64,000 bases of DNA from the NCBI GenBank assembly GCA_030603885.1, contig JAUVWW010000001.1, forward strand, positions 70,716 through 134,715, given 5' to 3'. The DNA comes from a bacterium (GTDB taxonomy: Bacteria > Patescibacteriota > JABMPQ01 > JAUVWW01). A program made the position numbers and the translations under genes. How positions within the stretch are numbered: the stretch's first letter is position 1; each line of letters begins with the position of its first letter. Positions 1-64,000 of this stretch are shown here, piece by piece. The notes under the pieces were generated by a model. The model did no database searches. It was not told the origin of the DNA and worked only from the letters and a program-made list of their open reading frames with translations.

Positions 1-19
1 CCAGGAAAGGAAAAAATCA

Positions 20-409
20 ATGGCAAGAATAGCCGGGGTAGAAATACCTCAAGACAAACAAATATGGATTGCTTTAACCTATATTTATGGCATAGGGAGT
101 ACTTTGAGTTCTAAAATTTTAAGAGAAAAAGGGATAGACCCCAAAAGACGGACCAAAGATTTGACCGAAGAGGAGCTTTCTAATTTAAGAGAAATTATTG
201 AAAAAAACCATAAGGTAGAAGGAGAGCTAAGACGAGCCAGGATGCTTGATATTAAAAGACTTAAAGAAATTGGAAGTTGGAGAGGTACAAGACATGCTAA
301 AGGGTTACCTGTGAGGGGGCAGCGGACCCGAACTAACTCAAGAACTGTCAGAGGTAATGTAAGAAGAACAGCAGGTTCAGGTAAAAGAACAGCACCCGAG
401 AAAACCTAA
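20..409 (+). CDS. rpsM: 30S ribosomal protein S13
   Basis: N-terminal [10 protein letters not shown]..., GIG motif and basic C-terminal tail typical of S13. Sits at the head of the S13-S11-S4-rpoA-L17 order. Confidence 0.93.
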
Positions 410-437
410 TTTAGGTACCTAATCAACTATAGTATCC

Positions 438-863
438 ATGGGAAAAAAACGCATTAAAAAAATTGAAGCAGAGAAGATAGAGATTAAAGCCAAGAAAAAG
501 AAAAAGATAGAACATAAGTTAACCAAAGGTAAAGCTTATATTCAATCTACTTATAATAATACTTTGATTACTATCACTGACATGGCAGGAAATGTCATTG
601 TTTGGTCTTCTGCAGGATCGATTGGATTTAAAGGTCCCAAAAAGGCTACCCCTTATGCTGCCTCATTGGTGGCTAAAAATATTGCAGAGAAGGTAAAGGA
701 TACAGGTCTTAAAGAGATAGATGTATATGTAAAAGGTATTGGTTCGGGTCGAGAATCAGCTATTAGAGCTTTGAATAATGAGGGTCTCTCAGTTATTTCT
801 ATAAAAGATGTTACTCCCATTCCTCACAATGGCTGTCGAGCGAGGAAAGTAAGACGAGTCTAG
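438..863 (+). CDS. rpsK: 30S ribosomal protein S11
   Basis: Conserved S11 core ([16 protein letters not shown]...[13 protein letters not shown]...[13 protein letters not shown]) with a Lys-rich N-terminal extension. Confidence 0.93.
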
Positions 864-886
864 TGTCAATATAACCTCATGTTATT

Positions 887-1507
887 ATGAAAATAAATGC
901 CGTATGTAGACAATGTAGACGAGCGGGTGTGAAGCTTTTTTTGAAAGGAGAAAAATGCTTCTCTGCTAAGTGTCCTATGGTAAAAAGAAAATATCCTCCT
1001 GGCGTTCATGGTCCAAAGGGCCCAGTGAGGCTAAGTGAATTCGGGATTCAGCTTCGAGAAAAACAAAAAGCTAAGAAGATTTATGGAATAAGAGAAAAAC
1101 AGTTTAGAAAATATTATGAGCATGTTTCTAAAAGAGACCAGCCAGGAGAGGAATTAATTAGACTTCTTGAGTCTAGATTGGATAATGTAGTTTTTAGATT
1201 AGGTTTTGCTACCTCAAGACATCAGGCAAGACAGAGTGTGAGCCATAGTCATATTAAAGTTAACAAACGAAAAGTAAATATCCCTTCATATCAAGTTAAA
1301 GTAGGAGATACTATAGAAGTTAAGCAAGAAAGTAGAAAGAAAGCTTTTTTTATTAATTTAACTAAGAAATTAGCCAAACTGAAACCTCCCTCCTGGCTAA
1401 CTGTTGATCCCAAGAATCTTTTAGGAGAAGTTACATCAACTCCTACTTCAAAAGAACTTGAGCAGAGTATTGACACCAGCCTTATTATAGAGTTTTATTC
1501 AAGATAA
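887..1507 (+). CDS. rpsD: 30S ribosomal protein S4
   Basis: N-terminal Cys cluster (CRQCRR...CFSAKC), an S4 RNA-binding domain, and the conserved alpha-operon position. Confidence 0.92.
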   Translation: MKINAVCRQCRRAGVKLFLKGEKCFSAKCPMVKRKYPPGVHGPKGPVRLSEFGIQLREKQKAKKIYGIREKQFRKYYEHVSKRDQPGEELIRLLESRLDNVVFRLGFATSRHQARQSVSHSHIKVNKRKVNIPSYQVKVGDTIEVKQESRKKAFFINLTKKLAKLKPPSWLTVDPKNLLGEVTSTPTSKELEQSIDTSLIIEFYSR

Positions 1508-1599
1508 TAATACACTAATCAAACACTAGTTCTATCACGAATCACACTAATTCGTATAATTAGTGGGAAAATTCGTGATTGATTAGTGAATCAAAATTC

Positions 1600-2535
1600 A
1601 TGGAGGAAATCTCATTGCCTAAGAACGTCGAAGTAAAAAAAGAAAAGGATAACCAGGCTACAATTGTAATTGAACCTTGTTATCCAGGCTATGGCACAAC
1701 AATAGGTAATGCCCTAAGAAGAGTGCTACTTTCTTCTTTGTCAGGGGCAGCAGTAACATCTATTAAAATAAAAGGAGCAGGGCATGAATTTTCTACTATC
1801 CCTCACATAAAAGAGGATATAATGGAAATCGTCCTCAATCTTAAAAATTTAAGGCTAAAAATACATACAAAAGAACCAGTAAAACTTCATTTGCTTAGCA
1901 AAGGCGAAAAGAAAATTTTAGCCAAGGATATAAAAGTCCCAAGCCAATGCGAAATTGTTAATCCTAGTCTTCTTATAGCTACAGCCACTCATAAAGATGC
2001 TGTATTAGATATGGAGATTGAAGCTAATCAGGGTAGAGGTTATGTGCCCGTAGAACAAAAAGAAAAAGAGGTTGAGGTAGGAAAGATTTTAGTAGATTCT
2101 ATTTTTACCCCGGTCTTAAAAGTAGGATATCAAGTTGAAAATGTTAGAGTCGGAAAAAGAACAGATTTTGATAAATTAATCTTGGATATTACTACCGATG
2201 GTACGCTAACGCCAGCTGAAGCTTTAGCACAGGTCTCTAAAATATTAATAGATCAGTTCTCTTTTATCTTCTCTAGCACTAAGCCCAAAGAGGTTCCCAA
2301 AGAAAGGAAAGAAGTTATTAAGGCAAAACCTAAAGAAGTCCCAGAGGCTACCCCCATTAAAGAGCTGAAACTTTCTACTCATACTTTCAATGTTCTAACA
2401 AAAGCTAAAATCGTCAGCGCAGGTGAGGTTGTAAAATTAACCGAAAAAGAATTGCTTGCACTTGAAGGACTCGGGAAGACAGCCTTGAAAGAGTTAAGAA
2501 AAGAGTTAAAAAAGTTGGGGCTGGAAATTAAGTAA
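1600..2535 (+). CDS. rpoA: DNA-directed RNA polymerase subunit alpha
   Basis: IEPCYPGYGTTIGNALRRVLLSS motif and a C-terminal alphaCTD-like region. The ORF track starts at a TTG at 1579; I prefer the ATG at 1600 (MEEISLPK...) but the start is uncertain. Confidence 0.88.
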   Translation: MEEISLPKNVEVKKEKDNQATIVIEPCYPGYGTTIGNALRRVLLSSLSGAAVTSIKIKGAGHEFSTIPHIKEDIMEIVLNLKNLRLKIHTKEPVKLHLLSKGEKKILAKDIKVPSQCEIVNPSLLIATATHKDAVLDMEIEANQGRGYVPVEQKEKEVEVGKILVDSIFTPVLKVGYQVENVRVGKRTDFDKLILDITTDGTLTPAEALAQVSKILIDQFSFIFSSTKPKEVPKERKEVIKAKPKEVPEATPIKELKLSTHTFNVLTKAKIVSAGEVVKLTEKELLALEGLGKTALKELRKELKKLGLEIK

Positions 2536-2541
2536 GTCTAA

Positions 2542-2892
2542 ATGACCCATCGTAAAAAGGAAAGAAAATTAGGTAGAAAAATAGGGCCGAGAAAAGCATT
2601 AGCCAAAAATCTCATCACATCGTTAATTTTGCATAATAAGATTAAAACTACCAAAGCTAAGGCTAAGTTTATCCAACCTAAAGTTGAAAGGATTATTACT
2701 ATAGCTAAAAAAAAGACCCTTGCTTCGAAGAGGCGCATTCACGCATTATTAGTTAGTAAAAAAGCAGAAAAGAAAATTATTAGCGAGTTGGTTGAGAAAT
2801 ACAAGGAGAGAAAGAGTGGTTTTACTAGAATTTTGAAAATTGGAAGAAGAAAAGGCGATGGGGCAGAGATGGTGCAGATAGAGTTTGTATAA
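2542..2892 (+). CDS. rplQ: 50S ribosomal protein L17
   Basis: MTHRKKERKLGR...LILHNKIKTT signature. It follows rpoA as in the canonical alpha operon. Confidence 0.92.
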   Translation: MTHRKKERKLGRKIGPRKALAKNLITSLILHNKIKTTKAKAKFIQPKVERIITIAKKKTLASKRRIHALLVSKKAEKKIISELVEKYKERKSGFTRILKIGRRKGDGAEMVQIEFV

Positions 2893-2934
2893 TCACGAAT
2901 TTAAATCAAATTTAGCCTCGAATATTCACCAATA

Positions 2935-3351
2935 ATGAGAACATATGTTCCCAAGAAAATCGAGCGCCGATGGCATCTAATTGATGCCAAGGATAAGGTA
3001 TTAGGAAGGCTAGCTGTCCAGGTAGCTACTTTACTTTCTGGGAAACATAAGCCAATCTATACTCCTAATATCGATGTAGGAGATTATGTGGTGGTTATTA
3101 ATGTTCAGGATATAAAAGTAACTGGAAAGAAATTGGAGCAAAAAAAATACTGGCGCTATACTGGCTATCCAGGAGGAATAAGAGCAAGAACTTTAAAAGA
3201 ACAAAAAGCTCAAGATCCAGCTAAAGTGATTGTCCATGCCGTAAGAGGAATGCTACCTCGAAACAGACTAAGGGAAGGAAGACTAAAGAGACTAAAAGTT
3301 TTTGTAGGAGCAGAACATCCATATAAGAAACAAATGACAAGTAAAAAGTAA
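2935..3351 (+). CDS. rplM: 50S ribosomal protein L13
   Basis: WHLIDAKDKVLGRLA...VVVINV signature; L13-S9 gene pair. Confidence 0.92.
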   Translation: MRTYVPKKIERRWHLIDAKDKVLGRLAVQVATLLSGKHKPIYTPNIDVGDYVVVINVQDIKVTGKKLEQKKYWRYTGYPGGIRARTLKEQKAQDPAKVIVHAVRGMLPRNRLREGRLKRLKVFVGAEHPYKKQMTSKK

Positions 3352-3369
3352 CAAATTGCTAATTGTTAT

Positions 3370-3819
3370 ATGCCCAAAACAATAACTAAGAAAAAAGAAG
3401 AAACTATAAAAAAAGAAATACCTAAACCAGCAGGTAAATATGTTTATGCTGTAGGTCGGAGAAAAGAATCTTCGGCCCGAGTGCGGCTTTATTCTGGAAA
3501 AGGTAGGATTACAATTAATAAAAAAGAGTATAGGCAATACTTTCCTATTTTTTATTTACAAAAGAAAGTTCTTGAGCCTCTAAGGTTAACAAAACTTCTG
3601 AATAAATTTGATATATCTATTAAAGTAACAGGTGGAGGAATCCGAGGTCAAGCCGAGGCTATAAGATTAGGAATTGCAAGATGTCTCATCAAACATGATG
3701 TTAAACTTAGACCCTCTTTAAAAGCAGCTGGCTTTCTAAAGCGTGATGCCAGAGTAAAAGAAAGAAAAAAGCCCGGTCTCAAACGTGCCCGCAAAGCTCC
3801 ACAGTGGGCTAAAAGATAA
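3370..3819 (+). CDS. rpsI: 30S ribosomal protein S9
   Basis: C-terminal GGGIRGQAEAIRLGIARCL...KRARKAPQWAKR is diagnostic of S9. Confidence 0.92.
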   Translation: MPKTITKKKEETIKKEIPKPAGKYVYAVGRRKESSARVRLYSGKGRITINKKEYRQYFPIFYLQKKVLEPLRLTKLLNKFDISIKVTGGGIRGQAEAIRLGIARCLIKHDVKLRPSLKAAGFLKRDARVKERKKPGLKRARKAPQWAKR

Positions 3820-3839
3820 ACAAGGCATATAACTATAAG

Positions 3840-5312
3840 TTAGTAAATTTTAGCTTGGTATATATTTTTTACTTTGTCTTTCTTGTCTATAAAATAAACC
3901 ACTTTTCCTTTCAATCTACAAGCCACTTTTGGATCATCAACATTTACTTTTCCTAATTCATAGACATTTCGTTTGTCTCTACCGTCAAGCTCTATTATCT
4001 TGATGGTATTTTTTACTACAAAAACAACGTGCTGGAAATCTGGATACCAGAGGCAGTCTTGGATTTTCTCTGAATAGCGGGTGATTAATTCCTGCTGAGG
4101 TTCTTCTAATTCGATATCAAAATCTTCGTCTACAAAACGTAACACAAAAATCTCATAATCATTTTGATAAAGTAATTTATGTTGTAAGGAATCCCACATT
4201 ACCTTTTGTGTTTTGTCTGAAATTTTTTGTAATTTATCTTCTTTATTTAAAATGTACAAAGCCTGGTCTTTTCCCAATCTTAAGACAACCCTTTTTTTGC
4301 CAGCTAGAATTTCACAGGATTCTTCAGCGCCTAGGTCTGAAATATCCGCAATTATCTCTTCCTCTAAAGTGGCTAAGCCCTTTTTTGCAAGTTGGAATGT
4401 TGGCTTAGATTTTTCAATATTCTCAGTATCTTTCAGCGTCTCAGTAACATAATACACATCTTGGTTTATTGTAGCAAAGTCTAGGACTTGAGTAGCTAGC
4501 ACAGGAGAAAGGGTTTTTCGATCTAATTTAATGCTATAGAAATTACCTTGATTTAGCCAAAAAATCTCATTCGAATCTTTAGGATGCCATTTAACCTTTT
4601 CCATTTCAAACTTAAATAGATCTTCTAGGAAAATTATATCTTGAGGTTGATTAGTATTAATGATTACATGATAAGTTAACTGATGTGGCTTAGTTTCTTT
4701 CTCGAAAGATTTTGTCTTATATTGAACTAGCACTTTTTCCGAATCTGGGGACCATTTTATATCAGAAAAAACAAGTCCTTCTAGGACTTTAGCAAACTCT
4801 TCTTTTGATTTTGGAAAAAGTTTTGAGGAGTTATGTGATGCTACATCTAGAAGCCAGATGCCTGCCTCTTCCCCACTGGTGATGGTATAGGCTATTTTCT
4901 TAGCATTAGGAGATAATACGTATTGATCAATTCCAGAATTGATAATTTGTGTCACCTCTGGCTCAGAGAGGAATAGCCTAGCATGTTTTATAGGGGTAGC
5001 TACTCTAAGTTCGACTGTTAACTTTTTCTCCCAAATACTATAACCCTCTTTTTGTAGTTTAACTACATAATCTCTAGGCACAAGATCTCTTATTCTGGCA
5101 TAGGTTCGTCTTGCTTTCAATTTGTCATTAACAAATATATTGACAGTCCTGGGTATGCATTTAACTGTGATCATACCCATCTGAGTTATCCTTTTTTGCT
5201 CAAAATCCCAGCGGAAGCCTGTAGCATAAAGAACTATCAAGGGAGCAATAATAAGAAAAGCAATTATAGCTAGGAAAAAGAGGAGTCTTCTGATGTGTAT
5301 ATTTATGGGCAT
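3840..5312 (-). CDS. hypothetical membrane-anchored protein with a PEGA-like domain and a TolB/WD40-like beta-propeller region
   Basis: N-terminal TM helix (LLFFLAIIAFLIIAPLIVLY). A PEGA-like segment (KCIPRTVNIFVND...RDYVVKLQKEGYS). The downstream propeller-like repeats (IKWSPDSEKVLVQY) are a weak call. Confidence 0.5.
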   Translation of the reverse strand: MPINIHIRRLLFFLAIIAFLIIAPLIVLYATGFRWDFEQKRITQMGMITVKCIPRTVNIFVNDKLKARRTYARIRDLVPRDYVVKLQKEGYSIWEKKLTVELRVATPIKHARLFLSEPEVTQIINSGIDQYVLSPNAKKIAYTITSGEEAGIWLLDVASHNSSKLFPKSKEEFAKVLEGLVFSDIKWSPDSEKVLVQYKTKSFEKETKPHQLTYHVIINTNQPQDIIFLEDLFKFEMEKVKWHPKDSNEIFWLNQGNFYSIKLDRKTLSPVLATQVLDFATINQDVYYVTETLKDTENIEKSKPTFQLAKKGLATLEEEIIADISDLGAEESCEILAGKKRVVLRLGKDQALYILNKEDKLQKISDKTQKVMWDSLQHKLLYQNDYEIFVLRFVDEDFDIELEEPQQELITRYSEKIQDCLWYPDFQHVVFVVKNTIKIIELDGRDKRNVYELGKVNVDDPKVACRLKGKVVYFIDKKDKVKNIYQAKIY

Positions 5313-5436
5313 AGCAAAGAATTTAGAATTTAGAACTAAGAATTAAAACTAGTATAAGTATGTTATCATATTTGTCGATTCTGTAAAGGTTTGCAAATTT
5401 TTTTTAGATGAGATACTATATATTAAAGTTATAATT

Positions 5437-6702
5437 TTGCTTTCTATGGAGAAATTCATTATTCAAGGAAAAAACCTACTTAAAGGAGAAATTTCTGTAT
5501 CTGGAGCCAAAAATTCGGCCCTAAAGTTACTTGCTGCTTCTATTTTAATCCCTGAAGAATGTAGAATTACTAATGTGCCGGATATTGCTGATATTAGGGT
5601 AATGGTTGATATACTTAAGGATCTTGGGGCTGAGGTAAGGCAGAAAAATACTCACGAATATATTATAAATACTAAGAATGTTAAAAAGACAGAGATTAAC
5701 CCGGATTTAGCTGCAAGACTTCGTTCTTCTATTATGCTGGTTACTCCTTTACTGGCTCGTTTTGGAGAAGTGAAATTTCCTTATCCCGGAGGATGTATTA
5801 TTGGAAAAAGGCCTATTGATATATTTCTAGAAGGATTTAAAGCTTTTGGAGCGGAAGTCGAGGAGAAAAATAGCTATTTTCATATCAAGGCAAAAAGATT
5901 AAAAGGATGTAGATTTGTTTTTCCTTGGATTGCTGTGACAGTAACAGAAAGTCTAATCATGGCAGCTATTTTGGCTGAAGGAACTACCATTTTAGAAAAC
6001 TGTGCCCAAGAGCCAGAGATTCAAGCTATGTGTGATTATTTCAATTCCTGTGGAGCAAAAATAAAAGGAGCAGGAACTTCTACTATAAAAATACAGGGAG
6101 TGAACGAAATTTCTGGTGGAACATTCCATGTCATTCCAGATAGAATAGAAACAGGGACATTTGCTGTTTTAGCGGCACTGGCTGGTGAAGGAATTAAGAT
6201 AAGTTCATGTAATCCTAAGCATCTTGAGGTTTTTTGGAAAATGTTAGGCAAAACAGGAGTAAAGCTTGACATAGAAAAAGATTTTGTCTATATTAAGAAA
6301 TCAAGTGATTTTAAGCCACTTGAGGTAAGAACTCATGAATATCCTGGTTTTGTGACAGATCTACAGTCCCCATTTACTGTTCTTTTGACTCAGGCAAATG
6401 GCTTAAGCTTAGTTCACGAGACTATTTACGAGGGGAGACTGCTTTATACAGACAAGTTAAACCGTATGGGAGCCAATATCATTATGTGTGATCCCCACAG
6501 GATAGTGATTCAAGGTCCAACTCCTTTGTATGGAGTAAAAATGGAAAGTCCAGATTTAAGAGCAGGTATGGCACTTTTGATAGCTGCTCTGACTGCCCAA
6601 GGAAAAAGCGAGATTGAGAATATTTATCAGATAGATAGGGGATACGAGAATATTGAGGAACGTTTAAAGAGGTTAGGAGCTGATATTAAAAGAGTAACTT
6701 AA
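5437..6702 (+). CDS. murA: UDP-N-acetylglucosamine 1-carboxyvinyltransferase
   Basis: EPSP-synthase-fold MurA signature (ISVSGAKNSALKLLAASIL, reactive-Cys region CIIGKRPID); length 421 aa. Confidence 0.9.
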   Translation: MLSMEKFIIQGKNLLKGEISVSGAKNSALKLLAASILIPEECRITNVPDIADIRVMVDILKDLGAEVRQKNTHEYIINTKNVKKTEINPDLAARLRSSIMLVTPLLARFGEVKFPYPGGCIIGKRPIDIFLEGFKAFGAEVEEKNSYFHIKAKRLKGCRFVFPWIAVTVTESLIMAAILAEGTTILENCAQEPEIQAMCDYFNSCGAKIKGAGTSTIKIQGVNEISGGTFHVIPDRIETGTFAVLAALAGEGIKISSCNPKHLEVFWKMLGKTGVKLDIEKDFVYIKKSSDFKPLEVRTHEYPGFVTDLQSPFTVLLTQANGLSLVHETIYEGRLLYTDKLNRMGANIIMCDPHRIVIQGPTPLYGVKMESPDLRAGMALLIAALTAQGKSEIENIYQIDRGYENIEERLKRLGADIKRVT

Positions 6703-6729
6703 TTACTAAATTACTAGATTGTTAAAATC

Positions 6730-7737
6730 ATGTTTGTTAAAAAAGTAGGCATAGACTTAGGTACTGCTAACACCCTAGTCTGTATTCCAAAAAAGGGAAT
6801 CATAATTAATGAGCCCACAGTGGTGGCTATCTCTTTGGATGATAATAAAATTTTAGCTGTAGGTATAGAAGCAAAAGAGATGTTGGGCCGAACCCCAGAA
6901 ACTATTGTAGCTTCTCGACCTATGAAAGATGGGGTTATTGCTGATTATAGAATTACAGAGGCTATGCTTAGATATTTTATAGGAAAAGCTTTGGGAAACG
7001 TAAGATTTTTTAGACCTGAGGTTATGGTTTCTGTTCCAGCTGGAATTACTTCTACAGAAAGAAGAGCAGTTATTGATGCCACTATGCAAGCAGGAGCCAG
7101 AGCTGCCTATATCATAAAAGAACCAGTGGCAGCTGCTATTGGAGCGGGAATTCCCATAGCCGAGTCTTCAGGTAATATGGTTATCGATATTGGAGGAGGG
7201 ACAACAGAGGTAGCAGTTATTTCTTTGGGTGGAGTTGTAGCCTGTGATTCAGCCAGATGCGCAGGAAATAAACTAGATCAGGCTATTGCTGAATATATCC
7301 GTAAAAAACATGGTCTAGCTATTGGAGAGCGAACTGCGGAAGACATTAAAATAAAGATTGGCTCAGCCTTGCCTCTGGAAAAGGAAGGGACCATGGAGAT
7401 TAAAGGTCGAGATATGGTGGCTGGCTTACCTAAAACTATTTCCATCACATCTAATGAAGTAACAGAGGCTATGCAAGAAAACTTGAGGACTATTATTCAG
7501 GTAGTAAAGAACGTCTTACAGGAAACCCCTCCCGAGCTATCAGCCGATGTGATTAATAAAGGAATGGTTTTAACTGGAGGTGGGGGGTTATTGAAAAATT
7601 TAGATAAGTTAATGACTAAAATAACCGGAGTTCCTTGCTATGTAGCCGATGATGCTCTTTTGTGTGTAGCTAAAGGGACGGTAATTGCCTTAGAACATTT
7701 AGATTCATATAAGAGGAGTGTACTTTCGACGAAGTGA
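6730..7737 (+). CDS. mreB: rod shape-determining protein MreB (paralog 1)
   Basis: Actin-fold phosphate-1 motif IDLGTANTLV and the conserved MreB core (DIGGGTTEVAVISLGG). Confidence 0.9.
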   Translation: MFVKKVGIDLGTANTLVCIPKKGIIINEPTVVAISLDDNKILAVGIEAKEMLGRTPETIVASRPMKDGVIADYRITEAMLRYFIGKALGNVRFFRPEVMVSVPAGITSTERRAVIDATMQAGARAAYIIKEPVAAAIGAGIPIAESSGNMVIDIGGGTTEVAVISLGGVVACDSARCAGNKLDQAIAEYIRKKHGLAIGERTAEDIKIKIGSALPLEKEGTMEIKGRDMVAGLPKTISITSNEVTEAMQENLRTIIQVVKNVLQETPPELSADVINKGMVLTGGGGLLKNLDKLMTKITGVPCYVADDALLCVAKGTVIALEHLDSYKRSVLSTK

Positions 7738-7793
7738 CATCCAACATCCAAACATAGTGTTTTAAATGTTTAGATGCTTAAATGTTTAAATGA

Positions 7794-8885
7794 ATGACAA
7801 TTGGTATCGATGCATCAAGAGCTTCAATTAGGCAAAAAACAGGGACAGAAGTTTACTCTTATAACCTGATTAAACACTTAGCTAAGTGTGACCATAAAAA
7901 CCAATATATTCTCTATACTAATCGAGCCTTAAAGTTCGATTTTTTATTACCTAAAAATTTCAAGGTTAAAGTATTACCTTTTCTGAGATTTTGGACACAG
8001 ATCCGGCTAGCCTGGGAAATGCTGATTAGGCAGCCAGACATACTCTTTATCCCTGCCCATACTATTCCCTGGATCCATCCCAAAAATACAGTAGTTACCA
8101 TCCATGGCCTGGAATATGAACATTTTCCAGAAGCTTACTCAGGGTTTGATCTTTGGCATCTAAGAAAATCTACAAGACTAGCCTCAAAGTGGGCAAAAAA
8201 GATTATTACTATATCTAAGAATACTAAAAAAGATTTAATTAAGTTTTATGGAGTGAAGGATGAACAGGTGAAAGTGGTACATCTTGGTTATCAGAAGTAT
8301 GAGGTACGAAGTAAGAAGTATGGAGTAGCGGAAACCCTCAGGTTTCCGAAGCCTTATCTTTTATTTATTGGTCGTCTTGAGAAACGCAAAAATTTAGTTC
8401 GACTAGTCAAAGCTTTTGCTCGATTGAAAAATAATAAGAAAATTGTTCATAAATTAGTTCTGGCAGGCAAGCCCGGCTATGGATACGAACAAATAAAGTG
8501 TTCAATAAAGGATTTGGATTTAGAGAAGGATGTCATTTTGCCAGGCTATATTTCAGACAAGGATCTGCCTTACTTAATAAAAGGTGCAGATGTTTTTGTC
8601 TATCCATCTCTATACGAAGGATTTGGCATGCCTATTTTGGAAGCCATGAATTTAGGAGTGCCAGTGGTGACTTCTAATACTTCAGCCCTGCCAGAGATAG
8701 CAGGAGAGGCGGCGTTGTTAGTTGATCCAAAAAGTCCAGATGAAATTGCCAAAGCAATATATAAGTTGATTGAGGATGAAGATTTTAAAGATAGGCTAGT
8801 AAGAAAAGGGCTTAAACAAGCCAAAAAGTTCTCTTGGGAGAAATGTGCTAAGGAGACATTGACAGTTTTAGAATCTCTGAGATAA
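7794..8885 (+). CDS. glycosyltransferase family 4 (GT-B, retaining)
   Basis: C-terminal E-x7-E region: YPSLYEGFGMPILEAMNLGVPVVTS. Confidence 0.8.
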   Translation: MTIGIDASRASIRQKTGTEVYSYNLIKHLAKCDHKNQYILYTNRALKFDFLLPKNFKVKVLPFLRFWTQIRLAWEMLIRQPDILFIPAHTIPWIHPKNTVVTIHGLEYEHFPEAYSGFDLWHLRKSTRLASKWAKKIITISKNTKKDLIKFYGVKDEQVKVVHLGYQKYEVRSKKYGVAETLRFPKPYLLFIGRLEKRKNLVRLVKAFARLKNNKKIVHKLVLAGKPGYGYEQIKCSIKDLDLEKDVILPGYISDKDLPYLIKGADVFVYPSLYEGFGMPILEAMNLGVPVVTSNTSALPEIAGEAALLVDPKSPDEIAKAIYKLIEDEDFKDRLVRKGLKQAKKFSWEKCAKETLTVLESLR

Positions 8886-8966
8886 GAAGATTCATCTGAG
8901 ATTTGTCAGGTAAGCTTAGATATGCTAAACTGACACCGAAGGATTTCGTAACTAAAGAATGTAAAC

Positions 8967-9929
8967 ATGGCTAATATCAAGTTCAACTGGCCCATTTGGG
9001 GGCATAAACGAATTATCAAGTCCCTGCAAAATAGCATCCTCAATGATAAATTAACTCATGCTTATTTGTTTTCTGGTCCTCCTCAGATAGGAAAAATGAC
9101 AGTGGCTCGATATTTTTTAAAATCTATTCAATGCCAAGGTAATATGAGACCTTGCCAAAAATGTGAATCTTGTCTCAGTATAGAAAGAAACACCCATCTA
9201 GATACTGTGATAATAGACCACGAAAATTCCATCAAAATTGAAGATATGCGAGAGCTCCAGCATAAGTTTAGTCTTAAACATCAGGTGGGATATAAAATTG
9301 CTCTTATAAATAATGCTGAAAATATGACAGAGGAGGCAGCCAATTCTATCTTGAAGTTTCTTGAAGAACCCAAAGGCAAAGCTGTAATTATTCTAATCAC
9401 AGAAGCTAAACAAGCACTTCTTCCTACTATTATTTCAAGATGCCAAATCATTAAATTTCTACCTGTTCCCATTGATATTATAAAGAAAGAGTTGTATAAT
9501 TTAAGCAAAGATAAGCAAAAAGCGAGTGAAATTTCCTCTTTGTCTTTAGGGAGACCTGGTTTGGCTAGAGCTTTATTAGAGAGTCCAGAGATTATTAAGA
9601 AACAACAAAAGTTAGTTAGTCAACTAGAAAGGTTGTACTCTGCCAGATTGCTGGATAGGGTTAATTTCGTAGCTAAAGTAGCCAAAGACAAAGCTCTAAT
9701 TTCCGAAATTCTAGATACCTGGCTTGCTTACTTTAGAGATTCGTTATTAGCTCTCCTGAGGCAAGGAGACCTAAGTATGAGGCAATCGAAAGAAAGATTT
9801 CCTAAACCTAAGAAGTATTCCAAGAAAGAGATTTTAAGGTTAATTAAGCAAATATACCAAACTAAGCTTTTGCTGTCTTGGAATGTAAATCCTAGATTGG
9901 CTTTAGAGAATCTAGTTATTTCATTCTAA
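8967..9929 (+). CDS. holB: DNA polymerase III subunit delta'
   Basis: HAYLFSGPPQIGKMT P-loop-like motif, a C-x2-C...C-x2-C zinc module and an SRC-like motif (ISRCQII). Confidence 0.8.
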   Translation: MANIKFNWPIWGHKRIIKSLQNSILNDKLTHAYLFSGPPQIGKMTVARYFLKSIQCQGNMRPCQKCESCLSIERNTHLDTVIIDHENSIKIEDMRELQHKFSLKHQVGYKIALINNAENMTEEAANSILKFLEEPKGKAVIILITEAKQALLPTIISRCQIIKFLPVPIDIIKKELYNLSKDKQKASEISSLSLGRPGLARALLESPEIIKKQQKLVSQLERLYSARLLDRVNFVAKVAKDKALISEILDTWLAYFRDSLLALLRQGDLSMRQSKERFPKPKKYSKKEILRLIKQIYQTKLLLSWNVNPRLALENLVISF

Positions 9930-9956
9930 TAAAATAACAAAATAACAATTTATTCT

Positions 9957-11009
9957 ATGAAAAAACTTATTGTGCTACTATTACCTATCTCCATTCTCTT
10001 TGTCTTTTGTGGTATCACTTGTCGAAGAGCACCCGAGGCAGCCGATACTGGAATCTTTAAAAGTATAAATTCAGGAGAAGATTGGAAACAGATAGCAAAA
10101 CTTAATGAAGAAGAAAGTATTGCTCAAGTAAGTGTTATTACTATAACCGTCGATCCGATCGATCCTAACGTTATATTTTTAGGAACAAAAGGAGATGGTG
10201 TGTTTAGGACAGAAAATGGAGGTGAGAATTGGATGCATACTCCTCTTTCATCTGGAGAATTTTATTCTATAGTAGTGGATCCTTCAGATGATAATATAGT
10301 ATATGCTGCTGGATTTCCTCAAGACAGAGGTAGGGTATATAAATCAAGAGACAGAGGAGTAACTTGGCAAGAAATATATACTGAGACCCATGAAGGAAGT
10401 AAAGTTTTAACACTAGCCATTAATAGAGATAGACCTAATGAAATCTATGCCGGAAATACCGAAGGAGCTATATTTAAAAGTCAAGATGGTGGAGAAAGTT
10501 GGGTAGTAGAAAAGTGGATGGATGAGAAAGCAGTAAAACAAGTTATATTTGGGCTAAAAGATACAAATAAAATCTATGTGGTTACAGAGACAGGTTTACA
10601 TAAAAGCTCAAATGGAGGCAAGGACTGGACTGATCTAACTAAAAATTTTGAAAGATTTAAAGAAGCAGATAGAATTTATGGCATAGTGGGTGATCCTTAT
10701 TATGATGATGGATTGTTTTCTGCTTCGGCCTATGGATTACTCAAGTCTACAGATGGAGGAAAAACCTGGAAAGAGATACAGCTTTTAGTAAGGCCAGGTA
10801 CATCGGTTTTGGCTTGTGTGGTCAATCCTCAAGACTCAAGACAGATTTATCTTGGTTTGGGTTCTACATTATATAAATCTACTGATGCTGGAAGAAATTG
10901 GACGACTCGTCACATTACGAATAACATTATCCGAGCTTTAGCTGTTGATCCAAAAACTCCATCTATTATCTATTGTGGGGTGGAAGTGAAAGAAGAAGAG
11001 GAGAAATAA
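9957..11009 (+). CDS. secreted BNR/Asp-box repeat beta-propeller protein
   Basis: Signal peptide. At least 7 S-x-D-x-G-x-T-W-type Asp-box repeats (SINSGEDW, TENGGENW, SRDRGVTW, SQDGGESW, SSNGGKDW, STDGGKTW, STDAGRNW). Confidence 0.75.
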   Translation: MKKLIVLLLPISILFVFCGITCRRAPEAADTGIFKSINSGEDWKQIAKLNEEESIAQVSVITITVDPIDPNVIFLGTKGDGVFRTENGGENWMHTPLSSGEFYSIVVDPSDDNIVYAAGFPQDRGRVYKSRDRGVTWQEIYTETHEGSKVLTLAINRDRPNEIYAGNTEGAIFKSQDGGESWVVEKWMDEKAVKQVIFGLKDTNKIYVVTETGLHKSSNGGKDWTDLTKNFERFKEADRIYGIVGDPYYDDGLFSASAYGLLKSTDGGKTWKEIQLLVRPGTSVLACVVNPQDSRQIYLGLGSTLYKSTDAGRNWTTRHITNNIIRALAVDPKTPSIIYCGVEVKEEEEK

Positions 11010-11026
11010 CACAATACAAATCGTAC

Positions 11027-11584
11027 ATGTATAAGGATATAATCGATTCTATAAAAAAAGAATGTGACAAAGCTTTTGATTATCTTAAAAAGGAATTGGC
11101 GGTCCTCAGAACAGGACGAGCCTCGAAAGCTTTAGTTGAAAATTTAATGGTGGATTATTATGGAACAAAAACTCCTCTATTTCAGCTTGCTAGTATTAAT
11201 GTTCCAGAAGCTCGTTTGATCATTGTCCAACCCTATGATAAGAATTCCATTAAAGATATAGAAAAGGCTATCTTGGGCTCTGAATTGGGACTTACTCCAA
11301 ACTTAGAAGAAAATATTATTAGGATTACCATTCCTCCTTTGTCTGAAGAAAGAAGAAAAGAATTGGTTTCTATCTTGCATCAGAAATTGGAAGAAGTAAA
11401 AACATCTATCAGAAATCACAGAGAGGAAGCCTGGAGAAAAATTAAAGAGCAAGAGTCTGAAGGATCCTTAACAGAAGATGAAAAGTATAAGGCTAAGGAT
11501 GAGCTAGATAAGCTAGTCAAGGAATATGACGATAAAGTAGATGAAATAGGGGAGGCAAAAGAAAAGGAAATCATGACAGTCTAG
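11027..11584 (+). CDS. frr: ribosome recycling factor
   Basis: RRF signature throughout (LAVLRTGRAS...IIRITIPPLSEERRKEL). I chose the ATG at 11027 (MYKDII...) over the overlapping upstream ORF-track start. Confidence 0.9.
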   Translation: MYKDIIDSIKKECDKAFDYLKKELAVLRTGRASKALVENLMVDYYGTKTPLFQLASINVPEARLIIVQPYDKNSIKDIEKAILGSELGLTPNLEENIIRITIPPLSEERRKELVSILHQKLEEVKTSIRNHREEAWRKIKEQESEGSLTEDEKYKAKDELDKLVKEYDDKVDEIGEAKEKEIMTV

Positions 11585-11728
11585 ACCTCAGGTATGCCTC
11601 AAAAACACGCGGTTCTGCCTTCGGCAGACCGCTTAGGTCTCGGCTCGCTTCGCTCGCCTCCGACATAGTTTTTTTTGGCATACCTCTCGGTCTTTAAAAT
11701 AGTAATTACTTCGTGAAACTTTCCAAAT
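11585..11728 (+). repeat. structured intergenic element: UUC-loop hairpin (tctgcc-ttc-ggcaga, 11614-11628) nested within a long-range inverted repeat (aggtatgcc ... ggcatacct)
   Basis: Inverted repeats read directly. It shares the 10-mer gcttcgctcg and the hairpin architecture with the elements at 32530 and 50187. Confidence 0.55.
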
Positions 11729-12844
11729 ATGTTATTAACCATCGTTATTTTTATATTAATCCTTGGTCTTTTAATTTTTGTCCATGAATTTGGTCATTTT
11801 ATTACGGCCAAGAGAGCAGGCTTAGAGGTTTCTGAATTTGGATTTGGTTTTCCTCCAAGGTTATTTGGAATAAAAAGGGGCAAAACTACTTATTCAGTCA
11901 ATCTTATTCCAATTGGTGGCTTTGTTAGGATTTTAGGAGAGCAAGGGGAGGAGCCTGAAAATCCTAAAAGTTTTGCTTCAAAATCTCCTGGGGTGAGGGC
12001 TAGAATTGTAGGAATGGGCGTGATCATGAATTTTCTTTTGGCCGTATTGCTTTTGACAGTTGGTTTTAAAGTAGGATTACCCACTGCCGTTTCGGATGAA
12101 GAGGAAGGCTTGAGAGATGTAAAGATTCAAGTTATGGCTGTAGCCAAAGACTCTCCAGCGGAAGCCGCAGATCTTCGGATTTGGGATGGGATTGTGGCTT
12201 TAGATGGAAACGAATTTAAAAAGATTGAAGAGATCCAAGGCCACATAAGAGAAAAAACAGGAGAAGAGATTGTTTTGACCATAAGACGAGGTCAAGATCT
12301 TCTTGAAAAAAAAGTTATTTCCAGAGAGCATTTCCCAGAGGGACAGGGAGCTTTGGGTGTAGGCCTCATAAAAACTGGAATTGTAAGTTATCCGTTCTTT
12401 AAAGCCATATGGATGGGTATCATTTCTACTTTGTCTATGATTCTAGCTATTATACTAGCCATTGCTGGTATAATAAAAGAATTATTACTTACTAGAACTA
12501 TCACTGCTGAGCTAGCAGGACCAGTAGGAATTGCAGTCATGACCGGACAGGTAGCTAGAATGGGATGGATTTATATCTTAAATTTTACAGCCATATTGAG
12601 TGTTAATTTAGGTATTATTAACGCTTTGCCCTTTCCTGCTTTGGATGGAGGAAGATTATTGTTTCTAGTCATAGAAAAAATCAGGGGCAGAAAAGTAAGT
12701 CCTAAAATAGAAAACATAGCTCACGCCATTGGTTTTGCACTACTGATGCTTTTAATAATTTTAATTACTTTCCGAGACATAGCTAGGTTTGGAGATAGGA
12801 TAATCCGGGCACTTAAAAATTTAATAGGGATATCAAGCTCCTAG
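11729..12844 (+). CDS. rseP: RIP metalloprotease RseP (site-2 protease)
   Basis: HEFGH zinc motif in the first TM, a PDZ region and a C-terminal LDGG motif. Confidence 0.88.
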   Translation: MLLTIVIFILILGLLIFVHEFGHFITAKRAGLEVSEFGFGFPPRLFGIKRGKTTYSVNLIPIGGFVRILGEQGEEPENPKSFASKSPGVRARIVGMGVIMNFLLAVLLLTVGFKVGLPTAVSDEEEGLRDVKIQVMAVAKDSPAEAADLRIWDGIVALDGNEFKKIEEIQGHIREKTGEEIVLTIRRGQDLLEKKVISREHFPEGQGALGVGLIKTGIVSYPFFKAIWMGIISTLSMILAIILAIAGIIKELLLTRTITAELAGPVGIAVMTGQVARMGWIYILNFTAILSVNLGIINALPFPALDGGRLLFLVIEKIRGRKVSPKIENIAHAIGFALLMLLIILITFRDIARFGDRIIRALKNLIGISSS

Positions 12845-12883
12845 TTTTAAGGCCTCGGGTATGCCTCTAATTCAAAAATAGTC

Positions 12884-14125
12884 ATGCTTCAATCTCAGTT
12901 ATTTACAAAAACTCTACACAAGCCTCCAAAGGAGGCAGAATCTCCATCTCATAAATATTTAACTCAAGCAGATTTTGTTGATTGTCTTGCTTCTGGGATA
13001 TTTAGCCTTTTGCCTTTGGGTTTTCGAGTACATAAGAAAATAGAGAATATTATTCGTCAAGAGATGGATAGTTTGGGAGGACAAGAGGTATATTTACCTA
13101 GTTTGCAGCCAAAAAACTTGTGGATGGAAACCGGACGTTGGAAAACTATAGAGCCTCCTCTGTTTAAGTTAAAAGATACACATAAAAAAGACTTGGCTTT
13201 AGGTTCTACTCATGAAGAGGTTATCACTGACATTGTCCGAAAGAGAATCAAATCTTATAAGGATTTACCTTTTACCCTGTATCAAATACAGGACAAATTT
13301 AGAAATGAGCTAAGGGCCACAGGTGGACTTCTTAGGGTTCGAGAATTTGTTATGAAAGATTTATATAGTTTTCATAGCGACTTTTCTGATTTAGATAAAT
13401 ATTACCATAAGGTAGCTAAAGCTTATGAAAATATATTCAAAAGATGTGGTATTAATGCCATCCAAGTAGAGGCCTCAGCTGGAACCATTGGGGGAGGGGA
13501 AAGTCATGAATTTATGGTCCTTGCTAAAACAGGAGAAGACAAAGTAGCGCTATGTCAAAAATGCAATTGGGCAGCTAATCTAGAAATAGGGAAGAAGTAC
13601 AAAGTGTGCCCTAAATGTAAAGGTAAGCTTGTTGTACAAAATAGTATTGAGGTTGGACATCTATTTAAATTAGGAGTAGAATATTCTAAAAAGATGAAAG
13701 CAAATTTTACAGATAAAGATGGAAAAGAGAAACCGATTGTTATGGGTTGCTATGGAATTGGTCTGGGAAGACTGATGGCTACAGTAGTGGAAGTAAGACA
13801 TGATAAAAAAGGAATCATCTGGCCCAAAAATATTTCTCCTTTTGATGTTCATCTTCTCGCTTTACAGCCAACGAACAAAAAAGTTGTTCAATTTGCTGAA
13901 AATTTGTATAAAACTTTACAAAAAAATAATATTGATATATTATATGATGACCGGGTAGTTAGTCCTGGAATAAAGCTAAATGATGCAGATTTAATAGGAA
14001 TACCTGTTAGGCTGGTGGTGAGTGAGAAGACTCAAGAGAAGAATGCAGTTGAGTTTAAACTCCGTAGCCAAAAAAAGATAAAGCTGATTAAAAAAGATAA
14101 AGTTGTTCAAGAGTTACTTAGGTAA
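12884..14125 (+). CDS. proS: prolyl-tRNA synthetase (short form lacking the INS editing domain)
   Basis: Class II motif 2 (FRNELRATGGLLRVREF), a C-terminal anticodon-binding domain, and a CxxC...CxxC zinc ribbon where the INS domain would be. Confidence 0.85.
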   Translation: MLQSQLFTKTLHKPPKEAESPSHKYLTQADFVDCLASGIFSLLPLGFRVHKKIENIIRQEMDSLGGQEVYLPSLQPKNLWMETGRWKTIEPPLFKLKDTHKKDLALGSTHEEVITDIVRKRIKSYKDLPFTLYQIQDKFRNELRATGGLLRVREFVMKDLYSFHSDFSDLDKYYHKVAKAYENIFKRCGINAIQVEASAGTIGGGESHEFMVLAKTGEDKVALCQKCNWAANLEIGKKYKVCPKCKGKLVVQNSIEVGHLFKLGVEYSKKMKANFTDKDGKEKPIVMGCYGIGLGRLMATVVEVRHDKKGIIWPKNISPFDVHLLALQPTNKKVVQFAENLYKTLQKNNIDILYDDRVVSPGIKLNDADLIGIPVRLVVSEKTQEKNAVEFKLRSQKKIKLIKKDKVVQELLR

Positions 14126-14135
14126 CTAAACAAGT

Positions 14136-15188
14136 ATGTTTGATAAATTATTTGGATCACTATCAAAAGATCTAGGAGTAGATTTGGGCACTGCTAATAC
14201 CCTGGTTTATGTTAAGGGAAAAGGCATTGTCATCAACGAGCCTTCGGTGGTAGCTTTTAATAAGAAGACTGGACAGATTTTGGCCATTGGAAACGAAGCC
14301 AGAAAAATGGTAGGAAAAACCCCTGCCCATATCGTAGCTTCAAAACCTTTGGTAGATGGAGTAATATCTGATTTTGAGGTAACGGAAAAAATGTTGAGAT
14401 ATTTTATAGAAAAAGTGCAAGGGGAAGGATTTTCTATTTTCCCAAAGCCCAGGGTAGTCATTGGTATTCCTCTAGGGGTAACAGAAGTAGAAAAAAGAGC
14501 GGTTGAGGATGCGACTATCTCTGCTGGAGCAAGAAAAGCTTACCTTATTGAAGAACCTATGGCTGCAGCTATAGGAGCCAGACTTCCGATTCAAGATCCA
14601 GCAGGATCTATGATTGTAGATATAGGAGGAGGAACTTGTGAAATAGCAGTAATATCTTTGGGCGGGGTAGTGACCTCAAAATCTTTGAGGATTGCTGGAG
14701 ATGAAATGGATCAAGATATAATTCAATTTGCAAGAGATAGCTATAACTTGCTTTTAGGAGAGAGAACAGCAGAAGAAATTAAAATAGCCATTGGTTCAGC
14801 CCATGAATTAAAAGAACCTCTTGAGACTATGATGCGGGGAAGAGATTTAATTACTGGACTTCCTAAAGAAGTAAAAATTAATGATCAAGAGACAAGAGAG
14901 GCACTTTCTAGAACCGTTCATCTTATAATCACTGCTATTAAAGATACTATTGAGGCTACTCCGCCAGAGCTGGTAGCTGATATTATGAAAAAGGGTATAG
15001 TTATGACCGGCGGAGGCTCTTTGCTTAAAGGTTTTGCTCAACTTGTTCAAGAAGAAACTAGGATGCCAACACATTTAGCCGAAGATCCTTTGACTTGTGT
15101 AGTAAGAGGATGTGGAGTTGTACTCGAAGATATTGATACTCTAAAAGAAGTGCTGGTTGCCACCCAGTATGAAAAACCATTAAGGTAA
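14136..15188 (+). CDS. mreB: rod shape-determining protein MreB (paralog 2)
   Basis: VDLGTANTLVYV and DIGGGTCEIAVISLGG motifs. It lies directly upstream of mreC. Confidence 0.9.
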   Translation: MFDKLFGSLSKDLGVDLGTANTLVYVKGKGIVINEPSVVAFNKKTGQILAIGNEARKMVGKTPAHIVASKPLVDGVISDFEVTEKMLRYFIEKVQGEGFSIFPKPRVVIGIPLGVTEVEKRAVEDATISAGARKAYLIEEPMAAAIGARLPIQDPAGSMIVDIGGGTCEIAVISLGGVVTSKSLRIAGDEMDQDIIQFARDSYNLLLGERTAEEIKIAIGSAHELKEPLETMMRGRDLITGLPKEVKINDQETREALSRTVHLIITAIKDTIEATPPELVADIMKKGIVMTGGGSLLKGFAQLVQEETRMPTHLAEDPLTCVVRGCGVVLEDIDTLKEVLVATQYEKPLR

Positions 15189-15218
15189 GAATGTCTAATG
15201 TCTAATTTTTAATGTCTA

Positions 15219-16013
15219 ATGTTTCGCAAGCCAGCTCAAATATTTACAATATCTATAATTATCATCATTGCCCTTATTGTTTTTCATCAACTAGGCTGGC
15301 TTAAATCTGCAGAGGGAATTGCATTGAGAGGTTTATCTCCCATCGGAGGTTTTTTTTATAAGGTAGGAAAAAGGACAGCTGATTTTTTTGGTTTGATAGG
15401 TTCTATTAGAGATTTAGAGAGACAAAACCTTGAGCTACAGGAAAAAGTAAACCAGCTTATAGTAGAAAATGCAAAGCTGAAAGAAGTAGAGAGAGAAAAT
15501 GAGCTGTTGCGTAAGCAGTTAGATTTCGTTAAATCTTCAGAACATAAGCTGCTTTCAGCTTTTATTGTAGCTTTTGACCCAAGTGGACTTTTTCAACTTA
15601 TTACTATAAATAGAGGAGAGAAGGATGGAGTTAGGCAAGGTATGCCAGTAGTTGTATCAGGAGGGATTTTAGTAGGGAAGGTTAAAGAAACAACCAGTAC
15701 AACTTCACAAGTACTTTTGATTACTGACTCATCCAGTAGCATTTCTGGCTTAATTCAGGAATCACAAGCCACTGGAGTGGTTAAAGGAGAAATGAAACTA
15801 GGATTGGTTATGGATATGATCCCTCAAGATGCAGAAGTAAAAAATGGAGATCGTGTTTTAACCTCTAGCTTAGGTGGAGAGTTTCCTGAAGGCCTAGTTA
15901 TTGGGCAAGTTGAAGAAGTACAAAGGCGTGAGGGTGAGCTATTTCAGAAAGCAAGAATAAAACCAGCTTGTGATTTTAGAGAATTGGAAATAGTTTCTGT
16001 AATATTAAAATAA
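15219..16013 (+). CDS. mreC: rod shape-determining protein MreC
   Basis: N-terminal TM, a coiled-coil (LELQEKVNQLIVENAKLKEVERENELLRKQL) and beta-rich C-terminal domains. It sits between mreB and the downstream mreD. Confidence 0.85.
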   Translation: MFRKPAQIFTISIIIIIALIVFHQLGWLKSAEGIALRGLSPIGGFFYKVGKRTADFFGLIGSIRDLERQNLELQEKVNQLIVENAKLKEVERENELLRKQLDFVKSSEHKLLSAFIVAFDPSGLFQLITINRGEKDGVRQGMPVVVSGGILVGKVKETTSTTSQVLLITDSSSSISGLIQESQATGVVKGEMKLGLVMDMIPQDAEVKNGDRVLTSSLGGEFPEGLVIGQVEEVQRREGELFQKARIKPACDFRELEIVSVILK

Positions 16014-18803
16014 ATGACCAAAGAAAAAGCTAAGAAGAAAATCAAAGAACTTGTTAAAGATTACGAAGGTATAAAAAAGAGAGGTGAGGTTGGGTTATAC
16101 AAAGAAGAGACTACGAAACAACGATTTATTCAGCCTTTATTTAAAGCTCTGGGTTGGGATTTCAAAGTTGATGTTTGGCCCGAGGAAAAGGTTTCTAAAG
16201 GCAGGGTAGATTACGCTTTTAAATTAAATAACATTACTAAGTTTTTTGTAGAAACGAAATCATTGAAGATAGGTTTAGATAATCCCGACTATGATAAACA
16301 AGTAATTAACTATGGTTGGCTTAAGGATATAACCTGGGTGGTCTTAACTAATTTTGAGGAGTTAAAAATCTTTAATTCGGAATTGAAAGAAGAAAACCTA
16401 GTTCTTGATTTAACTTATGATAGATATTTAAAAGATTTTGATGATCTTTGGCGTTTAAGTAAAGAAGCTTTTATAAAAGGAGAACTTGATAGATGGGCAG
16501 AAAAATATGGCAAGAAAGCCAAGAGATTGAAAGTAGGAGAACAACTTTTTGAGGATTTATTACAATGGAGAAAATTTTTATCTGATAATGTATATCAGCT
16601 TCTAGGTTTATCAAAAGAAGAGATCAGTGAGGGGGTTCAGAGAATTCTGGACCGCCTTATTTTTATAAGAACTGCTGAAGATAGGGGGATAGAAGAAAAG
16701 ATTTTACTTCCCAAGCTAAGAGAATGGGAAGATAAAGGACGTAAGCAAGAATTTATGGAAGTCCTTAGTAAGGTTTTTAGAGATTTTGATGAAGGATATA
16801 ACAGTGAATTATTTGATCATCATGACTGCGAGAAGTGGGGGTTGGGAACAGAAGTTTTAGAAAAAGTAGTTAAAGGATTGTATAAAACCAAAGATGGTTT
16901 GGATTATGATTTTAGTGCTATTGGTAGTGATGTGCTGGGTGGAATCTATGAGCAATATTTAGGACATTTATTAGAGACGATTAAAGGAGAAACCAAGGTG
17001 ATTAGTGGCCGTGCCAAACGCAAAGAAAAGGGAATTTATTATACCCCTAAATTCATCGTTGATTATATTGTTAAAAATACTTTAGGCGAAGTTTTGAAAA
17101 ATAAGAAACCAAATGAGATAAGGAAGTTAAAAGTTTTAGATCCGGCTTGCGGCTCTGGATCATTTTTACAGAGAGCTCATCAAGAGATTGTTGATTACTT
17201 AGAAGAAAAGAAATCAGAAATCAAAGATGAAAAGAGTAAACTTGGTGCTATCGCTAAATTAATAAAAGAAAAAGAGGGCAAAAAAGAACTTTCTGTAGCT
17301 CAAAAAATTGAGATTTTAAGAAATAATATTTATGGGGTAGATCTAGATCATCAAGCAGTGGAGATTGCTCGTTTAAATTTATTATTAAAGGTTCTTAAAA
17401 AGAGACAAAGACTTCCTTTACTTGATGATACTATTAAAGAAGGTAATTCTTTAATTTCTGGAGATGAGAAAGAGTTGAAGAAATATTTTGGAGATAAATG
17501 GAAAGAGAAAAAACCTTTCAATTGGAAAGAGGAGTTTGAGGAAGTTTTTAGACAAGAAGGATTTGATGTGATTATTGGAAATCCGCCTTATGTGGGTTCC
17601 TTAGAGATTTCAAAAACAAGTTCGAAAGGAGAAAAGGATTATCTCAAAGAAAAATATAGATCTGCTCGTGGCGTTTACGACTTATATGTAGTGTTTTTAG
17701 AAAAGTCCATCAGATTACTTAAAGAGAAAGGATTGTTAGGGTTTATAGTTCCAAATAAGTTTATGTCTACAGATTATGGATTCCATCTCAGAAAATATAT
17801 CTTGGAGAAATGTTCGATAAGAGAAATAATTGACGTGTCTAGTTTGTCTGTGTTTAAAGGAGTGGCAGTCTATCCAATAATCCTCATTTTACAAAAAGAA
17901 AAAAGAAAAAAATATAGGGATAGAAATCAACTTTTATTTAATGAACTAGAAAATATTAATAAATTAGATTTTAAAGAAGGTAGATTAGTTCACCAATCTA
18001 TCTTTACACGAAATAATAAATATGTATTTAGTAGTTTTATTAGTGAAGGTATGATAGGATTGATAAAAAAATTTGAGAAACATACCATTCCATTATGCAA
18101 AGTTTCTGACGTTAGTAGTGGCACAACCGGTTTTGATTATTCAAGATATGGAAAGTTGATTACAGAACAGAAGCCTGAAAAAGAATATAGAAAATTTATT
18201 ATCACGCGTAATATTGAACCCTATTATATTTCCTGGGGTAAAAGAATAAATTATTTAAAAAGGTCTTTCATTCATCCATATCTAGCTTATAGCAAAAAAA
18301 TTATTTCGAAAGGCAAATGGGATCTTTTTAAAGACAAAAAAATTACAATTAGAGGCCTATCAAAAAGATTAACTGCCGCTGCCGATAATGAAGGTTTTGC
18401 TTTAGGGGTAGGAGTTTACGCCTTAAGAAATTTGAAGATTAATAAGAAATTTCTTTTAGCTCTCTTAAATTCAAAGGTTCTAGATTATTATTATCGGGTA
18501 AAGTTCTCTTCAAAGCATCTCGCTGGTGGTTATTTGGGCTTTAATGTAGGACAACTTTCCCAGCTCCCTATTTATAGAATTGATCTCTCTAAAAAATCTG
18601 ATAAGGAAAAACATGACAAACTGCTTAGATTAGTAAATAAGATATTAGAATTAAATAAAGAATTACAGAAGTTTGGAGACAAGATTACAGATAAAAGAAA
18701 AAAGATCGAGAAAGAAATTGAGAGGACGGATAGGAAGATTGATGGGGTGGTATATAAATTGTATGGATTAACTAGAAAGGAGATTAAAATAGTGGAAAAT
18801 TGA
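16014..18803 (+). CDS. MmeI-family Type IIG restriction endonuclease / N6-adenine DNA methyltransferase (single-chain RM)
   Basis: N-terminal PD-(D/E)xK motif with D66...E80-x-K82 (VDYAF...VETK). AdoMet motif I (VLDPACGSGSFL). Motif IV NPPY (IIGNPPYVG). A C-terminal TRD-like region. 929 aa, which is MmeI-like size. Confidence 0.85.
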   Translation: MTKEKAKKKIKELVKDYEGIKKRGEVGLYKEETTKQRFIQPLFKALGWDFKVDVWPEEKVSKGRVDYAFKLNNITKFFVETKSLKIGLDNPDYDKQVINYGWLKDITWVVLTNFEELKIFNSELKEENLVLDLTYDRYLKDFDDLWRLSKEAFIKGELDRWAEKYGKKAKRLKVGEQLFEDLLQWRKFLSDNVYQLLGLSKEEISEGVQRILDRLIFIRTAEDRGIEEKILLPKLREWEDKGRKQEFMEVLSKVFRDFDEGYNSELFDHHDCEKWGLGTEVLEKVVKGLYKTKDGLDYDFSAIGSDVLGGIYEQYLGHLLETIKGETKVISGRAKRKEKGIYYTPKFIVDYIVKNTLGEVLKNKKPNEIRKLKVLDPACGSGSFLQRAHQEIVDYLEEKKSEIKDEKSKLGAIAKLIKEKEGKKELSVAQKIEILRNNIYGVDLDHQAVEIARLNLLLKVLKKRQRLPLLDDTIKEGNSLISGDEKELKKYFGDKWKEKKPFNWKEEFEEVFRQEGFDVIIGNPPYVGSLEISKTSSKGEKDYLKEKYRSARGVYDLYVVFLEKSIRLLKEKGLLGFIVPNKFMSTDYGFHLRKYILEKCSIREIIDVSSLSVFKGVAVYPIILILQKEKRKKYRDRNQLLFNELENINKLDFKEGRLVHQSIFTRNNKYVFSSFISEGMIGLIKKFEKHTIPLCKVSDVSSGTTGFDYSRYGKLITEQKPEKEYRKFIITRNIEPYYISWGKRINYLKRSFIHPYLAYSKKIISKGKWDLFKDKKITIRGLSKRLTAAADNEGFALGVGVYALRNLKINKKFLLALLNSKVLDYYYRVKFSSKHLAGGYLGFNVGQLSQLPIYRIDLSKKSDKEKHDKLLRLVNKILELNKELQKFGDKITDKRKKIEKEIERTDRKIDGVVYKLYGLTRKEIKIVEN

Positions 18804-18843
18804 TATGAGAAACGCTATCCAAAGTTGGTAAAAATAATTTTTT

Positions 18844-19671
18844 ATGAAGTTTGATTTGAGAAACTGGAAATATCCCAATTTAAAAAAGTTTCTAGAAAAT
18901 CCTTTAACTATGGAAGGTTTAGATTATGATTTTAAAGAAAAAATACCAGATACTAGAGATGAAAAAGGGAAGCGAAGATTAAGAGAAAGTTTTTGTGCTT
19001 TTGCTAATAGTGATGGGGGTTATATATTTTTTGGAATAGATAACAATAAAAGACCTAAAGGAATATATGAGAGCGATTACGAATTTGAAACAAAACTTAA
19101 CAGAATTGTAACTAAAAAGATACTTCCCTCGATTCCTGTTTCAAATTGGCAGATCGCAAAAGATATTAATTTGCCAAGATCAGATGGAGTAGTGTTTGTA
19201 GTGCATATTTTCCCAAGTTTGAGTATCGACAAACCCCATATGACGTCTGAAAGAATTTTTATAAGAGAGCATGGGGAAACTAAGGCGCTAGATGATGGAA
19301 GAGATGTCCAAAAATTATTTGCTGTGAAGTTTAATCGTTATAACATCAAAGAATTAGAATACGACTTAGAAGAGATTAAGGAATGTAGGTTTACTCCTGA
19401 TGAGATAGATGTAATTTATTTAAAACAGTTAAAACATTATTTAGAAAACCAGATTAAGAAGAGAATCCCTGGGTTTCATAGTTTAGATTCTAAGTTAGAT
19501 AGGATCATGCAGTTGTACGAAGAGATAAAGAAAGAAATGTCTGAGGGATATAGAACAAATCAGGCTTCTAACGTTCTGAATAGTGAGAAGTTAATGAAGA
19601 AAGAAGGTTTATTAGGTTCTTCTGTGAAAGAGTTTTTAAAAGAATACAAAAATCTACATAACATACCATGA
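18844..19671 (+). CDS. AlbA_2 / Schlafen-like domain protein
   Basis: Core SFCAFANSDGGYIFFGIDNNKRPKGI matches the AlbA_2 signature (AFANt-GGyliiGvdd...G). Its stop overlaps the next start (ATGA). Confidence 0.7.
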   Translation: MKFDLRNWKYPNLKKFLENPLTMEGLDYDFKEKIPDTRDEKGKRRLRESFCAFANSDGGYIFFGIDNNKRPKGIYESDYEFETKLNRIVTKKILPSIPVSNWQIAKDINLPRSDGVVFVVHIFPSLSIDKPHMTSERIFIREHGETKALDDGRDVQKLFAVKFNRYNIKELEYDLEEIKECRFTPDEIDVIYLKQLKHYLENQIKKRIPGFHSLDSKLDRIMQLYEEIKKEMSEGYRTNQASNVLNSEKLMKKEGLLGSSVKEFLKEYKNLHNIP

Positions 19672-22600
19672 GTAAACAGGGTCAATACAATTACAGCGGA
19701 ATAAATTTCCAATCCTGGGCAGCAATGTCGTTGTTCTTGCAGTATTTGCGTGATTCTGATTTCTCACATATTTATTTGGAAGCCCCTGAGTTTCAAGATT
19801 TCAATTTAGTTTTTAATGATGGGAGAAAAATTATTTGCGAAGCAAAAAGTTGGAAGAAGAAATTTAGTTTTGCTGACTTAAGAAAAATTCTTACCTCTAT
19901 ACTAGATAAAGAAAATATAGGCAAAAATGATGAAGTTCTGATAATTTGCAGAAATTTAGATAAGAAATTAGAAAAAAAAGTTGAAAATATTAAATATTTT
20001 AGAGAGATCATTGCCCCTTATTTTAATAAGGAAAAGAGATTTTCAAAAGAAGAAATTGAAGTTTTACCTAAAGTAAATTTCTGGAAAGTTTCTGGAAAGA
20101 TTAATGAAAAAATCATATATTCCCTTTTTAGTGAATTATTGAATTTCTGGATACCAGAAGAAGATTTGAAGAGGATAGTAGACAGTATTTTAATGCAAAA
20201 AATTTATAAATGTTCTGCCAAGGGAACAGCATTTACAAGAATAGATCTTTTAATGGAAATAGAAAGTTTAAAAAGAGAGGTTATTGAGAAAAGCGGTGAT
20301 TTCGATGAAAATAGAAGGAAAATCGAAGATCAGCTTAAAGATGTGATCAAAGCAATTAAAGATAATAAATCATTAGTATGGACTCATGGCAGAGTTTCTG
20401 CACTTTCTGCTCAGCCGAATTTAATGTATTTTGTACTCCAAAAGTTTAAAGAGAAGAAAATTGATAAACTTGAGGACTGGAAAGACTTATGGGAGCTTAA
20501 TAAAGTATATGCGTTTTCTTTCGATATATTTAAAATTTTCGAGAGCAATCTTCATAACAGGAAAAACAGGGTATACATTTTAAAATTTATTAGAGAGAAT
20601 CTCCTGGGCTTTAGAAGGTTTTTTAGATCAGACTTCTTTGAAATGGGTGTAGTAAAAATTATGAATGGAGTCATAGAACAAGATAAAACTTTGCTTAATG
20701 AAGCTTTTGAAATTGTAAAGGAATTATTAAAAAGATACGAAAATGAATACTTCTATCTTAAAAGTAATCAAGATTCAGAATGGAGAAGAGGAGAAATTTG
20801 TAAATTACTTAAGAAGATTTATGAGAATAGCGATGAGAGTCTAAAAAACAGAATTTATGAATTAATAACTAATCATTTCAATCTAATTGCAGATGATAGC
20901 GAGTTTAGTTATTATACTCCCGAAGTTGTATTTAAAATTTTAGAAAATTGCTTAACAGATGGTTGGAATAAATTTGAAAAAAGATTTATTGAATTAAGTA
21001 AAATTTTAGCGGAGCAATATGAAAAGTTTTACAAGCGATTTGGTAAAAAAACAAAATTCAAGGGTTGGGAATTAATGGGTGGAGTAACTACGTCTTGGGG
21101 CCATGATTATAAAGTAATAGATAGACACTTTATTAGATTTACTTTAAAACCCGCATTAGGGAAATATTATAAAACTAACAAAAAGAGATGTTGGTCTTTT
21201 GTGATGGGAGAGTGTATTTCAACTACAAACAGAGTTAGTAGAAAGGGTCCTGATTTTTTGAATCGTGCTTCAGTTTCTATTATTTTGGATAGGTATAGAA
21301 ATAGAAATGCCAAAGTATCTAATAAAGCTTTTAGGATACTAAAAGAGTTTATTTTATCGTGGAAAGGCATACCTCATAAATCCGATTTAATTTATCAGGA
21401 GCTCCGCGGAGATTTCTCAGATGATAAGAAATGGAAATTAGTAAAAATAAGCATTGATAAATATAAACTGCCCATTAATTCTTTCGTGGAACAGATTGTT
21501 TTGGAGCTAGCTAAAAAGAGACATAAAAAATCAAAGGAAATATTGAGAGGTTGGATTAGAGATCCGAAGTATTATAAAAGAGGAATTTTTGAAAGAAATG
21601 TAATTGTAAATATTTCTCAATTTTTAGATGTTTCGTTTAATGAGGGGGTAGAGATGTTTAAGGATTTTATTAATGGAGATTATTTTCTAAAGAAAATGGA
21701 TTATTTTAATGCTTTTGAGGCAGCAAGAGTATTAAATAAAATTATAGATAGAAATTTCAACACAGGGTTAGAAATTCTCGAAACCTTATCTCAAAAATTA
21801 AAATTAACCGATAACGAACAAATTTTATTGTGTAGTAGCTTGACTGACAAAGACGATTCTAAACAAGAAAATAAAAAGGTTTTAATAAAGATTTATGAAG
21901 AGTTTTTGGGTCCATTCTTAGATAGTTTAGATAATGATATTAAAAAAATTGAAAAGAGAATTACTCGGCCACAATCTAGAGAAGCAATTGTAGAATTTGC
22001 TGATGCCCTGGTTAAACATCAGAAAATTCCAGAGGCAATGAGAATAGTAAGATTGTTTGTTAATGATTCTGATCCTTGTACTCCGGAGAAGGTCGATTCT
22101 GAAGATCTCAAGGGAGAATATGATAAACATAAACAAATTGAGCAAGGCGAAGATACTCTTACTATTAATACTGTAAGAGGTCGGTGTGCTTGGGTATTAA
22201 TGAATTGTGCAGTTTTGGCTGGTAGGGACCATATCGAGGAAATTATTAATTTAACAGAAAAATTAACAAAAGACAAAAATTACTATATTCAATGGATGTC
22301 TTGCCATTCTTTATCTCAATTAGCAAGAAATCGGCTTACAATAATGCCTGAAAATAAAAAAGAACTATTCTTTAATAAAGATAGAGAAAAAGCATTGAAA
22401 ATGGCTAAAAGAGTTGAAAAAATCGCTTTTGAATTATTAGAAAAATTCTCTAAGCTAGGACCCAAGCCAAGAGATGTTTTGATGAGAGCATTACTAAAAG
22501 TATTTGATCATATAAGAGGATTAAACCAGAAAGATGCAAGATTATTACTAAAGAAAATTTCCAAATGCGGAGAGAAAGTTTTTAGTGAAGCCGCTCCATT

Positions 22601-23300
22601 GTTTATTTACTTTGCTGAATTTAGACAAAAAGATTTTAAGAATTGGAAATGGCAGATGCCAGAATTATACGATGATTTGGAAAATTTCGACAATAAAGAA
22701 TTCCAAAAGTTTTTAGAAAATATTCTTAAGAAGAGAAATTCAAAAATTAATTCTCATTTTGCTTGGCGTTTCTGGAAGCTTACAAAGGAATCTGTGTCGG
22801 ATAAGGCAGATATAAAAAATGTGGTTAAATATAGCGAAGCATTCGAAATATCCGACAGATATTTGAATATTCTTTCAGATAGCTACGACCATCAAACATT
22901 TAAAAATATTTATTACTTTATTCGAGAGAATGTTGATAAGCGATTTAAAGAGTGTTATAAACTTTGGCGAAAGTGCCTAGCAAAAGAAAAGCCTGTTATG
23001 GAAAAGTTAATAAAAGAGGAGAAAATATACGAAACATCTTGGTGGCCATTTTATCATAACGACGAAATCTTAACAATCATCAAACAAAAAGCTGGTAATA
23101 AAGAATTTTTGAATTCTTTTGAATTTTTATTGAATTATCCAAATGAGGCTAACATTGGTGATATAAAAAATGTAGTCGAAGTTTTGCAGAGTTTACCATC
23201 CAAGTATAATCAGAGAGTAGAAAAAATCTTTGAAATGTTGATAGATAGAGATCCAAATTTCTATGACATAAAAGAAAGCTGGGTAGAAAGAGAGAAATAG
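19668..23300 (+). CDS. large (1210 aa) uncharacterised protein: N-terminal PD-(D/E)xK-like motif plus a long alpha-helical repeat body, no P-loop
   Basis: N-terminal GINFQSW...IYLE...DFNLVFNDGRKIICEAKSWKK, a D...E-x-K arrangement reminiscent of DUF4297/NERD-type nucleases. No GxxxxGK[ST] anywhere. K/E/L-rich helical sequence throughout. Confidence 0.6.
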   Translation: MSKQGQYNYSGINFQSWAAMSLFLQYLRDSDFSHIYLEAPEFQDFNLVFNDGRKIICEAKSWKKKFSFADLRKILTSILDKENIGKNDEVLIICRNLDKKLEKKVENIKYFREIIAPYFNKEKRFSKEEIEVLPKVNFWKVSGKINEKIIYSLFSELLNFWIPEEDLKRIVDSILMQKIYKCSAKGTAFTRIDLLMEIESLKREVIEKSGDFDENRRKIEDQLKDVIKAIKDNKSLVWTHGRVSALSAQPNLMYFVLQKFKEKKIDKLEDWKDLWELNKVYAFSFDIFKIFESNLHNRKNRVYILKFIRENLLGFRRFFRSDFFEMGVVKIMNGVIEQDKTLLNEAFEIVKELLKRYENEYFYLKSNQDSEWRRGEICKLLKKIYENSDESLKNRIYELITNHFNLIADDSEFSYYTPEVVFKILENCLTDGWNKFEKRFIELSKILAEQYEKFYKRFGKKTKFKGWELMGGVTTSWGHDYKVIDRHFIRFTLKPALGKYYKTNKKRCWSFVMGECISTTNRVSRKGPDFLNRASVSIILDRYRNRNAKVSNKAFRILKEFILSWKGIPHKSDLIYQELRGDFSDDKKWKLVKISIDKYKLPINSFVEQIVLELAKKRHKKSKEILRGWIRDPKYYKRGIFERNVIVNISQFLDVSFNEGVEMFKDFINGDYFLKKMDYFNAFEAARVLNKIIDRNFNTGLEILETLSQKLKLTDNEQILLCSSLTDKDDSKQENKKVLIKIYEEFLGPFLDSLDNDIKKIEKRITRPQSREAIVEFADALVKHQKIPEAMRIVRLFVNDSDPCTPEKVDSEDLKGEYDKHKQIEQGEDTLTINTVRGRCAWVLMNCAVLAGRDHIEEIINLTEKLTKDKNYYIQWMSCHSLSQLARNRLTIMPENKKELFFNKDREKALKMAKRVEKIAFELLEKFSKLGPKPRDVLMRALLKVFDHIRGLNQKDARLLLKKISKCGEKVFSEAAPLFIYFAEFRQKDFKNWKWQMPELYDDLENFDNKEFQKFLENILKKRNSKINSHFAWRFWKLTKESVSDKADIKNVVKYSEAFEISDRYLNILSDSYDHQTFKNIYYFIRENVDKRFKECYKLWRKCLAKEKPVMEKLIKEEKIYETSWWPFYHNDEILTIIKQKAGNKEFLNSFEFLLNYPNEANIGDIKNVVEVLQSLPSKYNQRVEKIFEMLIDRDPNFYDIKESWVEREK

Positions 23301-23461
23301 GGATGGTTCTATTTTTCTAGATCCACTCACCAAAAAATCCCCTCCCTAACGTACCAATCTTTTAAGCTCCACAAAGAATCAAGAGAATTAATTGAGGAGG
23401 CGAAGAGGGAGGTGGAAAATTTAATTAAGAAATAATTTATGGAAATTTCAAGATAAGTTAC

Positions 23462-23995
23462 ATGAAAACTTTTTTCTTCATCCTCAGCCTCGTTTTTGTT
23501 ATCCTCCTTCAGGTAGCTTTTTTGCCTCATTTTACTTTATATCAAGCTATACCTAATTTAATCTTGGCAGTTCTTGTTTCTTGGTGTATACTTCAGAGTT
23601 ACAATCAAGCTTATGTATTAGCTTTCCTAGCGGGCCTATCTTTGGATCTTTACTCCGGAACTTTGTTTGGAATACATACTCTGACGCTAGTTTGCGTAGC
23701 CTTGATTACTTATTTAATTACTCAGCATTTTCTAAATAAAGACGATTTATTTACTAGACTAATGATAATTATTTTGGCTACTTTAGGCTATCAGTTTATA
23801 TTTTTAGGCTTTACATTTTTAGCCAAGCTATTACACTTAGTGGATTACAGTATCCCTTTATCCAACCAATATCTTGGTTTTCTTCTCTGGCAAATTCTAG
23901 TTAATGCTATAGTTTTACTTATAATTTTCCCTATGATAAAAGCTAGCCATAATTTTTTGCTGAGACATGAAAAGAGGGCAAGAGTCGAAGTATAA
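23462..23995 (+). CDS. mreD: rod shape-determining protein MreD
   Basis: Five-TM small protein with an MreD-like AFLAGLSLDLYSGTLFGIHTL motif. It lies immediately upstream of PBP2. Confidence 0.75.
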   Translation: MKTFFFILSLVFVILLQVAFLPHFTLYQAIPNLILAVLVSWCILQSYNQAYVLAFLAGLSLDLYSGTLFGIHTLTLVCVALITYLITQHFLNKDDLFTRLMIIILATLGYQFIFLGFTFLAKLLHLVDYSIPLSNQYLGFLLWQILVNAIVLLIIFPMIKASHNFLLRHEKRARVEV

Positions 23996-23997
23996 AC

Positions 23998-25956
23998 ATG
24001 ACTAATATGAAGGATCCATTTTCAACACCCAACTATCTTTCAGACAAAGAATCAAAAGGCAAAAAAATTACTCCTTCCAAGAGAGGGGATGAGTGGGAGG
24101 AGAGTCTTTTTGAAACAGACGAAGAAGAGGAAGTAAGAACTGTTCAACCTCTTTTTAATTATGCCAAAATAAAATGGCTGTATTTAATAGCCATTTTAGT
24201 CTTTTTAGTCCTAGCAAGTAGAATTTTTTATTTACAAGTTGTAGCTTCTGATGAATTCAGGCAGGCAGCTGAAGAAAATCGTTTTAGGGTCCATGTTATT
24301 CGGGCTCCCAGAGGAATAGTTTTAGATAGCCAAAGAAACCTTTTGGTTCGCAATATTCCTAGTTTTGATATTATAGCTATTCCAGCTGATCTACCCAAGG
24401 ATGAAAATGATAGGAGACAACTTTGGTCTACCTTAATGTCTAAAATTGACATTTCACAAGATGAACTAAACCAAGCTCTTTTAGATATAAATTATACTTC
24501 CTGGCAACCTATTTTGATTAAAAAGGGTATCCTGAGAGATCAAGCCTTGATTTTAGAAACTCAACTTCAAGATCTCCCAGGCATAGTACTAGAGAAAAAT
24601 CCTATCAGAGAATATTCTGAGGCTGAGTTTTTTGCTCACATCCTAGGCTATACTGGAAAAATTAGTCAGGAGGAATTAGAAAAAAGAGAAGATTATTTAC
24701 TAAACGACTACATAGGAAAATCAGGGCTGGAGTTATATTATGAAGATACTTTACGAGGAAAGAATGGGAAAGAGCAAGTGGAAGTGGCAGCTGGAGGTAA
24801 GCAGGAAAGGATTTTAGCTACAGAAGAGCCTATAACTGGTAGTGATTTGGTTCTATCGATAGAGAGAGATTTACAGAAAAAGATGCATGAACTTCTGAAA
24901 AATGGAATGGTTAAAGCAGGGTCCTCCAAAGCAGCTGCCATAGCTTTAGATCCCAGAAATGGTGAAATTTTAGGAATAGTTAGTCTTCCTTCTTATGATA
25001 ATAATTTATTTGCCAAAGGTATTAGTGAGGAAGACTACCAAAGATTAGCTCAGGATCAAGATCGACCTCTTTTCTCAAGAGATATATCCGGAACATATCC
25101 CCCTGGTTCTACTATAAAGCCAGTTATGGCGGCAGCAGGATTACAAGAGGGTGTAATTACCAGAAATACCATTATTAATGATACAGGCGTTATTACTGTG
25201 CCTCATGAATATAATCCTGATATTACCTATACTTATTACGGCTGGGCTAGAGGAGGGCTTGGTCCAATGAACGTAATTTCTGCTATTGCTAAGTCTTCGG
25301 ATATATATTTTTATACTGTAGGAGGAGGGCAAGAATCTTTGGGAATTAAAGGTTTAGGAGCAGAAAAAATTGCCGAATATTTTAAAAAATTTGGACTAGA
25401 GTCTAAGCTAGGCATTGATTTACCCAATGAAGCAGAGGGTCTTGTTCCTACTCCAGAGTGGAAAGAGAAAGCAAAAGGAGAAATGTGGTATTTAGGAAAT
25501 ACCTATCACGAGTCTATTGGACAAGGGGATGTACTAGTAAGTCCTCTGCAAGTGGTTTCTTGGACAGCAACCATTGCCAATGGAGGAAGATTATATAAAC
25601 CTCATCTAGTTAGACAAATTATTAACCCTGATGGTTCTACCCAAAATACTCAACCAGAAGTTATTCGATCAGATTTTATTTCAAGTTATAACATCAATTT
25701 GGCCCGCCAAGGAATGAGAGAAGCAGTCCTTTCGGGTTCAAGCGTAGCTTTAACTGATTTACCTATTGCAGCAGCTGGAAAAACAGGCACGGCTGAAACA
25801 GGCAAAGGAACTACTCATGCCTGGTTTATCTGTTTTGCTCCCTATGAAAATCCAGAAATTGCTCTTGTAGTTTTAATTGAAAAAGGAGGAGAAGGACACG
25901 AAACAGCAGTGCCTATAGCTAAAGAAATTTTGAAATGGTGGTTTGAGAATAAATAA
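23998..25956 (+). CDS. mrdA: penicillin-binding protein 2 (peptidoglycan D,D-transpeptidase)
   Basis: N-terminal TM, a PBP dimerisation domain, and transpeptidase motifs STIKP (SxxK), SSD/SxN region and KTGTAE (KTG). Confidence 0.88.
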   Translation: MTNMKDPFSTPNYLSDKESKGKKITPSKRGDEWEESLFETDEEEEVRTVQPLFNYAKIKWLYLIAILVFLVLASRIFYLQVVASDEFRQAAEENRFRVHVIRAPRGIVLDSQRNLLVRNIPSFDIIAIPADLPKDENDRRQLWSTLMSKIDISQDELNQALLDINYTSWQPILIKKGILRDQALILETQLQDLPGIVLEKNPIREYSEAEFFAHILGYTGKISQEELEKREDYLLNDYIGKSGLELYYEDTLRGKNGKEQVEVAAGGKQERILATEEPITGSDLVLSIERDLQKKMHELLKNGMVKAGSSKAAAIALDPRNGEILGIVSLPSYDNNLFAKGISEEDYQRLAQDQDRPLFSRDISGTYPPGSTIKPVMAAAGLQEGVITRNTIINDTGVITVPHEYNPDITYTYYGWARGGLGPMNVISAIAKSSDIYFYTVGGGQESLGIKGLGAEKIAEYFKKFGLESKLGIDLPNEAEGLVPTPEWKEKAKGEMWYLGNTYHESIGQGDVLVSPLQVVSWTATIANGGRLYKPHLVRQIINPDGSTQNTQPEVIRSDFISSYNINLARQGMREAVLSGSSVALTDLPIAAAGKTGTAETGKGTTHAWFICFAPYENPEIALVVLIEKGGEGHETAVPIAKEILKWWFENK

Positions 25957-25957
25957 T

Positions 25958-26806
25958 ATGACCATCAACGGTCAAAAAATAGCAGAAAATATTCTAAAAA
26001 GGCTGAAAAAACAAGTTTTGGATTTGAAGAAAAAAGGTATTGTTCCTAAACTTGCTGTAGTTTTAGTTGGTCAAGATAAACCATCTTTAGCTTATGTGCA
26101 TCAAAAAGAAAAAGCCTGTGATAAGGTTGGAATAGGTTTTAAACTTTATAAGTTTCCTAAGAAAATAAAAACAGAAACTCTATGTCGGAAAGTTAAGGCT
26201 ATCCAGAGACAGAAATTATCAGGTTTAATTGTTCAGCTTCCTTTACCTCGACATCTCAATACTCAAGCTGTCTTGGATTTTGTAGACCCAAAGATCGATG
26301 TTGATTGCCTTACTTCTTATAATATTGGCAAACTAGCTACAGAAACCCAAGAGATTCTACCTCCCACTTGTGGGGCTATCATGGACTTACTTAAAGCTTA
26401 CAAGATAGATTTAAAAGGAAAGCATGTAGTAGTGGTGGGAAGAGGGGACCTTGTGGGAAAGCCATTGAGCATCTTACTAACTCAAAAGCTTATTACTTTA
26501 ACTATCTGTACCAAGTTTACAAAAAATCTAGGCAAATTAACTAAACAGGCTGATGTTCTTATTTCTGGGGTAGGAAAGCCGAATTTAATTAGGGCTAGCA
26601 TGATAAAAAGAGGAGCCGTAGTTATTGATGCTGGATTTTACAAACGAGATAAAAAAGTGTATGGTGATGTAGATTTTGAGAAAGTGGTCAAGAAAGCCTC
26701 AAAAATTAGCCCGGTTCCAGGCGGAGTAGGACCAGTCACAGTAGCCAAATTATTAGAAAATGTTGTAAAATGCGCTAGTTTAAGCCAAAAATCAGGTTGT
26801 GGATAA
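25958..26806 (+). CDS. folD: bifunctional methylene-THF dehydrogenase/cyclohydrolase
   Basis: FolD motifs (VGQDKPSLAYV, VVVVGRGDLVGKP, PVPGGVGPVTVA). I chose the ATG at 25958 over the ORF-track TTG at 25943. Confidence 0.88.
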   Translation: MTINGQKIAENILKRLKKQVLDLKKKGIVPKLAVVLVGQDKPSLAYVHQKEKACDKVGIGFKLYKFPKKIKTETLCRKVKAIQRQKLSGLIVQLPLPRHLNTQAVLDFVDPKIDVDCLTSYNIGKLATETQEILPPTCGAIMDLLKAYKIDLKGKHVVVVGRGDLVGKPLSILLTQKLITLTICTKFTKNLGKLTKQADVLISGVGKPNLIRASMIKRGAVVIDAGFYKRDKKVYGDVDFEKVVKKASKISPVPGGVGPVTVAKLLENVVKCASLSQKSGCG

Positions 26807-26913
26807 CTTCGCTTGACAACATGTCTAGCTTGTAATAAACTCGGTTTATATTTTAAAGAGCCCTTTTTATTTTTGGGCACTTTTTAATGAACTTAATTAT
26901 TAATGAGTAAATC

Positions 26914-27369
26914 ATGGCTAAGAAGTTCATTACTCGAGAAGGATTAGAAAAACTAAAACAAAAATTAGACTATCTGAAATCACATCGTCGAAAGGAAATG
27001 GCTTTGCGTATCAAAAAATTAATTGAGCAGGGAGATATTGTAGAAAGTCCAGCCTATGATCAAGCACAGAATGAACTTCAAGAAGCGGAAGGAGAAATCC
27101 AACAGCTAGAAAATACTATTAAAAATTTGGTGGTTGCCAAAGTCAAAGAGAAGGATGTGGTTAATTTAGGCTCAAAAGTGACACTGCGCTATGATAAAAA
27201 CACAATAGAATATACAATAGTTGGTTTTGATGAAGCTGATCTTAGCCAAAACAAAATATCTTATGAGTCACCTATAGGACAAGCCCTCCTGAATCATAAG
27301 AGAGGGGATGTAGTAGAGGTGCAGACTCCAAAGGGCATGGTTAGATATAAGATATTGAGTGTGGATTAA
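26914..27369 (+). CDS. greA: transcription elongation factor GreA
   Basis: N-terminal coiled-coil with acidic tip plus a C-terminal FKBP-like domain. Confidence 0.88.
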   Translation: MAKKFITREGLEKLKQKLDYLKSHRRKEMALRIKKLIEQGDIVESPAYDQAQNELQEAEGEIQQLENTIKNLVVAKVKEKDVVNLGSKVTLRYDKNTIEYTIVGFDEADLSQNKISYESPIGQALLNHKRGDVVEVQTPKGMVRYKILSVD

Positions 27370-27396
27370 AATATATAACACATTGTATATAACATA

Positions 27397-27425
27397 AGTC
27401 CCGAGATAGGCTCGGGACTTTGATT
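27397..27425 (+). terminator. Rho-independent terminator after greA
   Basis: Perfect 9-bp stem agtcccgag / ctcgggact with loop atagg, followed by TTTGATT. Confidence 0.7.
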
Positions 27426-27482
27426 ATATATTTATTTTTGCTATACTAAAATCATACTAACATTTAAACATATAAACATAAC

Positions 27483-28952
27483 ATGCAGAAGAAATTAGAA
27501 GAGCTAAAAGCTTCTCGCTTAGAAAAACTAAAGGAAATTAGGAAAGCTAGTATTAATCCCTATCCTCAGAAAGGAAATAGGACTCATACTTTAGAAGAAG
27601 CAAGTAAAGATTTTGACAAGCTGCAGGATAAAAGTATAACTCTCTGTGGAAGACTAAGGCTCCTCCGTAGTCATGGAAAAGCTACCTTTGCGCACATTGG
27701 AGACGAATCAGGAAAATTACAGATATACTTGAAATATGACCAGCTAGGAAAGGAAAAATATAAATTCTTTAAAAACTTTGATATTGGTGATTTTATAGAA
27801 GTTAAGGGCGAGCTTTTTAAAACTAAAACTTCAGAAAAAACCCTAAGAGTAGAAGATTTTAGAATGTTGGCCAAAGCTATTCGTCCTCTTCCTGAAAAAT
27901 GGCATGGAATAAAAGAGAAAGAAGTAAGATATAGAAAAAGATATTTAGATTTGTTGATGAATCCCGATGTCAATGAGGTTTTTAGAAAAAGAGCTAAAAT
28001 AGTAAATCTGATCAGGGATTTTATGGAAAAACATGGCTTTTTAGAAGTGGATACTCCGGTTCTTCAGCCAGTCTATGGAGGAGCCTTTGCTAAACCATTT
28101 CAGACGACTCTTGATAGTTTGCATATGAAAGTCTATTTGAGAATTGCCAATGAGCTTTATCTAAAACGTCTTATCATTGGAGGCTATGAAAAAATCTATG
28201 AATTCTCCAAAGATTTTAGAAATGAAGGCATTGACAAAACTCACAATCCAGAATTTACCCAGGTAGAATTTTATTGGGCCTATAAAGATTACAATGATAT
28301 TATGAAGTTTGTTGAGGAATTATATTCTCATTTAGCTAAAGAGATCTTGGGTAGTCTAAAAATAAAATATCAAGGAAAAATGGTTGATTTTACTCCACCC
28401 TTCAAAAGACTAAAATTTGTTGATGCTTTGGAGAAATATTCTGGTATCAAGGGTATCTTAGATATGTCAAAAGATGAGCTTCTTAAAAAAGTTAAGAGTT
28501 TAAAAATAAAAGAACTAGAAGAGAAGAAGCATACTACCAAAGCTGAAATCTTAGAAGATCTTTTTGATTATTTTGTTCAGGACAAACTTTGGCATCCTAC
28601 TTTTGTTATTGATCATCCAAAGGAAACTACGCCCCTAGCTAAAGTCCATCGATCCGATCCTCGACTAGTGGAGAGGGTAGAGCCATGTATTTGTGGCATA
28701 GAGCTAGGAAATGGATTTACCGAACTTAATGATCCAGTTGATCAAAGAAAGAGATTTGAAGAGCAGCTTGAGGCAAGAAAAAAGGGAGCTTTAGAAACTC
28801 ATCCCTTGGACAAAGACTTTCTTGAAGCTATAGAATATGGTATGCCTCCCACAGGTGGTATGGGTATTCCCATTGATAGATTAACCATGATTCTAACGGA
28901 TTCTCCATCGATTAGAGATGTGATTTTGTTTCCCTTTATGAAGCAAAAATGA
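27483..28952 (+). CDS. lysS: lysyl-tRNA synthetase (class II)
   Basis: N-terminal OB-fold anticodon-binding domain. Class II core with NPEFTQVEFYWAY and GGMGIPIDRL motifs. Confidence 0.9.
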   Translation: MQKKLEELKASRLEKLKEIRKASINPYPQKGNRTHTLEEASKDFDKLQDKSITLCGRLRLLRSHGKATFAHIGDESGKLQIYLKYDQLGKEKYKFFKNFDIGDFIEVKGELFKTKTSEKTLRVEDFRMLAKAIRPLPEKWHGIKEKEVRYRKRYLDLLMNPDVNEVFRKRAKIVNLIRDFMEKHGFLEVDTPVLQPVYGGAFAKPFQTTLDSLHMKVYLRIANELYLKRLIIGGYEKIYEFSKDFRNEGIDKTHNPEFTQVEFYWAYKDYNDIMKFVEELYSHLAKEILGSLKIKYQGKMVDFTPPFKRLKFVDALEKYSGIKGILDMSKDELLKKVKSLKIKELEEKKHTTKAEILEDLFDYFVQDKLWHPTFVIDHPKETTPLAKVHRSDPRLVERVEPCICGIELGNGFTELNDPVDQRKRFEEQLEARKKGALETHPLDKDFLEAIEYGMPPTGGMGIPIDRLTMILTDSPSIRDVILFPFMKQK

Positions 28953-29503
28953 CCAAAGAAGAAGCTTTACAATTGATAAAGGAAAATATCCAAAACCAAA
29001 ACCTGATTAAGCACATGCTGGCTACTGAGGCTATTATAAAAGCCTTGGCTAAGAAATTTGGAAAGGATGAAGAACATTGGGGATTAACCGGACTTTTACA
29101 TGATTTGGATTTTGAAAAGACAAAAGATACACCTGAAAAGCATGGATTAGTGACAGCTGAAATTTTGCAGGATAAGGGTCTAGATGAAGAAATTATTGAG
29201 GCTATTAAGACACATAATGCAGAAATGCTTGGCCTTGAAAGAAAAACAGATCTAGATCATGCCTTAGCTTCTTCAGAACAGCTAACCGGTTTGATTGTTG
29301 GTTGTACTTTGGTAATGCCGGATAAAAAATTAGCCTCGGTTAAACCCGAGACTATTTTAAAAAAATTCAAAGACAAAAGTTTCACTGCTAATGTAAAAAG
29401 GGAGATAATTTTGGAGTGTGAGAAGTTAGACTTGAACTTAGAAGATTTTGTAAAACTGGGACTAGAAGCTATGCAAGGAATTTCAGAGGATTTAGGATTA
29501 TAA
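28949..29503 (+). CDS. HD-domain phosphohydrolase
   Basis: H...HD motif (LLHDLDF) in a ~180-aa protein. Its start overlaps the lysS stop (ATGA). Confidence 0.7.
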   Translation: MTKEEALQLIKENIQNQNLIKHMLATEAIIKALAKKFGKDEEHWGLTGLLHDLDFEKTKDTPEKHGLVTAEILQDKGLDEEIIEAIKTHNAEMLGLERKTDLDHALASSEQLTGLIVGCTLVMPDKKLASVKPETILKKFKDKSFTANVKREIILECEKLDLNLEDFVKLGLEAMQGISEDLGL

Positions 29504-29507
29504 AAAT

Positions 29508-29909
29508 ATGAATAGAGTGATGGTCTTTGGTACCTTTGACATTTTACATCCGGGTCACCTAAATTTTTTAAAACAGGCAAGAAAATATGGGGATTATTTG
29601 ATTGTGGTAGTGGGACGAGATAGGACAGTAGAGAAGGTTAAGGGTAAACTACCTAAACATAGTGAAAAAGAAAGAGTTAGGCAGATAGAAAAAACTGGAC
29701 TGACAGACAAAGTAATGCTTGGCTATCTAAAAGATCATTATAAAGTTATCCAAGAACATAAACCCGATCTAATTTGTCTGGGTTATGATCAAAATTCCTT
29801 TGCTGATGGCTTGCCAGAGGCGTTAAAAAGGTTTAAAATAAAGACTAGGATAGTGAGATTAAAGCCTTTTAAACAAGATATTTATAAATCGTCAAAACTT
29901 AATAACTAA
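29508..29909 (+). CDS. cytidylyl/adenylyltransferase-like nucleotidyltransferase (HxGH family)
   Basis: VFGTFDILHPGH signature of the (H/T)xGH nucleotidyltransferase superfamily (TagD/RibL/FAD synthase-like); 133 aa. Confidence 0.65.
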   Translation: MNRVMVFGTFDILHPGHLNFLKQARKYGDYLIVVVGRDRTVEKVKGKLPKHSEKERVRQIEKTGLTDKVMLGYLKDHYKVIQEHKPDLICLGYDQNSFADGLPEALKRFKIKTRIVRLKPFKQDIYKSSKLNN

Positions 29910-29920
29910 AGAGAAAAACC

Positions 29921-31138
29921 ATGAAAACAATCAAAAAATGGGGGATTGCTTTGGCAATCTTCTTTGTCTTACTCCTTGTTCCTTTGTCAGCTGTCTTGGC
30001 TTTTGATTTTAGAGCTGGGGACCAGATAGTCACTATTGGAAAGGATGAAGTTATTAATGATGATGTCATAGTTGCTGGTCAAGCAATTAATGTTGAAGGA
30101 ACTATTAATGGAGATCTAATTGCTGCTGCCAATACAGTAACTGTCTCAGGTGAAGTTAAAGGCAGTGTTATAGCTGGGGCAGGAACAGTAGATATTTCTG
30201 GAAAAGTAGGTAATGATGTCTTAGCTGGTGCAGGAATAGTTAATATTACTGGCGAGGTAGGAGATAATGTAATAGCCGGCGCAGGAAATTTGACTATCTC
30301 ATCCGGAGCCAAAGTTAAAAACGAAGTACTGGCTGGTGCAGGTAATTTTGATTTATCTGGTGAAGTAGGAAGTGTTAATGTTAGTACTGGCCAGGCTATA
30401 ATCTCTGGAAAAGTAGCAAAAAATGTTCATCTTAAAGCCAGTGAGCAAGTTGAGGTTACCTCTAGTGCTGATATAGGTGGAGACTTTAATTATAAAAGTC
30501 CAGAAAAGACAGAAATACCTCATGGGGCCAAGATAGGAGGAGAGACAAAGTGGGAAATAATTAAGGAAGCCAAAAGAAGAGCTAGAGGTCTTTATGGTAT
30601 TCCCTTTGCTCTTGGGTTTATGGGATTGGTGTTTAGTCTGTTTAGTAAGTTGGGATTGTTAATTTTAGGTCTGATTATTGTTTGGCTTGCTCCAAAACCC
30701 AGTAAAGAGGTAATAGATAAAATTACTAAAACACCTGGCTCAAGCTTTGGTTGGGGACTTTTGACTGTAATTGTGGCACCTATTGTCTGTTTTATAGCCC
30801 TTTTCACTATCATCGGAATACCCTTAGGATTAATTGGATTTGCTTTGTTAGGGATTGCTATCTATATAAGCAAGGTATTCCTTGGATTGTTTATCGGAGA
30901 AAAAATTATCAAAGCTTTTAGCAAGAACAAGCAGGTATCTTTATATGGTGCAGTAGCACTGGGTACTATCATTGTCATTATAGTTTCCTATATACCAATT
31001 TTAGGCTTTTTAGCCATAGGAATTGGTAGCCTCTTTGCCTTGGGAGCTTTGCTTATGGTTAAAAAAGAGCATTGTCTAAAGATTTGTGGACGAGAGCCTA
31101 AAGAAGTTATTCCAAAGGTTGAAGAAACTACGAAATAA
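29921..31138 (+). CDS. membrane protein with an N-terminal beta-helical (bactofilin-like) repeat domain and a C-terminal polytopic TM domain
   Basis: Signal/TM. About 20-aa repeats V[IL]AGAG-V-I[ST]G-V. At least 4 TM helices at the C-terminus. Confidence 0.55.
   Translation: MKTIKKWGIALAIFFVLLLVPLSAVLAFDFRAGDQIVTIGKDEVINDDVIVAGQAINVEGTINGDLIAAANTVTVSGEVKGSVIAGAGTVDISGKVGNDVLAGAGIVNITGEVGDNVIAGAGNLTISSGAKVKNEVLAGAGNFDLSGEVGSVNVSTGQAIISGKVAKNVHLKASEQVEVTSSADIGGDFNYKSPEKTEIPHGAKIGGETKWEIIKEAKRRARGLYGIPFALGFMGLVFSLFSKLGLLILGLIIVWLAPKPSKEVIDKITKTPGSSFGWGLLTVIVAPIVCFIALFTIIGIPLGLIGFALLGIAIYISKVFLGLFIGEKIIKAFSKNKQVSLYGAVALGTIIVIIVSYIPILGFLAIGIGSLFALGALLMVKKEHCLKICGREPKEVIPKVEETTK
30100..30420 (+). 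repeat. intragenic tandem repeat with ~60-nt period, encoding the beta-helix repeats
   Basis: Repeated gctggtgcaggaa...ggtgaagtagga units read directly. Bounds are approximate. Confidence 0.6.
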
Positions 31139-31162
31139 GTTCTTTTAAGCTTTAGATCATAA

Positions 31163-31193
31163 GCGGGGAGAATTTTCTCCCTGCTTTTTTTAT
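31163..31193 (+). terminator. Rho-independent terminator after the beta-helix membrane protein gene
   Basis: Stem gcggggaga / tctccctgc (one G-U) with loop attt, followed by TTTTTTT. Confidence 0.7.
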
Positions 31194-31241
31194 TTGAATA
31201 GAAATTTGTAATAATGTATAATGTGGATATAATATTCACAT

Positions 31242-32531
31242 ATGTTAGACATCAACCTCATTCGTAAAAACCCAGATTTAATCAAACAGGAAATAAAAAA
31301 GCGCCACATGAAGCTGGATGTGGACGAGCTTTTAAAGATAGACAAGAAGAGAAGAGATTTATTAGTCAAAATAGAGAAACTTCGGGCTAAGCAGAATAAG
31401 TTGTCAGACCAAATAGCTAGGCTTTCAGGAAAAGAAAAGCAAAAAGCTATTTTAGAAGGAAAAGCTTTAGCAAAACGAATAGATGAACAAGAGCCTAAGT
31501 TAAAAAAGACAGAAAACAAATTAAGAGATTTGATGTCTCTCTTGCCAAATATCAGTCATGAATCTGGTCCAGAAGGAAGGGATGAATCAGATAATGTGGT
31601 CATAAAAACCTGGGGAAAACTTCCGAAATTCAGCTTTAAGCCAAAAGACCATATTCAGTTGGGAAAAGATTTAGATCTGATCGACATGGAAAAGGCAGCT
31701 AAAGTTTCTGGATCAAGATTTTATTATCTTAAAAATGAGGCCGTGCTTTTAGAATGGGCTTTAGTAAATTATACCTTTGATCTTTTGAGAAAAAAGGGTT
31801 ATATTCCCATTCTTCCACCCCAGTTGGTTAATTATAATACCATGTATGGCTCTGGATTTTTGCCGGCTGAAGAATTTGAAATATACAATGTAAATTCCAA
31901 AGAAGATAACCTGTTTATCATTGGGACAGCCGAGGTTTCTATTTGTGCATATCATCAGAATGAACTCTTTGAAGAAAAAGATCTTCCCAAGAAGTACGTT
32001 GGATTTTCTACTAATCAGAGGAGAGAGGCAGGAGCCTATGGAAAAAAAACCTGGGGAATATTTAGGGTCCATCAGTTTGATAAAGTGGAGATATTTAAAT
32101 TTACAAAAGAAGACACCTCTTGGAAAGAGTTAAATGATATGATTGGGACTGCAGAAGAAATTGTCAAAGGTCTAAAATTGCCTTATCAGATAAGAAATGT
32201 TTGTTTAGGGGATTTATGTCGAAAATGTGCCAAGACTCAAGATTTAGAAGCCTGGATGCCAGGAAAGAGTCCTACAGGACCTAGGGGAGGAAAATATGGT
32301 GAGATTGGCTCTGGATCTAACTGTGCAGATTATCAAGCCAGAAGGCTGAATATAAAATATATTAATAAAGAAGGCAAAAAGCATTTTGTCCATACTTTGA
32401 ATTGTACAGCTTGTGCTATTCCTCGAACCCTGATTGCCATTTTAGAAAATTATCAGCAAAAAGATGGCTCAGTCTTGGTTCCTAAGGTTTTACAGAAGTA
32501 TTGTGGGTTTGAGAAAATAAAAAGAAAATAA
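31242..32531 (+). CDS. serS: seryl-tRNA synthetase
   Basis: N-terminal coiled-coil arm. Class II core (AKTQDLEAWMP, EIGSGSNCADYQARR). Confidence 0.9.
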   Translation: MLDINLIRKNPDLIKQEIKKRHMKLDVDELLKIDKKRRDLLVKIEKLRAKQNKLSDQIARLSGKEKQKAILEGKALAKRIDEQEPKLKKTENKLRDLMSLLPNISHESGPEGRDESDNVVIKTWGKLPKFSFKPKDHIQLGKDLDLIDMEKAAKVSGSRFYYLKNEAVLLEWALVNYTFDLLRKKGYIPILPPQLVNYNTMYGSGFLPAEEFEIYNVNSKEDNLFIIGTAEVSICAYHQNELFEEKDLPKKYVGFSTNQRREAGAYGKKTWGIFRVHQFDKVEIFKFTKEDTSWKELNDMIGTAEEIVKGLKLPYQIRNVCLGDLCRKCAKTQDLEAWMPGKSPTGPRGGKYGEIGSGSNCADYQARRLNIKYINKEGKKHFVHTLNCTACAIPRTLIAILENYQQKDGSVLVPKVLQKYCGFEKIKRK

Positions 32532-32580
32532 GAACCTGCTTCGCAGAACCTTGATTCTCGCTAGGGCTCGAAATAGGCTT
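32530..32580 (+). repeat. intergenic UUC-loop hairpin repeat element (aagaac-ctgc-ttc-gcag-aaccttgattct...gctcgaa)
   Basis: It shares the aagaac...aaccttgattct flanks with the element at 50187. The stem sequence differs but stays complementary. Confidence 0.55.
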
Positions 32581-32626
32581 AGAAAAATTGTAAAAAATTA
32601 TCTGTCAATAGTTTTATTTTTTATTT

Positions 32627-33766
32627 ATGTATACCACTTGGCTAGAGATTTCAAGATTCGCCATCAAACATAATCTTAAACAATTTAGAAAAATCATTGG
32701 GCCAAATATAAAGTTAATGGCTGTGGTCAAGAGTAATGCTTATGGTCATGGGATGATTGAGGTGGTTATAATTGCTTTAAATAATGGGACTGACTGGTTG
32801 GGTGTGGTTAATCTAGATGAAGCACTGAAACTTAGAAGAGCTAAAATAAAGGCGCCAATTTTAATATTGAGCTATTTTCCCTTTGAAGATTCAAAACAGA
32901 TTAGAGAAGCAATAAAAAATGAGATAGATTTACCAATATATAATCTCAAAATAGCTAAGCTATTGTCAAAAATAGCATCCAAAATAGGCAAGTCAGCTAA
33001 AACCCACATTAAAGTAGATACTGGAACTTCCAGGCTAGGTGTTTTAGTCAAAGATGCATTAGATTTTATTAGGAAAGTTAGACAATTACCCAATTTAGAA
33101 ACCCGAGGGATATTTACCCATTATGCAAGCTCCGAAGAGCAGGATCAGACTTTTACTAATAAACAGACAGAAGAATTTAGAAAACTGTTAGACGGGCTTA
33201 GGCAGGAAAATATAGAAATTCCCTTAGCTCACACTGCTTGTTCTGCAGCCTGTATTATTAATCCCCAAACTCATTCTGATATGGTTAGGATTGGCATCTC
33301 TTTCTATGGTCTTTGGCCAAGTCAAGATACCAAAAGACTAGCTCAGAAAGTTAGGCCAGAATTTAACCTTAAGCCAGTCCTAACCTGGAAGACTAGAATT
33401 ATACAAATTAAAGATCTGCCCGAGGGAACCACGGTTGGCTATGGCTGTACTTATGAAGTAAAAAGACCTACCAGATTAGCAGTTCTTCCTTGCGGATATT
33501 ATGAAGGTTATGATAGACTATTATCAAATAAAGGAGAGGTGCTAATTAAAGGAAAAAGATGTAAAGTTTTAGGTCGAGTTTGTATGAATTTAACCATGGT
33601 AGATGTTACAGATATTACTGATGTCAAAGTGGGGGATGAGGTGATTCTGATTGGAAAACAAGGTAGAGAAGAGATCACAGCAGAAGAGATAGCAGAAAAA
33701 ATTGAAACCATTAATTATGAAGTAGTTTCCAGGATAAATCCTAATCTATTGAGAATATATGTCTAA
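32627..33766 (+). CDS. alr: alanine racemase
   Basis: PLP-lysine motif AVVKSNAYGHG and a C-terminal beta domain. Confidence 0.88.
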   Translation: MYTTWLEISRFAIKHNLKQFRKIIGPNIKLMAVVKSNAYGHGMIEVVIIALNNGTDWLGVVNLDEALKLRRAKIKAPILILSYFPFEDSKQIREAIKNEIDLPIYNLKIAKLLSKIASKIGKSAKTHIKVDTGTSRLGVLVKDALDFIRKVRQLPNLETRGIFTHYASSEEQDQTFTNKQTEEFRKLLDGLRQENIEIPLAHTACSAACIINPQTHSDMVRIGISFYGLWPSQDTKRLAQKVRPEFNLKPVLTWKTRIIQIKDLPEGTTVGYGCTYEVKRPTRLAVLPCGYYEGYDRLLSNKGEVLIKGKRCKVLGRVCMNLTMVDVTDITDVKVGDEVILIGKQGREEITAEEIAEKIETINYEVVSRINPNLLRIYV

Positions 33767-34916
33767 AAAAATAACAATTGGCGTTATTTTTGGAGGTCGA
33801 TCCCAAGAACATGAAGTGTCTTTAGTCTCGGCTGCTTCGATAATGAAAGCTCTGGATAAGAAAAAATATAATGTGGTGCCTATTGGCATTACCAAGGAAG
33901 GAAAATGGATTGCCTCTGGTGATGCATTAGAACTTTTAAAGAGTGGAAAGATACCCAAACAATTAAAAGCAATTTTACCTCCCGATCCTACTGAGAAAAG
34001 ATTAATCAGCATGCAGGAAAAAAATAAAAAGCTAGTTCCTATTAAAAAAACTTTAGCTTCTGTTAGACCTTATCAAAAAATAGATGTAATTTTTCCAATC
34101 TTACATGGCCCTTATGGTGAAGATGGTACAGTCCAAGGATTGTTGGAGCTAGCTAATATTCCTTATGTCGGAGCTGATGTTTTAGCTTCCAGCATAGGAA
34201 TGGACAAAGTAATTCAGAAACAACTATTCAAACAGGCTGGCCTACCAGTTATAAAATATTTATGGTTTAAACAGACAAAACTTGGAAAGGTTAGAGGAGG
34301 TATAATTTTTAATGTAGAGAAAAAAATAGGCTATCCCTGTTTTGTTAAGCCAGCCTCGCTAGGTTCGTCTGTAGGAATTTCAAAAGCCAAAAAAAGAAGA
34401 GAACTAGATTTGGCTATCCATACTGCTTTTAAATATGATGATAAAATTTTAATAGAGGAAGCTATTGAAGGCCGAGAAATAGAATGTGCTGTTTTAGGAA
34501 ACGAGTATCCTGAGGCTTCTCTTCCTGGAGAAATAATTCCATCTCAAGAATTTTATGACTATAAGGCAAAGTATATAGACGGTGCCTCAAAAACTCTAGC
34601 TCCAGCACCAAATCTTACCAAGAAACAGATTAAAAAAATCCAAGATCTAGCTATTCGAGCTTTTAAGGCTATTGACTGCTCAGGCATGGCTAGAGTAGAC
34701 TTCTTGCTTCAAAAGAAACCTCCTAAAACGTATGTCAATGAAATAAACACTATCCCTGGCTTTACCTCAATTTCCATGTATCCAAAATTGTGGGAAGTCT
34801 CTGGAATTCCTTATCCTGAGCTTTTAGATCGTCTAATTCAGTTGGCGTTAGAAAAACACAAAACCAAAACTCAACTTAAGACTACCTATACCCCAAAAGA
34901 GAAATGGTATAAATAA
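33759..34916 (+). CDS. ddl: D-alanine--D-alanine ligase
   Basis: ATP-grasp Ddl signature (IGVIFGGRSQEHEVSL...). The alr-ddl-ftsQ context matches. Confidence 0.9.
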   Translation: MSKKITIGVIFGGRSQEHEVSLVSAASIMKALDKKKYNVVPIGITKEGKWIASGDALELLKSGKIPKQLKAILPPDPTEKRLISMQEKNKKLVPIKKTLASVRPYQKIDVIFPILHGPYGEDGTVQGLLELANIPYVGADVLASSIGMDKVIQKQLFKQAGLPVIKYLWFKQTKLGKVRGGIIFNVEKKIGYPCFVKPASLGSSVGISKAKKRRELDLAIHTAFKYDDKILIEEAIEGREIECAVLGNEYPEASLPGEIIPSQEFYDYKAKYIDGASKTLAPAPNLTKKQIKKIQDLAIRAFKAIDCSGMARVDFLLQKKPPKTYVNEINTIPGFTSISMYPKLWEVSGIPYPELLDRLIQLALEKHKTKTQLKTTYTPKEKWYK

Positions 34917-34937
34917 TAAAATCTCAAGACTCAAAAC

Positions 34938-34966
34938 TAAAAATAGGAGCTTTCCTATTTTTCTTT
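34938..34966. terminator. bidirectional-looking Rho-independent terminator after ddl
   Basis: Stem aatagga / tcctatt with loop gctt, flanked by an A-run upstream and a T-run downstream. Confidence 0.65.
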
Positions 34967-35034
34967 ATTTAAGCCAAAACTTGATAAAATAGCCTTAATA
35001 GTTTATACTTTTATAAGAAGACTAAACAAAATCT

Positions 35035-35937
35035 ATGATTTTTAAACGTAGAAAAAAATATACTGCTTGGAGACCTAAATATAGAGAACCTTTAGCCAGG
35101 AGAGGAATCTTTCAGTCAAGAAGAGCCAGTATCTCGCCTAAGATTTATGGACGTACCCAGAAAGCGACAAAATTTCAGACTTCTTCAAGAGCCCAGAAAA
35201 ATTTTTACTTAATTCTTACCCTACTAATTGCAGGAGGCCTTGTTTATCTTTGTTTATTTAGTAATCTTTTTAAGATAAAAAAGATCGTTTTAGTAGATAA
35301 TAAAGATGTTCATCTGTCCCAGATAGAAGAGATAGTTAGGCCTATTTTAGATGAAAAAAGATTTTTAGTTTTTCCGGGCGACAGTATTTTCTTGATGAAT
35401 ACAAAAAGTATAAAAACTGAACTTATTGATAAAATTCTCGAGATAGAGTCTCTTCAAATTAAAAGAAGATATCCAGATGTACTTAAAATAATAATTCAAG
35501 AAAAAGAACCCATCATTATTTGGATTACTCAAGACAGAGTATACTTTGTTGATAGAAAAGGAGAGATTTGTTATGAAATTTCAAGAGAAATATTACAAGA
35601 CACAGATCTGCCCATTGTCCAAGATAATTTAGGAAAGGAGGTAAAGCCTGATGATAAAGTTATTAAAGAAGATGTTGTTTCAGCTATCCAAAATATAAAT
35701 AAGAGATTTCAAGCCAAGACTGGATATGAGATTTTGTGTTTTGAGATTCCAGCCGCTATGGCACATGAGGTGCATGTAAAGACTAAGAGAGGTTTTAAAG
35801 TATATTTTAACTGTCAGCGAAGCACTGATGCTCAACTTGATGATTTGAATGCTGTCTTAGAACATCAGATCAAGAATCAAGTAGACCAGGTCAACTATAT
35901 TGATTTAAGAATAGAAGGGTGGATTTACTACAGATAA
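35035..35937 (+). CDS. ftsQ: cell division protein FtsQ/DivIB-like (POTRA)
   Basis: Basic N-terminal tail, a single TM, a POTRA-like domain (KKIVLVDNKDVHLSQIEEI); positioned after ddl. Confidence 0.7.
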   Translation: MIFKRRKKYTAWRPKYREPLARRGIFQSRRASISPKIYGRTQKATKFQTSSRAQKNFYLILTLLIAGGLVYLCLFSNLFKIKKIVLVDNKDVHLSQIEEIVRPILDEKRFLVFPGDSIFLMNTKSIKTELIDKILEIESLQIKRRYPDVLKIIIQEKEPIIIWITQDRVYFVDRKGEICYEISREILQDTDLPIVQDNLGKEVKPDDKVIKEDVVSAIQNINKRFQAKTGYEILCFEIPAAMAHEVHVKTKRGFKVYFNCQRSTDAQLDDLNAVLEHQIKNQVDQVNYIDLRIEGWIYYR

Positions 35938-35946
35938 TTAAGAATT

Positions 35947-36303
35947 ATGAATTTACGAATTTTTAAAAATCCATACTGGAAAGATAAATTTAATGTAATT
36001 ACTCAAGCTACCAGTGTATTAATTAATCTTATTATTTGGCTTATCCTCTTTTTTAAAATAGCTCCTCAGACCGCTCCTGTGGTCTTGCATTATAATATTT
36101 ATTTTGGTATAGACCTTATAGATCAGTGGTATAAAGTTTATTTTATTCCCGCATTAGGTCTTTTGTTCATCGCACTTAATTTAATTATTGGCCAAGCTAT
36201 ATATAAGCAGGAAAAATTAGCTACTTATTTCTTGTCTAGTGTAAGCTTGTTTAGTCAGGTATTATTACTTATTGCTAGCATTTGCATAGCCCTGGCCCAG
36301 TAA
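35947..36303 (+). CDS. hypothetical small membrane protein (3 TM)
   Basis: Hydrophobic helices only; no recognisable motif. Confidence 0.4.
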   Translation: MNLRIFKNPYWKDKFNVITQATSVLINLIIWLILFFKIAPQTAPVVLHYNIYFGIDLIDQWYKVYFIPALGLLFIALNLIIGQAIYKQEKLATYFLSSVSLFSQVLLLIASICIALAQ

Positions 36304-36325
36304 AATATAGTTTGTAGTCTAAGTT

Positions 36326-37831
36326 ATGAAAGTTTCTATTCAACAATTAAGAAAAAATCGCTTATTTCGTTTCTATGAGATCCTACCAGGAGCTTCTGCT
36401 TGGATTATTCTTTTAGGGCTCCTTGTACTTTGTTTTGCCTGGCCTTTGGCTGCAGCTATTTTTATTATTTGTTTTGATCTTTATTGGCTAATTAAAATAT
36501 CTTATCTGTCGATTTATCTAACCCATTCCTGCAAGATCTTGCAAAAAAATATCAAAATGGATTGGCTCGTCAAGTGCAAAAAATACTCTCATTTTAAAGA
36601 TATCTATCATTTAGTAATATTGCCTACCTATAAAGAAAAAATAGATGTGATTGAACCAGCTTTTTTAGCTTTGTTAAACTCTCATTATCCCAAAGATAAA
36701 ATGATAGTAGTTTTGGCTACAGAAGAAAGAGACAAAGAAAATGCCAAAAAAGCATCCAGATATATTCAAGAAAAATTTGGAGATAAATTCTATCATTTTA
36801 TGACCACCGTACATCCCAAAGATATTGTTGGAGAATTAGCGGGCAAAGGTTCTAATGAAACCTGGGCAGCTAAGCAGGTATTGAGGTTTATTGACCAAAA
36901 AAGAATTCCTTATCAAAACATCATAGTTTCTGTACTTGATGTGGATACTTGTGTTCATCCTCAATATTTTGCATGCCTTGCTTGGCATTATTTAACTACC
37001 AAAGACCCATACCAATCCTCTTATCAGCCTATACCTATGTATTTTAATAATATTTGGGACTCTCCAGCTTTGATGCGAGTAATTGCTTTTAACACTACTT
37101 TTTGGCAGATGATGCAACAGGGAAGACCAGAATCTTTATGTACTTTTTCTTCTCATGCTATGTCTTTTAAAACTTTAGTGGAAGTAGGATTTTGGCAGAC
37201 AGACTTAGTTTCTGAAGACTCTAATATTTTTTGGCAATGTTTCAGCCATTACAATGGAAACTATAAAGTTGTCCCTCTTTTGATTCCAGTATATATGGAT
37301 ACAGTCCTGGCTGATACCTTAAAACAAAGTCTTATTAATCAATATAAACAGCAAAGAAGATGGGCTTATGGAGCAGAAAATATTCCTTATGTTTTTTATC
37401 AGTTTACAAAAAATAGAGCCATTCCTTTCTTAAAAAAGCTGATCCAAGGTTTTATGTTATTTGATGGTTCGGTTAGTTGGGCTACTAATGCTTTGATACT
37501 CTTTTTTCTAGGCTGGCTTCCTTTGATTGTGGGGGGAGAAGCATATCAGACTACGGTCCTAGCTCAAAGTCTTCCCTTTGTTGTTCAGATCTTGATGACT
37601 TTGGCTATGATTGGCTTACTTTCTTCTGCTGCATTAAGTCTTTTGCTTTTGCCAAAACGACCTAAAAAATATGGTCGATTTAATATGTTGTTTATGTTGT
37701 TACAGTGGCTACTACTTCCTCTTTCCACTATTATTCTGGGTGCTATTCCTGCCTTAGATGCCCAAACGAGATTAATGTTAGGTAAGTATATGGGATTTTG
37801 GGTGACAGAAAAGGCACGCAAGAGAGATTAA
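36326..37831 (+). CDS. membrane-integrated processive family-2 glycosyltransferase (cellulose/chitin synthase-like)
   Basis: D, D-x-D (LDVDT) and Q-x-x-R-W (QQRRWAYG) motifs with flanking TM helices. Confidence 0.7.
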   Translation: MKVSIQQLRKNRLFRFYEILPGASAWIILLGLLVLCFAWPLAAAIFIICFDLYWLIKISYLSIYLTHSCKILQKNIKMDWLVKCKKYSHFKDIYHLVILPTYKEKIDVIEPAFLALLNSHYPKDKMIVVLATEERDKENAKKASRYIQEKFGDKFYHFMTTVHPKDIVGELAGKGSNETWAAKQVLRFIDQKRIPYQNIIVSVLDVDTCVHPQYFACLAWHYLTTKDPYQSSYQPIPMYFNNIWDSPALMRVIAFNTTFWQMMQQGRPESLCTFSSHAMSFKTLVEVGFWQTDLVSEDSNIFWQCFSHYNGNYKVVPLLIPVYMDTVLADTLKQSLINQYKQQRRWAYGAENIPYVFYQFTKNRAIPFLKKLIQGFMLFDGSVSWATNALILFFLGWLPLIVGGEAYQTTVLAQSLPFVVQILMTLAMIGLLSSAALSLLLLPKRPKKYGRFNMLFMLLQWLLLPLSTIILGAIPALDAQTRLMLGKYMGFWVTEKARKRD

Positions 37832-37850
37832 TTTTGTAAGTCCTTAAAAT

Positions 37851-38966
37851 ATGGCTATATCTTCAATAAATCTAGCAGATTTTTTACCTCCCTTTCTTAT
37901 TGCTTTTATACTAAGTATTCTTTTTACTTATCTTATCCGAAGGTTAGCTTTGCATTATAAGATCCTAGATTATCCCTCTCTTCCTAGGAAGATCCATAAA
38001 AAATCTGTTCCGCTTCTTGGAGGATTAGGACTATTTTTGGCTTTTACAGTTGTTTTGGGATATTATGCTCTTTTTACAGATAGAATTTTGGACAGCTATA
38101 TTTTAGGAAAATATCTTTTGGGAATCTTGGGGGCGGGAATAATTTTAATAATTGGTGGAATTTTAGATGACAAATTTTCTTTTAGGCCCTCACAACAATT
38201 TATTTTTCCAGCCTTGGCAGCTCTAGTAATTATAGCTTCGGGTATTGGAATTAATTATATTACCAATCCCCTGGGAGGATTAATTAGACTGGATACTGTA
38301 AAGTGGCAGATATTTACCTTAGGAGGCCTTCCTTATCATATAGTCTTGCTTGCTGATCTTTTTACTTTGGCTTGGCTTTTAGGGATGGTCTATACTACAA
38401 AGTTTTTAGATGGTCTAGATGGATTAGTTTCAGGTATATGTTGTTTGGGTTCTTTAGTTTTATTTTTCTTAAGCCTAAGAAAAGAAGTGATGCAGCCAGA
38501 GACAGCTTTGTTATGTATTATTTTAGCCGGGGTTGCTTTAGGATTTTTAATTTTTAATTTTCACCCAGCCAAAATATTTCTAGGTGAAGGAGGCAGTACT
38601 TTTTTGGGTTTTACTTTGGGAACTCTAGCTATTATTTCAGGAGGAAAAATTGCCACTGCACTTTTGTGTATGGGAATTCCTATTTTGGATGTGATTTGGG
38701 TAGTAAGCCGGAGACTAATTACAAAAAAATCTCCCTTTTTAGGAGACAAAAAACATTTACATTTTAGACTTTTAGATATTGGCTTTTCTCACCGGCAAAC
38801 AGTCTTGTTTTTATGGTTTATGTCGGCTTGTTTTGGAATTACTGCTTTGTTTTTGAAAAGCAGGGGAAAACTTATTGCCTTGGGAGTGCTAGCTTTTATT
38901 ATGATGGTTTTAGCTTTAATTTTGGTTTGGCTGTATAGACGAAAATATAAAAGTATGGTAAACTAG
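37851..38966 (+). CDS. polyprenyl-phosphate sugar-1-phosphate transferase (MraY/WecA family)
   Basis: Ten or more TM helices. DD motif (GILDD). FLDGLDGL motif. NFHPAKIFLGEGGSTFLGF motif. Confidence 0.75.
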   Translation: MAISSINLADFLPPFLIAFILSILFTYLIRRLALHYKILDYPSLPRKIHKKSVPLLGGLGLFLAFTVVLGYYALFTDRILDSYILGKYLLGILGAGIILIIGGILDDKFSFRPSQQFIFPALAALVIIASGIGINYITNPLGGLIRLDTVKWQIFTLGGLPYHIVLLADLFTLAWLLGMVYTTKFLDGLDGLVSGICCLGSLVLFFLSLRKEVMQPETALLCIILAGVALGFLIFNFHPAKIFLGEGGSTFLGFTLGTLAIISGGKIATALLCMGIPILDVIWVVSRRLITKKSPFLGDKKHLHFRLLDIGFSHRQTVLFLWFMSACFGITALFLKSRGKLIALGVLAFIMMVLALILVWLYRRKYKSMVN

Positions 38967-38986
38967 TAATTGAGTAAAGTAATAAA

Positions 38987-39307
38987 ATGACTACTTTTGC
39001 AATTATCAAAACAGGCGGCAAACAATACAAAGTCCAAAAAGGGGATGTTTTGGAAGTGGAGAAGTTGGAAGTAGGAAAGAAGAAAGAAGTGACATTCAAA
39101 GATGTTTTATTAGTTTCTGATGATAAGAAAATCAAGATAGGAAAACCCTTTGTAAAAGGAGTAAAGGTTACGGCTAAAGTCCTGGAGCCAGAAATGAAAG
39201 GTAAAAAAGTAACTATTATCAAGTTTAAAGCCAAAAAGAGATATAAGAAAAAGATGGGATTTAGGCCAAGGTATACCAGAGTGGAGATTTCTAAGATAGT
39301 TGCTTAG
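38987..39307 (+). CDS. rplU: 50S ribosomal protein L21
   Basis: MTTFAIIKTGGKQYKVQKGD signature. Confidence 0.9.
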   Translation: MTTFAIIKTGGKQYKVQKGDVLEVEKLEVGKKKEVTFKDVLLVSDDKKIKIGKPFVKGVKVTAKVLEPEMKGKKVTIIKFKAKKRYKKKMGFRPRYTRVEISKIVA

Positions 39308-39313
39308 TTTAAA

Positions 39314-39925
39314 TTAGTATTCTTTTCTTCCTTTCAAAGCATTACTCAAGGTCACCTCATCAGCATACTCTAGATCTCCACCAACTGGCAAACCCCGAGC
39401 AATTCGGGTTATTTTTATATTTAAGGGCTTAAGTAACTTGGCAATATACATAGCCGTGGCTTCGCCTTCCAAAGTAGGATTGTTAGCCAGAATAATCTCT
39501 TTAATTTTATCTTTCCCTTTTTCAACTCTATTTTGAAGCTCCTTGATTTTGAGCTGGTCAGGACCAATACCTTCAACTGGAGAAATAGAACCACCTAGAA
39601 CATGGTAAACTCCTTTATACTCACTAGTGCCTTCTAAGGCTACCATGTCTAAAGGCTCTCCTACTACACAAATAACAGATTTATCTCGATTTGAGTCTTT
39701 ACATATTGGACAAGGATCAGTTTCTGCAATATTTTGGCAGATAGAACAGCGGACAATTTTTTCTTTAAGTTCAGCCAGGGTTTTAGAGAATATCCCTAGT
39801 TCTTCTTTAGATTGTTTGAGTAAATAAAAAGCAAGCCTGGCTGCTGTTTTTTCACCGATTCCAGGGAGCTTAGTAAACTCATTGATTAGTTTTTTAATCG
39901 GGGAGGGTAGAGCGTTGGGCATCAA
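39314..39925 (-). CDS. recR: recombination protein RecR
   Basis: HhH, a C4 zinc finger (CSICQN...CPIC) and a Toprim domain. Confidence 0.9.
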
Positions 39926-39932
39926 AGTAAGA

Positions 39933-40229
39933 CTATTGTAAACCGGGTAAATTCATCTCGCCAGACTGCATTTTTCTAACCATAATCATTCTCACTTCTT
40001 TCATAGCCTTTTCAAAGGCTTCTTTTAAACCTTGTTCTAATTTTTCTTTTTGATTAGGGTTGATGAGAGAATTGTCAATTTCAATATTTTTAATTTCCTG
40101 ATTTCCATTTAAAGTAATTTTAATTTGTCCATCCAAAGTTTCACCAATGGCAGTTTCTTGAGCTAATTCTTGCTTAAGCTGGCTAGCCTGCTTTTTAAGT
40201 TGATTAAGTTGTTTAAGTTTGTCAAACAT
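39933..40229 (-). CDS. ybaB: nucleoid-associated protein YbaB/EbfC
   Basis: About 100-aa YbaB fold signature ([11 protein letters not shown]...[14 protein letters not shown]); the ybaB-recR pairing is canonical. Confidence 0.85.
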
Positions 40230-40233
40230 GATT

Positions 40234-41592
40234 TTATCCTTTATGTTTCACTTCTAAACTTCTAAAAGTTACTTTTTCTGGATCAAAATATAGCTCAATT
40301 TGGCCGGTTGGACCATTTCTATGTTTTTTAATAAAGATATCAGCAGTGTGCTGTCTTTCTGTGTTTGGTTTATAAAATTCTTCCCTATAGATAAACATGA
40401 CTACATCAGCATCCTGTTCTATAGAACCTGATTCTCTTAAATCAGCTAGCTGAGGTATTTGAGGAGATCTAGATTCTACGGCTCGAGATAACTGAGATAA
40501 GGCTAAAACTGGGATATTAAGTTCTCGAGCAATAGCTTTTAGTCCTCGAGAAATCTCAGAAACTTCTTGAACTCTACCTGCGCTTATGGAAGTAGAGGCT
40601 CCTTCCATAAGTTGAAGATAATCAACCACGATTAGTCCTATATTGTGTTCTGCTTGCAATCGCCTTGCTTTGGTTCTGATCTCCATTACATTATTAGTAG
40701 GGGAGTCGTCAATAAAGATGGGAGCTTCGGACAAAATTCCCATGGCATGGCCAATTTTAGGAAAATCATCATCTTCCTCTTTGTCAGAAAGTCTACCTGT
40801 CCTCATCCTCCAAAGATCTACATTAGCTTCAGAACAAAGAAATCTATCTCCTACTTGTTCTTTAGACATCTCAAGTGAAAATATTCCCACTGGAATCTTT
40901 TCTTTAGTTGCTATATGACGAGCTATATCTAAAGCTAGGGTCGTCTTTCCCATCGAAGGACGAGAGGCCAAAATAATCAAATCTGATTTCTGAAGCCCAG
41001 CTAAAAGATTATCTAAGTCCTTAAATCCAGTGGGAGTGCCTCGAAGCTTACCTTTCTCTTTATGAAGCTCGTCTATTCTATCAAAGGCTTCTATTAGTAC
41101 GTCTTTAATTGGAACAAATTTTTGTTTTAGATATTTTTGGGAAACATCAAAGAGGGTCCGTTCTGCTTTATCTAACAAAGGATCAATACTCTCTGTCTCT
41201 TGATATCCTAACTCTGTGATTTTTTGAGCCGCTTGAATGAGTCTTCTTAGGGTAGCTTTTCTCTGGACTATCTCAGCATAGTTTACTACGTGAGCAGCAG
41301 TCGGCACAGTATTAGCCAGAGAGATAAGATAGCTTCTTCCTCCAATTTCTTTAAGTTGCTCCTTTTCTTTTAGTTTGTTTGCTAAACTAACTACATCAAT
41401 TGGTTCTCTTGCCTCATAAAGTTCAAGCATGGCTTCAAAGATCATTTTGTGAATCTCTCTGTAAAAATCATCAGGTTTTATGATATCAGAAATTTTAACA
41501 ATGGCATCTTTATCTAAAAGCAGACAGCCAAGAACTGACTGTTCTGCTTCTATGTTTTGAGGCGGTAGTTTTTCGATGTCTGCTTCAGGCAT
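40234..41592 (-). CDS. dnaB: replicative DNA helicase DnaB
   Basis: N-terminal DnaB domain (NIEAEQSVLGCLL) and a RecA-like core with Walker A GKT-type (SRPSMGKTTLAL) and Walker B. Confidence 0.9.
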   Translation of the reverse strand: MPEADIEKLPPQNIEAEQSVLGCLLLDKDAIVKISDIIKPDDFYREIHKMIFEAMLELYEAREPIDVVSLANKLKEKEQLKEIGGRSYLISLANTVPTAAHVVNYAEIVQRKATLRRLIQAAQKITELGYQETESIDPLLDKAERTLFDVSQKYLKQKFVPIKDVLIEAFDRIDELHKEKGKLRGTPTGFKDLDNLLAGLQKSDLIILASRPSMGKTTLALDIARHIATKEKIPVGIFSLEMSKEQVGDRFLCSEANVDLWRMRTGRLSDKEEDDDFPKIGHAMGILSEAPIFIDDSPTNNVMEIRTKARRLQAEHNIGLIVVDYLQLMEGASTSISAGRVQEVSEISRGLKAIARELNIPVLALSQLSRAVESRSPQIPQLADLRESGSIEQDADVVMFIYREEFYKPNTERQHTADIFIKKHRNGPTGQIELYFDPEKVTFRSLEVKHKG

Positions 41593-41700
41593 TTATATTG
41601 TATTAACTGATTTAGGCTATTTAAGTAGAATCATTGTATCATATTCCAATATTAAAAAAAAGTCAAGAGTATACACAGAAAATACACATTTAATACACTC

Positions 41701-43149
41701 TTAACTCTTAACTTTCCAGACTGGTCCTTTATCCGTATCCTTAACTTCGACCCCTATTTTCCTTAACTTATTTCGAATTTGGTCTGCTTTTTTCCAATCT
41801 TTGGCTTTCCGAGCCCTTTCTCGTTCTTTAATTAGCCCTAAAATCTTAACTTCTTTGGCTTTTGATATCTTAGCTATCTTTTTTGCTTTAATTACTCCCA
41901 AAGCCTTATCAAAGTCCATTAAAAGCTTATGTAGTGCTTTGGCTTCAGCCTTATTAATCTTACCTTTGTCTAATAACTTATTTCCTTGTTTGACTAAATC
42001 AAAGATAGAAGCTAGTGCTTTTGGCGTGTCCAAATCATTGTCCATGGACTTTTCAAAGTTCTTTTTAGTTTTTTCTATCAACTTCTTAACAACAGGCTTT
42101 ACAGCTTTAGCTTTTAACTTTTGACTTTTAACTTTTAACTTGTTTAAAAATTCTCTTATTCTTTCCAGTCCTTCACTTACCTGGACCAATGCCTTTTCTG
42201 AAAAATCCATGTGTGATCTATAATGGGAGAGTAGGGTCAAGAATCTAAAATCTATAGGATCATATTTTTTCTTTTCCAAATCTCGCAGAGTATAAAAGTT
42301 ACCTAAAGATTTGGACATCTTTTTACCTTCGACTAGAAGATGCCGACAATGTATCCAATATCGAACAAATTTTTTGTTCGTGTAAGCTTCTGATTGAGCA
42401 ATTTCATTTTCGTGATGGGGAAAGATATTGTCTTCGCCGCCAGTATGGATATCTAAGGTAGGGCCTAGATATTTCATTGACATTACAGAACACTCAATAT
42501 GCCAGCCAGGATAGCCTATACCCCAGGGGCTTGGCCATTTCATGAGATGCTCCTTGGGAGCTTTGAGCCAGAGGAAAAAATCATAGGGATGACGTTTGTC
42601 TGGATGTGGTTCAAGTCTAGCCCCTGCTTTTAACGCCTCTAGAGGATTACCCGAAAGCTTTCCATAGTTTTTAAATCTAGTTATGTCATAAAAGACCGTG
42701 CCTTTAGCTTCATAGGCATAGTCTTTCTTAATTAAAACTTGAATTAATTTTATGATGTCTTGAAGGTGCTCTGTGGGACGAGGATACTTATAGGCTCTTT
42801 TAATATTTAGCTTATCAGTATCCTCTAGAAAAGCTTTCTCGTAAAATCGAGCAATCTCTTTTGGTGTCTTTTTTTCCTTTTTTGCAGCTTCAATAATTTT
42901 ATCTTTAGCAGCTTTAACATCATATCTTGTTAGATGTCCAACATCAGTAATATTCATTACTTGTTTTACTTTATAGCCTTTGTATTCTAAATATCTTCTT
43001 ATGGTATCAGCCATAATATAGGCTCTAAAATTGCCAATATGAGCAAAATCATAGACAGTTGGTCCACAATTGTACATTCTAACCTCACCTTTATGTAAAG
43101 ACTTAAAGATTTGTTTTTTTCTTAAGAGAGTGTTGTAGAATTTGAGCAT
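41701..43149 (-). CDS. cysS: cysteinyl-tRNA synthetase
   Basis: HIGH (FAHIGN) and KMSKS motifs. The N-terminus MLKFYNTLLRKKQIF matches the canonical CysRS start, so I set the start at 43149 and not at the ORF-track upstream ATG at 43245. Confidence 0.88.
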   Translation of the reverse strand: MLKFYNTLLRKKQIFKSLHKGEVRMYNCGPTVYDFAHIGNFRAYIMADTIRRYLEYKGYKVKQVMNITDVGHLTRYDVKAAKDKIIEAAKKEKKTPKEIARFYEKAFLEDTDKLNIKRAYKYPRPTEHLQDIIKLIQVLIKKDYAYEAKGTVFYDITRFKNYGKLSGNPLEALKAGARLEPHPDKRHPYDFFLWLKAPKEHLMKWPSPWGIGYPGWHIECSVMSMKYLGPTLDIHTGGEDNIFPHHENEIAQSEAYTNKKFVRYWIHCRHLLVEGKKMSKSLGNFYTLRDLEKKKYDPIDFRFLTLLSHYRSHMDFSEKALVQVSEGLERIREFLNKLKVKSQKLKAKAVKPVVKKLIEKTKKNFEKSMDNDLDTPKALASIFDLVKQGNKLLDKGKINKAEAKALHKLLMDFDKALGVIKAKKIAKISKAKEVKILGLIKERERARKAKDWKKADQIRNKLRKIGVEVKDTDKGPVWKVKS

Positions 43150-43185
43150 ATGCAGTTTAGGAATAGAGCCTTTAGGTTCTTTAAA

Positions 43186-43229
43186 GAAGCTTCCGCCTGT
43201 GGCGGATCCGCCTTTGGCGGAAAAGCTTC
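43186..43229. promoter_or_regulatory. 44-nt near-perfect palindrome in the cysS 5' leader, containing AAGCTT...GGATCC...AAGCTT
   Basis: gaagctt-ccgcc-tgt-ggcgg-atcc-gcc-ttt-ggcgg-aaaagcttc read directly. Two nested small hairpins (ccgcc-NNN-ggcgg) sit inside outer aagctt arms. Confidence 0.5.
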
Positions 43230-43265
43230 TACTCCATCTTACCATCTCCCAAAAATTTTATCAAA

Positions 43266-43306
43266 CAAAAGAGCACCTCTGAGATTTAAAGAGGTACTCT
43301 TTTTGT
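43266..43306 (-). terminator. Rho-independent terminator after the 43318-43980 gene
   Basis: An 11-bp stem (one G-U on the minus-strand RNA) with a 9-nt loop, followed by a U-rich tract. Confidence 0.65.
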
Positions 43307-43317
43307 TTCGGTTACTT

Positions 43318-43980
43318 TTATTTGTATAGGTAGTGCTCAACTGCCCACCAAGGCCAGTATTTGTATATGTAGTGCTCAATTGCCTGCCAAGGGTAGCGGC
43401 CTGCATAGACGCTGTCGTCATGCTCCAATTCCAGTTCTCTCAGATCATCATTTTTTGGACGGTTAACTGCCGTCATTTTTCCTGGAACAAGCTCTTCCTT
43501 TGTACTTTTTCTAACGATCCACTTGTCAAGCGGAAGTCCTTCCTCTCCATAATTCTCGTCGATGTAGTCTTCAAAATCTTCCTTGACATATTTCTCGTAA
43601 GCTGTAACATCTGGTTTTTCTATAGGTGTTCTTGATTCACAGAGAACAAAAGCATCATCTTTATTACTGATGAGATCACTAGGTTCCGCTGATCTGTAAA
43701 GCTTCTCCTCTGTGTTTGTTATAAGGACTATAGTACATTCAGCACCTATCATGCTACAAAATTCCTTACCAGTTTTACTTTCCCTGGGATACACCTGATA
43801 CAGTTTTTTATATTGAAGAGCTACTGCTTCCTCTTCAGTTATTGTTTTTGTAGTTACTGGTTGTCTTAATGTTGCATTTCTAATTCCAAAAAAAGCTGCA
43901 GCGGCTAGAGCAACAATTCCTATAACTAAGGCAATAGTTGCTGTTCGGGTGGCGACTCTAGTTTCTGTTGTTTGTTGCAT
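43318..43980 (-). CDS. hypothetical membrane-anchored/secreted protein, paralog A (W/Y-rich C-terminal repeats)
   Basis: N-terminus MQQTTETRVATRTATIALVIGIVALA is shared with paralog B. Strong SD (AAGGGGGTGAT) 4 nt upstream. C-terminal repeats WQAIEHYIYK / WWAVEHYLYK. Confidence 0.6.
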   Translation of the reverse strand: MQQTTETRVATRTATIALVIGIVALAAAAFFGIRNATLRQPVTTKTITEEEAVALQYKKLYQVYPRESKTGKEFCSMIGAECTIVLITNTEEKLYRSAEPSDLISNKDDAFVLCESRTPIEKPDVTAYEKYVKEDFEDYIDENYGEEGLPLDKWIVRKSTKEELVPGKMTAVNRPKNDDLRELELEHDDSVYAGRYPWQAIEHYIYKYWPWWAVEHYLYK

Positions 43981-44040
43981 TTTTATCACCCCCTTTCTTT
44001 GGGATTTCTATAGGATATCTATCTATTTTAAGTTTATCAT
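43898..44040. repeat. duplicated promoter/RBS/signal-anchor segment, copy 1 (pairs with 44756-44900)
   Basis: A near-identical ~145-bp block covers the first ~28 codons plus ~60 bp upstream of both paralog genes. Confidence 0.75.
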
Positions 44041-44157
44041 TATATAAATAGGTTGTCAATAACCTAAAATAATTTAAAAAATTATTTACAATTATGTCTA
44101 TAAATCAAAACAACCCCAGATAGAGGTTGTTTTGAAGTATGAAATGATTTTTGTTTT

Positions 44158-44838
44158 TTATAGGGGTGCTGCTTGTTCACCTGGAGGTATAGGATAAGTA
44201 TAGCATGTACCACTACAATCAATGTCTACACATCCAAATGGATTGCAATCGCCACCCCAAACACTACAGGCACAACCAGTAGTCCATCCTCCCCCCTCTA
44301 ATTTTACTTCACAGAAATCTTTAAAAGATCTTACTGGAATTACAAGAAGGGCTCTATCTGTCGGTCCGGGAAAAACTTGTAATACTTTAACTGGCGAACC
44401 AAGATCTTCTGTAGAAGCAACGAAATTTTGTTCAAAACATACTGTTTCATCTGGCTTAATTTCCTTATACAGTATATGTGCAACAGTTTCTTCGTTTTCC
44501 GGATCATAAAAAGTTTCTTCAAGAGTAACTTCATATCTCATGTCATCTCCTTCATAAATTGCTTTGTTACATTTTTCTGCAAGAAATATGTCATTGTTAT
44601 CCTTCAAATAGAAATTATAAGTTTCATCACAATAACTTAGATCTTCTCTTGATTTTTCCACGGTACCAGCTGGTTTAGTTACTGGTTTAGTTACTGCTTC
44701 ATTTACTGGTTTAGTTACTGCTTGTTGTCTTAGTGCCAGACCTCCCAGAGCACCTGCAGTGGCTAGAGCAACAATTCCTATAACCAAAGCAATAGTTGCT
44801 GTTCTGGTAGCTACTCTAGTTTCTGTTGTTTGTTGCAT
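44158..44838 (-). CDS. hypothetical membrane-anchored/secreted protein, paralog B (Cys-rich C-terminus)
   Basis: The N-terminal ~30 aa are identical to paralog A. The C-terminal ~45 aa carry 9 Cys (GCACSVWGGDCNPFGCVDIDCSGTCYTY). Confidence 0.6.
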   Translation of the reverse strand: MQQTTETRVATRTATIALVIGIVALATAGALGGLALRQQAVTKPVNEAVTKPVTKPAGTVEKSREDLSYCDETYNFYLKDNNDIFLAEKCNKAIYEGDDMRYEVTLEETFYDPENEETVAHILYKEIKPDETVCFEQNFVASTEDLGSPVKVLQVFPGPTDRALLVIPVRSFKDFCEVKLEGGGWTTGCACSVWGGDCNPFGCVDIDCSGTCYTYPIPPGEQAAPL

Positions 44839-44900
44839 TTTTTATCACCCCCTTTCTTTGGGATTTCCACTAGGATATTTATCTATTTTAAGTTTATCAA
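44756..44900. repeat. duplicated promoter/RBS/signal-anchor segment, copy 2
   Basis: See copy 1. The sequences differ at only a few positions. Confidence 0.75.
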
Positions 44901-44921
44901 TACAGAAATAAATTGTCAAAT

Positions 44922-45890
44922 TTATTTTAGCTTCTCTTTGGGTATATCTACCCATTCAGAAAGAATGTCTTTGATATCCTCAACAGTAACTTTGTCTTGC
45001 GGCTTTCCTTCTATGGCTAGCTTTGCTTTGGCGCAGGCCTCATCGATCAAATCTATTGCTTTATCAGGAAGATATCTATTTTTGATGTATTTTGCAGATA
45101 AATTGACTGCTGTTTTAATGACTTCATCTGAAATTTCTACTTTATGATAATCCTCATAAGCCTTGCGCAGTCCTTGTAATATTTTTATAGAATCTTCAAT
45201 TGATGGCTCTCGAACAATGACTGGTTGGAAACGTCTTTCCAGGGTCAAATCTTTCATAATATAATTTTCGTATTCTTCAGGAGTAGTAGCTCCTATAGCT
45301 TGAACCACACCTCTAGCTAAAGATGGCTTTAATATGTCAGAGGCGGCAACAGCCCCTTCTGTACCTCTTGTTTCTGTTAAGATATGCAGTTCATCAATAA
45401 ATAAAATAATACTTCTTTCGGCTCTCTCTATTTCACTTGTGATCCTCTTCATTCTTATCTCAAATTCACCTCTATATTTTGTTCCAGCCATAAGACCAGA
45501 AAGATCAAGATCTAGGACTCTTTTATCTTTTAGTCTTTCGGGCACTTTTCCTTCAACGATTCTTTGAGCTAATCCTTCAACAATAGCTGTTTTTCCTACA
45601 CCTGGGGGACCAATTAAAACTGGATTACTTTTCTTTTTTCGACTGAGAATATGGATGGTTCTAGCTATCTCTTTTTCTCGGTTAATTACTGGATCCAGCT
45701 CTCCCTTTCGGGCCAGTGAAGTTAGATCTTTAGAATAACGGTCTAAAGCTGGAGTTGGGCCTAGACCTAGACCTCTTATATCGCCAATTCTTCCTTTTAT
45801 TCTTCCTTTAAAATAATACCAAAAAGCAACAGCTGCTATGATTATAGCTAACAAAACGTACCAAAAATAATTATTAGTAGTTAGATCCAT
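44922..45890 (-). CDS. membrane-anchored AAA+ ATPase consisting of a Clp/Hsp100 NBD1 only
   Basis: N-terminal TM helix. [63 protein letters not shown] matches ClpA/B/C NBD1. The protein ends where the M-domain/NBD2 would begin. I set the start at the internal Met (MDLTT...) to avoid overlap with corA. Confidence 0.7.
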
Positions 45891-46792
45891 TTTTTTCTTA
45901 TAAAATATCCAAGCATTACTATAACTACACCTATCATTATAGCAGAAATTATCCAAAAAGCAAAGGGATGATCTAAAAAGGGCATCCAGGAGATATTCAT
46001 TCCATAAATTGAAACAATAAGGGTTAAAGGAAGCATAATAACTGAGATAATGGTCAACACTTGCATAGTAGCACTGGTTTTGTGAGAAATTAAAGAGTCA
46101 TTGGTTCGTTCCAAAGCTCGAATAGTATCAATTTCATTCTCCAAAGCAGTCCAAGCTTCAAGAGCCTTTTCTGTAAGATCTTCTAGTTTATTGGCCATTT
46201 TTTCTTCTGGTTTGAAATGATTTACTCTTTTTTCCAATTTTTGCATTACTCCAAGTTGGGGTCCAATGATTTCTCCAAAGTCTAAGATGTTTCTTTTGGT
46301 AAGAGCAATTTTTCTGACCATTTCTTTTTCTTTCCCTAAAAATATATCTCTTTTTATTTTTTCTATCTGTTTACTTAATTCCTCCAATAAAGGAAAATAA
46401 GCCACATGTAATTTTCTTAAAATAAAATAAAATAAAGAACCCACATTGGGATAGTCTTTTTTAATTTGTTCCTCATCAATATCTCTTAGAAACTTAGTGT
46501 AAGGTGGAATTTTTCCTGAATGAAAAGTAATGAGATAATCTTTTCCTACAAATATATCTAACTCTTGGGCTTCAGTTTCTCTTTCCTCTGTAAGGCAAAG
46601 GGGATATTTTACAATTAAAAAAAGATAGCCATTGTGCTGGACTAATTTTGGCTTTTGAGTAGGAATTTGGCAATCTTCGGTATCCAGCCTATAGAGATTG
46701 TATTTTTTAGCTAGCTCTTCTATTTTTCCTTTGGAGGGATTTTCCACATCCAGCCAAAGAAAATTTTTTGTTTTGAATTCTTTTGTTTTCAT
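45881..46792 (-). CDS. corA: magnesium/cobalt transporter CorA
   Basis: C-terminal YGMN motif followed by two TM helices. Confidence 0.85.
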
Positions 46793-46845
46793 ATACTCTC
46801 CTATTATCTATTAATTCTATCATATCCATTTCTAAAAGTCAATGG

Positions 46846-46874
46846 TTGATATTGATAAATAAATATGATATAAT
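46846..46874 (+). promoter_or_regulatory. sigma70-like promoter: TTGATA, 17-nt spacer, TATAAT
   Basis: Hexamers and spacing read directly; ~25 nt upstream of the ATG at 46900. Confidence 0.55.
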
Positions 46875-46899
46875 GTATATAGATAATTAGCTTCTAAAT

Positions 46900-47448
46900 A
46901 TGCCAAATCCAAGAGAACCCATTAAACGGGCAGAGCCTGCTAAACATCTAGAAGGCGAAAACAAAGAAAAAATTTCAAAAGAGGGTAGAGAGGCAGATAT
47001 TGAGAAGTTAAAGAGACGACTAGAAGAACGAGAAAAGGAACTATCCGAGATGCGAAAGGAAGTGGAGAAAATAATAGAAAAACCAAAACCAGAAGTTTTG
47101 TCAGAAAAAGCGGTCAAGGTTTTTGAAGAGGAAAGAAGAAAATTAAAAGAAGTCTTGAAGCCTGTTCCAGAAGAAGTAATGATAAAGCCAGGAAAAGCTC
47201 CTGTACCTCTTCCTCTAAAAATAAAAGAAGAAGAGGTCGAGATGGATCTAAAGAAAGTGATGGCTACGAAAAAACCAAAACAGGTAAAGACCTTAATTCA
47301 CCTTGCTTTTGACAAAGGTCTTTATCATTCTGTGGCTGTGGCTCTAAGACTCGATGACCCATATATCCTAGACGAATTCCATGATACCTTAGTGGATGAG
47401 CTTTATAATCTTTTGGTTAAAAAAGGAAAACTGAAAAGATTAAAATAA
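46900..47448 (+). CDS. hypothetical charged coiled-coil protein
   Basis: E/K-rich heptad-like sequence; no motif. Confidence 0.45.
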   Translation: MPNPREPIKRAEPAKHLEGENKEKISKEGREADIEKLKRRLEEREKELSEMRKEVEKIIEKPKPEVLSEKAVKVFEEERRKLKEVLKPVPEEVMIKPGKAPVPLPLKIKEEEVEMDLKKVMATKKPKQVKTLIHLAFDKGLYHSVAVALRLDDPYILDEFHDTLVDELYNLLVKKGKLKRLK

Positions 47449-47460
47449 CAACCTACTAAT

Positions 47461-49983
47461 ATGCCTATAGAGCCTACAATTGAAGCAATCGATTGGTACA
47501 TGGTTGGCTTTGTGGCCTTATTTGTGGCAATTTGTTTGGTTTTTGTACTGGCGGTCTTAGCTTTTGTTTTTAGATTTTTGAGATCCCGAAACATGGTTCC
47601 CAAATCCTTGAATATGGTTACTCTTTTGGTGATGGTTCCAAGAGAGCTAAGGGAGAAAGAGGCAGAGCCCAAAAAAGAAGAAAAAGATATCATTTCTGTA
47701 GCTGAGACTATGTTTGCCAATTTATCTGCTATCAAAGTTCGAGCCAATTGGATGAAGAATCTTCTTTTGGGAAGAGATTATCTTAGCTTTGAGTTGGTAG
47801 CCGTAAAAGAAGAAATTTGTTTTTATGTAGTTACCCCAAGGTATCTACAATCGTTTATAGAAAAGCAGATCCATTCTCAATATCCAAAAGCCTTAGTTCA
47901 AGAAGCAGGAGAATATAATATCTTTCAGCCAAAAGGCTTTGTTAAAGGAACCACATTAAAATTCGCCAAAAGATATTATCTTCCTATAAAAACTTATAAA
48001 ACTTTAGAGACAGATCCTCTAAATGCTTTAGCTGAAGCTTTGTCTAAGCTTTCTGAAAAAGAAGGAGCTTGCATCCAGATACTTATTAGACCTGCTCCAA
48101 AAGGTTGGGCAGCTAGAGGGAAAAAGATTGCCAGAGTCATGAAACAGGGAAAGAGTTTTGAGGAAGCTACTGGAAAAAATATTTTTTCTGAGATGTGGGC
48201 AGCTTTAACCAAGGAAGTTAAAAGAGCAGCTACTCCTGAAGAAGTAATAAAAATGAGACGTGCTTATGGATATGAGGAAGAGAAACCAAAAGTACTTACT
48301 CCCATGCAGGAAGAGATGGTCAAGGCTTTGGAGGAAAAAGCAGGCAAACTAGGATTTGAAACTAACATAAGAATAGTTGCCTCCTCAGATACAGAAGAAA
48401 AAGCTAAGATGCATCTGGATAACATAGTAGGAGCCTTTACTCAGTTTAGCCATCCTTATTTCAACAGTTTTAAATCAATTGGTGTTCCCAAAAAGAAATT
48501 AATTCGGGATTTTATCTTCCGTTATTTTGAAGAAGGTAAAAAATTTATTTGCAATACAGAAGAGCTAACTTCAATTTATCATTTTCCAACTAAATATCTA
48601 GAAGTTCCTCATGTAAAATGGCTTTTAGCTAAGCAAGCTCCACCTCCTTCTGATGCACCTAAAGAAGGCCTGCTTTTAGGAAAAAATATCTATCGAGGAG
48701 TAGAAACACCTGTCTATATCAAAGACGATGATAGACGTCGGCATATATACATGATTGGAATGACCGGGACTGGTAAATCTACCTTATTGCTAAACATGGC
48801 TGTTCAAGATATTAAAAATGGAAAAGGACTATGTGTTATTGATCCTCACGGAGATTTAATTGAAGCTATACTTGAGCATATTCCTAAAGAAAGAGCTGAC
48901 GATGTCATTCTCTTTGATCCTTCTGACTTGGAACGGCCTTTAGGCTTAAATATGCTTGAATGGAAAAGACCAGAGGAGAAAGATTCTGCTGTGGCAGAGA
49001 TGATTGCTATTTTTTACAAACTTTTTCCTCCGGAAATCATTGGTCCTATGTTTGAGCACAATATGCGTAATGCTATGTTGACTTTGATGGAGGATAAAGA
49101 ACATCCGGGAACCATTGCTGAAATCCCTAGGATGTTTACAGATACAGATTTTCAAAATTATAAACTAAAGAAAGTAAAAGATCCTGTGGTTAGAGCTTTT
49201 TGGGAAAAAGAGATGGCCAAGACTTCAGATTTTCATAAATCAGAGATGCTGGGATATTTAATTTCCAAAGTTGGTAGATTTGTGGAAAATGAAATGATGA
49301 GAAATATTATTGGCCAGGCAAAATCGGCTTTTGATGTAAGAGAAGTTATGGACGAAGGGAAAATTTTACTAGTTAATCTTTGTAAGGGTAAAGTGGGAGA
49401 AATAAATAGTCATCTTTTGGGTTTAATTTTAGTTTCTAAAATTATGATGGCAGCACTTTCTCGAGTGGATACTCCAGAAAAGCAAAGAAGAGACTTCTAT
49501 CTTTATGTGGATGAGTTTCAAAACTTTGTCTCAGACACCTTTGTTTCTATTATTGCCGAGGCTCGAAAATATAGACTAAATCTTATTATTAGCCATCAAT
49601 TTATTGGTCAGCTAGATGAGAAAATGAGAGATGCAGTTTTAGGTAATGCCGGAACCTTTACGTGTTATAGAATAGGGGTTGAGGATGCAGAAATAGCAGC
49701 CAAGGAATTTGATCCTATCTTTGACCAAACAGATGTTATTAATATTGAAAGATTCAATCTATATTTACGCTTGATGATAAACAACACTGCCTCAAAGCCA
49801 TTTTCTATGGCTGCTTTTCCTCCTCCTCCAGGTGGATCAGAAGAAGTAGCCAAAGCTGTAAAAGAGCTCTCTAGACTAAAACATGGAAAAGAGAAAAAAG
49901 TAATAGAAACCGAAATTTTAGAGCGAGCTAAACTTGGAGCTCCAATTAGAGAAGCAGCCATGGGAAGAGAAGTGAGTCTGTAA
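47461..49983 (+). CDS. membrane-anchored P-loop ATPase of the type IV coupling protein (VirD4/TraG/TraD) / VirB4-like family
   Basis: N-terminal TM helices. Walker A (MIGMTGTGKSTLL) followed by CVIDPHGD. Walker B (LYVDEFQNF). Downstream RK and sensor residues. Confidence 0.65.
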   Translation: MPIEPTIEAIDWYMVGFVALFVAICLVFVLAVLAFVFRFLRSRNMVPKSLNMVTLLVMVPRELREKEAEPKKEEKDIISVAETMFANLSAIKVRANWMKNLLLGRDYLSFELVAVKEEICFYVVTPRYLQSFIEKQIHSQYPKALVQEAGEYNIFQPKGFVKGTTLKFAKRYYLPIKTYKTLETDPLNALAEALSKLSEKEGACIQILIRPAPKGWAARGKKIARVMKQGKSFEEATGKNIFSEMWAALTKEVKRAATPEEVIKMRRAYGYEEEKPKVLTPMQEEMVKALEEKAGKLGFETNIRIVASSDTEEKAKMHLDNIVGAFTQFSHPYFNSFKSIGVPKKKLIRDFIFRYFEEGKKFICNTEELTSIYHFPTKYLEVPHVKWLLAKQAPPPSDAPKEGLLLGKNIYRGVETPVYIKDDDRRRHIYMIGMTGTGKSTLLLNMAVQDIKNGKGLCVIDPHGDLIEAILEHIPKERADDVILFDPSDLERPLGLNMLEWKRPEEKDSAVAEMIAIFYKLFPPEIIGPMFEHNMRNAMLTLMEDKEHPGTIAEIPRMFTDTDFQNYKLKKVKDPVVRAFWEKEMAKTSDFHKSEMLGYLISKVGRFVENEMMRNIIGQAKSAFDVREVMDEGKILLVNLCKGKVGEINSHLLGLILVSKIMMAALSRVDTPEKQRRDFYLYVDEFQNFVSDTFVSIIAEARKYRLNLIISHQFIGQLDEKMRDAVLGNAGTFTCYRIGVEDAEIAAKEFDPIFDQTDVINIERFNLYLRLMINNTASKPFSMAAFPPPPGGSEEVAKAVKELSRLKHGKEKKVIETEILERAKLGAPIREAAMGREVSL

Positions 49984-50032
49984 CAACTTAGAATTTAGCC
50001 AGTCCTAGGAAGAACAAAAAATAATCTAACAA

Positions 50033-50067
50033 CAGGTAAGGCTAAAAACCTTACCTGATTTATTTTA
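50033..50067 (+). terminator. Rho-independent terminator after the T4CP-like gene
   Basis: Perfect 9-bp stem caggtaagg / ccttacctg with loop ctaaaaa, followed by ATTTATTTT. Confidence 0.7.
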
Positions 50068-50186
50068 GTTTAATTAAGAAATTTAGATTAATTTATAGAT
50101 TGTTTGACATGATTTTTAAACTACTTTATACTAAAATAAGTTATTAACAACCTTCTAAATATAAAAACTCAAAAATAAAATAATAT

Positions 50187-50235
50187 AAGAACCTCACCTT
50201 CGGTGAGAACCTTGATTCTTGCTTCGCTCGAATTA
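50187..50235 (+). repeat. intergenic UUC-loop hairpin repeat element (aagaac-ctcacc-ttc-ggtgag-aaccttgattcttgcttcgctcgaa)
   Basis: See the elements at 32530 and 11585. It shares flanks with 32530 and the gcttcgctcg 10-mer with 11585. Confidence 0.55.
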
Positions 50236-50251
50236 AAAATATAAAAATAAA

Positions 50252-50866
50252 ATGCCAAAAAGAAAAATTAAGAAACAAAAAAACAAAGAAACACAAAAAC
50301 TAACTTCAATCCAGGAAATGATTACCTCTGCTGAAGCCAATCTTAAATCAGCCAAAGAGTTGCTTTTGGAAATTTTAGGAAAAGAGGCTAAGAGAGTGGG
50401 GCTTAAAAAAGAAGCTAAAAAACTTAAAGTTTTAGAAGAGGGGAAGATAATTGAAGGGATATTTGATGGCCGAAATATGATTGGGCCTGATGATCGGATT
50501 TACCCAATTCCGGCTAATTATGCCTCTAAATCCAAATTAGTCGAAGGAGATGTACTCAAGCTAACCATTGCTCCTGATGGCTCTTTTATTTTCAAACAGA
50601 TTGGACCGTGTGATAGAAAAAAGTTAATAGGAAAGGTAGTCAAAGAAAGCGAAGGAAATTATAAGGTATTGGCAAGCGGCAAATCTTATAAAGTGCTTTT
50701 AGCTTCTGTTACTTATTTCAAAGCTGAAGAAGGGGATGAAGTGACTATTGTAGTACCTAAAGAGAAAGAATCCACCTGGGCAGCCATTGAGAATTTAATA
50801 AAGAAGACAAAGGAGTCTGTTCTAAGCTCTGCTGAAGCTGAAGAAGAGCTAGAGGAGATAGGATAG
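50252..50866 (+). CDS. hypothetical protein
   Basis: Lys-rich N-terminus and an acidic C-terminus; no motif. Confidence 0.4.
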   Translation: MPKRKIKKQKNKETQKLTSIQEMITSAEANLKSAKELLLEILGKEAKRVGLKKEAKKLKVLEEGKIIEGIFDGRNMIGPDDRIYPIPANYASKSKLVEGDVLKLTIAPDGSFIFKQIGPCDRKKLIGKVVKESEGNYKVLASGKSYKVLLASVTYFKAEEGDEVTIVVPKEKESTWAAIENLIKKTKESVLSSAEAEEELEEIG

Positions 50867-50977
50867 ATATCGAGTATTAAAAACACATATCAAACATCAA
50901 AAATTTTGTGTATTTGGTTTGTGTTTTTTTATTTTTTCATGTTATAATTCATCTAGAAGTGTTCTTAAGTAAGACTT

Positions 50978-51430
50978 GTGAAACTTATCAAAAAAATCTT
51001 CCAAAGATTTCCGACTCTCCTACAGTTTATAAAATTTGCTATTATAGGTGTCTTGAATACGGCTATTGATTTTGGTATCCTCAACCTCTTGATGTGGGGT
51101 TTTGGAATGTATAAAGGAAGCTGGATATTGCTATTTAACACCATTTCTTTTTCAATTGCTGCTACCAATAGCTATTTTATTAATAAATATTGGACATTTG
51201 GTGAGCTCTCAAAAATAAGAGCAGGTCAGTTTGCTAAGTTTTTCATTATTAGTTTTGGAGGAGCGGTGATAAATTCTGGCATCGTCTTTAGCATCACCAC
51301 TTTCATTCCTCCCGTCTTTGGTTTATCCGAAGAACTTTGGGCCAATTTTGCCAAGGTAATAGCTACTGCCATTGCTTGGATTTGGAACTTCACCATGTAT
51401 AAATTTGTGGTATTCAAAAAAGCCTCATAA
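50978..51430 (+). CDS. GtrA-family membrane protein
   Basis: Four-TM small protein with the GtrA-like FAIIGVLNTAIDFGILNLL motif. Confidence 0.65.
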   Translation: MKLIKKIFQRFPTLLQFIKFAIIGVLNTAIDFGILNLLMWGFGMYKGSWILLFNTISFSIAATNSYFINKYWTFGELSKIRAGQFAKFFIISFGGAVINSGIVFSITTFIPPVFGLSEELWANFAKVIATAIAWIWNFTMYKFVVFKKAS

Positions 51431-51447
51431 AACTTAGTTAGTTTGAT

Positions 51448-52977
51448 ATGTACATCGCTTTATATCGAAAATATAGACCTAAAACCTTCTCTGAAGTAGT
51501 CAATCAAGAGCATGTAAAAAGAACTCTTATGAATGCCTTGAAACTAGATAAGGTCTCTCATGCTTATCTTTTTTGCGGACAGAGAGGAGTGGGGAAGACC
51601 ACCATAGCTAGAATTTTAGCCAAAGCAGTAAACTGTACCTCAAGGAAAGGAGCCGAGCCTTGTAATAAATGCGAGGCTTGTCAAGAAGTTATGCAGGGAA
51701 GATCTTTAGATCTAATTGAAATTGATGCTGCCTCAACTAGAGGGATAGATGAAATTAGAGAACTTAGAGAAAAGATAAAGTTTTCTCCCACAAGACTAAA
51801 ATACAAAGTATTTATTATCGATGAAGTACACATGTTAACCATAGAAGCCTTTAATGCTCTCCTAAAGACTTTAGAAGAGCCTCCGGCCCATGCCATTTTT
51901 GCTCTATGTACTACAGCGCCTCATAAAATTCCAGCCACTATATTATCTAGATGCCAAAGATTTGATTTTAAAAAAATAGGTCAAAAAGAGATTGTCGAAC
52001 ATCTAAGTAGTATTGCTAAGAAAGAAAAAATAAAAATAGATAAAGAAGCTTTAGAACTGATAGCTGCTAATTCTTCAGGCTCAGATAGAGATGCCCTTAG
52101 TCTTCTTGCTCAAGTTATAGCCTATGAAGATAAACATATCACTTTAGAGGAAGTTAAGTCTATTTTAGGCATTCCAGACCTTAGGGCAGCCCAAGACCTT
52201 GTAGAATTTTTAGCTCAAGGAAAGGCTGCAGAAGCTGTAAAACTAGTAAATGACGTCAATCAAAGTGGATATGATCTTGTACAATTCACAAAAAATATAA
52301 TAGCCTATCTTCGTCAAATTTTATTACTCAAGGTATCAAAACACCTAGTTTCTACTTTAGACCAAGAACAGCTCAAAAAAGCAATGGCCCAGGCTAAGCT
52401 TTTAACACACGAGCAAATATTAAACTGGATAGAGTTGTTTAATAATGCCAGAAGAAACATAGCTTCAAGTGTTTTGCCTCAACTTCCTTTAGAACTTGCT
52501 TGTGTGGAAGCAACTCAGCAAATAGCAAATAGCCAACAGCCAACAGCTAGAAATCCAAAGTCAGGACTGAAAGAAGCCGAATCAAAGAATAATACTAAGC
52601 ATGTTCCAGTAGTCTCTAACTCACAAACTAAATCAGCTCTGACCATTCAACAAATTCAGCAAAAATGGCCGGACTTTTTGACTAAAGTAAGATCTCAGAG
52701 TCACGGACTTAGTATTTTTCTAAGATCGGCAGAGCCTGTGGGGATGAAAGGGAACCAGCTGATCCTAGTTTGTGAACATGATTTTCAAAAAGAAAGAATT
52801 CGGGACCATAAAAATTTAGAATTATTGGAAAGACTTCTTGAACAAATTTATGGTTCAAAGTTAACTTTGAAATGCATATCCAAAGAGGATCTGCCAAGCC
52901 AAGAACAAAATAAAAAACAAAATTCCAAACTTCTTAATACTGCTTTGAAGGTTTTTGGTGGAGAAGTAGTAGAATAA
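51448..52977 (+). CDS. dnaX: DNA polymerase III subunit gamma/tau
   Basis: YRPKTFSEVVNQEHV start, P-loop GQRGVGKTT, a C4 zinc module (CTSRKGAEPCNKCEAC), DEVHML and SRC motifs. Confidence 0.9.
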   Translation: MYIALYRKYRPKTFSEVVNQEHVKRTLMNALKLDKVSHAYLFCGQRGVGKTTIARILAKAVNCTSRKGAEPCNKCEACQEVMQGRSLDLIEIDAASTRGIDEIRELREKIKFSPTRLKYKVFIIDEVHMLTIEAFNALLKTLEEPPAHAIFALCTTAPHKIPATILSRCQRFDFKKIGQKEIVEHLSSIAKKEKIKIDKEALELIAANSSGSDRDALSLLAQVIAYEDKHITLEEVKSILGIPDLRAAQDLVEFLAQGKAAEAVKLVNDVNQSGYDLVQFTKNIIAYLRQILLLKVSKHLVSTLDQEQLKKAMAQAKLLTHEQILNWIELFNNARRNIASSVLPQLPLELACVEATQQIANSQQPTARNPKSGLKEAESKNNTKHVPVVSNSQTKSALTIQQIQQKWPDFLTKVRSQSHGLSIFLRSAEPVGMKGNQLILVCEHDFQKERIRDHKNLELLERLLEQIYGSKLTLKCISKEDLPSQEQNKKQNSKLLNTALKVFGGEVVE

Positions 52978-52992
52978 AATTAACAATTAAGA

Positions 52993-54018
52993 ATGATTGA
53001 GATAGATGGCTCATACAAAGAGGGTGGGGGACAGATTTTGAGGACAGCTACCTTGCTTTCTTGTGTGACAGGAAAAGCCTGCCATATTTTTAATATTAGA
53101 AAAGCAAGACCTAAGCCAGGACTGGCTATTCAGCATTTACTAGGACTAGAAGCTTTAGCTAGACTATGCAATGCTAAATTAAAGGGAGCTCATCTTAGAA
53201 GCCAAGAGATTTGGTTTGAACCAACGAAGATTCAGGCTAAGCCTCTGGTAGTAGAAATTCCTACCGCAGGTAGTATAACTTTAGTCTTACAGACTTTAAT
53301 AATCCCAGCTTCTCAAGCAGAAAAACCGATTAAAATACATTTTAAGGGAGGAGCCACAGATACTCATTTTGCTCCAACAATAAACTATCTTCAATATGTC
53401 TTGCTGCCCATAATCTCTAAGATAGGCTATAAAATAAAGATAGACATAAAAAGAAGGGGATATTATCCAAAAGGAGGAGCAGAAGTCGAGGTTTTAGTCT
53501 ATCCAGTTAAAGAAATTAGGCCTCTTAAGCTAACTAATGCAGGCAAGCTTCGTAATATTTCTATTTTGTCATGCGCTTCTAAATATCTAGAAAAGGCAAA
53601 AGTAGCCGAAAGACAGGCTGAGGCTGCTGAAAAATTACTAATATCTAGTATTCAATATCCAATCTCTAAAAAGATTAAATATCTTGATACACTTTGTCCT
53701 GGTTCAAGCATTGATATCTTAGCTGAATTTGAAAATACTGTCCTAGGTGCTAATGCTTTAGGTAAAATAGGAAAGCGAGCTGAAGTAGTAGGAAAGGAAG
53801 CAGCTAAAATTTTACTTAAAGATCTATCTACAAAAACTTGTTTAGATAGACACATGACTGATCAGATACTTTCTTATATAGCCTTATCTAAAGGCACAAG
53901 CCAACTCTCAGTTGCCCAGGTAACCAATCATTGTCTAACCACCATGTGGGTGATTGAGAAGTTTATAGATGGAAAGTTTGAAATAAAAGAAAATATTATA
54001 AAATGGATTCCTTTTTAA
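52993..54018 (+). CDS. rtcA: RNA 3'-terminal phosphate cyclase
   Basis: MIEIDGSYKEGGGQILRTATLLS and downstream RtcA motifs. Confidence 0.85.
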   Translation: MIEIDGSYKEGGGQILRTATLLSCVTGKACHIFNIRKARPKPGLAIQHLLGLEALARLCNAKLKGAHLRSQEIWFEPTKIQAKPLVVEIPTAGSITLVLQTLIIPASQAEKPIKIHFKGGATDTHFAPTINYLQYVLLPIISKIGYKIKIDIKRRGYYPKGGAEVEVLVYPVKEIRPLKLTNAGKLRNISILSCASKYLEKAKVAERQAEAAEKLLISSIQYPISKKIKYLDTLCPGSSIDILAEFENTVLGANALGKIGKRAEVVGKEAAKILLKDLSTKTCLDRHMTDQILSYIALSKGTSQLSVAQVTNHCLTTMWVIEKFIDGKFEIKENIIKWIPF

Positions 54019-54019
54019 C

Positions 54020-55219
54020 ATGAACCAAATTTTTCTTGGAGCAATAAGTTTAATCATTGGCTATGGTTTAGGATCTATATCGATTTCTTATTTTTTAGGG
54101 AGATGGCTTAGAGGAATTGATATTAGAGAACATGGAACCAAGAAGACCGGAACAACTAATACTTACCTTGTTTTGGGTTTATGGCCAGCTGTTGCCACTG
54201 GTATATATGATTTATCAAAAGGTCTGGTTGCCATGGCTATAGCTCACTATCTTTTAGGGGCTCCTGAAATTTTTGTCTATTCTGCCGGTGTTCTTGCTAT
54301 TGTAGGACATATTTTTCCATTCTATTTGAAATTTAAAGGAGGACAAGGGGTGGCCACAGCTTTAGGTCTTCTTTTTTATTTTCTTTTTATTTTTGTTACA
54401 AAGCAGTGGTTTACTTGGCTTGGTCTTTTTATATTAGCTGGTTTATCTTTAATCTTTTTGTTCGTTTCAAGGCGCACTGGCTCTATTATTGGTCTTGCCA
54501 TCATTCCTAGTTTTTTAGTTTTTCTTTATCTTGACGCTCCTTTAAATTTACAAAGTATCTTTTTGGGCATCATTTTACTTTTTATTTTATACATTAATAT
54601 CTTTAATATTAAAAAGGATCATCTGATTCAAATCCCCAAGGAAAAGATTCCCGATGTTTCTAGTTGGCGTACAATCCTTCGACCTTTGGCTGTAATTTTT
54701 CCTCTTCTTTATTTTGTGATTGAAAAAAGAACGCTGTTGGTTCTTGTAGGTGGTGTAGCATTGTTCTTTATTATTGTAGATATTGTAAGGTTGATCTCTA
54801 GAAAAATTAATGTATTGCTTATCAAGGCAATCTTTATTAAACCTAAAGAGCTAAAAGTATTTTCTTCAATGAGCTTTTTTCTTATGGCTAGTTTTATAAC
54901 GATTTTGATTTTTAACAAAGAGATTGCTATTTTAGCTTTGACTTTTCTAATTTTTGGAGATTTATTTTCTAAAATTTTTGGCTCAGCTTTTGGAAAAATT
55001 AAATTCTTTAAAAAGTCTTTGGAAGGAAGTTTAACTTATTTCGCCACTTGTCTAGTCATAGGTTACATCTTTATTCATTTTATTTCCTTACCATTTTGGG
55101 TAATTTTAGTTGGCGGTTTGGCTGCTGCTATTACAGAAGTCTTGCCCATTGGTATAGATGATAATTTTACAGTGGCTCTGATTAGTTCAGCGGTGATGGA
55201 AGTTACAAAGGTGTTTTAA
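54020..55219 (+). CDS. plsY: glycerol-3-phosphate acyltransferase PlsY fused to a CTP-transferase-1 (CdsA/dolichol-kinase-like) membrane domain
   Basis: N-terminal PlsY motifs (GTKKTGTTN, HIFPFYLKFKGGQGVAT). The C-terminal ~200 aa carry a CdsA-family motif (GDLFSKIFGSAFGKIKFFKKSLEGSLTYF). Confidence 0.65.
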   Translation: MNQIFLGAISLIIGYGLGSISISYFLGRWLRGIDIREHGTKKTGTTNTYLVLGLWPAVATGIYDLSKGLVAMAIAHYLLGAPEIFVYSAGVLAIVGHIFPFYLKFKGGQGVATALGLLFYFLFIFVTKQWFTWLGLFILAGLSLIFLFVSRRTGSIIGLAIIPSFLVFLYLDAPLNLQSIFLGIILLFILYINIFNIKKDHLIQIPKEKIPDVSSWRTILRPLAVIFPLLYFVIEKRTLLVLVGGVALFFIIVDIVRLISRKINVLLIKAIFIKPKELKVFSSMSFFLMASFITILIFNKEIAILALTFLIFGDLFSKIFGSAFGKIKFFKKSLEGSLTYFATCLVIGYIFIHFISLPFWVILVGGLAAAITEVLPIGIDDNFTVALISSAVMEVTKVF

Positions 55220-55265
55220 GGATATAATTAAAATAAGAGATATTAATTATTAATCTAATAAATTT

Positions 55266-55574
55266 ATGAAAACAACCCCATCTCTAATCGGTTTTCTTGA
55301 GGCTCTAGGTGTCAGCATTTACTGTGCTTTAATTGCTTGGTTATTTTCTTTTATGGAAAAGTTCTTTGCTGGGCCTGGCTATACAAACATTGCTCTGATG
55401 CTGATTCTGCTTGTCTTCTCAGCAGCAGTCTGTGGCTTTCTTGTTTTTGGTTATCCTGTCTACCTAATTTTAAACAAACAGACAAAGAAAGCTCTATTTA
55501 TTCTTGGCTTTTGTGCTCTTTGGTTTGTAGGCATTATCTTAGTTTCGATTATACTAATATTGGTCTTTAAATAA
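55266..55574 (+). CDS. hypothetical small membrane protein
   Basis: Three hydrophobic helices. Confidence 0.4.
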   Translation: MKTTPSLIGFLEALGVSIYCALIAWLFSFMEKFFAGPGYTNIALMLILLVFSAAVCGFLVFGYPVYLILNKQTKKALFILGFCALWFVGIILVSIILILVFK

Positions 55575-55588
55575 ATATAAGATTTAAA

Positions 55589-56458
55589 ATGTTTAAATCA
55601 GTCATCAAATACCTTGCCATTGTTTTTGGCATCTCTTGGCTTATTGCTTTGGGTATTTATCTTGGTGGAGGACTGGGAAGCATTGCTGTCTTAGGATTGT
55701 ATCCTTACATGCTTGTTCCTGCTTTTGGTGCTTTTATTATGAGAAAGTTTGTGACCAAAGAAGGATTTAGGAACTCTGGTTTGAGATTTGGAAAACCAAG
55801 ATACTATCTCTATGCTTGGTTGATCATTGTAGGAATAATTGGTTTAGCTTATCTCTTAACAGTTCTTTTTGGCCTTTGTGATTGGGATTTAGGTTTAAGC
55901 AAACTGCCAAAGGAAATTTGGCAAAGTCTTCCAGAGGGATTTTCACCACTTTTACTCTTTGGAATAATCTTTTTTGCCAACACCACCATTGGTCCTATTC
56001 TTGGCATTCCCTTTACCTTCGGTGAAGAGTATGGTTGGCGAAGTTATTTGTTGCCTAAACTTTTACCCCTTGGTCGCTATAGGGCTCTAATTCTGCACGG
56101 AGCTATCTGGGGTCTTTGGCATGCACCAATAATTTTGATGGGTCATAATTATCCTGGCTATCCTTTATTAGGTGTATTTTTAATGATTATATTTTGTATT
56201 CTAGCTGGCATAATCCTAGGTTGGCTCTATTTTGCTTCAGGCAGTATCTTTGTCCCAGCTTTTGCTCATGGGGTAATGAATAATACTGCCTCAGCTTTGA
56301 TACTTATTGTCACTTTATTTAATCTTACTTTAGGAGGAATTACCGGAGCAATTGGTTTAGGGATTTTACTTTTAACCGTTTTAGTTCTTTATTGGACAAA
56401 AGCATTAAATAAAATTGATATTAAAAATTTACTAGTCGAAAAAAGGAGAAGTGAATAA
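55589..56458 (+). CDS. CPBP-family (CAAX) intramembrane metalloprotease
   Basis: EExxxR (EEYGWR), FxxxH (HGAIWGLWH) and HxxxN (FAHGVMNN) motifs. Confidence 0.8.
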   Translation: MFKSVIKYLAIVFGISWLIALGIYLGGGLGSIAVLGLYPYMLVPAFGAFIMRKFVTKEGFRNSGLRFGKPRYYLYAWLIIVGIIGLAYLLTVLFGLCDWDLGLSKLPKEIWQSLPEGFSPLLLFGIIFFANTTIGPILGIPFTFGEEYGWRSYLLPKLLPLGRYRALILHGAIWGLWHAPIILMGHNYPGYPLLGVFLMIIFCILAGIILGWLYFASGSIFVPAFAHGVMNNTASALILIVTLFNLTLGGITGAIGLGILLLTVLVLYWTKALNKIDIKNLLVEKRRSE

Positions 56459-56484
56459 TTTCCTTAGTCAAAAATTAAATTACT

Positions 56485-56509
56485 CTGCCACATTTTTGGC
56501 AGTTTTTTA
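56485..56509 (+). terminator. Rho-independent terminator after the CPBP protease gene
   Basis: Stem ctgcca / tggcag with a 6-nt loop, followed by TTTTTTA. Confidence 0.65.
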
Positions 56510-56619
56510 TTTGACAAGAAATTTAAAGCCTTGTGAAAAACAAAAAAGAATGATAAAGTAAAATAAGAAGTAACTTTAAAGAATTAATAAAACAGAAACA
56601 ACTTCATATAAAGGAATCC

Positions 56620-57747
56620 ATGAGTTTTTTAACCCTCATTTTCAAAAATCTATTTAGAAATAAAATCAGAACCTTACTTACCATTTTGGGTATTACCATT
56701 GGCATTATTACTATTTTTACTCTAAGTTCTATTACTGAGGGATTGAAAAAGGGCTATACAGAGTTACTCAAAGCTGGCAAAGCTGATTTTATGATCGGCC
56801 AAGCCGGGATAGCTGATCTTATGTTTTCCACTATTTCAGAAGACAAAGCCGAAGAAATTAGAAATATAGAAGGCGTTGATAATGCAGTGGGTGTTATAAT
56901 GACAGCAGTACCTATAGAAAATATGCCCTTCTTTGTTGTTATGGGTATAGAGAAAGAGGTAGTAGATGAAACTGAGATTTCTGGGATAGAGATTATTGAA
57001 GGACAGTCTTTTGCTAAAGAGGCAGAGAATGAAATACTTTTAGGTAAAATATCAGCCAAGAATCTTGACAAGCACATCGGAGATAAAATAACTTTGGCTG
57101 GGAAAGAGTTTAAAGTCACTGGGATTTCTGAGACGGGCAGTGTCTGGCAGGATGGAGGAGCTTTTCTTTCTTTAAAAACTTTACAGGCGATGCAGAAAAA
57201 AGAAGGAAAAATCACCATGATTATGGTAAAAAAGGATGTAGATGCAGATATTCATGAACTAACCCAAAGAATTGAAGATACTTATCCTGATGAGCTGGTG
57301 ACTATAAAATCAATAGATGAAATTAGTAAAGTGGACAAGGGAATGCAAGCAATAGACGCAACTACTTGGACTATATCTCTTTTAGCTATTGTTATTGGCG
57401 GAATTGGAGTAGCTAATACCATGATTATGTCGGTTTACGAGCGAACCCGGGAAATCGGAGTCCTGAGGGCTGTGGGATGGAAAAGGAGAAGAATCATAAG
57501 TCTGATTTTAGGTGAATCCTTTTTTATTGGTATCCTGGCAGCAGCAGTAGGAGCCCTTTTAGGAACAGGTGTAATTAAATTAATTATGCTGGTACCTCAA
57601 GTCTCGGCTTTTCTTGAACCATCTTATTCAATTAATATCTTTACTAGAGCTTTAGGAGTAGCTTTGCTGGTTGGACTTTTTGGAGGACTATATCCTGCTT
57701 ATAGAGCCTCAAGACTTTCTCCTTTAGAAGCCTTAAGATATGAATAA
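56620..57747 (+). CDS. ABC transporter permease, FtsX/MacB-like
   Basis: N-terminal TM, a large periplasmic domain and a C-terminal 3-TM FtsX-type bundle. Confidence 0.8.
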   Translation: MSFLTLIFKNLFRNKIRTLLTILGITIGIITIFTLSSITEGLKKGYTELLKAGKADFMIGQAGIADLMFSTISEDKAEEIRNIEGVDNAVGVIMTAVPIENMPFFVVMGIEKEVVDETEISGIEIIEGQSFAKEAENEILLGKISAKNLDKHIGDKITLAGKEFKVTGISETGSVWQDGGAFLSLKTLQAMQKKEGKITMIMVKKDVDADIHELTQRIEDTYPDELVTIKSIDEISKVDKGMQAIDATTWTISLLAIVIGGIGVANTMIMSVYERTREIGVLRAVGWKRRRIISLILGESFFIGILAAAVGALLGTGVIKLIMLVPQVSAFLEPSYSINIFTRALGVALLVGLFGGLYPAYRASRLSPLEALRYE

Positions 57748-58399
57748 TATAATTGAAGCAAAAAATTTAGTTAAGACTTACGAACAAGGTCGAGTGCGAG
57801 CTCTTGATGATTTAAATTTAGAAGTTAGGAGAGGAGAATTTGTGGCTATTCAAGGACCTTCTGGATCTGGAAAATCTACTCTTTTACATATGATTGGCGC
57901 TTTGGATCGGCCAACTTCTGGAGAAATTTTTGTTTGTGGAATGGATTTGACCAAAGTTAAAAATTTAGATGAATTTAGATCTAAGAAAATTGGTTTTGTC
58001 TTTCAGCTTCATAATCTAATTCCTACCTTAACTGCTTTAGAAAATGTGCTTATTCCCATGTTTGAGCTAAAACTTAAAAAGAAAGAAAAAATAAATAAGG
58101 CTAAAGAATTACTTAAACTTATAGGGCTAGAAAAGAGATTAAATTATATTCCTCCCAAACTTTCTGGTGGAGAAAGAGAAAGGGTGGCTATTGCTAGATC
58201 TCTTGCTAACGACCCAGAAATAATTTTAGCTGATGAGCCAACTGGTAATGTAGATTCTAAGACAGGAGAAAAAATAATCTGCTTACTTAGAGATGTTAAC
58301 AAGAAAAAGGGAACTACTTTGGTGGTAGTAACTCATGACTCAGTAATTGCTGAGCATGCTCCGAGAGTACTTAAACTTGTGGATGGGAAAATAGTTTAA
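57740..58399 (+). CDS. ABC transporter ATP-binding protein (MacB/LolD-like)
   Basis: Walker A GPSGSGKST, signature LSGGERERV, Walker B ILADEPTGNVD. Confidence 0.88.
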   Translation: MNNIIEAKNLVKTYEQGRVRALDDLNLEVRRGEFVAIQGPSGSGKSTLLHMIGALDRPTSGEIFVCGMDLTKVKNLDEFRSKKIGFVFQLHNLIPTLTALENVLIPMFELKLKKKEKINKAKELLKLIGLEKRLNYIPPKLSGGERERVAIARSLANDPEIILADEPTGNVDSKTGEKIICLLRDVNKKKGTTLVVVTHDSVIAEHAPRVLKLVDGKIV

Positions 58400-58412
58400 C
58401 CCAAATTAGTTT

Positions 58413-59291
58413 ATGTGGATTTTACTTTCAATTATAGCTGCTTTTATTTGGTCTATTGTTAATGTTATTGATAAAACAATAATGACCAGATTTATTAAAA
58501 GGCCAGTTATACCTGTGATTATTTCAGGCCTTTTAGGTATAGTTTTTAGTTTAATAATTTGGACTAAAAAATTTGTTTTACTTTCTGGCTGGCCTTTATT
58601 TCTAAGTTTGTTGGCTGGAGCAATTGCAGCAGTGGCTACTATTTTTTATTTTAAAGCAATAAAGATAGAAGAAGCATCTCGGGTTGTGCCGCTTTTTGCC
58701 ATGACTTTGATTTGGATTGTTGTTTTAGCAGTAATATTTTTAGGAGAAATTCTGACCATTCAAGAATATTTTGGCATTTTTATAATTTTTCTAGGTTCTG
58801 TCTTAATTTCGATTAAAAAGAGATTTAGATTTTCTCTGGGTAAAGTTTTTCTTTTAATGTTGTTAAGTACTATATTATATGCGGTAAATAGAATTCTCTA
58901 TAAATATTTAATGGGTGATTGGGATTACTGGACAGTCTTTAGCTGGACTAATATAGGATTCTTTTTAATAATGTTTCCTTTGTTTATTTATTATATTCCC
59001 ATCTTTAGAGAGACAATCAAGAAATACAAAGGCAAGGCCATGGGGTTAATAATAAGTAGTGAGTCCCTAAGTTTAATAGCCCTTATAATTTTTCTTGTGG
59101 CTATGTCTTTTGGCTTTGTTGCTTTGGTTTCTGCTGTCAATTCTGTTCATTATCTTTTTGTTTTTCTTTGGACTATTCTCCTTTCAATTTGGTTCCCTAA
59201 AATTATCAAAGAAGAACTCAAAGGTTCAATTATTTTCCTAAAGCTTTTGGCAATTGTTTTAATTATTGGCGGAGTTGTATTGGTGACTTAG
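58413..59291 (+). CDS. EamA/DMT-family transporter
   Basis: About 10 TM helices in two EamA-like halves. Confidence 0.65.
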   Translation: MWILLSIIAAFIWSIVNVIDKTIMTRFIKRPVIPVIISGLLGIVFSLIIWTKKFVLLSGWPLFLSLLAGAIAAVATIFYFKAIKIEEASRVVPLFAMTLIWIVVLAVIFLGEILTIQEYFGIFIIFLGSVLISIKKRFRFSLGKVFLLMLLSTILYAVNRILYKYLMGDWDYWTVFSWTNIGFFLIMFPLFIYYIPIFRETIKKYKGKAMGLIISSESLSLIALIIFLVAMSFGFVALVSAVNSVHYLFVFLWTILLSIWFPKIIKEELKGSIIFLKLLAIVLIIGGVVLVT

Positions 59292-59297
59292 ACACTA

Positions 59298-59497
59298 TGA
59301 AACTAAAAAATCAAACAGCTATAGTTTCTGGAGGGTTGTTTGTCCAGGAGCCACAGCTACTAAAATATATTTTGACATGATACCCGATGCCGATCCTAAA
59401 ACTTTACTTAAGCCAGAAGAAGTAGCTAAGGTAGCATTAAAATTATCTTTGCTAGATGTAAAAGTGAAAAGTGAGAGTTTGGTAGATATTTGTAAAT
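59298..59497 (+). pseudogene. remnant of a short-chain dehydrogenase/reductase (SDR) gene: N-terminal ~13 codons fused out of frame to the C-terminal ~55 codons
   Basis: One frame gives MKLKNQTAIVSGG (Gly-rich NAD motif start). The +2 frame gives ...VVCPGATATKIYFDMIPDADPKTLLKPEEVAKVALKLSLLD, a typical SDR C-terminus. The central ~180 codons are missing. Confidence 0.6.
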
Positions 59498-59510
59498 AGA
59501 GCACAGATAA

Positions 59511-59951
59511 ATGGATCTCCTAAAATATCAAAGAAAGAGAGAATTTAAAAAGACCCCTGAGCCAAAAGGAAAGATTTTTAAGACTAAAAAATATAGATTT
59601 GTAGTCCAAAAGCATCATGCTCGGCATCTGCATTATGATTTTAGACTAGAAATGGAAGGAGTACTTAAATCTTGGGCTGTACCTAAAGGACCCCCAGAGA
59701 AACCTGGAATAAAAAGGTTAGCTGTACAAGTCGAGGACCATCCAGTGGAATATATTGATTTTGAGGGCCAAATACCCAAAGGGCAATACGGAGCAGGAAC
59801 AGTAAAGATTTGGGACAAAGGGACTTACAAGCTTATATCTAAATCAGAGAACAGAATAAATTTTGAGTTATTTGGCAAAAAGTTAAAAGGACAGTATACT
59901 TTAATTAGATTTAGAAAACCAAAATACTGGCTTTTGATAAAGAAAAAATGA
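59511..59951 (+). CDS. stand-alone LigD 3'-phosphoesterase (PE) domain protein
   Basis: FVVQKHHARHLHYDFRLEMEGVLKSWAVPKGPP matches the LigD-PE signature. 146 aa. Its stop overlaps the next start. Confidence 0.8.
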   Translation: MDLLKYQRKREFKKTPEPKGKIFKTKKYRFVVQKHHARHLHYDFRLEMEGVLKSWAVPKGPPEKPGIKRLAVQVEDHPVEYIDFEGQIPKGQYGAGTVKIWDKGTYKLISKSENRINFELFGKKLKGQYTLIRFRKPKYWLLIKKK

Positions 59952-60928
59952 AACCTCAACAACTAAAAAAACTTTTGGTTTATCTCTCAAAGGACTATAC
60001 TATTTTTGGACCAGAAAAAGTGGGAGATAGATTGCTAATTAGAGAAATAAAAGATGCAAAAAAATTTAAGCTGGTTAACAAAAAACCATTTTATTCCCAC
60101 AAAGAATTTCTTATTCCATCCTCTCAAACTTTGTTTAATTATGATAAAAATAAGCTCTTAAAACCAAGAATAAAAAGAAAACAAGTACTCATAGGTATAC
60201 CCGTCTATGATTTGAAAGCCTTTACTTTATTACATGAGGTTTTTGAGAAGGATGTCTATTTTCAAGAAATCATCCGCAATATTATATTAATTGGTCACAG
60301 CCCGGTACCAGAAGAGACCACTTTTTATGAAGATTACGAAGAACATATACTAGAACACCTTAGGTTTGATATATTTTTAGAGTTTAAACCAAAAGGAGAA
60401 TTTAGAGTTTTTACTGGCTCAGAAGATGGCCAAAGGATTTTAGAAAAAGTAGGCATAAAAGATTATGAGCATGTTGAATATGCTGGGGCAGTGCCAGAGG
60501 AAGGTTTAGCTATCACAGAAAAGATAAAACAAAAGCTGGTAAAAAGTTCTAAAAATACCAAAATATGGAAAGAACTAAACAAAAGATGTATTGTCTGTGG
60601 CAAGTGCGTTATTTCCTGTCCTACCTGTTTTTGCTTTAATATCGATGATGAGCCTGCTTTTGAGAAAAATCAGGGAAGTAGAATTAGAGACTGGGGTGTT
60701 TGTTTTTATGAAGAGTTTTCTGAGGTAGCTGGAGGGGAGAAATTTCTGAAAACTATCGGAGATAGAATCTATAACTGGTATGATCATAAGTTTGTTAGAA
60801 TACCAAATGAATATACTTTGCCTGGCTGTGTAGGCTGTGGTAGATGCATCGAAGTCTGTCCTGCTAACATTGACCTTAGAAAAACATTTCGAGATTTGAA
60901 AAAATTATTAAAAAGTAAAAAATTATGA
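59948..60928 (+). CDS. Fe-S subunit, sulfhydrogenase beta (HydB)/AsrA-like
   Basis: Cys clusters CIVCGKCVISCPTCFCF and CVGCGRCIEVCP. Confidence 0.6.
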   Translation: MKPQQLKKLLVYLSKDYTIFGPEKVGDRLLIREIKDAKKFKLVNKKPFYSHKEFLIPSSQTLFNYDKNKLLKPRIKRKQVLIGIPVYDLKAFTLLHEVFEKDVYFQEIIRNIILIGHSPVPEETTFYEDYEEHILEHLRFDIFLEFKPKGEFRVFTGSEDGQRILEKVGIKDYEHVEYAGAVPEEGLAITEKIKQKLVKSSKNTKIWKELNKRCIVCGKCVISCPTCFCFNIDDEPAFEKNQGSRIRDWGVCFYEEFSEVAGGEKFLKTIGDRIYNWYDHKFVRIPNEYTLPGCVGCGRCIEVCPANIDLRKTFRDLKKLLKSKKL

Positions 60929-61113
60929 GACCAAAAGTAGATGAAGAAAAATGTACTGGCTGTGGCATTTGTGTCAATCTCTGTCCCAAGACTTTTAAGA
61001 TTGGTGAAGATGGCAAGGCTGAAGTCATTGGAGAGGACACCTGTGGAAAAGAGTGCGACTGCCAAGCTGCAAAAGACTCATGCCCAGTCCAAGCTATAAC
61101 ATTAGAAGAGTAG
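60925..61113 (+). CDS. small 4Fe-4S ferredoxin
   Basis: CTGCGICVNLCP plus a second Cys cluster; 62 aa. Confidence 0.65.
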   Translation: MRPKVDEEKCTGCGICVNLCPKTFKIGEDGKAEVIGEDTCGKECDCQAAKDSCPVQAITLEE

Positions 61114-61137
61114 CTATATGATTGCCACTAGCCACTA

Positions 61138-61956
61138 ATGAAGAACATATATCAGACAAAATTGGCTAAAATTATTGATATTAAAAAAGAGGCAGAAGAT
61201 ATTAAACTGTTTACTTTTAAATTCGTTAATAAAAAAGACCAGACTAGATTGGATTTTACCCCAGGCCAATATTTTATTCTCTCAGTACTTGGTTTTGGAG
61301 AGGCCCCTTTTGCTTATTCATCCTCTCCTGAAGAAAAAGATTATTTTCAGGTCTGCATTCAGGAAAAAGGCACCTTAACTTCTGGCTTATTTAAGCTAAA
61401 AAAAGGCGATAAGGTTGGCATCAGAGGACCCTATGGCAATGGTTGGCCAAAAGAGATATTTTCTAAAAGAAATCTTTTGCTTGTTGGTGGTGGTTTGGGT
61501 CTTTTTCCTCTCAGACCTTTAATTAGATCAGTAGTTCTTGCTCCTCAAAAATTCAAAAAGGTACAGATCTTCTACGGCAGTCGCTGTCCAGAGCTATTGC
61601 TGTTTAAAAAAGAATATAAACTCTGGCAAAGATATACTGATCTATGTTTAACCTGTGATCGACGCAGTCGAGGTTGGAAAGGACGGGTAGGAGTAATCAC
61701 CACCTTATTCGATAAAGTAAAGCTTGTAGAGGATCCAGTAGTTTTAGTTTGTGGTCCACCCATTATGTATAAATTTGTCATTCAGAAACTAAAAGAACTG
61801 AAATTTAAAGATAAAGATGTTTATCTTTCTTTAGAAAGACGTATGTATTGTGGTGTAGGCACCTGTCAGCATTGTGTAGTAGGGGGAAAATATGTCTGTA
61901 AAGATGGACCAGTCTTTTCCTATAAAGAAATAAAAGAGATGCCACAAGCAATATAG
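61138..61956 (+). CDS. FAD/NAD(P)-binding oxidoreductase with a C-terminal [2Fe-2S] (sulfhydrogenase gamma HydG / AsrB / PyrK-like)
   Basis: FNR-like fold motifs (GQYFILS, GPYGNGW, LVGGGLG) and C-terminal CGVGTCQHCVV...C. Confidence 0.65.
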   Translation: MKNIYQTKLAKIIDIKKEAEDIKLFTFKFVNKKDQTRLDFTPGQYFILSVLGFGEAPFAYSSSPEEKDYFQVCIQEKGTLTSGLFKLKKGDKVGIRGPYGNGWPKEIFSKRNLLLVGGGLGLFPLRPLIRSVVLAPQKFKKVQIFYGSRCPELLLFKKEYKLWQRYTDLCLTCDRRSRGWKGRVGVITTLFDKVKLVEDPVVLVCGPPIMYKFVIQKLKELKFKDKDVYLSLERRMYCGVGTCQHCVVGGKYVCKDGPVFSYKEIKEMPQAI

Positions 61957-61959
61957 ATT

Positions 61960-62568
61960 ATGATAAAAAAATTATTAGTAGCCACACATAATCCGGCAAA
62001 AGTTGAAGAATACAAAAAATATTTAGCAGATTTGCCTTTAGAAATTGTTTCTTTAGGTGATTTGAATATTACTAAGAAAGTTAAGGAAAATGGTAAGACT
62101 TTCAAAGAAAATGCTATTCTAAAAGCAGAAACTTACGGAAAATTGACTGGACTTCCTGCTATTACTGATGATGGAGGGCTAGAGATTGATGCTTTGGGAG
62201 GCGAGCCAGGGATTAGAAGCCGCAATTGGCTTGGATACAGAATGACTGATGAGGAAATGATTGGTGAGGTAATGAAGAGAATGGAAGGTGTGCCTAAGAA
62301 TCAACGAACTTGTCGATTGGTTGGAGTAATTGCTTTATTTACACCTCGAGATAAAATCTATACACAATACGCATGTAAAAGAGGCATAATATCTTTAAAG
62401 CCTTGTGAAAAAAGAGTTCCTGGATATCCTTTTCGTTCAATTTTCTTTCTACCAGAGTTTAAAAAATTTTATAGTCAATTGACTGAAGAAGAACATGAGC
62501 AGGTTAATCACCGAAAATTTGCTCTAGAAAAATTAAAGAAAATCTTAAAGAAAGGGGGTGATAAATAA
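61960..62568 (+). CDS. rdgB: non-canonical purine NTP pyrophosphatase (RdgB/Ham1)
   Basis: LVATHNPAKVEE start and downstream Ham1 motifs. Confidence 0.85.
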   Translation: MIKKLLVATHNPAKVEEYKKYLADLPLEIVSLGDLNITKKVKENGKTFKENAILKAETYGKLTGLPAITDDGGLEIDALGGEPGIRSRNWLGYRMTDEEMIGEVMKRMEGVPKNQRTCRLVGVIALFTPRDKIYTQYACKRGIISLKPCEKRVPGYPFRSIFFLPEFKKFYSQLTEEEHEQVNHRKFALEKLKKILKKGGDK

Positions 62569-62852
62569 TGTGCTACTCAATACCTGTAATTGCAGCTATT
62601 AGTACTTCCTTGGTCTGGCGTCAAAAAAGAGAACCAAATATTTGGTGGCTTAATTTGATGCTTTGGGGGGGTGCTTTGTTTGGAGTAATAGACCATCTTT
62701 GGAATGGAGAGCTATTTCTTATCTCTGAGAACATAGGCAAAGATTTAGCCTTAGGATGCGTGATTACTGCTGCCATATTTATCATTTGGAGAATAATTCT
62801 TGTCTTTGCCAAAAAAGGTCTTCTTCAAAAAAAGAAAATTAAGATATCTTAA
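62568..62852 (+). CDS. hypothetical small membrane protein
   Basis: Two or three TM helices. Confidence 0.4.
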   Translation: MCYSIPVIAAISTSLVWRQKREPNIWWLNLMLWGGALFGVIDHLWNGELFLISENIGKDLALGCVITAAIFIIWRIILVFAKKGLLQKKKIKIS

Positions 62853-62867
62853 TTTTTAGAATGAACT

Positions 62868-63065
62868 ATGTGTCTATCTATCCCAGGAAAAATTATTTCT
62901 AAAGAGAAAAATAAAGCATTGGTGAATATTAATGGTTGCAAATCAAAAGTTGATTGTCGTTTGTTAAATGTTAAGGTAGGGGATTATGTTACTGTTCAAA
63001 ATGGATTTGCTATAAGAAAAATAAATAAAAAAGAAGTTCAAGAAATACTAAGGCTTCTAAAGTAA
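62868..63065 (+). CDS. hypC: hydrogenase maturation factor HypC/HybG
   Basis: Diagnostic N-terminal MCLSIPGK and VGDYVTVQNGFAI; 65 aa. Confidence 0.8.
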   Translation: MCLSIPGKIISKEKNKALVNINGCKSKVDCRLLNVKVGDYVTVQNGFAIRKINKKEVQEILRLLK

Positions 63066-63083
63066 TTATCAATAAAAACTAAT

Positions 63084-63998
63084 ATGAAAGAAAACAAAGG
63101 TCTTATACTTGTCCTTTGCACTGCCCTAATCTCGGGGGTTTCTATCTTTATTAACAAATTTGGAGTCAAGGGAATTAACTCTTCAGTATTCTGTGGAATG
63201 AAAAACTTGGTGGTGGCTGTGTTTCTGATTTCTCTGATTCTAATTTTAAAAGAATGGAAGGTGTTAAGGCGCCTGCAGCGAAAAGACTGGCTCACTCTAT
63301 TTGTCATTGGTTTAGTTGGCGGAAGTGTACCCTTTCTACTTTTCTTTAAAGGATTACAAATGACTACTGGAGCTGAAGGTGCCTTTATTCATAAAACTTT
63401 ATTTATCTTTGTAGCCATTTTTGCTCTGATATTTCTAAAAGAAAAGCTACATAAAGGATTTATAATTGGAGCCCTGTGTCTTTTAGCTGGAAACGTCTTA
63501 CTTTTAAAATTAACTCATCCAATATTTGAGAAAGGCGATCTTTTAATCCTTCTGGCTATCATTCTTTGGGCAGCAGAGAATACCATATCAAAGTATGCCT
63601 TAAGGACTTTATCTCCTAGAATTGTTGCTTTTGGTAGAATGTTTTTTGGCTCACTTCTGATTATGGTGTTTTTAGCTGTTACTGGTCAGATCCATATTAT
63701 TGGCACTCTAACTGTCTCTCAGATAGGCTGGATTCTTATTACCTCTGCTTTTCTCTTCGGTTATGTAACTACCTGGTACACAGGAATCAAGTATACCCGT
63801 GTCTCTCAAGCTACTTGTGTTCTTACTCTAGGAGCTCCCATTACTTCCTTACTCTCACTTATCTTTTTACATCAGGCTTTGAGCTTTAAAGAAATCGCTG
63901 GTATGATATTGATTATTTTAGGTATAGTTTTAGTTATTGGCATAGCCAGATTATTTAGGAGATTAAAATTAACCAAACTAGCTCATGTTAGGAGTTAA
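63084..63998 (+). CDS. EamA/DMT-family transporter
   Basis: Ten TM helices. Confidence 0.6.
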   Translation: MKENKGLILVLCTALISGVSIFINKFGVKGINSSVFCGMKNLVVAVFLISLILILKEWKVLRRLQRKDWLTLFVIGLVGGSVPFLLFFKGLQMTTGAEGAFIHKTLFIFVAIFALIFLKEKLHKGFIIGALCLLAGNVLLLKLTHPIFEKGDLLILLAIILWAAENTISKYALRTLSPRIVAFGRMFFGSLLIMVFLAVTGQIHIIGTLTVSQIGWILITSAFLFGYVTTWYTGIKYTRVSQATCVLTLGAPITSLLSLIFLHQALSFKEIAGMILIILGIVLVIGIARLFRRLKLTKLAHVRS

Positions 63999-64000
63999 AA

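Follow-up and report, generated by a model that had tools for sequence, protein, structure and literature searches.

Neighboring paralogues of the Vlp, Vsp, Vpma, and Vsa variable surface lipoprotein families of Mycoplasma have in common a highly conserved signal sequence and the non-coding region 5' of it, while their mature regions diverge, are in part repetitive, and differ from strain to strain. In systems of the Vlp/Vsp/Vpma type, alternative cassettes are recombined or expressed at this conserved 5' region with its signal peptide. The two genes analyzed here, designated A and B, resemble these families in being paralogues with a conserved 5' UTR and signal and divergent mature regions. 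They differ in that there are only two genes, both permanently equipped for expression, and in having neither a site-specific recombinase nor a promoter repeat switch; there is also no sequence homology between them and the Mycoplasma families. Because A and B have no lipobox, they are not lipoproteins.

A second group of related systems comes from episymbiotic DPANN archaea and a CPR bacterium. In Nanoarchaeota, the gene categories in which non-synonymous SNPs are significantly denser include hypothetical proteins that have one TM helix at the N-terminus (PMC6142677), and for a CPR bacterium a gene encoding a hypervariable surface protein is described (PMC6851277); a role in host contact was proposed for these proteins. 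Like A and B, they have an N-terminal helix leading to an extracellular domain and show elevated non-synonymous or local variation compared with the rest of the genome, but neither a promoter/SD/anchor module homogenized between neighbors nor the domain family of A is described in those two reports. The third comparison is with a general mechanism, gene conversion through which tandem paralogues evolve in concert at their 5' ends; it has in common with A and B a sharp homology boundary, mosaic sites, and paralogues as similar as orthologues. The difference is that the converted tract of A and B is a functional module on otherwise non-homologous genes; an archaeal locus described below (L084) is similar, with a tract of 238 nt at 98% identity.

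The window, that is, the whole stretch of 64,000 nt that was analyzed, is bacterial with 34.9% GC and is nearly SD-less. A and B have clp-like, cysS, dnaB, and corA genes as neighbors, and a VirD4/TrwB-like ATPase is encoded ~2.5 kb away. A search for related loci via the clp-like neighbor gave just generic ClpB/ClpC loci, one of which (L026) encodes a full-length ClpB; it yielded no synteny and was discarded. The features of the locus are as follows.

44891-44919, minus strand: promoter of gene A, with -35 TTGACA, a 17-nt spacer containing TG, and -10 TAAACT.
44753-44919, minus strand: duplicated 5' module, copy A, with promoter, 5'UTR, SD AAAGAAAGGGGGTGAT (44844-44859), and codons 1-~28.
44158-44838, minus strand: gene A coding sequence, 226 aa; N-terminal signal/anchor (uncharged residues 13-36), T/K/P linker, 4-Cys core, and 6-Cys tail, in this order.
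44670-44720, minus strand: 12-nt tandem repeat, 4.2 copies, coding for the VTKP-type linker of A.
44299-44646, minus strand: core ectodomain of A (residues ~65-180), homologous to proteins P0007-P0011 (archaeal where traced), with four invariant Cys.
44161-44295, minus strand: Cys-rich tail of A (residues 182-226), C-x-C-x6-C-x4-C-x4-C-x3-C.
44100-44140, minus strand: gene A intrinsic terminator, a hairpin with a T run after it, -19.7 kcal/mol, z -5.6.
44031-44059, minus strand: promoter of gene B, arranged as in gene A, with TTGACA, a 17-nt spacer, and TGaTAAACT.
43895-44059, minus strand: duplicated 5' module, copy B, with promoter, 5'UTR, SD (43985-44000), and codons 1-~28.
43318-43980, minus strand: gene B coding sequence, 220 aa; N-terminal signal/anchor (uncharged residues 13-33), acidic ectodomain, and W/Y-rich C-terminus, in this order.
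43321-43398, minus strand: W/Y-rich repeat of B, two tandem 39-nt units coding for RYPWQAIEHYIYK and YWPWWAVEHYLYK.
43263-43308, minus strand: intrinsic terminator hairpin of gene B, -21.6 kcal/mol, z -7.2, identical in a related strain.

The 5' module starts exactly at the -35 TTGACA, runs through the extended -10, the 5'UTR, and the SD, and ends after codon ~27. Its two copies match at 151 of 167 aligned positions (90.4%); the duplication reported by the first-pass annotation as a nearly exact block of ~145 bp is thus real but longer (~166 nt) and less exact. Core patterns of the block (24 nt and 26 nt) did not occur in 100 shuffles of the window. Residues 1-26 of the two proteins, whose common anchor carries MQQTTETRVATRTATIALVIGIVALA, are identical, with just five synonymous site differences over these 26 codons. 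The promoter of A, which directly abuts the stop codon of the clp-like gene upstream, matches the consensus at 10 of 12 positions with TG present and is kept in all four block copies known from the window and the related strain. The SDs are 14-16 nt long, and the anti-SD duplex energy of -22.7 kcal/mol was reached only by A, B, and one other ORF among 65 ORFs (median -2.3 kcal/mol), which agrees with the very strong SD noted before at both genes. Promoter and SD signals of A and B are the strongest in the window. The A run between SD and ATG varies among block copies (A6 or A5). Past the module, similarity between the proteins ends: BLASTP aligned only residues 1-49 and hhalign only residues 1-48, so that no relationship is detectable between the mature regions, in line with the initial statement. 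These results support the view that A and B share a complete expression-plus-export module, placed on two ectodomains without detectable similarity; of the original idea of conserved export and expression signals with swapped payloads, this part holds, whereas the cassette family does not.

In both proteins the N-terminal helix has an uncharged stretch (A, 24 residues; B, 21 residues), followed by a T/K/P linker and an acidic ectodomain. The first Cys is C70 in A and C75 in B, and none is near the hydrophobic region. An AF2 model of A (two-sequence input) was poor (pLDDT 39.0) and predicted a helix at residues 5-36; that of B (single sequence) was likewise poor (pLDDT 40.8), with a helix at residues 5-37 that had moderate confidence in the B model only. 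A cleaved Sec (SPase I) signal peptide would be expected to have a hydrophobic region of only about 7-15 residues before an A-x-A site, and an uncleaved anchor a helix of 20 or more; the uncharged stretches and these predicted helices would speak for an anchor. The A-L-A at residues 24-26, where strict identity between A and B ends, would also suit a cleaved signal peptide, and the charge balance around the helix is ambiguous. The ectodomains would presumably lie outside the cell.

Protein A contains 10 Cys, four in the core (C70, C90, C134, and C176) and six in the last 45 residues (C189, C191, C198, C203, C208, and C212); the tail had been described as a 9-Cys knot-like one, a count that has to be corrected to six. 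Among PDB sequences, the only match of the tail was the knottin inhibitor 4aor_D, which was not significant (E = 1.8), and the tail had a pLDDT below 40 in the AF2 model. A Foldseek search of the A model against PDB gave E > 0.1 and TM < 0.2, which is uninformative because the AF2 models are poor (pLDDT 39-41). The ectodomain of B has a homologue only in B', the variant of B in the related strain. The W/Y-rich 13-aa unit of B is a tandem duplicate with 89% identity over 35 of its 39 nt, so the earlier observation that the repeats are tandem also at the DNA level is correct, and the last unit is kept in B' as YWPWWAVERAIYK. Neither A nor B had a significant match in Pfam, NCBIfam, PHROGs, PADLOC, or PDB sequences.

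An exhaustive search found five remote homologues of the A core, P0007-P0011 (phmmer E 6.5e-24 to 2.8e-8). All four members that were traced are archaeal, likely from DPANN. A family profile search with the alignment yielded no new members, and a metagenome scan gave one locus with a close relative of P0011. The A core and the five proteins have invariant C70, C90, C134, and C176 and the motifs R(R/K)(K/Y)EVT(L/F)H, AHIxYK, and GFAVxVLE. The family members have an N-terminal anchor and linker before the core, and in most of them a variable Cys-containing tail comes last (GGWxCxC-like in two). A differs from this 4-Cys family in residing in a bacterium, in having the anchor of B, and in its longer 6-Cys tail. 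The anchor of all five (MENxxFWAF...GxxxG or ME(N/K/T)xxFW...GxxxG...TGxA) is different from that of A, which indicates that the module was joined to the A payload by recombination.

At the archaeal loci (L084-L087 and L090), a second gene for an anchored protein typically comes next. On the archaeal contig L084, a 238-nt block with 98% identity is common to the A-like gene and the one after it; this block comprises 99 nt upstream and 46 codons and is followed by unrelated Cys-rich payloads. In L087, which is syntenic with L084, the two N-termini are only 34% identical, and in P0010 both ectodomain types are fused in one protein. The position of the A-like gene is syntenic even among archaeal lineages whose copies share only 30% identity. 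Judging from these sequences, the architecture with a shared start module has an independent origin in an archaeon. Gene B had no significant similarity to P0007-P0011, and neither B nor B' gave a tblastn match at the archaeal loci. Since no homology links B to the second gene of the archaea, the analogy between the pairs is one of position and architecture only. The A-like gene has a CysRS gene close by in the bacterium as well as in the archaea; the bacterial and archaeal CysRS are 44-47% identical, a level that does not decide on co-transfer.

In the one related strain available, A and B are at the same locus in the same order and orientation, with intact ORFs. B' was rebuilt by joining contigs L001 and L083 on a 14-nt end overlap. 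The comparison of strains, which had been proposed as a check, revealed ectodomains that are hypervariable between two strains with ~97% DNA identity in the flanking genes, both genes being present in each. The flanking genes have dN/dS 0.04 for clp and 0.21 for cysS, with dS 0.17-0.19. Residues 37-181 of A have dS 0.20, dN 0.175, and dN/dS ~0.86, whereas the tail is identical at the protein level (dN 0, a single synonymous change); none of the 10 Cys or of the family-invariant residues has changed. B and B' are 31% identical, with an indel of ~50 aa and dS ~1. In both proteins the middle is variable and the extreme C-termini are conserved; the variation includes large indels and is spread across the whole ectodomain. 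The dN/dS of the A core, obtained from two strains only, is compatible with positive selection or relaxed constraint; we infer that selection is the cause of the ectodomain variation.

We compared the four block copies, winA and winB of the window and L001A and L001B of the related strain. Synonymous divergence between strains in codons 1-36 of A was 0.52, against 0.17-0.20 in the flanks. Paralogous copies were 90.4% and 90.5% identical and orthologous copies 89.3% and 91.6%, and the closest pair was the cross pair winB-L001A (95.2%). Two sites had a cross pattern and only one followed orthology. Because paralogues are as similar as orthologues within the block, its likeness points to gene conversion between A and B, and the mosaic site pattern indicates repeated exchange rather than a single duplication.

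We consider it probable, though by no means certain, that A and B encode a pair of anchored surface proteins that are expressed together and diversify rapidly. Each gene would be transcribed on its own and expressed very strongly, and its extracytoplasmic product would sit at the membrane by way of the common N-terminal helix, or be exported through this helix should cleavage occur after Ala26. Gene conversion between the neighbors would keep the ~166-nt module alike and would halt where homology ends, just past the anchor, and the shared module would give A and B equal expression level and the same targeting. The ectodomains would meanwhile diversify fast, with the 4-Cys core of A near the neutral rate and its 6-Cys tail fixed, and with the middle of B either replaced or diverged beyond saturation between conserved ends. 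The pair, whose members presumably function jointly, may act in cell-cell contact (host attachment) or be a target of phage or host recognition under diversifying selection.

It is unlikely that A and B are instead dispensable lineage-specific ORFans drifting under relaxed constraint, with the block merely left over from a recent tandem duplication, after which one copy had its 3' part replaced by non-homologous sequence. The dN/dS of the A core, the extreme divergence of B, and the near absence of homologues among 5.8 billion proteins would fit such drift, but both strains keep intact ORFs, and the Cys, the family-invariant residues, and the unchanged tail of A are preserved. Drift also does not account for the strongest promoter and SD signals of the window, for an A-like gene that stays syntenic across archaeal lineages at only 30% identity, or for mosaic sites, which need repeated exchange. 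Quite unlikely, too, is maintenance of the block not by conversion but as a cis-acting RNA leader (an SD-sequestering switch or thermometer) needed by both genes. All four copies have a highly conserved UTR, and in the minimum-free-energy folds of winB and L001A the SD GGGGGUGAU pairs with codons 9-12 GUCGCCACCC, a shorter form of this pairing being present in L001B. However, folding was not significantly above that of shuffled sequences (z -0.3 to -1.7), the pairing is lost in winA through synonymous changes, and the promoter is also conserved, with a reticulate site pattern. Across the whole window, no Rfam match reached the gathering score, and those in the A/B region were no better than chance.

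Programmed antigenic or phase variation of the Mycoplasma vlp/vsp/vpma type is very unlikely. The conserved promoter/UTR/signal block before divergent mature parts, the in-frame tandem repeats in both genes, the A6/A5 difference between SD and ATG, and the hypervariability between strains are what such a system would display. Against it, there are two copies only, each with a full promoter and terminator, no lipobox Cys follows the hydrophobic region, no recombinase is among the neighbors, no promoter-less silent cassettes were seen, and order and orientation are unchanged in the second strain. A pattern search of the window allowing three mismatches found no third block copy; a match at 62539 was rejected, as it is merely the same extended SD before another small membrane ORF. 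No other protein with this N-terminus was found at E <= 0.01 among 5.8 billion proteins, and a degenerate pattern of its coding sequence had 0 matches in genome, metagenome, and viral contigs, the metagenome set evidently being without the JGI sample of the related strain. The family of further copies expected by the first-pass annotation is therefore not borne out in the window, the proteins, or the contig collections. With only two copies in the window and without silent cassettes, recombinase, or lipobox, A and B are not a programmed cassette system.

In polymorphic toxins, a conserved N-terminal trafficking part is combined with a variable toxic C-terminal part. That A and B are a secreted toxin or bacteriocin-like effector pair following this logic is highly improbable. 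The conserved N-terminus with a variable remainder, the small Cys-rich A tail with its weak likeness to 4aor_D, and the nearby VirD4/TrwB-like ATPase are in its favor, but the PDB match is not significant, it is the middle that varies while the C-terminal ends are conserved, no toxin or defense family was matched, and no immunity-like small ORF follows A or B, since a terminator lies directly 3' of each. The toxin-cassette pattern suggested at first is accordingly dropped, as no toxin/immunity signature was found. Targeted hypermutation by a diversity-generating retroelement, to which local hypervariability within conserved borders might point, is close to refuted by differences that include large indels across the whole ectodomain and by finding neither a template-repeat copy near A and B nor, in the scanned set of large unannotated window ORFs, a reverse-transcriptase match.

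Host recognition and attachment of CPR bacteria and DPANN archaea are largely unknown, and candidates are hard to pick among thousands of hypothetical genes. As a pair of anchored, diversifying surface proteins, A and B offer a concrete candidate locus with the strongest expression signals of the window, predicted outward products, and strain-variable ectodomains, and the domain of A is common to both sides of the divide between bacteria and archaea. The locus suggests that conversion can keep a whole expression-and-targeting module alike between genes that are otherwise non-homologous. More speculatively, and with considerable doubt, A-B and the archaeal gene pairs might be two-component adhesin or recognition pairs of ultra-small episymbionts, whose core domain passed between a (probably CPR) bacterium and DPANN archaea and in which, in each lineage, recurrent conversion of the promoter-SD-anchor module enforces equal expression and co-localization of two ectodomains that are otherwise unrelated, possibly via pairing of identical TM helices. 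If true, this would be a previously undescribed coupling of two fast-evolving surface proteins.

Genes A and B are neighbouring minus-strand genes, preceded by a clp-like gene and followed by cysS (window coordinates):

44922-45956, minus strand: clp-like AAA+ gene, followed by gene A
44158-44838, minus strand: gene A, 226 aa
43318-43980, minus strand: gene B, 220 aa
41701-43245: cysS, preceded by gene B

The 5' regions of A and B are joined by a direct repeat (copies 44753-44919 and 43895-44059), whose limits were read from a four-way alignment with the related-strain copies. This start module begins exactly at the -35 element TTGACA; a 17-nt spacer containing TG, the -10 element TAAACT, a 5'UTR of ~45 nt and AAAGAAAGGGGGTGAT follow in that order, and the module extends to codon ~27. 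The duplication reported in the first-pass annotation stands, but with 151 of 167 positions identical the block exceeds the ~145 bp given there and is not the nearly perfect copy described. Its 24-26-nt core patterns had zero occurrences in shuffled sequence. A strong hairpin terminator was found at the end of each gene (z -5.6 for A, z -7.2 for B), so A and B form separate transcription units that share a start module.

The very strong Shine-Dalgarno (SD) sequence noted earlier was borne out. SD sequences are missing from nearly all genes of the window, and the median anti-SD duplex energy of its 65 ORFs, ribosomal protein genes included, was -2.3 kcal/mol, whereas A, B and a small membrane ORF at 62568 reached -22.7 kcal/mol, the only strong-SD ORFs (3/65). 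In this third gene (62568-62852, plus strand; a 94-aa membrane protein without a Pfam match), the same extended SD context is found at 62539-62570, inside the 3' end of the gene before it (61960-62568); it reads AAAATCTTAAAGAAAGGGGGTGATAAATAATG, against GAAATCCCAAAGAAAGGGGGTGATAAAAATG in A and B. Conservation of the block as an RNA leader lacks folding support: the UTR folded not significantly better than shuffled sequence and matched no Rfam family, and the pairing is disrupted in one copy.

By BLASTP and by profile-profile comparison alike, no similarity between A and B was detected past residue ~48, in agreement with the earlier view that the mature regions are unrelated. The C-terminal 26 residues of B consist of two 13-aa units, and the W/Y-rich end repeats are indeed tandem in the DNA, as two 39-nt units (35 nt at 89% identity). 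The proposed 9-Cys tail of A needs correction, since its ten Cys comprise four in the core and six in the tail. The linker of A contains 4.2 copies of a 12-nt repeat. AT-rich inverted arms (44061-44083 and 44911-44933; 23 nt, 78% complementary) sit just upstream of each -35, bracketing gene A and its promoter; they are probably due to chance in AT-rich DNA, and no inversion was seen, the related strain having the same orientation.

The window is an ordinary bacterial chromosome (34.9% GC) carrying ribosomal protein genes, rpoA, murA, mreB, ddl, dnaB and recR, and the GC of A and B is not deviant. Rfam gave no tRNA or other family at gathering score over the full 64 kb. The Clp-like protein is just 344 aa long; a TM helix is predicted at its N-terminus, and of the AAA+ modules it has the first only (AAA + AAA_lid_9), without M-domain or second ATPase domain. 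One Patescibacteria match is a normal 880-aa ClpB. Twin GC-rich hairpins, CCGCCAAAGGCGG and CCGCCACAGGCGG, with GAAGCTT/AAGCTTC brackets (-41.4 kcal/mol, z -3.8), occur in the first part of the cysS ORF as annotated (43150-43245, minus strand). They probably lie in the cysS leader, because CysRS similarity begins at residue 33, and may be a regulatory element; the related strain has them too, differing just in a loop. Two further plus-strand stretches, 16014-23300 and 47461-49983, hold a probable defence cluster, made up of an Eco57I/MmeI-type restriction-modification enzyme, a Schlafen/AlbA_2 protein and a 1210-aa ORF without family match, and, at a distance of 2.5 kb from A and B, a VirD4/TrwB-like coupling ATPase whose N-terminus has a TM region.

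A related strain allowed divergence to be measured. Its 1.76-kb JGI contig L001 carries the 3' part of clp, A' (P0002, 79% identical to A) and the start of B'; on contig L083, from the same sample, the end of B' precedes cysS. B' (169 aa) was reconstructed by joining the two contigs over a 14-nt overlap. Flanking DNA was ~97% identical. The clp-like gene was under strong purifying selection (dS 0.165, dN/dS 0.04), and cysS gave dS 0.188 and dN/dS 0.21. Residues 37-181 of A had a dN of 0.175 and a dN/dS of ~0.86 with dS at the flank level (0.20), and residues 182-226 had a dN of 0 with one synonymous change. B and B' were 31% identical by BLASTP local alignment (41% over MAFFT-aligned residues), with a ~50-aa indel and dS near saturation; what they still share is the N-terminal block, the C-terminal YWPWWAVExxxYK and a terminator of identical sequence. 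Both ectodomains are thus hypervariable between near-identical backgrounds. From the alignments, A looks like fast change in place, and B like allele replacement between conserved ends or divergence far above background.

Block identity was 90.4% and 90.5% for the paralogue pairs and 89.3% and 91.6% for the orthologue pairs, and the closest pair was the window copy of B and the related-strain copy of A (95.2%). Among variable sites, the grouping is (A,B')(B,A') at two, by orthology at one and by genome at one. Together with the raised dS in the first 36 codons of A (0.52, higher than the flanks), the pattern is reticulate, and recurrent exchange between the 5' ends of A and B explains it best.

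Drift of dispensable ORFans is opposed by intact ORFs, invariant Cys and tail, expression signals that are the strongest of the window, and synteny in archaea. A and B are a set of two members, not the cassette family proposed at first: no third block copy exists within the window, full-length searches against 5.8 billion sequences matched nothing beyond A and B themselves and one relative of A at 79% identity, and a degenerate N-terminal peptide pattern had zero matches across three contig collections. For a DGR, no template repeat was found near the genes, and a scan of large unannotated ORFs gave zero reverse-transcriptase matches. A search of viral contigs for a viral origin found no relatives of A or B. 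A Mycoplasma-like switching system fails because neither lipobox nor switching device was found, the copies number only two and the arrangement is stable, and toxin logic fails because the conserved parts are the C-terminal ends and no immunity gene follows A or B.

Five real matches, P0007-P0011 (E 6.5e-24 to 2.8e-8), came from an exhaustive phmmer search of 1.84 billion representatives with the A ectodomain; P0006 was rejected as a repetitive artefact. The five align to residues ~65-180 of A and have in common four invariant Cys and several motifs, and the majority of them have short tails containing Cys. All five carry an N-terminal anchor different from that of A, ME(N/K/T)xxFW...GxxxG, and the family matched nothing in Pfam or PDB sequences. 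The four traced contigs are all archaeal, by L31e, S19e, NFACT-R, IF5A, Spt5-NGN, RadA, Cbf5 or intein-containing gyrase; gene content and low GC point to a DPANN origin. A is thus a bacterial gene with a domain otherwise found only in these archaea, on an anchor common with B, implying that its module and payload were united by recombination.

On the archaeal contig L084, the P0007 gene and the next gene (221 aa) have in common a 238-nt direct repeat (98% identity) of ~99 nt upstream, with a TATA-like box and SD, plus 46 codons, followed by unrelated Cys-rich payloads. Synteny is retained on contig L087 (Cbf5, A-like gene, second gene, L31e, S19e, YhbY, NFACT-R, CysRS), where the N-termini of the pair are just 34% identical. 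Orthologues between the contigs share 27-30% identity. From these values, the archaeal pair is old and the L084 homogenisation recent. At the end of the P0007 gene (L084 880-935), GAAGATTATTGTCTA (EDYCL) occurs twice with a spacing of ~45 nt, and, unlike its relatives, the protein has no Cys tail; this looks like a scar of the rearrangement creating or homogenising the L084 5' block. The second genes belong to another small archaeal family, of anchored, Cys-rich proteins with a CxDxDG-type motif (L087 5863-6246, L084 1020-1685, P0010 residues 1-125), immediately downstream of the A-like gene; the member x87 has many N-x-S/T sequons. P0010 is a fusion of a second-gene-like domain (36% identity, 125 aa) with an A-like domain, a Rosetta-stone-type arrangement hinting that the two ectodomains act jointly.

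The best-supported reading is that A and B are a co-expressed extracytoplasmic pair, N-terminally anchored or possibly cleaved after Ala26, in which gene conversion homogenises the start module and the ectodomains diversify fast. We infer an outside location from a 21-24-residue uncharged helix with a T/K/P linker, conserved Cys and acidic ectodomains. A and B may act in contacts with a host or phage, in agreement with the hypothetical single-TM surface proteins of Nanoarchaeota, among gene categories with significantly raised non-synonymous variation (PMC6142677), and with a hypervariable surface gene in a Gracilibacterium (PMC6851277). Overall, the initial observation was confirmed and its interpretation supported in part. 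Paralogous surface proteins that combine a conserved 5' region with variable bodies are a known kind; as proteins, A and B make up a family that is new and very rare. Distinctive are the homogenised promoter-to-anchor module on payloads that are not homologous, the independent recurrence of this arrangement in an archaeon, and a domain common to a bacterium and archaea.
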